NCBI GenBank assembly: GCA_019058015.1
Contig: JAHLWH010000137.1
Location: 1 to 28,754, forward strand
Origin: Promethearchaeota archaeon
Lineage (GTDB): Archaea; Asgardarchaeota; Lokiarchaeia; Sigyniarchaeales; SOKP01
DNA: 28,754 nt
Direction: 5' to 3'
In this document: positions 1 to 28,754 of the stretch, in pieces
Position numbering within the stretch: position 1 is the first letter of the stretch
Layout of the letters: every line of letters starts with the position of its first letter
The notes under the pieces: model-generated
Database searches by the model: none
What the model was told of the DNA's origin: nothing
Seen by the model: only the letters and a program-made list of their open reading frames with translations
Program-made: the position numbers and the translations under genes

Positions 1-302
1 AAATAATACATTAAAAATAAAAATTAGTGTCAAAATTTGACAAATATTTATTGCTGATTTGAGACAAAATAATATTGCTTCCAACATAAAAGAAATGGAA
101 AAAGAATAGAAGTTTTTTATAATTTAAAATTTTCCCCTCCACATCCAGTTCCTCTTTTACAAATAATATTTCTTTCAATATCTCCAATAAATTATCCAAA
201 AAATATTATTCTCAAAGCAAAAATTATAAAAATGACTTTATTTAATAATAATAAAAAAATGAATGCGAAAGTTCAAAATTTTAAAAAAATTTGGTAATAA
301 AT

Positions 303-1697
303 ATGGAAAAAACTGAAAAAGAATTATCACATGGTAAATTGGGTATGGTTTCTTATGGTTTCAATTCACTATCTAGAGAACTTCTTCGAATGGCTTTTAC
401 TGCGTGGGGTTTCTTTTTTTATGAGTCTGAAATTGGTTTAAACGTTTGGTTAATTGGGCTAGCATATGTTATATTCGCAATTTATAATATGTTTAATGAT
501 CCTTTTATTGGTTATTTAACAAATAAACCTTTTAAATTCACTAAAAAATGGGGTCGACGATTTCCTTGGATTTTAATTGGTGGTTTACCATGGGGACTTA
601 CTTATATTCTTATTTTTCTTCCGCCAACTACTGATCCAGTATCAGGCGCATGGATTCTATTTTTCTGGTTATTATTTACTACATGTCTATTTGACACATT
701 TCATTCATTATTTTTTGTAAATTTCATGTCTTTATTTCCAGATAAATATCGATCAGTTCAAGAGCGTCGAAAGGCTAGCGGTATATATATTATGATTGGG
801 GTTGTAGGTGTTGCTTTGGGAGCTATTCTACCACCTTTCTTTTTTGACTATGGAAATATACCTTCTTATGTATATCAAGGTCTTATCGTCTTCTTGATTA
901 CTTTGATAGGTTTTGTAATTGGTATACCAGGTGTTCGGGAGGATCAAGTTACTATTGACCTTTATTTATCTTCTCAAAAGGAAAAACGCGAACATGAATC
1001 GTTCTTTAAAAGTCTTAAAATAGCTATAAAACAAAAGCCATTTATTGTATTTATGGTACTATTTACCCTATATCAGTCCTTAGTAGAAATAATGCAAGCG
1101 TCAGTTTCCTATGTAGTACGTTATTCTTTAGAAATGCCAGAGACTGCCACTACAATGGTATTTGCTGGTTTCCTTATTGGAGTATTAATATCTGCACCTT
1201 TTTGGACACTTTATTCTCGTAGAGCAAAAAATAATAAGAAAGTAATGCTGATCTCATCGCTACTTTTAGCAGCTTTTACATTACCTCTCACATTCCTTAG
1301 AGATTATTGGTTAATAGTAATAAATATGATTATTTGGGGAACAGCACTTGGAGGCTTTTGGACAATGATTTTTCCTGTATCTTCAGATGTAATTGATAAT
1401 TCCGTAGTTCTAACAGGTAAACGTGAAGAGGGTTTATACACTGGTTTTCAACAGTTTTTTGGTCGATTAGGTATTGTTATCCAAGCTCTTACGTTTGCAA
1501 TAGTTCATGAACTTACTGGTTTTGTTGAAGGAGCAGCTACACAATCGCCCTTAGCAGTATGGGGAATACATCTTCATTTATCATTAATTCCGATGATATT
1601 AATTCTCATAGGAGCTTTTGTATTTTGGAAATGGTACAAATTAACTCCTGATAAAGTACAAGAGAATCAGATTAAAATCAAAGAAATGGGTTTATAA
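303..1697 (+). CDS. MFS transporter, glycoside-pentoside-hexuronide (GPH, MelB-like) family
   Basis: About 12 hydrophobic segments. Motifs 'YNMFNDPFIGYLT', 'KWGRRFPWIL' and 'SDVIDNSVVLTGKREEGLY' are typical of GPH symporters. ATG at 303 preferred over TTG at 291. Confidence 0.9.
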   Translation: MEKTEKELSHGKLGMVSYGFNSLSRELLRMAFTAWGFFFYESEIGLNVWLIGLAYVIFAIYNMFNDPFIGYLTNKPFKFTKKWGRRFPWILIGGLPWGLTYILIFLPPTTDPVSGAWILFFWLLFTTCLFDTFHSLFFVNFMSLFPDKYRSVQERRKASGIYIMIGVVGVALGAILPPFFFDYGNIPSYVYQGLIVFLITLIGFVIGIPGVREDQVTIDLYLSSQKEKREHESFFKSLKIAIKQKPFIVFMVLFTLYQSLVEIMQASVSYVVRYSLEMPETATTMVFAGFLIGVLISAPFWTLYSRRAKNNKKVMLISSLLLAAFTLPLTFLRDYWLIVINMIIWGTALGGFWTMIFPVSSDVIDNSVVLTGKREEGLYTGFQQFFGRLGIVIQALTFAIVHELTGFVEGAATQSPLAVWGIHLHLSLIPMILILIGAFVFWKWYKLTPDKVQENQIKIKEMGL

Positions 1698-1725
1698 AAC
1701 TTAAAAAATAGCAATTAATCTATTA

Positions 1726-1740
1726 TTTTCTTTTTTTTTT
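1726..1740 (+). terminator. Candidate archaeal oligo-T terminator of the MFS gene
   Basis: TTTTC followed by T10 about 30 nt after the stop codon. The background is AT-rich, so specificity is low. Confidence 0.4.
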
Positions 1741-1938
1741 ATATTAAAATCAATATTATTTCTAAAAAAGAAATTAAAGAAAAAATATTCAAAAAAAAAT
1801 AATTTTTTTGCCTTTGTTCCAGCAATCACTTAGGATAGAAAAGTTTAACTTTTGGATTTTTATATTTAACATGTTTAACAATTTTTTACTTAATTATCTT
1901 TTATCTCAAAAAAGTAAGGAGGAAATATAAGATTATTT

Positions 1939-4900
1939 TCATTGATATTTAATTTTGCGGCGATTTATTAAACCTAAAACTGGAATAACGATAGCAAGAG
2001 TGATAATAACAAAAAATCCTGATGCTGGAATAGTTATGTTTTGCTCTTGTTCTGGTTGCTCTTGTACTGTGATGGTTATAGTGACATTGCAGTAGTTGCC
2101 ATAGGGATCATAGACAGCAATGTTCAGAATGTAGGTACCAGGATTAAGAGTCATAGTGTTGGTAAGACGACCAGTACTACTGATAGCAAAGTGGGTAGTA
2201 TCGCTGATGACCCAATGATCGATACCTGATAAATCCGTTGCAGTCAGCTGGTAATCTAATGCTTCTCCATACTGAAGAGTCTGGTCAGTGGGAATAACTT
2301 CCCAACTCGGAGCTATAGTATCTTGTGCAATGAGACTAAATATAGCACTTTGTATAAGGTTATGAGTGTCATTAACCCATACTTGCAACCCATATACACC
2401 TACGGAAAGAGATACAGCATTCATGATAACACCATTTCCATTAATGGTGAAGTGAACCGTGTCGTTCAGCCACCAAGTGCTAATACCTGCCAAGTCAGTT
2501 GCGTTGAGATCGTAAAGGAAGTTGTCACCAAATTCTACAAACTGGTCTGTGGGTAGCTCCACCCAAGAAGGTGGTATAGTGTCTACACTCACTTGCAACT
2601 CTATAGAAACTTCCTCTCCATTATAAAGCCCCACCGAAGATGAAGTAATATTGTATATATAGTTCCCAGCGAGATTTGGAGCTTTTAAATTAAATGTAAA
2701 GTTTCCATTATTGTTTGTCATTGCGTAGGAAATATTCTCATTGGTCAGGGATACAACCATGCTAGCTAAACCATTACCTTCAAGGCTCGTCAGAGTTCCA
2801 GAGATAGAGACAGGATCTCCGGTAAATGCAAAAATTTCAGTGGGTACGTTTAATTTCACCTTATTGCACAGAGCTATAGGGTTGGTCAAGTATTGTAGGG
2901 AGTTACCCGCTTGATCCGTCACGTTAATAAGGATTGTTAATGCGTCTGCAGACTCGCAAGGTATGCGATAATAGGGGTCTTCATATATAGCCGCTTGCCA
3001 AGTTGTTCCATTATTGAAGCTGTATTTAAGGAAGTGGGTATCAATCCCGAGACCAACATCAAAGGCAGTAAAGTTGATGTAGAGGTCTTGTCCCGGTGTG
3101 AAATTGGTGGGGCAAAAAATTCCATTGAGCATTGGGGGAGTAGAATCACCACTGCCCAAAGTAAATGTTAAGTTGTAAATTGTTCGACTACAAAGGGTTG
3201 CAATAGAAGGTAAGGTTAATTGTAGCCGAATCTCGCCTGTAGTTATATTCCATGTCTCAGCGATTCCACACCAGTCAACATCAAGATAATTCGGGGGATA
3301 ATGAATAAAAGGTTCGCCATTGTAACCTTGCTTACCATTTAATAAACCTTGGTCAAACAAGAGTTCATTAACAAAAAGGCTATAATTGGCATAATATTGC
3401 GGAAAAGGTGAAATATATCCTAGAGGAGGAAAAGTCAACCACCAAATTGGCCAAGAAAGGCTGCTCCAAATATCTCCAGTAAGGTTTAGGAGAAATTCAG
3501 TTCCCGTATCCAAAACACTTATATTTAAACCTGGATGATAGGGAGCGAATGAAAAATTCCCTAGTATCATGTTTGCTGTTTCACCTTTATCAAGTGGGAT
3601 TTGGGGATATGGATAATTTTTACCTAGGTACCACTCTTGCAAGGGACCTTTATTATAATTCGACCATCCCTTATATGTGGTCATATAATATCCAAAATAG
3701 GTGCCATTACCTGGTGCTAGATAATATGTGGCATTGATACCAGCGGGAACATTATGAACATCCCAAACCCATATTTGGAGTCCACCTATATGATCCCAGG
3801 TAAACCAGAACTGATTCATACTATTCAAACCGTTTTCAGGATAGGTTTCTGGCATATTATAAAAGATATGGTATTTAGCATAATCTGATTGAGGATAACA
3901 TAGGATGCTTGGTAAAGATGAAACATTCCAGTACTTCAGCGGTACCAGATAGACTTCTGAAAATAACGAATTCGATGCGTAATAGCCTAAAGCTTCACAT
4001 AATCTATCAGGTGGTGTGTAGTTTGTAGAATAAAATGTTAAATGAGATACATTGAGATCAATACCAAACCAACCACCTTCAAGTGACCATTCAGATTGTT
4101 GGAAGTAACTTCCATACCAGGTCTGCGGACCACCGCAGAAGGATTGAGTATATGAGTGTACTGTAAGATTATTTCCTAAAGAATCAATTGTAGGAATAGA
4201 ATGCATTTGGGTCTCAGCTAGGCTGAGTGATATATTTAAATTCGAGTTTTTTGGAATTGATATGTTTTTTTCTAACATGAACATTCGAGAAAAATCCTTA
4301 TCTCCCCAGGTACCGTTGTCGATCCAAGCTGCTTGAGCACATACTGCATATTCTCCTCCCTTTAGATGGAATTTGGCGCAATCGATATCAGGACCCCAAT
4401 CTCCCTCATAAGTAGATTGAATTTCGATAAGGGATATATTGGGGTAAGTAACTAAAGCTACTGCTGCATAGATTGGAGTAGAATTATCTGTATCAAAAAC
4501 GCGTATAGAAAGGGTGGACATAGACATAAACAAATATGGAGATGTTTTATTATTTTGAGAGTTGGAGACATTGATCCAACCTTCATACCATCCTTCTGGA
4601 GCATCTTCATCGAATGGTCCGACCTCAAAGGAAATGCTCGCATTCGTATTAGCTGGAATCATAAGGGATGTGGCATTAAGACTCACATAGTTCGTTTCAT
4701 TGCCTTCACACGTGGTATATGTCGAGAGATCGACCATAGTGACCGTATTCGCCAGATTCATAAGGATGAATGTAGTAAGGGAGGATTCTTCACGCTCTAG
4801 TAATCCAAGACTAATACTCGGTTCTATGATAAGTAACGTCGTGTTCGTGGCATTACAGACATCAATTCGACCTGCTCCTTGCCTCCACAGGTGCTCATTG

Positions 4901-6486
4901 GTGAGAATTTCTGTATTACCCATTAACGCTGATTTAATCATAAGGGGATTCCAATCAGGATGAGTCTGAAGAATAAGAGCTGCAGCACCCGCTACATGCG
5001 GAGTGGCCATAGAGGTACCGGAGGCACTCGTGTAGTAATTATTTATAGGACTACCCATGTTTGTGCCATTGGCTCTTGCTGCAATAATGGCAGACCCTGG
5101 AGCGCAAACATCGGGTTTGATGCGATAATCTTCGGTTGGACCTTGACTTGAAAAACTACTTATTTCATCAGTCTTGGTTGTTGAGCCAACTGTGATGGCT
5201 CTTTTAGCAACTGCGGGTATACCTACTGAGAACATGCCCCCCCAACTACCTGCATTACCTGCCGCTACTGCACAGACGACTCCTTGGTCTGTCGCCCAAT
5301 CGATAGCTAGTGAAAGAGGGTCAGTACCATCACCATTGATATCTTTACCAAGGCTCATGCTAATAATATCCGCAGACTGATCTACTGCCCATTCTATCCC
5401 ACTAATAATCCAAGAAAAGTAGCCTGACCCGCCATCGGTGAGTACTTTACCATTAAGAAGTAGGGCACCTGGTGCGACCCCAACGTATCTGTCACTGGAG
5501 TTTTCGCCCGTACCCGCGGCGATACTTGCACAATGAGTACCATGTCCATATCCATCCCAAGTATGGGATTCATCGGTAAAGCATGCTTCTGCGATCACTT
5601 TAGGATCAGAAGTGACGGGATTGTCGTCTAGATCATCTAAGTCTGGATGAGTCTTATCAATTCCGGTATCTAAAACGGCAATTCTCACATTAGTGCCGTT
5701 GATCTCAAATCCAAACTGGGTCTCAAGTTCTTGCCAGTTTGCTGGTGGTTTAATAATGGGTACACTCTGATCTAGGCAAATATGAACTTTTTTGTCTAGA
5801 AAGACATGAGAAATAAAATTTTGTTCTGCCAGCTTAAAAATCTCGTCATAAGGGAGTTCAATTGAAAGAAAAGGAAAATTTTTAAACGTAGATTTGATTA
5901 TACCTCCAAAAGGTTGCAATTGTTGAGTCATCAAGGAAATATCGCTTTTGGATAGGGGTTTAACTGCATTGATATTATCCGATACTGGAGAACCAGGTAA
6001 CACAATAACTTTTATTCTGTCTTCATTAATATAACCTTCCTGCCAGAGAAACGAATAATCTCGAAGTTGTGCTTCTATTTTGTCTCCCCCCCTTCGATCA
6101 TTGATAAATAGAGTTGTATGTCCTTTCACGCTAAAGGATTGTATAGTATTAAAGCCAGTGGGAAAAGGTATTTGGAGGTTTTCGCCACTTGCCGTCATTA
6201 TATTTAGATATTCCTTATTTAAATCAAAATCTTCAGTTTCCTCAGTTATTGTATCAAGATTGAGTTCATTTGGTGTATTGATTTTATTATTTAATAAGTC
6301 TTGAACAGCTTGTAATCCTTGAAAATTCGAGCTATTGTGAAATTCATTCTGCGAATCAGCAATAAGAGCTTGTTTCTCGCCTAACCTATTCAGATTAGAG
6401 CTAGGCTGGAATAATATACTCATATTCAAAATTAAAAGAAAAACAGTAAAATACACAATCTTTTGTTTTATTAAAATCCTTTTCAT
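1939..6486 (-). CDS. Secreted, membrane-anchored subtilisin-like S8 serine protease (1515 aa) with C-terminal beta-sandwich repeats
   Basis: N-terminal basic plus hydrophobic signal peptide. Catalytic triad motifs VLDTGID, GHGTHCAS and SGTSMATPHVAG; oxyanion motif VAAGN. C-terminus is IPASGF, a TM helix and a basic tail NRRKIK. SD-like GAAGGA upstream. Confidence 0.93.
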   Translation of the reverse strand: MKRILIKQKIVYFTVFLLILNMSILFQPSSNLNRLGEKQALIADSQNEFHNSSNFQGLQAVQDLLNNKINTPNELNLDTITEETEDFDLNKEYLNIMTASGENLQIPFPTGFNTIQSFSVKGHTTLFINDRRGGDKIEAQLRDYSFLWQEGYINEDRIKVIVLPGSPVSDNINAVKPLSKSDISLMTQQLQPFGGIIKSTFKNFPFLSIELPYDEIFKLAEQNFISHVFLDKKVHICLDQSVPIIKPPANWQELETQFGFEINGTNVRIAVLDTGIDKTHPDLDDLDDNPVTSDPKVIAEACFTDESHTWDGYGHGTHCASIAAGTGENSSDRYVGVAPGALLLNGKVLTDGGSGYFSWIISGIEWAVDQSADIISMSLGKDINGDGTDPLSLAIDWATDQGVVCAVAAGNAGSWGGMFSVGIPAVAKRAITVGSTTKTDEISSFSSQGPTEDYRIKPDVCAPGSAIIAARANGTNMGSPINNYYTSASGTSMATPHVAGAAALILQTHPDWNPLMIKSALMGNTEILTNEHLWRQGAGRIDVCNATNTTLLIIEPSISLGLLEREESSLTTFILMNLANTVTMVDLSTYTTCEGNETNYVSLNATSLMIPANTNASISFEVGPFDEDAPEGWYEGWINVSNSQNNKTSPYLFMSMSTLSIRVFDTDNSTPIYAAVALVTYPNISLIEIQSTYEGDWGPDIDCAKFHLKGGEYAVCAQAAWIDNGTWGDKDFSRMFMLEKNISIPKNSNLNISLSLAETQMHSIPTIDSLGNNLTVHSYTQSFCGGPQTWYGSYFQQSEWSLEGGWFGIDLNVSHLTFYSTNYTPPDRLCEALGYYASNSLFSEVYLVPLKYWNVSSLPSILCYPQSDYAKYHIFYNMPETYPENGLNSMNQFWFTWDHIGGLQIWVWDVHNVPAGINATYYLAPGNGTYFGYYMTTYKGWSNYNKGPLQEWYLGKNYPYPQIPLDKGETANMILGNFSFAPYHPGLNISVLDTGTEFLLNLTGDIWSSLSWPIWWLTFPPLGYISPFPQYYANYSLFVNELLFDQGLLNGKQGYNGEPFIHYPPNYLDVDWCGIAETWNITTGEIRLQLTLPSIATLCSRTIYNLTFTLGSGDSTPPMLNGIFCPTNFTPGQDLYINFTAFDVGLGIDTHFLKYSFNNGTTWQAAIYEDPYYRIPCESADALTILINVTDQAGNSLQYLTNPIALCNKVKLNVPTEIFAFTGDPVSISGTLTSLEGNGLASMVVSLTNENISYAMTNNNGNFTFNLKAPNLAGNYIYNITSSSVGLYNGEEVSIELQVSVDTIPPSWVELPTDQFVEFGDNFLYDLNATDLAGISTWWLNDTVHFTINGNGVIMNAVSLSVGVYGLQVWVNDTHNLIQSAIFSLIAQDTIAPSWEVIPTDQTLQYGEALDYQLTATDLSGIDHWVISDTTHFAISSTGRLTNTMTLNPGTYILNIAVYDPYGNYCNVTITITVQEQPEQEQNITIPASGFFVIITLAIVIPVLGLINRRKIKYQ
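2062..2583 (-). repeat. Two tandem 87-aa Ig/cadherin-like repeats within the S8 protease
   Basis: DTIPPSWVELPTDQFVEFGDNFLYDLNATDLAGISTWWLNDTVHFTI... (2323-2583) aligns without gaps to DTIAPSWEVIPTDQTLQYGEALDYQLTATDLSGIDHWVISDTTHFAI... (2062-2322). Period 261 bp. Confidence 0.85.
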
Positions 6487-6806
6487 AGTTTATTTCCTTC
6501 CTAATATGTTTTTAAAAGGATGCAGAAAAGATGAGAGGGTTAAAATGACTCTAGAACACAATATTTTCCTTTAATTGGCTTTTACTGAATTATCGTATCC
6601 AATAATGAATTTATGTACGTTAAAATAAACATACTAATTATTTAAGTATTATGTAAAACAGTAGAAATTACTTAAGAACTTGATTTTACAGATAATTTAG
6701 TATAAAAAATAAGCATAAAATTAATCATATAAAATAAATATTTTTTAAATTTAAAGACCTTAATTAAGGTTATTAACTAATATTGGGAAATTTAATCCTA
6801 AAAAAA

Positions 6807-8333
6807 TTATGTACCAGCAATTCTTTTAGGATAATGAGTTTGTGCCTTAAGATTCTCCTGAAATAAGTTATTAACCAATTCAAATCGAACATCTTTAAAT
6901 TTTTCATTATACCATAAATTGGTCAATTCATCTGGATCGTTCTTTCGATCAAATAAATCACCATGATTTGTTAAACCTTCATATGTTGTTAATTTATAAT
7001 CTTCAGTTACTAAGTGTCTTAATCTTGCTTCAAGAGTGCCAACTTCTTCATCATTTTCGATGAAAACACAGTCTCTAACTTTTTTATTTGGTTCTATTAA
7101 TAAATGAGTCATATCAAAACCTTGCATATCAGGAGGGTGATGGCGTTCTTTAATATTTAAGAGATTTAGAATGGTTTTTGGAATGTCGATGGAACTTATT
7201 AAAGATTCAGAGACTCCCGTTTTGGTCAAACCTGGTACTTTCCATATTAGAGGAAGATGTAATACACCATTATAAGGGCAAGGACCTTTAAATAATAAAC
7301 CATGATCTCCCATTAAATCACCGTGATCACTGCTATACATTACTATTGTATTATCTGCATAACCTAACTTCTTCAGTGTTGATAAAATTTCTCCTATACT
7401 ATAATCTATTAATGCAACAGACCCGTATGTTAAGGCTATAAATTTTCGTGCTTCCTCTTCATTAGTTTCTCGCAAGAACGCTCTAAAAAATGGTGGATTT
7501 TTTAAAAGAGGTCCCAAAAATTTATGGTTATATAAGTTTTTTGCATCGTTAAAATTCGGAGGAAGTTCAATCTCTTCTGGTTTGTACATATCATAATATT
7601 TTCCTGGAGGACATAAAGGATAGTGAGGATCTAAAAAAGAACAATGCAAATAGAAGGGTTTATCTCCATAATCTCCCCGGGCATGTCGTTCAAGGAAAGC
7701 AATAGTACGCTCTTTAATATATGTTGTACTATAAAGTTCTTCAGGGAAACCCTTATCACACCATAACGAGAAGTAATTGTCGATTCTCCTCCATTTCTTT
7801 TTTACAAATTCAGCGTGTTTCGGAGACCTTTTTTCCAACCAATTTAAATAATGTCCGACGCATATAGTACCATTACCCGTTGCGAATTCTACCTCTTGGA
7901 ATCCATAATATGGGAGAGGGAAGTTCTCCTTTACAGGATTATTACCAGATTCCTCTGCTAACCAGTCGCCCCAGCATTCTGCCGATTTTGTTTTCCTTCG
8001 ATATGGAGGTGACATAAATTGAAAATGTGTTTTTCCCATAACCGCTGTACGCCAACCTCTTTTCATTAATGTTTGAGCAATATTTGGAAGGTCTTCCCGT
8101 AGATTAATCCCATTACTCCTTACACCATGCACATTTGGATATAATCCCGTATGTAATGTTGCTCTGTTGGGCATACAAATAGGAGCAGTGCAAAAGTAAT
8201 TCGAAAACCTAACGCCTTCTTTTGCAAACTTATCCAGATTTGGTGTTTTTAAAATCGGATTTCCATAGCAACTTAAATGATCTACTCGATGGGCATCGGA
8301 TATTATGAATAATACATTCATTTTTTCACTCAT
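6807..8333 (-). CDS. Cys-type (formylglycine-dependent) sulfatase, arylsulfatase/choline-sulfatase-like
   Basis: NVLFIISDAHR, the CxPxR motif 'ICMPNRATLHTG', GKTH, DPHYP and SSDHGDLMGDHGLLFKG. No signal peptide. ATG at 8333 preferred over TTG at 8342. Confidence 0.92.
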   Translation of the reverse strand: MSEKMNVLFIISDAHRVDHLSCYGNPILKTPNLDKFAKEGVRFSNYFCTAPICMPNRATLHTGLYPNVHGVRSNGINLREDLPNIAQTLMKRGWRTAVMGKTHFQFMSPPYRRKTKSAECWGDWLAEESGNNPVKENFPLPYYGFQEVEFATGNGTICVGHYLNWLEKRSPKHAEFVKKKWRRIDNYFSLWCDKGFPEELYSTTYIKERTIAFLERHARGDYGDKPFYLHCSFLDPHYPLCPPGKYYDMYKPEEIELPPNFNDAKNLYNHKFLGPLLKNPPFFRAFLRETNEEEARKFIALTYGSVALIDYSIGEILSTLKKLGYADNTIVMYSSDHGDLMGDHGLLFKGPCPYNGVLHLPLIWKVPGLTKTGVSESLISSIDIPKTILNLLNIKERHHPPDMQGFDMTHLLIEPNKKVRDCVFIENDEEVGTLEARLRHLVTEDYKLTTYEGLTNHGDLFDRKNDPDELTNLWYNEKFKDVRFELVNNLFQENLKAQTHYPKRIAGT

Positions 8334-8659
8334 TGCAATCAAACCACTTTATTTTATTTATAAATAGATTCTTTATCATTGAAAAATTATTATCCTACTT
8401 AAAATTTAACAAATAGCGATAAAAATCAATTAAATTATTTGAAGAATAAATTGTACGTCCTAATAGGACTATCTACTTTTTATTTTTTTTCCCTATATGA
8501 AATTTTTATCTTTTGCTAATTTCATGAACAATATTGTTAGTATTTATAAAGTAATTTTACAATTTATTGATATAGATTTCATTTCCACTCTATAAAATGA
8601 TTTTTTATCGGCAAATTGATCATTATAATTCTTATTGATTAAATATAGTAATCAATTTT

Positions 8660-8824
8660 TTAGCCCCTTACCATTTTAGTACCACACTTTGGGCAATTTT
8701 GATTCATGCACGGAACTCCTACTTGATGTGGAACCGTATGACCACAATTTGGACAGATACAAACCCCACTAGGACCTGCAGCATAAGGCCCTCCCATTCT
8801 TCCTCTACCACCTCTACCACTCAT
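8660..8824 (-). CDS. Small Gly/Arg-rich, Cys-rich metal-binding protein (54 aa), absent from the ORF track
   Basis: Hand translation: MSGRGGRGRMGGPYAAGPSGVCICPNCGHTVPHQVGVPCMNQNCPKCGTKMVRG*. Strong SD GGAGGT at 8831-8836. GC-rich against AT-rich flanks. The CxCPxCG...H...PC....CPxCG pattern resembles the Cys-rich tail of NifX/NifB-family FeMo-cofactor-binding proteins. Confidence 0.85.
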   Translation of the reverse strand: MSGRGGRGRMGGPYAAGPSGVCICPNCGHTVPHQVGVPCMNQNCPKCGTKMVRG

Positions 8825-9067
8825 AATATGACCTCCTTTAACTATATTTTAAATTATTTAATTTATTTTTAAATTATTTCCATATGAAATTTACATACTC
8901 AAGAACCCTTGTATGCAATATCACAATTATTGAAGATATTTTACATTAAATAATAATTTAATTTTAATATTTAGAGTATAAAATCTTTAATTTTAATAAC
9001 AAATGAAAAGATTTACTTAATCAATTCTCTATATAAACAAAATAATTTTTTAGGAAAGACGATTTTT

Positions 9068-9085
9068 AGGAAAATTTTATATAAA
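9068..9085 (+). promoter_or_regulatory. Candidate BRE-TATA promoter of the V4R-argS-speB-dys operon
   Basis: Purine-rich AGGAAAA followed by TTTTATATAAA, about 35 nt upstream of the ATG at 9119. Confidence 0.5.
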
Positions 9086-9118
9086 TTTTGAATTATAATA
9101 ATTACGGGTTGTAAAAAC

Positions 9119-9646
9119 ATGAATGAAAATTTAGCAATTAATTCATTTTTAGGTTCTTTGATTAATGAACTACAATCCACTTTAGGAAAACCTACGTTAA
9201 ACGCTCTAATTTATAGAATTGGCCAAAAATCCGCTGAAATTATCGCCAAAAGAATTCTTGAAAAACACAAGCAAAATGGTGGTAATTTTGAAAATATTTC
9301 TGCTGCTTTTAATTTATTTCTAAGTATGGTTTCTCAATTATTTAAAGTTGAACAGCTTAGTCAAAATAATGAAGAGGACCGAACAGTAATTAAAATAAAA
9401 AATCGATGTCCTTTTCATAAACTTATTGCGGAAAGGGAAGATCTTGAATATGGTGGCACTCTTTGTCAATTTTCTAAAGCATATTTTGAACAAACATTAA
9501 AAAAACTAACAGACATAAAAGTTGAATATAAACTGAATGGTGTTAAACCCACAGAAGATTACTGCTACGTTGACTTAGTATTTTTGAAAGATTTGAAGGA
9601 AATAGAAGCTAAATTAAAGGAAACCAATTCCCAAAGTATAAATTAA
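9119..9646 (+). CDS. V4R/HNOX-superfamily ligand-binding protein (MetOD1-like)
   Basis: Helical N-terminus 'LNALIYRIGQKSAE', then 'IKIKNRCPF', 'GGTLCQFSKAYF' and terminal 'EDYCYVDL'. This is the CPF...LC...C pattern of MetOD1/V4R proteins. Confidence 0.7.
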   Translation: MNENLAINSFLGSLINELQSTLGKPTLNALIYRIGQKSAEIIAKRILEKHKQNGGNFENISAAFNLFLSMVSQLFKVEQLSQNNEEDRTVIKIKNRCPFHKLIAEREDLEYGGTLCQFSKAYFEQTLKKLTDIKVEYKLNGVKPTEDYCYVDLVFLKDLKEIEAKLKETNSQSIN

Positions 9647-9670
9647 TTTTTATACTAAATTATTTATAGA

Positions 9671-11389
9671 ATGAATTATAAGAAGCAGATTGCTATTTTA
9701 TTATCTGATTTTATAAAGGAAATTACTCCGCAAGAAGTGGAAAAACTAATTGAACTTCCTCCTAAAGATATTGATTTTGATTATTCATTTCCTGTTTTTA
9801 TTTTATCAAAAGTGAAAAAGAAATCACCTCAACAAATTGCTTTAGATTTGGAAATAAAATTAAAGAAACCAGAATATATATCTAAAATTAAAGCAATCGG
9901 ACCATATCTAAATTTTAAAATTGATAGGTTTGTTTTAGCAAAATATATTTTAACTGAAATTTTTAATAGAGGGGAGTTATTTGGCAAAATTGATTCTAAA
10001 GATATTGAAAAACCTCTTAGGATCGTAATTGAATATCCTGCCCCAAATACAAATAAGCCTTTACATCTTGGCCATATTAGAAATGTTTTTATTGGTCAAT
10101 CAGTTTCAAACCTTCTAAGATTTATTGCCAATGAAATTTTTGAAGTTAACTTATATAATGATAAAGGTATTCATATTTGTAAAAGCATGCTTGCATACCA
10201 AAAGTGGGGGAATAATAAAAAACCAGAAGATGAAAATATTAAGTCTGATCATTTTGTTGGTAAGTATTATGTTTTATTCAATGAAAAATTGAAAAATGAC
10301 CCTAATTTGAATCAAGAAGCTGAGAATATGCTTCATAAATGGGAAAATAATGATCCAAAGACACGTACTCTTTGGAAAATGATGAATAATTGGGCAAAAC
10401 AAGGATTTGATGAATCATTTGATAAATTAGGGGTTAAATTTAGCCAAGAATATTTTGAATCTGATATTTATAAAAAAGGAAAAGAAATAATAAATACTGT
10501 AATTGACGGTAAAAATTTTGAAAAAGTTGAAAATAATGCAGTTATTGCTAGATTAGAGAATTATAATCTCCCCGATAAAGTTCTACTTCGCGGAGATGGC
10601 ACATCACTATATATTACACAAGATATATATTTAGCTAAAAAGAAAAAAGAAGATTTTAATTACGATAAATCTATTTATGTTGTTGGAAATGAACAGAATA
10701 CTTATTTTAAGCAATTATTTAAAGTATTAGAGCTTTTAGGTTTTTCAGAGGAGATGATTCATTTATCTTATGGTATGGTATATTTACCAGAAGGCAAAAT
10801 GAAAAGTAGAGAAGGTCAAACTGTCGATGCAGATGATATTATTGAGAAAGTGTATAACTTAGCTAAAAAAGAAATAGAAAAGCGATATATTGATTTAAAT
10901 GAAGAGGAAATAGAAAAGCGATCAAGAATCATAGGACAAGCTGCTTTAAGATTCTATATTTTGAAGTATGATCCAAAAAAGGACTTTACCTATTATCCTG
11001 ATAAAAGTATCTCATTTGAAGGAGATACTGGTCCCTACATTCAATATGTTTATGCAAGAATTCAATCCATTATTAACAAAACTGAAGTGGAGATTGATAT
11101 AGATATCGATTTTTCACTCTTAAAACATAAAACCGAAAAAGAATTAATATTTAATCTATATCAATTTCCAGAAATTCTTAAAGAAGCTGCAGAGTCCTAT
11201 AAGCCACATTTAATGTGTCAATATCTTTTAAACCTATCTCAACACCTCAACTCTTTTTATGTTAGTTGTCAAGTCATTTCTAGTGAAATTAATTTACAGA
11301 AAGCTCGATTATTATTGATTAGATGCACTCAGATTGTAATAAAAATTGGTCTGAACCTACTTGGTATAGAAATTTTAGAACAAATGTAA
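9671..11389 (+). CDS. argS: Arginine--tRNA ligase
   Basis: HIGH-like motif 'PNTNKPLHLGHIRN', 'LRGDGTSLYITQD', 'GKMKSREG', 'FEGDTGPYIQYVYARIQSI', and C-terminal 'LGIEILEQM'. Confidence 0.97.
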   Translation: MNYKKQIAILLSDFIKEITPQEVEKLIELPPKDIDFDYSFPVFILSKVKKKSPQQIALDLEIKLKKPEYISKIKAIGPYLNFKIDRFVLAKYILTEIFNRGELFGKIDSKDIEKPLRIVIEYPAPNTNKPLHLGHIRNVFIGQSVSNLLRFIANEIFEVNLYNDKGIHICKSMLAYQKWGNNKKPEDENIKSDHFVGKYYVLFNEKLKNDPNLNQEAENMLHKWENNDPKTRTLWKMMNNWAKQGFDESFDKLGVKFSQEYFESDIYKKGKEIINTVIDGKNFEKVENNAVIARLENYNLPDKVLLRGDGTSLYITQDIYLAKKKKEDFNYDKSIYVVGNEQNTYFKQLFKVLELLGFSEEMIHLSYGMVYLPEGKMKSREGQTVDADDIIEKVYNLAKKEIEKRYIDLNEEEIEKRSRIIGQAALRFYILKYDPKKDFTYYPDKSISFEGDTGPYIQYVYARIQSIINKTEVEIDIDIDFSLLKHKTEKELIFNLYQFPEILKEAAESYKPHLMCQYLLNLSQHLNSFYVSCQVISSEINLQKARLLLIRCTQIVIKIGLNLLGIEILEQM

Positions 11390-11411
11390 TTTTCGAAAGG
11401 GCGTTGATTTA

Positions 11412-12314
11412 ATGAAATCTTTTTTTGATTTTAAAGGACAATGTGATGAAAATACTGAGTTCATCATTTTTGGAATTCCATGGGATTCTCTCAGTTCATT
11501 GGAAAATGCCGATTCAGCGCTAACTCCTAAAAATTTACGTGAAATTAGTTATGAACTTGCAAGAACTACTGAAATTGGATTAGATATTACTTCATTTAAT
11601 GCTTGTGATCTGGGAGATATTGAAATTGATTCATCAGATACCAGTAAAAATATCAAAAAAATTGAGGAATTTCTCAAAAAAATTGAATATTTTAATAAAA
11701 AAGTGGTGTTGGTGATGATCGGCGGTGATCACTTTTGCACATTTCCTGTAGTAAAATTTATCGGTGACATGGTTGAGAAAAAAGAAGACTTTGGAGTTTT
11801 AATTTTTGATGCCCATGTAGATTTTTACGACACTTGGGAGGGAAGCAAATTTTCCCATACTACGGTCTCTCATCGATTATATGATTTAGAATATATTAAT
11901 AATGAAAATTTATTCATTGTTGGAACGCGAGATATTGATAATATTGAACTCGAAAATGCAAAAAATGAAAATCTCCGTTATCTTAATGCATACAAGATAG
12001 ATGAGATTGGGATCCAACAAACTACAACTGAAATTATGCAATTTTTCAAAAAATATTCAAAAAAACCGAAATTGTATGTATCAATTGATATTGATGTTTT
12101 AGATCCCTCTATTGCTCCTGGAACAGGTTATGCAATAGCTGGTGGTATCAGTTATAGAAATTTATGGAAAATAATAAGAAATTTAGTAAAAGAATTTGAA
12201 ATAATTGGATTTGATTTAGTTGAGGTATCGCCGGGCCTTGATTTACCAAATAAAATGACTCAAATTTGTGCTACTAAACTAATTGTTGAATTTATGAGTT
12301 TTATTAAAAGTTAA
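11412..12314 (+). CDS. speB: Agmatinase (ureohydrolase family)
   Basis: GGDH, DAHVD, SH(T)T, 'SIDIDVLDPSIAPGTG' and 'GFDLVEVSP' are Mn-ureohydrolase motifs. Confidence 0.88.
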   Translation: MKSFFDFKGQCDENTEFIIFGIPWDSLSSLENADSALTPKNLREISYELARTTEIGLDITSFNACDLGDIEIDSSDTSKNIKKIEEFLKKIEYFNKKVVLVMIGGDHFCTFPVVKFIGDMVEKKEDFGVLIFDAHVDFYDTWEGSKFSHTTVSHRLYDLEYINNENLFIVGTRDIDNIELENAKNENLRYLNAYKIDEIGIQQTTTEIMQFFKKYSKKPKLYVSIDIDVLDPSIAPGTGYAIAGGISYRNLWKIIRNLVKEFEIIGFDLVEVSPGLDLPNKMTQICATKLIVEFMSFIKS

Positions 12315-12325
12315 AATTAATTTGA

Positions 12326-13276
12326 ATGATTATAATGAAAGAAGATGATTTAAAAAATTTTAAACCAGTAGAGCAGATTGATATCTCTCAAAATGATAAT
12401 ATTAATAAAATCATTAGGTCTTTAATTAATACGGGATTTAATGCGAAACGTTTAGCTTTAACGTGTGAAATTTATGAGAAGATGATAAAAGATAAAGAAT
12501 GTATAAAATTTTTTGGACTTGCAGGTGCAATGGTTCCGGTTGGTATGCAAAAAGTTATTCACGATTTTATAGAAGAGGACTTTCTCGATATACTTGTGAC
12601 AACCGGTGCAAATATAACTCATGATGTCGCTGAGACTCTAGGATTCCACCATCTGCAAGGCGATTTTAAATTAGAAAATATTGATGATGCAAAATTATTT
12701 GATAAAAAAGTTAATCGAATATATGATGTGTTTTTACCTAATAATGTTTATGAGGGAATTGAAGATTTTATTTCAAATTTAAACATCCCTAACGATGAGA
12801 TGCCGGTAAGTGAATTTTTAAAATTTCTAGGTGAACATCTACCAAACAATCCTAATTCGATCTTAAAAATTTGCGCTAAAAAAAATATACCAATTTTCTG
12901 TCCTGCTTTTACTGATTGTGGTTTAGCACTTCAATTAGGTTTCCACAATCAAAAACTCAATTTAAACCATTTTAAAGATATGCTAAAAATGGTCAATTTA
13001 GCATGGGATGCCAAAAAAGCCGGTGTTTTTATTGTTGGTGGAGGTGTTCCGAAAAATTTTATTATGCAATCCCTCCAATTTTCTCCTAATTCTGCCTCTT
13101 ACGCCATTCAAATAACAATGGATCGACCAGAACCAGGAGGACTAAGTGGAGCAACATTAAGTGAGGCAGTTTCATGGGGAAAGGTTAATAAAGAAGCATT
13201 ATACACAACTTTAATTTGTGACGCAACTATTGCTCTTCCCTTAATTTTTTCATATTTAAAAAATTTAAAAAAATGA
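12326..13276 (+). CDS. dys: Deoxyhypusine synthase
   Basis: TGFNA, LVTTGANITHD, NRIYDV, PIFCPAFTD, GGGVPKNF, 'GGLSGATLSEAVSWGK' (catalytic Lys) and DATIALP. Confidence 0.95.
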   Translation: MIIMKEDDLKNFKPVEQIDISQNDNINKIIRSLINTGFNAKRLALTCEIYEKMIKDKECIKFFGLAGAMVPVGMQKVIHDFIEEDFLDILVTTGANITHDVAETLGFHHLQGDFKLENIDDAKLFDKKVNRIYDVFLPNNVYEGIEDFISNLNIPNDEMPVSEFLKFLGEHLPNNPNSILKICAKKNIPIFCPAFTDCGLALQLGFHNQKLNLNHFKDMLKMVNLAWDAKKAGVFIVGGGVPKNFIMQSLQFSPNSASYAIQITMDRPEPGGLSGATLSEAVSWGKVNKEALYTTLICDATIALPLIFSYLKNLKK

Positions 13277-13729
13277 ACCTTTTAATCGTTGATCTACGGT
13301 TTTTCCTTCTTCTCCAAATAAATTATCAATTTCTTGCTTGAATTCTTGAAATTCTGATACATGCGAAAGATTTTTATTTTTATACTTCTCCTTAAATAAC
13401 AATAATAGCTTCTTTAATTCAGGAACAATTCTCTCCTTTACTTTATCTATATGTTTTACTTTATCCATTATTATATAAGAAATAATTAATTCAGAAACAT
13501 CCTCACCATCCGCAGATAAAATTTTATCTTGAGTGAATATTAATGATTTCTTTTTACCTTCTATATATTCAAGACTATGAGAAAATGCCGCCTCTGAAAA
13601 GTTAATTATAGCCGTTAAAAGCCCCGATCTTAAGTCTTTATCTTTGATATTCGTCCCAAAATCATGATACTGTGAATTTATTATAGTAAAACCCCTAAAT
13701 AAAATTCCACATTCGCGAATTAAAACCAT
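13265..13729 (-). CDS. Longin-like (sensor/adaptor) domain protein
   Basis: Two N-terminal beta strands, helix 'DKDLRSGLLTAIINFSEAAF', further strands, then helices 'LKKLLLLFKEKY' and 'SEFQEFKQEIDNLF'. This matches the pattern of Asgard longin-like proteins. ATG at 13729 has a GGAG SD. Confidence 0.65.
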   Translation of the reverse strand: MVLIRECGILFRGFTIINSQYHDFGTNIKDKDLRSGLLTAIINFSEAAFSHSLEYIEGKKKSLIFTQDKILSADGEDVSELIISYIIMDKVKHIDKVKERIVPELKKLLLLFKEKYKNKNLSHVSEFQEFKQEIDNLFGEEGKTVDQRLKGSFF

Positions 13730-13814
13730 ATAATCTCCCAATTAAAAATTCTTAAAAATTCGCAGTATCTATAGAATAATTCTCTCTTCACATATTTTAA
13801 CTTTTTTATAGTTT

Positions 13815-14282
13815 TTAGAGATTTATCTCGAGCAATTTACCGCACGATTTACAATGCTTCCAAGTTCTACTAATTGAGGCTCCACAATATGGGCAAAACC
13901 ATCCTTCTCTAATTTCTATATTGTTTTGATGTGATGGGGTTTGCTCATATGGAAGACGTGGTATTCCCTCACCTTTTTTAGGACCAAAAGGTTCATATTC
14001 TTTATTTGGGTCCTCTGTGCATTTAAAAAGGCATTTAGGGCAATATTTCTTTGGTATTAGGCCGTAATATATGAGGTACGGATTTATAATCATAAATAAA
14101 TATAAAAAGAACATGAGATTGAAAAACCACGTTAAAATCAATAGAATCGTAAGAACAGTAGAAATTATAAATATTATTCCGACAAAAATTCCAAATACTA
14201 TTGTATTAAATTCCGACCTTGTTGGAAAACAATTCATACAACAATTTTTACAGAATTTCATTTTATTAATATCTTGAGGCAA
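13815..14282 (-). CDS. Membrane protein: split CxxC-hydrophobic-CxxC (LITAF-like) module plus C-terminal zinc ribbon
   Basis: CKNC, about 48 hydrophobic residues, then CPKC; later CPYCG...CKSCG. TTG start with AGGAG SD upstream. Confidence 0.7.
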   Translation of the reverse strand: MPQDINKMKFCKNCCMNCFPTRSEFNTIVFGIFVGIIFIISTVLTILLILTWFFNLMFFLYLFMIINPYLIYYGLIPKKYCPKCLFKCTEDPNKEYEPFGPKKGEGIPRLPYEQTPSHQNNIEIREGWFCPYCGASISRTWKHCKSCGKLLEINL

Positions 14283-14452
14283 TAAGTAATCAAGCTCCTT
14301 TTTCTTTGACTATAAATTATTAATATTTTAATATAGATAAAAAAATGGTTTTTAAAACTACTCAAAATTAAATAAAAAGATAACTACGATAAATTCATAT
14401 ACTTAATAAATTAATTATTTAAAATAAGCAAAAGAAATCACGTGAAAACAAT

Positions 14453-14983
14453 TTGAGTGAAGAGGAAAAATCTTATGTCTTTAAAATCGTGGTTGTAGGG
14501 GATGGCGCGGTAGGGAAAACCTCTTTAATTAAGCAATATACTGAAGGGAATTTCTTTAAAGACTATATTAAAACAATTGGCGCACAATTCTCAAAATATA
14601 TTGAGGAAATTGAGAATGTACGTGTAAAGCTTTTTTTCTGGGACATTGCAGGTCAAAGCGAATTTTCTTTTATGAGACCAACTTTCTATAAAGGTGCTAA
14701 AGCAGTCATTTTAGTATATTCATTAATAGATTCACAGAGTTTTAATAGTATAAAAATTTGGCATGAAGATATCAAAAAATATTGTGGAGATAAACCAATT
14801 ATAATTTTTGGTAATAAGGTTGATCTAGTTAATGAAAATGAATTAGATGATTCCAAAATCAATACTTTGAAAGATGAGATTGGTTTTATTAAATATTACA
14901 AAACTTCTGCTAAAACAGGTAAGAATGTGTATGATGCTTTCAGATGCATCATAAAAGAATTATACGATTCCGTAAAAGAATAA
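14453..14983 (+). CDS. Rab/Ras-like small GTPase (GTPase 1)
   Basis: G1 GDGAVGKTS, G2 TIG, G3 WDIAGQ, G4 NKVD, G5 SAK. No C-terminal Cys. Confidence 0.95.
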   Translation: MSEEEKSYVFKIVVVGDGAVGKTSLIKQYTEGNFFKDYIKTIGAQFSKYIEEIENVRVKLFFWDIAGQSEFSFMRPTFYKGAKAVILVYSLIDSQSFNSIKIWHEDIKKYCGDKPIIIFGNKVDLVNENELDDSKINTLKDEIGFIKYYKTSAKTGKNVYDAFRCIIKELYDSVKE

Positions 14984-15026
14984 GCAGATTCATCAATTGA
15001 AATAAATAACATTATTTTTAAATGAA

Positions 15027-15326
15027 ATGACTTCTACCATTAGGAAGGAAAATAAAAACCTTGAAATTCTATTCTTTTCCTCAAATTATTGTGAACCTTG
15101 TAAAGAAGTTGAAAAATTAATACATAAAATAAATCTATCGATGTTTGGAAAAAAATTAAAGATTCAAAAAATCAGCATTGACATAAAAAGTCCAATAATA
15201 AAGAAATATAAAATTACAAGCGTGCCATCTTTAGTAATCGCAGGAAAAAAATTAACTAGGAACGTAGATATGGATGATATTATTGACGCAATATTACAAG
15301 GATTTATATCTTCTGTAGATATTTGA
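15027..15326 (+). CDS. Thioredoxin-like protein (CEPC)
   Basis: FFSSNYCEPCKEV CxxC motif and 'YKITSVPSLVI' cis-Pro motif; 99 aa. Confidence 0.85.
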   Translation: MTSTIRKENKNLEILFFSSNYCEPCKEVEKLIHKINLSMFGKKLKIQKISIDIKSPIIKKYKITSVPSLVIAGKKLTRNVDMDDIIDAILQGFISSVDI

Positions 15327-15359
15327 TTAAAAATTTAAAAAAAATAAGGAAAATTTATC

Positions 15360-15854
15360 ATGAATCGTTCTCTATTAAATGATTTATTAAAGAAGATGAA
15401 ATCTAATCTTCTTGAAGGAAAAAGTATTGGGAATTTGAAAATAGGTGCTTTATTAGCTCTGGGTAGTCAATTGGAGGCTGTTTTTTATTATTTAGGTCAT
15501 GAATTGGGACTATTATTTGATGTTCCTAAAATCTCTGATCTTACTAAAATTCCTGAAGAACTTGCTAAAATAATTAAAAAATACAATTTAGGTGAAATTG
15601 ATATAACTGGATACTCACAAGAGCAGATTTCACAGGAACATCTATCTGTTAAATTAAGAAGTTGTCTTACTTGTAAAGATTTGTTATCTTCAAAAATATC
15701 TGCAGAGGAAACATTTTGTAGTTTTGAAGCAGGATTACTAGCTGCTTTAGTTGAGAAAATGAGTGATCTTCAATGTTTTGCTCAAGAAGAGAAGTGTAGT
15801 CTGCAAACTGACCAATTATATTGTGAATTTATCATTGTATATCAAAAAGATTAA
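15360..15854 (+). CDS. V4R (4-vinyl reductase)/Bet3-like domain protein
   Basis: 'EAVFYYLGHELG', 'KYNLGEI', 'RSCLTC', 'TFCSFEAGLLAALVE' and 'EEKCSLQTDQLYCEFII' follow the canonical V4R pattern. Confidence 0.88.
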   Translation: MNRSLLNDLLKKMKSNLLEGKSIGNLKIGALLALGSQLEAVFYYLGHELGLLFDVPKISDLTKIPEELAKIIKKYNLGEIDITGYSQEQISQEHLSVKLRSCLTCKDLLSSKISAEETFCSFEAGLLAALVEKMSDLQCFAQEEKCSLQTDQLYCEFIIVYQKD

Positions 15855-15968
15855 ATTATTCATATTTGAAAAAGTAAGCACTATTATCATTCATATTGCA
15901 ATAAAAATATTAACTAAAAGAAATTTTAAAGAATTAATTGATTAAAAATAAAAAATTATTATAGAGAG

Positions 15969-15977
15969 TTTTATATA
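15969..15977 (+). promoter_or_regulatory. Candidate TATA box for GTPase 2
   Basis: TTTTATATA preceded by purine-rich AGAGAG in the 190-bp gap before 16045. Confidence 0.35.
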
Positions 15978-16044
15978 CTTTTTATACATAAATCTTATTT
16001 AATAATAAGTTCATAGAAAAATAGATTAGAGGTAAATTAAGAAT

Positions 16045-16545
16045 ATGAGCGATTATATACTCAAGATTTGTCTATTGGGAGAAAAAAAAGTCGGAAAAAC
16101 CACATTGGTGTACAGGTTCATTGAAAATAAATTCCGTACCGATTTTCGAAGTACTTTAGGCGTAAATTTATTAAAAAAGACAGTTAAAATCGGAGATGCA
16201 ACTGTTGTGACTCAAATATGGGACTTAGGTGGTCAGGAACCATTTAAAAAACTTAGAAAACTTTATTTGGAGGGAGCAGAAGGTGCTTTATTACTTTTTG
16301 ATGTGACAAATCAACAATCATTTATTAAATTAGGAGAGTGGATTTCAAGTTTTAGAGAAGTTCACGGGAATAAACCAATAGTCTTAATAGGAAATAAAAT
16401 GGACCTTAAAGAAAATATTATAATTGATCAAAGTCAAGCTGAGAGGTATGCAAATGAAAACAATTTGAGTCTTGTACTAACCAGTGCAAAAACTGGGGAA
16501 AATGTTGAAAAATCGTTTGTGGATTTATTAAAACGCATTATTTAA
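16045..16545 (+). CDS. Rab/Ras-like small GTPase (GTPase 2)
   Basis: G1 GEKKVGKTT, G2 STLG, G3 WDLGGQE, G4 NKMD, G5 SAK. No prenylation motif. Confidence 0.95.
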   Translation: MSDYILKICLLGEKKVGKTTLVYRFIENKFRTDFRSTLGVNLLKKTVKIGDATVVTQIWDLGGQEPFKKLRKLYLEGAEGALLLFDVTNQQSFIKLGEWISSFREVHGNKPIVLIGNKMDLKENIIIDQSQAERYANENNLSLVLTSAKTGENVEKSFVDLLKRII

Positions 16546-16637
16546 AATTATCTAGCATTATTTATTTGAACTTTACTTTTTTCAGAGAGCTCTCATAGAA
16601 CGGGAATAAAAAATTTTTTTTAAAGTTTAATGGGAGT

Positions 16638-17300
16638 TTATAGAAAGGAAATATCTTCATAATCACCTGAGTCCAAATTCTTCTTAGCAATACCTAATTC
16701 ACGCACTTCTTTATTCAATTTGAGAACTGCCTCTCTAACTATGCTCTTTTCTTTAGCACCAGTACATACAATTCTTCCCGTTGAGAAAATCAAAAAAACA
16801 GTTTTGGGATCTTGCATTCGGTAAATAAGTCCGGGAAAGACTTCTGGCTCATACATTGCATATTCCATTACAATTGCCGCCATATTTAAATCTATATTAG
16901 TATGGAGATCACCACTCGCCACGATATTTTGAATGGTTATTACAGGATTTTTTACATCAATTCCGGCTTTTTTAATATTTTTAATTACTTTTTGAACAAC
17001 CTTATCAGATTCAGATGCTTTTCTAAGACCTGTAACTACCATTTTACCGGTTGAAAAGATTAAAATTGTGGCACGTGGTTTTTCTATTCTCATTACCAGA
17101 CCTGGAAACCGTTCAGGATTATATTCCACATCAGGTAGTTTTCTCGCAATCTGATTTAGATCAACCTTTTCCTCGATTTCTACTACTACTGTGCCTACAA
17201 CATTCTCAATTTTATAATCCAAGTTCGCTTCATAATCATAATCTTCCCATTCATCTTCTCCCTCCCCTTCTTTTAAATCATTACCTTCTTCTTCACTCAT
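16638..17300 (-). CDS. tbp: TATA-box-binding protein with acidic N-terminal extension
   Basis: Two TBP repeats: IENVVGT...EYNPERFPGLV...LIFSTGKMVVTG and IQNIVAS...MYEPEVFPGLIYR...LIFSTGRIVCTG. ATG at 17300 preferred over TTG at 17315. Confidence 0.97.
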   Translation of the reverse strand: MSEEEGNDLKEGEGEDEWEDYDYEANLDYKIENVVGTVVVEIEEKVDLNQIARKLPDVEYNPERFPGLVMRIEKPRATILIFSTGKMVVTGLRKASESDKVVQKVIKNIKKAGIDVKNPVITIQNIVASGDLHTNIDLNMAAIVMEYAMYEPEVFPGLIYRMQDPKTVFLIFSTGRIVCTGAKEKSIVREAVLKLNKEVRELGIAKKNLDSGDYEDISFL

Positions 17301-17499
17301 AGTTTTTATACTCAAATAATAACAATAAAATGATGAATCAATAATCTATGTTATTTTAAAGATGATTTAATTGCAATATTCTTAAGATGGACTAAATAAA
17401 ATAATGAAATTTTTTATCCTATTTAAATATATATTTAAAATAAAAATTCATTTAAAAATGAATGCTTGTGATATTAATTTTATTTGGTTTTGTTAAAAG

Positions 17500-17805
17500 T
17501 TATAATGAATTAAACTTGATGTTATGAATTATTTTCTGAAAATCTCGCAATAGTTTTTCATTCATTATCCCTTCATTCATATTATTAAAATAAACCAAAA
17601 TTATTTTTCCCGTCTCTATATCTTTAAATCCACTAATTCGGAAATGATCAAAATTTTTGCTGCAAGAAATATATAGTGAATCGGGTTGCTCATCGTAATG
17701 TAAATGTGATGAACAATGAATGCAACGATTTTTTGAAATATGATTAAAGATATTTTTAATTTTTAAAGCTGAGATATTTTCATTAACCTCTAATTCCATG
17801 AACAT
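17500..17805 (-). CDS. Hypothetical protein with a possible CxxC...CxxxxxH zinc site
   Basis: 'RCIHCSSHL...YISCSKNFDHF'; 101 aa; co-oriented with acyP and tbp. Confidence 0.6.
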   Translation of the reverse strand: MFMELEVNENISALKIKNIFNHISKNRCIHCSSHLHYDEQPDSLYISCSKNFDHFRISGFKDIETGKIILVYFNNMNEGIMNEKLLRDFQKIIHNIKFNSL

Positions 17806-17884
17806 ATCTCAGATGAGTTGATAAAAAAATATTGTAATATTTCAGTATTATCGAGATACAGTTCTCAATAATATCATAGGCAAA

Positions 17885-18166
17885 TTAATAAAAAGTTGTT
17901 TTGAAATTGGAATAATTTTTGATCTCATGGCTAAATTTATAATCTATTTTATCAACTTGTGCCCATCTTGGTCCTATTTTAGAAAATTCGATCAATTCAT
18001 TCAATTTATCCAAGGGACCTTCTGCCTCAATTAAAACAGTACCATCTGACATGTTTTTTGCATAACCAGTTAAATTGAGTTTTTTTGCAACTCTTCTAGT
18101 TGTATCTCTAAAAAAAACGCCTTGAACTCTCCCATATACTTGAATTTTAACATGTTTAATTTCCAA
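17885..18166 (-). CDS. acyP: Acylphosphatase
   Basis: 'VYGRVQGVFFR' and 'LTGYAKNMSDGTVLIEAEG' signatures. TTG start with GAGGGG SD-like element. Confidence 0.95.
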   Translation of the reverse strand: MEIKHVKIQVYGRVQGVFFRDTTRRVAKKLNLTGYAKNMSDGTVLIEAEGPLDKLNELIEFSKIGPRWAQVDKIDYKFSHEIKNYSNFKTTFY

Positions 18167-18280
18167 TGCTTAATTTCCCCTCACTATAACTAAAAAAAAA
18201 CATTCTTAAAATATTTGGTTCTTTATTTTATATATAATTTTTATTTTAAATCTTAAAAAAAAAATCTTGGTTTATTTATA

Positions 18281-19411
18281 ATGAATCTTACAGAAGAAGA
18301 ACAGAAAGAAGTAATTAAAGTAATGGAATCTCAAATGTTGACATTATTAGCTGGAGATGTAGTAGCGAAATTTGAGAAAGAATTTGCCAAATATATTGGG
18401 GTAAAAACTGCGATTGCAGTGAATTCAGGCACAGCTGCTTTACATATTGCGATAGCCTCTTTAGATATAGGTCCAGGTGATGAAGTAATTGTTCCGCCGT
18501 TTACTTTCATCGCTACTGCAAGTTCAGTTATACACAATAACGCAATCCCGATTTTTGCTGATATTGATAATAAATCATATACACTTGATCCAGAATCAGT
18601 TAAAGAAAAAATAACTGATAAAACAAAGGCAATAATGCCCGTTCATTTAGCTGGAATAACTGCAGATATGGGCCCATTATTGGATATTGCTAAAGATAAT
18701 AATATATGCATTATTGAGGATGCCTGTCAATCTCATGGAGCGAAATATAGCGGTAAAAAAGTAGGTTCAATTGGGGATTTAGGGACTTTTTCATTCTACC
18801 CTTCAAAAAATATGACTACAGGAGAAGGTGGGTTAATCACAACAAATGATGATAATTTGGCAGAACAATGTAGATTAATAAGGCATCATGGTGAACCTTC
18901 TTGGTATGTATATAATAGGTTAGGATGGAATTATCGAATGACTGAAATTCAAGGAGCTATTGGAAGAGTACAGTTAAAAAAATTAGATGAATACGTAAAA
19001 ATTAGAAATGGCAATGCAAATTATTTAACTGAAGCTGTAAATGAGATCGAGGGCATAGATCCCCCTTTTATTCCAGAATATTGCAAACCAGCTTTTAATT
19101 ACTGGATTGGCCGAATTCATCCTGAAATTATTGGTTTGGATAAGCCAAAATTTTTAGAAAAATTTCCAAGTGGAAAGGTTTTATATCCCAAACCCTTATA
19201 TAAAACAAAATTATTTCAAGAAAAAGTTGGTTATCCTAAAGGCTGTCCATGGACTTGTCCATTTTACGGAAAAGAAATTGACTATACAAAAATAAAATTA
19301 CCTGTCGTTGAAAAAGTATCAAGTGAGATTTTTGCGTTGGATATTCATCCAGAAATAACAAGGGAAGATTTGGATGAAAATATAAAAATCTTAAGAGAAA
19401 TTGTCAAGTAA
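18281..19411 (+). CDS. DegT/DnrJ/EryC1/StrS family PLP-dependent aminotransferase
   Basis: NSGTAALH, GPGDEVIVPPFTFIAT, IIEDACQSHGA, SFYPSKNMTTGEGG (PLP Lys) and GWNYRMTEIQ. Confidence 0.95.
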   Translation: MNLTEEEQKEVIKVMESQMLTLLAGDVVAKFEKEFAKYIGVKTAIAVNSGTAALHIAIASLDIGPGDEVIVPPFTFIATASSVIHNNAIPIFADIDNKSYTLDPESVKEKITDKTKAIMPVHLAGITADMGPLLDIAKDNNICIIEDACQSHGAKYSGKKVGSIGDLGTFSFYPSKNMTTGEGGLITTNDDNLAEQCRLIRHHGEPSWYVYNRLGWNYRMTEIQGAIGRVQLKKLDEYVKIRNGNANYLTEAVNEIEGIDPPFIPEYCKPAFNYWIGRIHPEIIGLDKPKFLEKFPSGKVLYPKPLYKTKLFQEKVGYPKGCPWTCPFYGKEIDYTKIKLPVVEKVSSEIFALDIHPEITREDLDENIKILREIVK

Positions 19412-19422
19412 GGAAAAAATAA

Positions 19423-19662
19423 TTATTCCTTTTTAATTGGTTCAAATTCAAGGAAGACTGAATTCGGAGTAAAATCAACTGTTTCTTCGATAAGCTCATA
19501 TTCAAAATATTTTTTCAATAATTTCTGGGAAAGATATGTAAATTGGGAAAATCCGCCTTCAAACCATTATTATCATTAATGAAAGAAGATAAGCAATACG
19601 TGAAAGTTCATGCTGAGAAATTAATTAATAAAATCAAAACAAATTATGGGAACAAAAAATAA
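19423..19662. pseudogene. Possible remnants of two divergent genes (3' ends only)
   Basis: Minus strand 19423-~19554 reads ...GFSQFTYLSQKLLKKYFEYELIEETVDFTPNSVFLEFEPIKKE*. Plus strand ~19543-19662 reads LGKSAFKPLLSLMKEDKQYVKVHAEKLINKIKTNYGNKK* (HEAT-repeat-like). Both look protein-like but lack a convincing 5' part. Confidence 0.35.
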
Positions 19663-19719
19663 GCAATAATTGATTATATTTTAAGACTTATTTTTAAAAT
19701 ATCGAATCTTATATTGATT

Positions 19720-20640
19720 ATGGGACTATTTACCGTGAAAAATATAATAAGTTTTGTTTCCATGGGTCCATCATTTTTACAGTCAATAGTAAGAAATGTT
19801 CCGTTATATGTGAATTATGATTTAAGTTGGCAATGTAACTTAAAATGTAAACATTGTTATTTTTTCTCATCAACAACGGAATTAAAAAATAAAAGAACGG
19901 AATTATCGGACGAAGAATGGATTAAGGTTTTTAAATACCATAGAAATTTAGGAACAAAAATAGCTGTTTTAACCGGTGGAGAACCTACTTTAAGAATGGA
20001 TGTTATCAAAGAAGCGATTAAAATTTTTCCCTCAGTTCAGGTTGTATCAAATGGAGTTATAAAATTACCCCGATTTAATGGATATAAACAACCGAAATAC
20101 TGGGTAAGTATAGATGGTACCAAGGAAACTCATGATAAGATAAGAGGTGCAAGGGTTTTTGATAAAGTCATACAAAATATTCGGGAGAGCAATCCGGTCG
20201 TTACATCAACCATTATGACATTAAATTATAAGGAAATTGAAGATATTGTTAAGATTGCTCACGATAATGGTGCTTCTGGATTAATCTTTCTATTCTATAC
20301 AGACTATCCTGACAGCCCACTTTTATTAAAAGGTAATATATTAAAAAAGACAATAAAAGACATTTTAAAAGTAATGCGTGAATACGGAAATTTTATTTTT
20401 TATTCCAAAAAAATGTTAGAAGTATACTTGTCAAAAGAATTTGTGCCACATTGCATATTTAGAACTGGTCAAGTAAAAAGTTTCTATCCTGATGGAAAAC
20501 AAAAGTTTTGTGTCATGGGAAATTCACCACTTTTATGTGACAATTGTGGATGTGTCGTGCCAATAACTGCTTATGCCTTATTTAAGAAATTTGATTCCGG
20601 TACAGTTGATAAAGCGAGAAAATTGTTTAATTTCATGTAA
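19720..20640 (+). CDS. Radical SAM protein with C-terminal Cys-rich auxiliary-cluster region
   Basis: CNLKCKHC, LTGGEPTLR and VSIDGT..HDKIRG; C-terminal C...FCVMG....CDNCGC. TTG at 19714 is an alternative start. Confidence 0.9.
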   Translation: MGLFTVKNIISFVSMGPSFLQSIVRNVPLYVNYDLSWQCNLKCKHCYFFSSTTELKNKRTELSDEEWIKVFKYHRNLGTKIAVLTGGEPTLRMDVIKEAIKIFPSVQVVSNGVIKLPRFNGYKQPKYWVSIDGTKETHDKIRGARVFDKVIQNIRESNPVVTSTIMTLNYKEIEDIVKIAHDNGASGLIFLFYTDYPDSPLLLKGNILKKTIKDILKVMREYGNFIFYSKKMLEVYLSKEFVPHCIFRTGQVKSFYPDGKQKFCVMGNSPLLCDNCGCVVPITAYALFKKFDSGTVDKARKLFNFM

Positions 20641-20760
20641 TTTTTGCTATTTTGCAAAATCATTTTTTATTTATGAGAATCAAACTTCAAACCTGAATGA
20701 TTAAACTAAATAGCTAATCTTTATTTTTTAAGCCAAGGAAAAATTTAAATTAATATTATC

Positions 20761-21420
20761 AAGAAATGGAATGATAAATTGAATTGGATCATCATAATTT
20801 TGGTATTTTTTGGATGTTTTAATTAGTCTTTTTTCATTACTTGGCTCAGGAGACTCATTAAAAGACAGTTTAGGAAAACGGAATGGACGGATTACTTAGA
20901 TTCCCTTGAACACGTCAATATTAATCTAACCAAGCCTAATATCATCATCATTCTCACGGATGATATGGGATATCAGGACATTTCTTGTTTTTGAGCGAAA
21001 ACCGTACATACTCCTCACATTGATGCTCTGGCAGGTGAAGGTGTTATTTTCACGAATTTTTATTCCTGCTCTCCTATATGCTCACCTTCTCGTGCGGGGC
21101 TTTTAACCGGCAAATATCCCGTAAGAACGCATGTTCCCACGGTTTTTTTCCCGAAAAAATCAATTTTTTCTTTATTATCATTCCTATTCACTTACTCTTA
21201 CGGAGTAAAAGGCATTTCAAAAGATGAGATCACGATTCCTGAAGCATTAAAAAAAGCGGGCTATGCAACGGGAATGCTTGGAAAATGGCACTTGGGAGAT
21301 AAAAGCCCTCAGTTACTTAATGATAAGGGAGTTGATTTTTTCTATGGTGCCCTCTACAGCAATAACATGAAGCCCTATGAGATTTAAAGAAATAAAAAGA
21401 TGGAGATTGAGACTCCGGCG
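20761..21420 (+). pseudogene. Degraded arylsulfatase pseudogene (not in ORF track)
   Basis: One frame reads KPNIIIILTDDMGYQDISCF*AKTVHTPHIDALAGEGVIFTNFYSCSPICSPSRAGLLTGKYP...GYATGMLGKWHLG...FFYGALYSNNMKPYEI*RNKK. In-frame stops: TAG 20824, TGA 20992 and TAA 21385. The C-terminal two-thirds is missing. Confidence 0.9.
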
Positions 21421-21666
21421 AAGATCTGCAAGAATATCAAAGAGAGATGCAAAAACCACTAATTCTGTCGTTCTAAATGAGATAGATTTAATATTTAGCT
21501 AACATTTTAGAATCATACTCAATAATAAAAAACATTAAAAAAAATTTTTCAAATTGATAAAAACAGAATAACTTCGCTAAATATATATCTAAAAACTTTT
21601 AATTAACGATTGTATTTTAGAACATATCATTTTTTTCATAATTACAATCTTACTAAGTGATATATT

Positions 21667-22236
21667 CTGGAAAAAAAACTTACTCTTGAATATAAACATA
21701 AAAGATTTATTGAGATCAGTCTTGGATTAGGTGGGATTTTTGTTTTTTTTTGGTTGATTTCATTGGAACCTCCAATTCATATTACATTTATCTCTCATTT
21801 TATCTATATATGTTCTTTAATTAATATGATGATTTTTGATTTTAAAAACAAACATCTAACCACATTAATGGTTTCAACTCTGCCAACTAATGTTATTACA
21901 ATAGTAGCTTTTCAGATAGCAGATATTTATTATTCCCTAACAGTTCTGGGGTATTATATACCCGAGCACATGATCAGAAATTTTACCCTTCATGGGATTC
22001 CTTCAATTCTTGCCTATTATATTATTCGTATTCAAAAAGGTAAGATTTTCAATTGGGGAATATATAAAAATGTTTTAATTGTTTTTATCTTGTGGTGTTA
22101 TTTTATGGATTATAGATATACTGATCCCATATACGCTTACCCTTATATGTGGCTTATGTTTGGAAATTTAATTTGGAATACCGTATTTGTATATTTCTTC
22201 ATTAAATCTAGAGAGAAAAAGTTAGAAAAAATATAA
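21667..22236 (+). CDS. Hypothetical multi-pass membrane protein
   Basis: Five to six hydrophobic segments, including 'RNFTLHGIPSILAY'. The frame is open from 21661. The track start (TTG 21754) falls inside a TM segment, so CTG 21667 is proposed. Confidence 0.65.
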   Translation: MEKKLTLEYKHKRFIEISLGLGGIFVFFWLISLEPPIHITFISHFIYICSLINMMIFDFKNKHLTTLMVSTLPTNVITIVAFQIADIYYSLTVLGYYIPEHMIRNFTLHGIPSILAYYIIRIQKGKIFNWGIYKNVLIVFILWCYFMDYRYTDPIYAYPYMWLMFGNLIWNTVFVYFFIKSREKKLEKI

Positions 22237-22303
22237 AAATAATATATAGCATAACCTAATTTAATATTAATTATGAAATCTTATCTTAATTTCAAAATTT
22301 AAG

Positions 22304-23932
22304 TTGGAAATAAAGTTGTCTGATGTTAATGAAATCTTGGATAAAGCAAAAAATCTATTTGAAGAAGATAAAATCAATAAAGGATTATCAATTGTTTTAA
22401 AACTTTTGGAATCAGAAAGTTCTTTTGAGGAATCCGGTTCTCAAATTATGGAAATTCTAACTGATATGGGAAAAAAGAATCCAGAAATTGTTTTCCCATA
22501 TATTACTAAATACTATAAATCTATTAAAATATCAAAAATAAGGATGAGAATTATTTCTTTATTTAATATTTTTATCCAAGAACAGATAAATACTGAGGGA
22601 GAAATCGATGAAGTAAATCCTTGGTTTTTATTAATTCATACTTTTAAAAAATCTAAAGATCAAAGGGTATTAAATTTTGCTCTGAAGCAAGTAATTGATA
22701 TTTTCAATAAAGATAAAGAGGATTTTATAAAAAATTATACTTGGATTGCAGAGATCCTTGGAAATAAAACAATTTTAAATTCGGAATATGATAATCAAGA
22801 GGAAATTTATGGCTTTTTTGAAAATTTAGTTAATTCAGAACCAAAATTTATTGATGTTATCCTTCCAGTAATAAAGAAAATGTTTAAGAGTGAAATCCTT
22901 GCATCACGAATTGAGGCAATTAAGGCAATCGGGTGTTTAAGCTTATATGATGTTTCCAAATTCAAAGGATTTATCTTTAAAATTCAAAAGTTAATTTCAA
23001 TAAAAAATATTCAATTTAGAAGCTATATTATTCAAACTCTAGGTAGATTTGGATTCTCTGATTTTAATATATTCAAAGCCTTACTCCCGAATATAATTAG
23101 AGTCTCTTTTTATCCTGATTTAATACCAGGATTAGGAAAAGTGTTAGCACTACTTATTCAGGATCACTCAGATGACATCTTGAATGAAATTAAAGTGCAA
23201 TATAATGAGAAAAAATTAAAAGAAGGATTAATAAGCCTGATCCAAAAATTAATCAAAACTTCAGCTAATAAAGTAGATGAAAAATTTATCGATTCTTTAA
23301 TTGAAATAGAAAAAAATAAAAAAATAATTCAAAAACTTGGAGATATCAAAAGCTCAATTAAAACTTATCAAGATTCCTATAGAATATGTCCAATTTGTTT
23401 TACAAACAATAAATTAACTTCAAAATTCTGTGCAAAGGAAGGATTCAAATTAGTTCCAAAGGATGTAAAAATTCTTGAAGAAATAGAGGAAGAAGTAGAA
23501 AAGGAAGTAGAAGTTAAAGAAGAGGAAGAAATAAAGAAAGAGGAAGTAAAAAAGGAAGAAGAAGTTAAAGAAGAAGTAAAAGAGGAAGTAGAAGAGATAG
23601 AAGCAGAGAAGAAAGAAGAAATTAAAGAAAAGGTTGATATTGAGGAGAAAGAAGTAGAAAAGGAAGAAGAAAAAGAAGTGAAGGAGGAAGAAGTAAACGA
23701 GGAAATAAAAGAGATAGAAGCAGAGATGAAAGGAGAAATCAAAAAAAAGGTTGAAATTGAGGAGAAAGAAGTAGAAAAGGAAGAAGAAATCAAAGAAGAG
23801 GAAAAAGTGGAGGAAGAAGAAAAAAAAGTGAAGGAGGAAGAGGTAAAAGAGGAAAAAGAAGTCAATGAAGAGGAAGAAGTAAAAGCGGAAGAAGAAGTTA
23901 AAGAAGAGAAAGAAATTGAGGAAAAAAAGTAA
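22304..23932 (+). CDS. HEAT/ARM-repeat protein with degenerate zinc ribbon and long Glu/Lys/Val-rich tail
   Basis: Helical repeats such as 'ILPVIKKMFKSEILASRIEAIKAIGCL' and 'IQKLISIKNIQFRSYIIQTLGRFG'; 'CPICFTNNKLTSKFCAKEG'; about 150-aa E/K/V low-complexity C-terminus. Confidence 0.8.
   Translation: MEIKLSDVNEILDKAKNLFEEDKINKGLSIVLKLLESESSFEESGSQIMEILTDMGKKNPEIVFPYITKYYKSIKISKIRMRIISLFNIFIQEQINTEGEIDEVNPWFLLIHTFKKSKDQRVLNFALKQVIDIFNKDKEDFIKNYTWIAEILGNKTILNSEYDNQEEIYGFFENLVNSEPKFIDVILPVIKKMFKSEILASRIEAIKAIGCLSLYDVSKFKGFIFKIQKLISIKNIQFRSYIIQTLGRFGFSDFNIFKALLPNIIRVSFYPDLIPGLGKVLALLIQDHSDDILNEIKVQYNEKKLKEGLISLIQKLIKTSANKVDEKFIDSLIEIEKNKKIIQKLGDIKSSIKTYQDSYRICPICFTNNKLTSKFCAKEGFKLVPKDVKILEEIEEEVEKEVEVKEEEEIKKEEVKKEEEVKEEVKEEVEEIEAEKKEEIKEKVDIEEKEVEKEEEKEVKEEEVNEEIKEIEAEMKGEIKKKVEIEEKEVEKEEEIKEEEKVEEEEKKVKEEEVKEEKEVNEEEEVKAEEEVKEEKEIEEKK
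23594..23788 (+). repeat. Imperfect ~78-bp duplication (117-bp period) within the acidic tail
   Basis: GAGATAGAAGCAGAG...AAGGTTGA.ATTGAGGAGAAAGAAGTAGAAAAGGAAGAAGAA at 23594 and 23711 (EIEAEKKEEIKEKVDIEEKEVEKEEE versus EIEAEMKGEIKKKVEIEEKEVEKEEE). Confidence 0.85.
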
Positions 23933-24002
23933 GTAATAAAAGATTTTCGGGAATAAATTCTATTATAATAAAGATTAAATCATTTTCATGGGATGTTACT
24001 TA

Positions 24003-24641
24003 TTAATCAATATAAATCCAGTCTTTCTCTTTATTATATGTGATTAATTTTTGTTTTTCTAATTTTTCTAATGTTTTATGCAACCTAGAATCTTTAATTT
24101 CTAAATATTCTTTTAACTCGTTAAAGGAACAATTTTCTTTATTTATGAGAAAAGTTAGGATTTTAAACTTATTTTTGAGCTTTCTTCTGTTTAAAATCGT
24201 ATCTATCCTTATATTAACATCATGCTGGAATGTCTTTAATTGCATCACATCATTTGCTAATTTACTTATTACTTCATCCCTTGTTTTAAAAACTGTAAAA
24301 CTGATTTGAAAAAATTTATTAATCTCTTTTTTTATCTCATCTTCTTCAAGAACTTTTAATCTTTCATCAATATCGTGTAATAATTGGATAAAATCTTGTC
24401 CTTCTTCATATTTATCGAGTTTAAACACAATAATGATTTCTTTTTCATCGTTATAAAATGAAACTGAATTCCACTTTGCTTCTTCTGTGATCATATAACT
24501 TGGAGTGAAATTGTGGCTTATTTGAATTTGCTGCACAATATTTTCTGGAACTTCCATGTCCTCTGGAATCTTCAAAGAAACAATTCCACCTTTCAACTGG
24601 TCCCACTTTATCAAGAAAATTCCTTGAGGAAATATTTTCAC
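24003..24641 (-). CDS. Longin/uDENN-like N-terminal domain, coiled coil and C-terminal winged HTH
   Basis: N-terminal 'GIFLIKWDQLKGGIVSLKIPE' resembles the uDENN/longin start motif. C-terminal 'KILTFLINKENCSFNELKEYLEIKDSRLHKTLEKLEKQKLITYN...WIYI' is a TrmB/ArsR-like wHTH. Confidence 0.65.
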   Translation of the reverse strand: MKIFPQGIFLIKWDQLKGGIVSLKIPEDMEVPENIVQQIQISHNFTPSYMITEEAKWNSVSFYNDEKEIIIVFKLDKYEEGQDFIQLLHDIDERLKVLEEDEIKKEINKFFQISFTVFKTRDEVISKLANDVMQLKTFQHDVNIRIDTILNRRKLKNKFKILTFLINKENCSFNELKEYLEIKDSRLHKTLEKLEKQKLITYNKEKDWIYID

Positions 24642-24779
24642 CTTACATAATTTAATTGAAATTAATCATCAATGTTAAAAAATTAATCTCTAATCTATCA
24701 ATTAAATATTTTAAATTAAAATATATGCACATAACATTTGGGTATTTTCACCTTACATAATTTAATTGAAATTAATCAT
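24633..24779. repeat. Exact 37-bp direct repeat, two copies 110 bp apart
   Basis: TATTTTCACCTTACATAATTTAATTGAAATTAATCAT at 24633-24669 and 24743-24779. Confidence 0.95.
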
Positions 24780-24802
24780 TATAAAATAATATAATTTACA
24801 CT

Positions 24803-25606
24803 GTGAAAAAACTAATGTGCTCTCAGAAATATCCCTTAATAGATGCTCACTGCCACTTAACGTGGAAATCATTTAATAAAGATTTAGATGATGTTATAAA
24901 AAGAGCAAGACAAAATAATTTAAAAGCGATAATTACAGTCTCTGCAACTATTAATGAGGCAGAAAAGAATTTGGAAATATGTAGGAAATATAAAAACTAT
25001 ATATTTCCCTGTATGGGACTAATTCCCAGGCTATATTTCGAGAAAAAAAGTATAGAATTACTAAAACAAAAAATAGAAAAATATCAAAATGAAATTGTTG
25101 GTATTGGAGAAGTAGGATTAGATTTCTATTGGGTGAAAGAAAGAGCTGCAAGGTCGGAATTGGTAAAAAAATTTCAAGAATTATTACCTTTTATAAAAAA
25201 AATGGGAATTCCTTTAGTAATACATGCACGAGATGCTGAACATAAAACAATGAAAATTTTAAGAAAACAAAATTTTGATGATTATAAGGTTTTATTTCAT
25301 TGTTATGCAGGTGATACTAATACCATTAAGGAAATTGTATCAAATACTTGCTGGTCTTTTACAGTACCAACTTCAGTAACATATAGAGGAGCTAATATTA
25401 ATGCCGCTAGACACATACCGTTAGATAGAATGATGCTAGAAACTGATGCTCCATTTCTTGCACCAAATAGAAATATTAAAAGAAATGAACCGAAAAATAT
25501 TGCCATCAGTGTTAAAAAAGTGGCAGAATTGAAAAAAATTACTGTAGATAGAGTTGCTAACGAGACTACTAAAAATGCTATAAATTTTTTTAATTTGAAA
25601 ATTTAA
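24803..25606 (+). CDS. tatD: TatD-family hydrolase/nuclease
   Basis: IDAHCH, GIGEVGLD, VIHARDA, FHCY, LETDAPFL and NEP motifs. The start could be ATG 24815. Confidence 0.93.
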   Translation: MKKLMCSQKYPLIDAHCHLTWKSFNKDLDDVIKRARQNNLKAIITVSATINEAEKNLEICRKYKNYIFPCMGLIPRLYFEKKSIELLKQKIEKYQNEIVGIGEVGLDFYWVKERAARSELVKKFQELLPFIKKMGIPLVIHARDAEHKTMKILRKQNFDDYKVLFHCYAGDTNTIKEIVSNTCWSFTVPTSVTYRGANINAARHIPLDRMMLETDAPFLAPNRNIKRNEPKNIAISVKKVAELKKITVDRVANETTKNAINFFNLKI

Positions 25607-25676
25607 ATAAAATCTAATTTAACCACCAATAAAAATATAAATTATTTCGATAATACATTAATTTAGGTAAAAATTA

Positions 25677-25940
25677 ATGCCAATCTATACTGTATATATT
25701 TTAGAATGCACCGATAAACGAAGACGGCATCAATATTATACAGGATATACAAATGATTTTCAAAGAAGATTTATAGAACATCAAAATGGAAGAGGCGCAA
25801 AATTTTGTCGCAATAAAGAACTAATACTAAAATATATAGAAAGTTATCCAAAAAAAATTGAAGCAATGAGAAGAGAAAGAGAAATTAAATCTCTATCTAG
25901 AAAAGAGAAAATTGAATTGATAAAAACACAACAAATTTAA
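25677..25940 (+). CDS. GIY-YIG nuclease, UPF0213 (YhbQ/YazA-like)
   Basis: 'VYILEC...YYTGYTNDFQRRFIEHQNGRGAKF...EAMRREREIKSLSRKEK'. Confidence 0.92.
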   Translation: MPIYTVYILECTDKRRRHQYYTGYTNDFQRRFIEHQNGRGAKFCRNKELILKYIESYPKKIEAMRREREIKSLSRKEKIELIKTQQI

Positions 25941-25950
25941 GTGCTACTTT

Positions 25951-26769
25951 TTGAAAAATCTTCGATTTTTAATTGCATTAGTTGGTCTTCCAGCTTCAGG
26001 TAAATCTACATTAGCAAACGCAGTTAAAAAGAAAATGGTTGAAAAATTCAAAATAAACGAAGATCACATTTCGATTATTGATCCTGATTTAATTAGAAGT
26101 ATAATTATTGAAAATGGCGTGGAATTTGATTATACTGTAGAACCATTCATTCGAAAGGAAAATTTGGAAAATATAAGAAAGGAACTTGAGCAAAAGAAAA
26201 TTGTTATCAGCGATGACTTAAATTATTATCGTAGTATGCGTCATGATTTAAAACTAATAACCGACAGTTTAGATATTCCCTTTTTTATTGTATATTTGAG
26301 CACTCCATTAAAAATATGCTTAAAATGGAATAAAAAAAGAGGTTCCCCAATTCCAGATGAGGTTATCTATAAAATCAAGGAAAAAATTGATAAATTTGAT
26401 CGCTATAATTGGGATTTTCCAATCTATTCTGTGGATTTAAGTGTATCAAAAAATTTAGATGAAGTTTCCAGCGAAATTTTGAATATAATTGAAATTAATC
26501 TTAATTTATTAGAAGGAAGTTTTAAAAGATTAAAACTAGAAAAGGTTGGTGAAAATTTAGAAAATAAAAAGACGGAACTCGATGTGCTTACTCGAAAAAT
26601 GGTTTCAGAAATATTAAAAGAACAAAGAATTCAATTTAATGGCAAGGAAATTAGTAATTTTAGAAAGCAATTTATCAATAAAAATGTTAATTCTGATTTA
26701 AGCGTTAGCGAACTCATTAATAAATTTAAAACACTCTTAAGAAATAGAAAAATTGATAAAATAAAGTAG
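25951..26769 (+). CDS. pstK: O-phosphoseryl-tRNA(Sec) kinase (PSTK; KTI12/PSTK family)
   Basis: Walker A GLPASGKST, D.IR, 'DDLNYYRSMRHDL', 'WNKKRGSPIPDEVI', 'YNWDFP', and C-terminal 'LDVLTRKMVSE...FRKQFI'. This matches archaeal PSTK, including the C-terminal tRNA-binding domain. Confidence 0.85.
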   Translation: MKNLRFLIALVGLPASGKSTLANAVKKKMVEKFKINEDHISIIDPDLIRSIIIENGVEFDYTVEPFIRKENLENIRKELEQKKIVISDDLNYYRSMRHDLKLITDSLDIPFFIVYLSTPLKICLKWNKKRGSPIPDEVIYKIKEKIDKFDRYNWDFPIYSVDLSVSKNLDEVSSEILNIIEINLNLLEGSFKRLKLEKVGENLENKKTELDVLTRKMVSEILKEQRIQFNGKEISNFRKQFINKNVNSDLSVSELINKFKTLLRNRKIDKIK

Positions 26770-26888
26770 AAAAAATTTTATTCTATCAATGTTTTTTATT
26801 CTTAAAATTAAGAGAATTTTTTAAGTATTAATTTACATCTCTTTATCTTGAAGTATTATAATATATCATTATAAAGGACCTATAAAAA

Positions 26889-28754
26889 ATGACGGAATTT
26901 TTGACTAAAGCTTCTTTAAGAATAGAGAAATTAGAATCGGAGAGAAGTGGCAGGAGTTTATGCTATATTGACTCCGAAGTAATTAAAAAGATGGGCCTCT
27001 CAAATGGTGATATCATTGAAATCTTTGGAAAAAAAAATACTGCAGGCCTAGTAGTCGCTTCTAGAGAAGATAAAGGTAAGGGAACAATAAAAATAGATGG
27101 ATTAATTCGACTTAATTCTGGTGCTACAATTGGTGAAACTGTAACAATCAAAAAAGCAGAAGTTGATGAAGCAAGAGAAGTTGTCTTGACTCCAACCCGG
27201 CCGGATATTGATTTGAAAAGACAAGCTAAATCAATTAAAACTAAATTACTTCAGAAACCTGTTGTTATTGGAGATATCATCAGTATTATGGGAGCTGTAA
27301 TTCAATCCACTGATCCAGACGATCCAATGAGGGAATTTGCTAAGATGTTTCCATTTATGAAAGGTTCTATGAGAAGTAAGGGAACTCTTGGGACATTAAG
27401 GTTAATTGTTGATAATACTGCACCTTCCGGTAAAGTAGTAATAATTTCACAAAATACAAGGATTAGAATAAATAAAAGAGTTGCGTTATTAAATGTTTCG
27501 GGAGATATTGTAACATATGACGACATTGGCGGGTTAACCGAGGAAATCCAAAAAGTTAGAGAAATGGTTGAACTTCCTTTAAAGCACCCCGAACTTTTTC
27601 ACAGGTTAAATATTGATCCACCTAAAGGTGTATTACTATATGGTCCATCTGGTACCGGCAAAACCCTTATGGCAAAAGCTGTTTCTCAAGAATCGACTGC
27701 TCATTTTATCCATATAAATGGACCGGAGATAATGAGCAAATTTTACGGTGCTTCTGAAGGTAGATTACGAAATATTTTTCGAGAAGCCGAAGAAAAAGCC
27801 CCTTCTATAATTTTCATTGATGAAATCGATTCTATTGCACCAAAACGTAGTGAAGCTATGGGTGAAGTCGAAAGAAGAGTTGTTTCTCAATTATTATCCT
27901 TGTTAGATGGCCTTACAAGTAGAGGTGAAGTGATATGCATTGGTGCAACTAATAGAATCAATAGTATAGATGAAGCTCTTAGACGACCAGGTCGATTTGA
28001 TCGAGAAATTGAATTTAGAGTCCCAGATAGTAAGGGGAGAAAAGAAATCTTACAGATTCACACGAGAGGTATGCCCTTAGAAAATGATATAAGACTTGAT
28101 TACTACTCTGAAATCACTTATGGATTTGTTGGAGCCGATATTATGGCCGTATGTAGAGAAGCGGCAATGTATGCATTACGTAGAGTATTACCTAAAATTA
28201 ATCTTGATGAGCCTATACCTCCCGAAATTATTCAAGAATTAATAATTACAGATGAAGACTTTATTCGGGCGATTAATTCAATCGAACCGAGTGCTATGAG
28301 AGAAATTATGATAGAAGTTCCCAATGTACAATGGGAAGATGTTGGAGGTTTAGAGGACATTAAACAAGAATTAGTAGAAGCTATTGAATGGCCTTTGAAT
28401 TTCCCAGAATTATTTAAAAAAGCTGGCATTAGAACAATAAATGGGGTTCTACTTTTTGGTCCGCCCGGATGTGGGAAAACTTTACTTGCAAAAGCAGTTG
28501 CTACTGAGAGTAAATGTAATTTTATTTCAATTAAAGGTCCGGAAATATTCTCAAAATGGGTTGGTGAAAGTGAAAAAACAATTCGAGAAATCTTTAGAAA
28601 AGCACGTCTAGCCGCACCTTCAATTGTATATTTTGATGAGATTGATGCTATAACTTCTGGAAGGGGTGGTTTTGAAGGATCTCATGTATTTGAATCAATT
28701 GTGAACCAAATTTTAGTAGAAATGGACGGATTGGAAAAAAGAGAAGGAATTGTA
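26889..28754 (+). CDS. cdc48: CDC48/p97/VAT AAA+ ATPase, 3'-truncated by the window edge (not in ORF track)
   Basis: ATG at 26889 and open to the end of the window. N-domain; D1 'VTYDDIGGL', [32 protein letters not shown]; D2 'VQWEDVGGL', [24 protein letters not shown]. Confidence 0.96.

Follow-up and report, generated by a model that had tools for sequence, protein, structure and literature searches.

A GTPase-thioredoxin-V4R gene unit of Asgard archaea: a proposed redox-gated switch, not a likely forerunner of TRAPP

Do a longin gene, a V4R gene and two Rab-like GTPase genes that share one archaeal locus make up an early TRAPP complex? The locus belongs to a Promethearchaeota archaeon (Lokiarchaeia; Sigyniarchaeales; SOKP01) and lies in a window of 28,754 nucleotides, the whole stretch of DNA that was analysed (GenBank assembly GCA_019058015.1, contig JAHLWH010000137.1, positions 1 to 28,754). 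An earlier note on this DNA described six consecutive genes around a divergent 170-bp intergenic region and read them as a possible compact TRAPP-like exchange factor (GEF) with its GTPase substrates. The six genes are real, being open reading frames that do not overlap, and the intergenic region was confirmed at 14283-14452; the cluster is better read, if tentatively, as a GTPase switch under redox control than as an early form of TRAPP.

Two of the genes are on the reverse strand: that of a longin-domain protein (13265..13729, 154 aa), which begins at the Met codon at 13729 as in its homologues (the open reading frame as listed, 13265-13741, has an upstream TTG at 13741 as a possible start), and that of a membrane zinc-ribbon protein (13815..14282), divergent from GTPase1. 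The AT-rich intergenic region that separates it from GTPase1 presumably contains the promoters of both genes. On the forward strand are the Rab-like small GTPase GTPase1 (14453..14983, 176 aa), a small thioredoxin with the active-site motif CEPC (15027..15326, 99 aa), a V4R/Bet3-fold protein (15360..15854, 164 aa) and a second Rab-like small GTPase, GTPase2 (16045..16545, 166 aa). The 190-bp spacer ahead of GTPase2 (15855..16044), which varies from 83 to 587 bp in relatives, may give room for a separate GTPase2 promoter, judging from its length and its AT-rich, TATA-like runs.

Both GTPase assignments were borne out: GTPase1 and GTPase2 match Pfam Ras (4e-46 and 3.7e-47), and the best 60 matches listed for each among PDB sequences are all Rabs (top: Rab23, Rab21 and Rab1A for GTPase1; Rab4B, a Thorarchaeota Rab and Rab5A for GTPase2). 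The two are 32% identical to each other. GTPase1 has the G1-G5 motifs and the DxxGQ glutamine, and its sequence lacks a C-terminal cysteine. The cysteine-bearing NKCD and P-loop variants that are redox-sensitive in eukaryotic GTPases are present in neither sequence. The thioredoxin is likewise as claimed, with a PF00085 score of 34.5 bits (cut-off 23.5) and a CxPC motif that is invariant in 79 sequences.

The V4R protein scores 22.8 bits against Pfam V4R and 24.2 bits against DUF2507, in each case under the cut-off; its best NCBIfam match is the C-terminal (V4R) part of MsvR (1.4e-9), and Pfam Bet3 is not among its matches at E <= 1. It consists of V4R only, with no match to a helix-turn-helix (HTH) domain. 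The fold assignment is supported by an AF2 model (pLDDT 87.6), which matches the V4R protein MJ1460 (Foldseek 3.5e-6; VIA Z 13.8, rmsd 2.7, 109 residues aligned), the V4R structures of PoxR, MopR and DmpR (Z 12.8-13.6) and Bet3/TRAPPC3/TRAPPC6 (Z 10-12.2). The margin by which prokaryotic V4R sensors match it better than Bet3 does is small, about 1.6 Z. Across 42 sequences drawn from two families of one order, here called f1 and f2, four cysteines (C120, C139, C146 and C155) never vary; the clade of the source genome has an additional CxxC (C101, C104) and a five-residue insert. By analogy and by their position in the secondary structure, the four probably form one site, which most likely binds zinc as the sites of Thorarchaeota TRAPPC3 and PoxR do. 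Orthologues of the V4R protein were found in 64 of 68 genomes of f1, in all seven of f2 and, among the Asgard genomes searched at E <= 1e-10, in no other family.

The conserved unit is smaller than six genes: it comprises GTPase1, thioredoxin and V4R, usually with GTPase2 alongside. Thioredoxin immediately precedes V4R in all 80 species-level loci, and GTPase1 immediately precedes thioredoxin in all 74 evaluable ones, so that the trio is unbroken; the gap between GTPase1 and thioredoxin was measured in 62 loci and does not exceed 5 bp in 36 of them. Of 69 evaluable loci, 68 have GTPase2 no more than 2.5 kb from V4R and 51 have it adjacent and co-directional; in some genera it is inverted and beyond the TBP gene. 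With 58 Ras-family matches in the 3.84-Mb source genome, a single adjoining GTPase in a single genome could be due to chance, but the arrangement is kept across species and the neighbourhood is therefore not a chance one. In f1, a conserved order by itself says little, because housekeeping genes share in the synteny: ArgRS, agmatinase, DHS and TBP are as syntenic as the longin gene, and acylphosphatase and DegT-type aminotransferase genes also keep their place in most loci. In six loci of f2, thioredoxin adjoins V4R (6/6) and GTPase1 adjoins thioredoxin (5/5 evaluable), and no further gene of the region is shared with f1.

Thioredoxin, which the earlier note cast as a redox side input, is instead the most constant partner of V4R, adjoining it in every locus, and elsewhere in the Asgard archaea homologous thioredoxin domains are joined to V4R domains in fusion proteins. 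An N-terminal thioredoxin domain followed by tandem V4R domains was found in four of 20 long V4R relatives scanned, all four with Asgard source labels, and the thioredoxin domains of these fusions are homologous to the small thioredoxin of the cluster. Such fusions are present in 84 of 301 Asgard genomes but absent from all 68 genomes of f1 and all seven of f2, the two families with split genes; fused and split genes thus have a complementary distribution. Outside these two families, none of 30 Asgard fusion loci has a Rab-like GTPase within 1.5 kb, and none of the 20 long relatives carries a GTPase domain, which confines the GTPase link to the two families. Signalling outputs fused to the scanned relatives were GGDEF (two), SpoIIE (one), a sigma-54 activator (one) and HTH (two).

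The longin protein has no Pfam match, and its sixteen homologues are 108 to 156 aa long. The fold claimed for it nevertheless stood up: the AF2 model, of moderate confidence (pLDDT 66), has the order beta-beta-alpha-beta-beta-beta-alpha-alpha, and all 50 of the VIA matches listed are longin-domain proteins, led by Sec22b (Z 11.1, rmsd 3.0, 117 aligned) and including the TRAPP longins synbindin (Z 10.3), sedlin (Z 9.8) and a Bet5 chain (Z 9.3). Of the 56 f1 loci that could be evaluated, 54 have the gene upstream of the cluster; its distance from GTPase1 is 1.1-3.6 kb in 60 of 62 related loci carrying both genes. An aminopeptidase-like and/or CinA-like gene, sometimes a transposase or transporter, intervenes in the eight loci inspected, and in most other genera housekeeping genes part the two. 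Near the f2 trio no close longin orthologue was found in four genomes, two of which had no match at E <= 0.001; the remaining matches are on different contigs or 120 kb away. In the source genus both longin paralogues are divergent to Ras-like GTPase genes, the paralogous one adjoining a GTPase in 4/4 genomes of that genus and in 0/20 loci of other genera. We regard the longin as a neighbour peculiar to the lineage and outside the conserved core, with a putative role in the GTPase-thioredoxin-V4R system; of the gene order expected to be conserved in relatives, the part from GTPase1 to V4R held and the longin's place close to GTPase1 did not.

The membrane protein was called a LITAF-like zinc-knuckle protein. 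It is indeed a zinc-ribbon protein (C-terminal PF13248, 2.4e-6; PF13240, 7e-4) with about 48 hydrophobic residues, or two transmembrane helices, between an N-terminal CxxC and a CPxC, and its cysteine pairs are conserved in 38 sequences; membership of the LITAF family was not sustained (zf-LITAF-like E 0.16, 12.5 bits against a cut-off of 23.8). It was detected in the same position in 27 of 56 evaluable loci and is a candidate membrane anchor.

A complex model of two V4R chains and GTPase1 suggests that the V4R protein grips GTPase1 directly, in line with the interaction proposed earlier. Its score, a model confidence, was 0.71 against 0.00 for the best of three controls; the mark was reached by 58 of 80 solved complexes and two of 110 mismatched pairs in a calibration unlike this model in alignments (here custom-made) and in stoichiometry (here 2+1). 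Solved TRAPP-Rab complexes hold Bet3-fold and Rab chains, so part of the signal could be memory of them. Model runs share at least 81% of contacts, with partner pLDDT of at least 81. The V4R body alone makes the contact, with no longin in the model, and meets GTPase1 on the face formed by switch I, the interswitch and switch II. On the V4R side the predicted surface includes the YY..H helix, the CF strand, C139 and residues beside two other invariant cysteines; on the GTPase1 side it covers F46, W63 and F78, which we take to be the positions of the hydrophobic triad read by Rab effectors. Residues conserved at 90% or more make up 16 of 22 interface positions and 51 of 142 others in V4R, and 17 of 21 and 71 of 155, respectively, in GTPase1.

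The reading that we favour, at a probability of about one half, is that a thioredoxin-serviced V4R sensor is coupled to a Rab-like GTPase as a redox-gated switch. V4R would bind the switch face of GTPase1 directly, and the dedicated thioredoxin would keep the V4R cysteine site reduced or reset it. The hold of V4R on GTPase1 would change upon oxidation, or when a ligand occupies the V4R cavity, so that a Rab-like molecular switch would respond to redox state; in it, V4R may be an exchange factor, an inhibitor or an effector. The divergently encoded zinc-ribbon protein may serve as a membrane tether.

The cysteine site could also be a purely structural zinc site and thioredoxin could have another client. 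On this possible but clearly less probable account, V4R binds a ligand and serves GTPase1 as an adaptor or effector, the signal is a lipid or some hydrophobic small molecule that occupies the V4R cavity, and thioredoxin is a co-transcribed general reductase or folding helper, with no redox gating. The V4R domains of PoxR, MopR and DmpR, which are among the structural matches, bind phenols and carry zinc; the Thorarchaeota TRAPPC3 report notes that Bet3 binds palmitate and proposes ligand binding for Asgard TRAPPC3/V4R proteins (PMC10933270). The varied outputs fused to V4R relatives and the modelled contact across F46, W63 and F78 also agree with an adaptor. However, a general reductase is hard to square with a fusion found in 84 of 301 Asgard genomes, and an invariant CxPC next to V4R in every locus and the position of C139 within the modelled interface also favour redox gating.

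The exchange factor of the earlier note, in which longin and V4R would load GTP on both GTPases, with the zinc-ribbon protein as anchor and thioredoxin as redox input, now appears improbable. It gains from the confirmed longin fold and its TRAPP matches, from the Bet3-type matches of the V4R model, from the modelled V4R site, which is where exchange factors bind, and from a longin gene that is usually upstream in f1 and, in the source genus, has a paralogue also divergent to a Ras-like gene. Against it, the longin is off the core, at a distance filled in the loci inspected by unrelated genes, in a region where housekeeping genes hold their order as well; f2 retains the trio but no close longin orthologue near it; the paralogous pairing is peculiar to the source genus; there is a single Cys4-type V4R gene with a single longin gene and no Pfam Bet3 match; and the V4R body makes the modelled contact unaided. 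That the genes have no joint function and are neighbours only through stable regional synteny is very improbable: the housekeeping genes that keep their places and the abundance of Ras-family genes fit it, but the trio alone persists in f2, intergenic gaps are very short, thioredoxin-V4R fusions exist, and the complex model passed its controls.

Among known systems, MsvR of Methanosarcina acetivorans and Methanothermobacter thermautotrophicus resembles the cluster in its V4R cysteines and its reduction by thioredoxin: in the published accounts, V4R-domain cysteines render DNA binding redox-sensitive (PMC3729527) and the oxidised protein is reduced by the thioredoxin system (PMC7278568). The spacing of C120-C146-C155 (26, 9) is similar to that of C206-C232-C240 in MaMsvR (26, 8), as positions compared without alignment. 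MsvR has an N-terminal helix-turn-helix and a DNA-binding output, whereas the cluster protein is a V4R domain of 164 aa, its thioredoxin is encoded next door and a Rab-like GTPase is its proposed output. Other Asgard V4R/Bet3-fold proteins of about 155-165 aa are Thorarchaeota TRAPPC3 (PDB 7yh3, 7yh2), described as a homodimer with Zn bound through four cysteines, and the TRAPPC3/V4R proteins predicted in MK-D1 (PMC10933270; Tran, Akil, Senju & Robinson 2024). Against Thorarchaeota TRAPPC3 the V4R model reaches VIA Z 12.2 over 132 aligned residues (rmsd 3.0) and Z 11.4, with just 11-13% identity. The orthogroup of the cluster protein was found in two families of one order, with no member in 225 other Asgard genomes at E <= 1e-10. 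The eukaryotic TRAPP core (Bet3/Trs33/Trs31 with the longins Bet5/Trs23/Trs20), the GEF for Ypt1/Rab1, likewise combines a Bet3-type fold and longins with Rab-like GTPases, but has several paralogous subunits where the cluster has one V4R and one longin gene, the latter outside the conserved core, and the cluster V4R has a Cys4 site and thioredoxin as an obligate partner. TRAPP holds Rab mainly by its longin subunits and the Bet3 tail, whereas the contact predicted here is through the V4R body itself. Prokaryotic operons of the MglA-MglB type also place a Ras-superfamily GTPase gene beside that of a small non-enzymatic switch-face binder; their partner has a roadblock fold, whereas that of the cluster has a V4R fold, with a thioredoxin gene inserted between.

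Six consecutive genes, as the earlier note on this DNA had claimed, are present as open reading frames at the positions that it proposed: a minus-strand pair encoding the longin (13265-13741) and the zinc-ribbon membrane protein (13815-14282), and four plus-strand genes encoding GTPase1 (14453-14983), the thioredoxin (Trx, 15027-15326), the V4R protein (15360-15854) and GTPase2 (16045-16545), the two groups being parted by a 170-bp AT-rich spacer. They are flanked by housekeeping genes, namely arginyl-tRNA synthetase (ArgRS), an agmatinase-like protein and deoxyhypusine synthase (Pfam DS, 1.2e-92) upstream, and TBP (Pfam, 1.1e-56) downstream. The three upstream genes form a co-directional run (window 9671-13276) that is kept in most of 80 related loci, and the agmatinase-deoxyhypusine synthase pairing may reflect the archaeal hypusine pathway. 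Another gene of the window (22304-23932, plus strand) encodes a protein of 542 aa, whose N-terminal part resembles helical repeats and which has a zinc-ribbon-like CxxC...C motif; the extreme GC and AT skew of 23001-24000 is due to its tail, some 150 residues rich in Glu and Lys. An Rfam search of the window gave no match.

The identities that the note had proposed for the two Rab-like GTPases, the CxxC thioredoxin, the V4R protein and the longin, on whose fold it had staked its claim, are borne out by the domain and structure comparisons that follow; its LITAF-like label for the membrane protein is not. GTPase1 and GTPase2 belong to the Ras family (Pfam Ras, 4e-46 and 3.7e-47, respectively), and the 60 best PDB sequence matches of each are all Rabs, the closest of these being Rab23, Rab21 and Rab1A for GTPase1 and Rab4B, a Thorarchaeota Rab and Rab5A for GTPase2. 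GxxxxGKT (P-loop), DxxGQ, NKxD and SAK motifs are found in both translations, so that each protein has a Ras-superfamily G domain with motifs G1-G5, most similar to Rabs. Whereas the G domain and its motifs are shared with Rabs, the C-terminal prenylation cysteine of Rabs is absent from both translations, which stop shortly after the G domain; the proteins are therefore called Rab-like rather than prenylated Rabs. The two are 32% identical to each other. Asgard archaea encode dozens of Rab-like GTPases, and the genome to which the window belongs has 58 Ras-family matches. The 99-aa thioredoxin is a member of its family (PF00085, 34.5 bits, cut-off 23.5) with the active-site motif CEPC, the CxPC columns being at least 98% conserved among 79 sequences.

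A Pfam scan of the 154-aa longin protein gave no match, and a PDB sequence search with it returned nothing meaningful (best E 0.26). Its AF2 model, of moderate confidence (pLDDT 66), has the strand and helix order of the longin fold, beta-beta-alpha-beta-beta-beta-alpha(-alpha). Foldseek alone was weak (best E 0.069), and the fold was settled by structure comparison with VIA, in which Sec22b was the best match (Z 11.1, rmsd 3.0, 117 aligned) and longin-domain proteins made up 50 of the 50 matches listed, including VAMP7 (Z 10.9), AP sigma chains, synbindin (10.3), Fuzzy, sedlin, Mon1-Ccz1 and a Lokiarchaeota longin. A 94%-identical homologue is annotated by one source as a FUZ/MON1/HPS1 longin protein. 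The 155-aa membrane protein has a C-terminal zinc ribbon (Pfam, 2.4e-6) and about 48 hydrophobic residues flanked by an N-terminal CxxC and by CPxC. This layout resembles LITAF in outline only: the zf-LITAF-like match is confined to residues 128-152 of the C-terminal ribbon, at E 0.16 and 12.5 bits against a cut-off of 23.8.

The 164-aa V4R protein scores 22.8 bits against Pfam V4R (PF02830), below the cut-off of 31, and likewise just under the cut-off for DUF2507; most of its orthologues carry precomputed PF02830 and/or PF10702 assignments. No Bet3-family Pfam entry was among its matches at E <=1, and a PDB sequence search with the protein alone found nothing meaningful (best E 0.69). A profile search matched the MJ1460 V4R protein at E 0.0023, and NCBIfam MsvR matched at 1.4e-9 over MsvR positions 119-236 (38 bits, against a cut-off of 220). 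The AF2 model (pLDDT 87.6) gave 58 Foldseek matches at E <=0.001, the best being MJ1460 V4R (2osd, 3.5e-6), Bet3/TRAPPC3 chains and Thorarchaeota TRAPPC3. In VIA it matched MJ1460 (2oso) with Z 13.8 (rmsd 2.7, 109 aligned), the sensor domains of PoxR, MopR and DmpR with Z 12.8-13.6, and Bet3/TRAPPC6-family and Thor-TRAPPC3 chains with Z 10-12.2 (for example 2c0j_B of the Bet3 family, Z 12.2, rmsd 3.7, 131 aligned). The V4R-Bet3-H-NOX fold is thus recovered by both structure comparisons, and the protein is, as judged from its model, a member of the V4R superfamily slightly nearer to prokaryotic sensors than to Bet3. Four of its cysteines, C120, C139, C146 and C155, are invariant in 24 and in 42 orthologues; in the model, C120 begins helix 121-135, C139 and C146 stand at either end of strand 139-145, and strand 154-161 contains C155. 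An extra CxxC (C101 and C104; residues 100-105, window 15657-15674) is present in the window's clade where most orthologues have H-S-S-I, and could be a second target of the thioredoxin. The same clade has a five-residue insert at residues 84-88.

Conservation of the region was assessed around V4R orthologues, at 20 relative loci with 7-kb flanks and at 80 species-level loci with 9-kb flanks, the latter being the best 80 of 124 confirmed relatives. For some of the 80 contigs the NCBI labels (Hod-, Hermod-, Thor- and Odinarchaeota) conflict with the family assignment, and these labels were not relied on. Gene order around V4R is very stable in both sets. Among the best 80 of 124 relatives, Trx is directly upstream of V4R in 80/80 loci and GTPase1 is directly upstream of Trx in all 74 loci with enough sequence, the GTPase1-Trx gap being 5 bp or less in 36 of the 62 measured. 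GTPase2 lies within 2.5 kb downstream in 68/69 of these loci and is co-directional and adjacent in 51/69; in the remaining loci it is inverted, beyond TBP. The longin gene is upstream in 54 of 56 evaluable loci of the same set, and the zinc-ribbon gene was found in 27 of 56. Within the family f1, the whole stretch from ArgRS to a DegT-type gene is syntenic, and the position of the longin alone therefore says little. The distance from longin to GTPase1 is 1.1-3.6 kb in 60 of 62 loci and about 0.7 kb only in the window and one congener; the eight loci inspected have an aminopeptidase-like and/or CinA-like gene between the two, sometimes with a transporter or a TnpB-like transposase. All six genes thus stand consecutively only in part of one genus.

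At the locus L051 of a congener, a 402-aa TnpB/IS200-IS605-like frame (6552-7760, minus strand) lies between the zinc-ribbon gene and GTPase1, and a methyltransferase-like frame lies between the longin and zinc-ribbon genes, both names being read from sequence; even among members of the genus, then, the run of six can be interrupted. A second longin paralogue is encoded in the window's genome at the locus L152 (G000:C216, 881-1276, minus strand), divergent to a Ras-like GTPase gene (1477-1923, plus strand). This paralogous pairing occurs in 4/4 genomes of the genus and in 0/20 loci of other genera; its GTPase gene is split into frames of 131 and 146 aa in the window's genome and is a single frame of about 340 aa in three congeners.

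Six loci of f2, the second family of the order, have Trx next to V4R in every case (6/6) and GTPase1 next to Trx in all five that could be evaluated, divergently in one of the five, and retain none of the other genes of the region. With the longin profile, f2 yielded no close orthologue: nothing at E <=0.001 in two of the four genomes, and elsewhere a best match of 2.9e-12 that lies on another contig. Of the conserved gene order on which the note had relied, GTPase1-Trx-V4R, usually with GTPase2, thus stands, and the longin drops out, being distant in most f1 loci and not part of the f2 cluster. The conserved unit is GTPase1-Trx-V4R, usually plus GTPase2.

The V4R orthogroup (E <=1e-10) was found in 64/68 f1 genomes and 7/7 f2 genomes, in none of 225 genomes of the other Asgard families sampled, and, in a smaller sample of relatives, in none of four f4 genomes. 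An exhaustive profile search returned 105 V4R relatives at E <=0.001, of which 20 (17 of at least 350 aa and three of 201-261 aa) were scanned for domains. In four of the 20, tandem V4R domains follow a thioredoxin at the N terminus, and nine have V4R only (with MetOD1 or DUF2507); other fusions were to GGDEF (two), HTH (two), SpoIIE (one), a sigma-54 activator (one) and part of DJ-1/PfpI (one), and none of the 20 has a GTPase domain. A word-based search for longer, fused homologues found none at E <=0.001, a negative that counts as weak evidence with a search of this type. The named members of the four Trx-V4R fusion clusters carry Asgard labels. Full-length relatives of a 480-aa Trx-V4R-V4R fusion are encoded by 84 of 301 Asgard genomes (for example 28/28 in family f9, 17/21 in f26, 11/11 in f31 and 10/11 in f18) but by 0/68 genomes of f1 and 0/7 of f2, and the fused and split forms are thus complementary. 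The window's Trx matches the N-terminal domain of the fusions in 29 of 30 loci, with E down to 2e-9. The link between Trx and V4R is older than the gene cluster. No match to either GTPase was found within 1.5 kb of the fusion genes (0/30 loci), which confines the association with a GTPase to the two Loki-type families. Seven of ten neighbours of fusion genes scanned at six loci had Pfam matches, all to varied housekeeping families, among them one peroxiredoxin.

A complex of two V4R copies with GTPase1, modelled from an alignment of 42 rows for each protein, supports binding of V4R to GTPase1. The model scored 0.71 and the best of three controls 0.00; the mark for this score is reached by 58 of 80 solved complexes and by 2 of 110 mismatched pairs, in a calibration that differs from the present input (custom alignments, 2+1 layout), and likeness to solved complexes can inflate the score. 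Contact agreement between runs was at least 81%, and partner pLDDT was at least 81. The confident contacts of GTPase1 fall in switch I and the strand after it (residues 41-46 and 48), in the interswitch (59, 61 and 63) and in switch II (66-81), and those of V4R are in helix 36-47 (the invariant YYLGHELG region), at 121 and 128, in strand 138-144, which includes C139, and in strand 158-162. Positions that are at least 90% conserved make up 16/22 of the V4R interface versus 51/142 elsewhere (Fisher p 0.002), and 17/21 of the GTPase1 interface versus 71/155 elsewhere. GTPase2 is identical to GTPase1 at 6 of 20 interface positions counted on their pairwise alignment, and may not engage V4R as GTPase1 does.

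Orthologues of GTPase1 in three related genomes have inserts of 29-31 nt that introduce stops or frameshifts inside conserved G-domain motifs (L056:8110-8138, plus strand; L041:8343-8373 and L041:8140-8168, both minus strand; L037:6234-6263, plus strand). One site, between the first strand and the P-loop, is common to two genomes. The minimum-energy folds of the two inserts at this site have a 3-nt bulge, a 4-bp helix and a bulge on the opposite strand, and the inferred junctions of both fall after the second bulge base; these inserts are therefore bulge-helix-bulge-like mini-introns. The sequence of the inner helix differs between the two genomes with pairing kept. A 2026 preprint on Asgard tRNA introns makes no mention of mRNA introns in the text searched. 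V4R orthologues of five related genomes (G009:C148:2903-3409, G115:C13:42562-43077, G195:C53:9870-10385, G312:C113:20628-21143 and G315:C273:6201-6716) are 30-39 nt longer than the usual 477 nt, with one in-frame TAA each, and may carry a mini-insert of the GTPase1 type.

Genes for Asgard GTPases generally lie outside operons with roadblock, longin or TRAPPC3 genes, according to a structural study (PMC10933270), and for that reason GTPase partners cannot be read from genome layout. The GTPase1-Trx-V4R cassette is an exception to this rule: it singles out a specific GTPase, a V4R/Bet3-fold protein and a thioredoxin that are likely to be partners, and their interface is predicted at residue level for V4R and GTPase1. 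Since all three are small soluble proteins (99-176 aa), the input to an Asgard Rab-like GTPase becomes directly testable, and the cassette is relevant to the question of whether the Bet3 fold and Rab-type GTPases had come together before the origin of eukaryotes. The literature searched on TRAPPC3, Asgard V4R and MsvR, supplements excluded, gave no account of a GTPase-thioredoxin-V4R cluster.

The cluster is best read as a V4R sensor with a partner GTPase: a dedicated thioredoxin would service the cysteine or zinc site of V4R, and the conserved face of V4R would hold the GTPase1 switch region. Redox gating, the signalling direction and any membrane role of the zinc-ribbon protein are putative. 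In Thor-TRAPPC3 (PMC10933270), a zinc held by four cysteines ties the sheet to a helix, and the modelled positions of C120, C139, C146 and C155 would be compatible with a site of this type. In MsvR, V4R cysteines render DNA binding redox-dependent (PMC3729527), and binding is restored by a thioredoxin system, according to a review (PMC7278568). Whereas MsvR has an N-terminal DNA-binding HTH fused to its V4R domain, the V4R protein here has no HTH Pfam domain; its four cysteines, invariant on alignment, may correspond in role to the conserved redox-active cysteines of MsvR.

The note had instead read the longin and V4R proteins as a TRAPP-like exchange factor within a compact proto-TRAPP/Rab switch. 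That reading is supported in part only: the longin fold stands in its favour and the resemblance of V4R to Bet3 may do so, but the paralogous subunits and the constant company of longin and V4R that mark TRAPP are lacking. The TRAPP core contains several paralogous Bet3-like subunits and a longin heterodimer, whereas the locus has one V4R and one longin gene, and the window's V4R as query found a single match in its own genome at E <=0.001 and no further V4R paralogues. Longin and Bet3-like parts are always together in TRAPP, whereas f2 keeps GTPase1-Trx-V4R, with two of its four genomes lacking a longin-profile match. It is rather improbable that the single V4R/Bet3-fold protein alone regulates a Lokiarchaeia Rab-like GTPase directly, as exchange factor or inhibitor, under thioredoxin gating. 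If it did, the Bet3-Rab relationship of eukaryotic TRAPP would have begun as a two-component pair of redox or ligand sensor and GTPase, to which the longin platform was a later addition.
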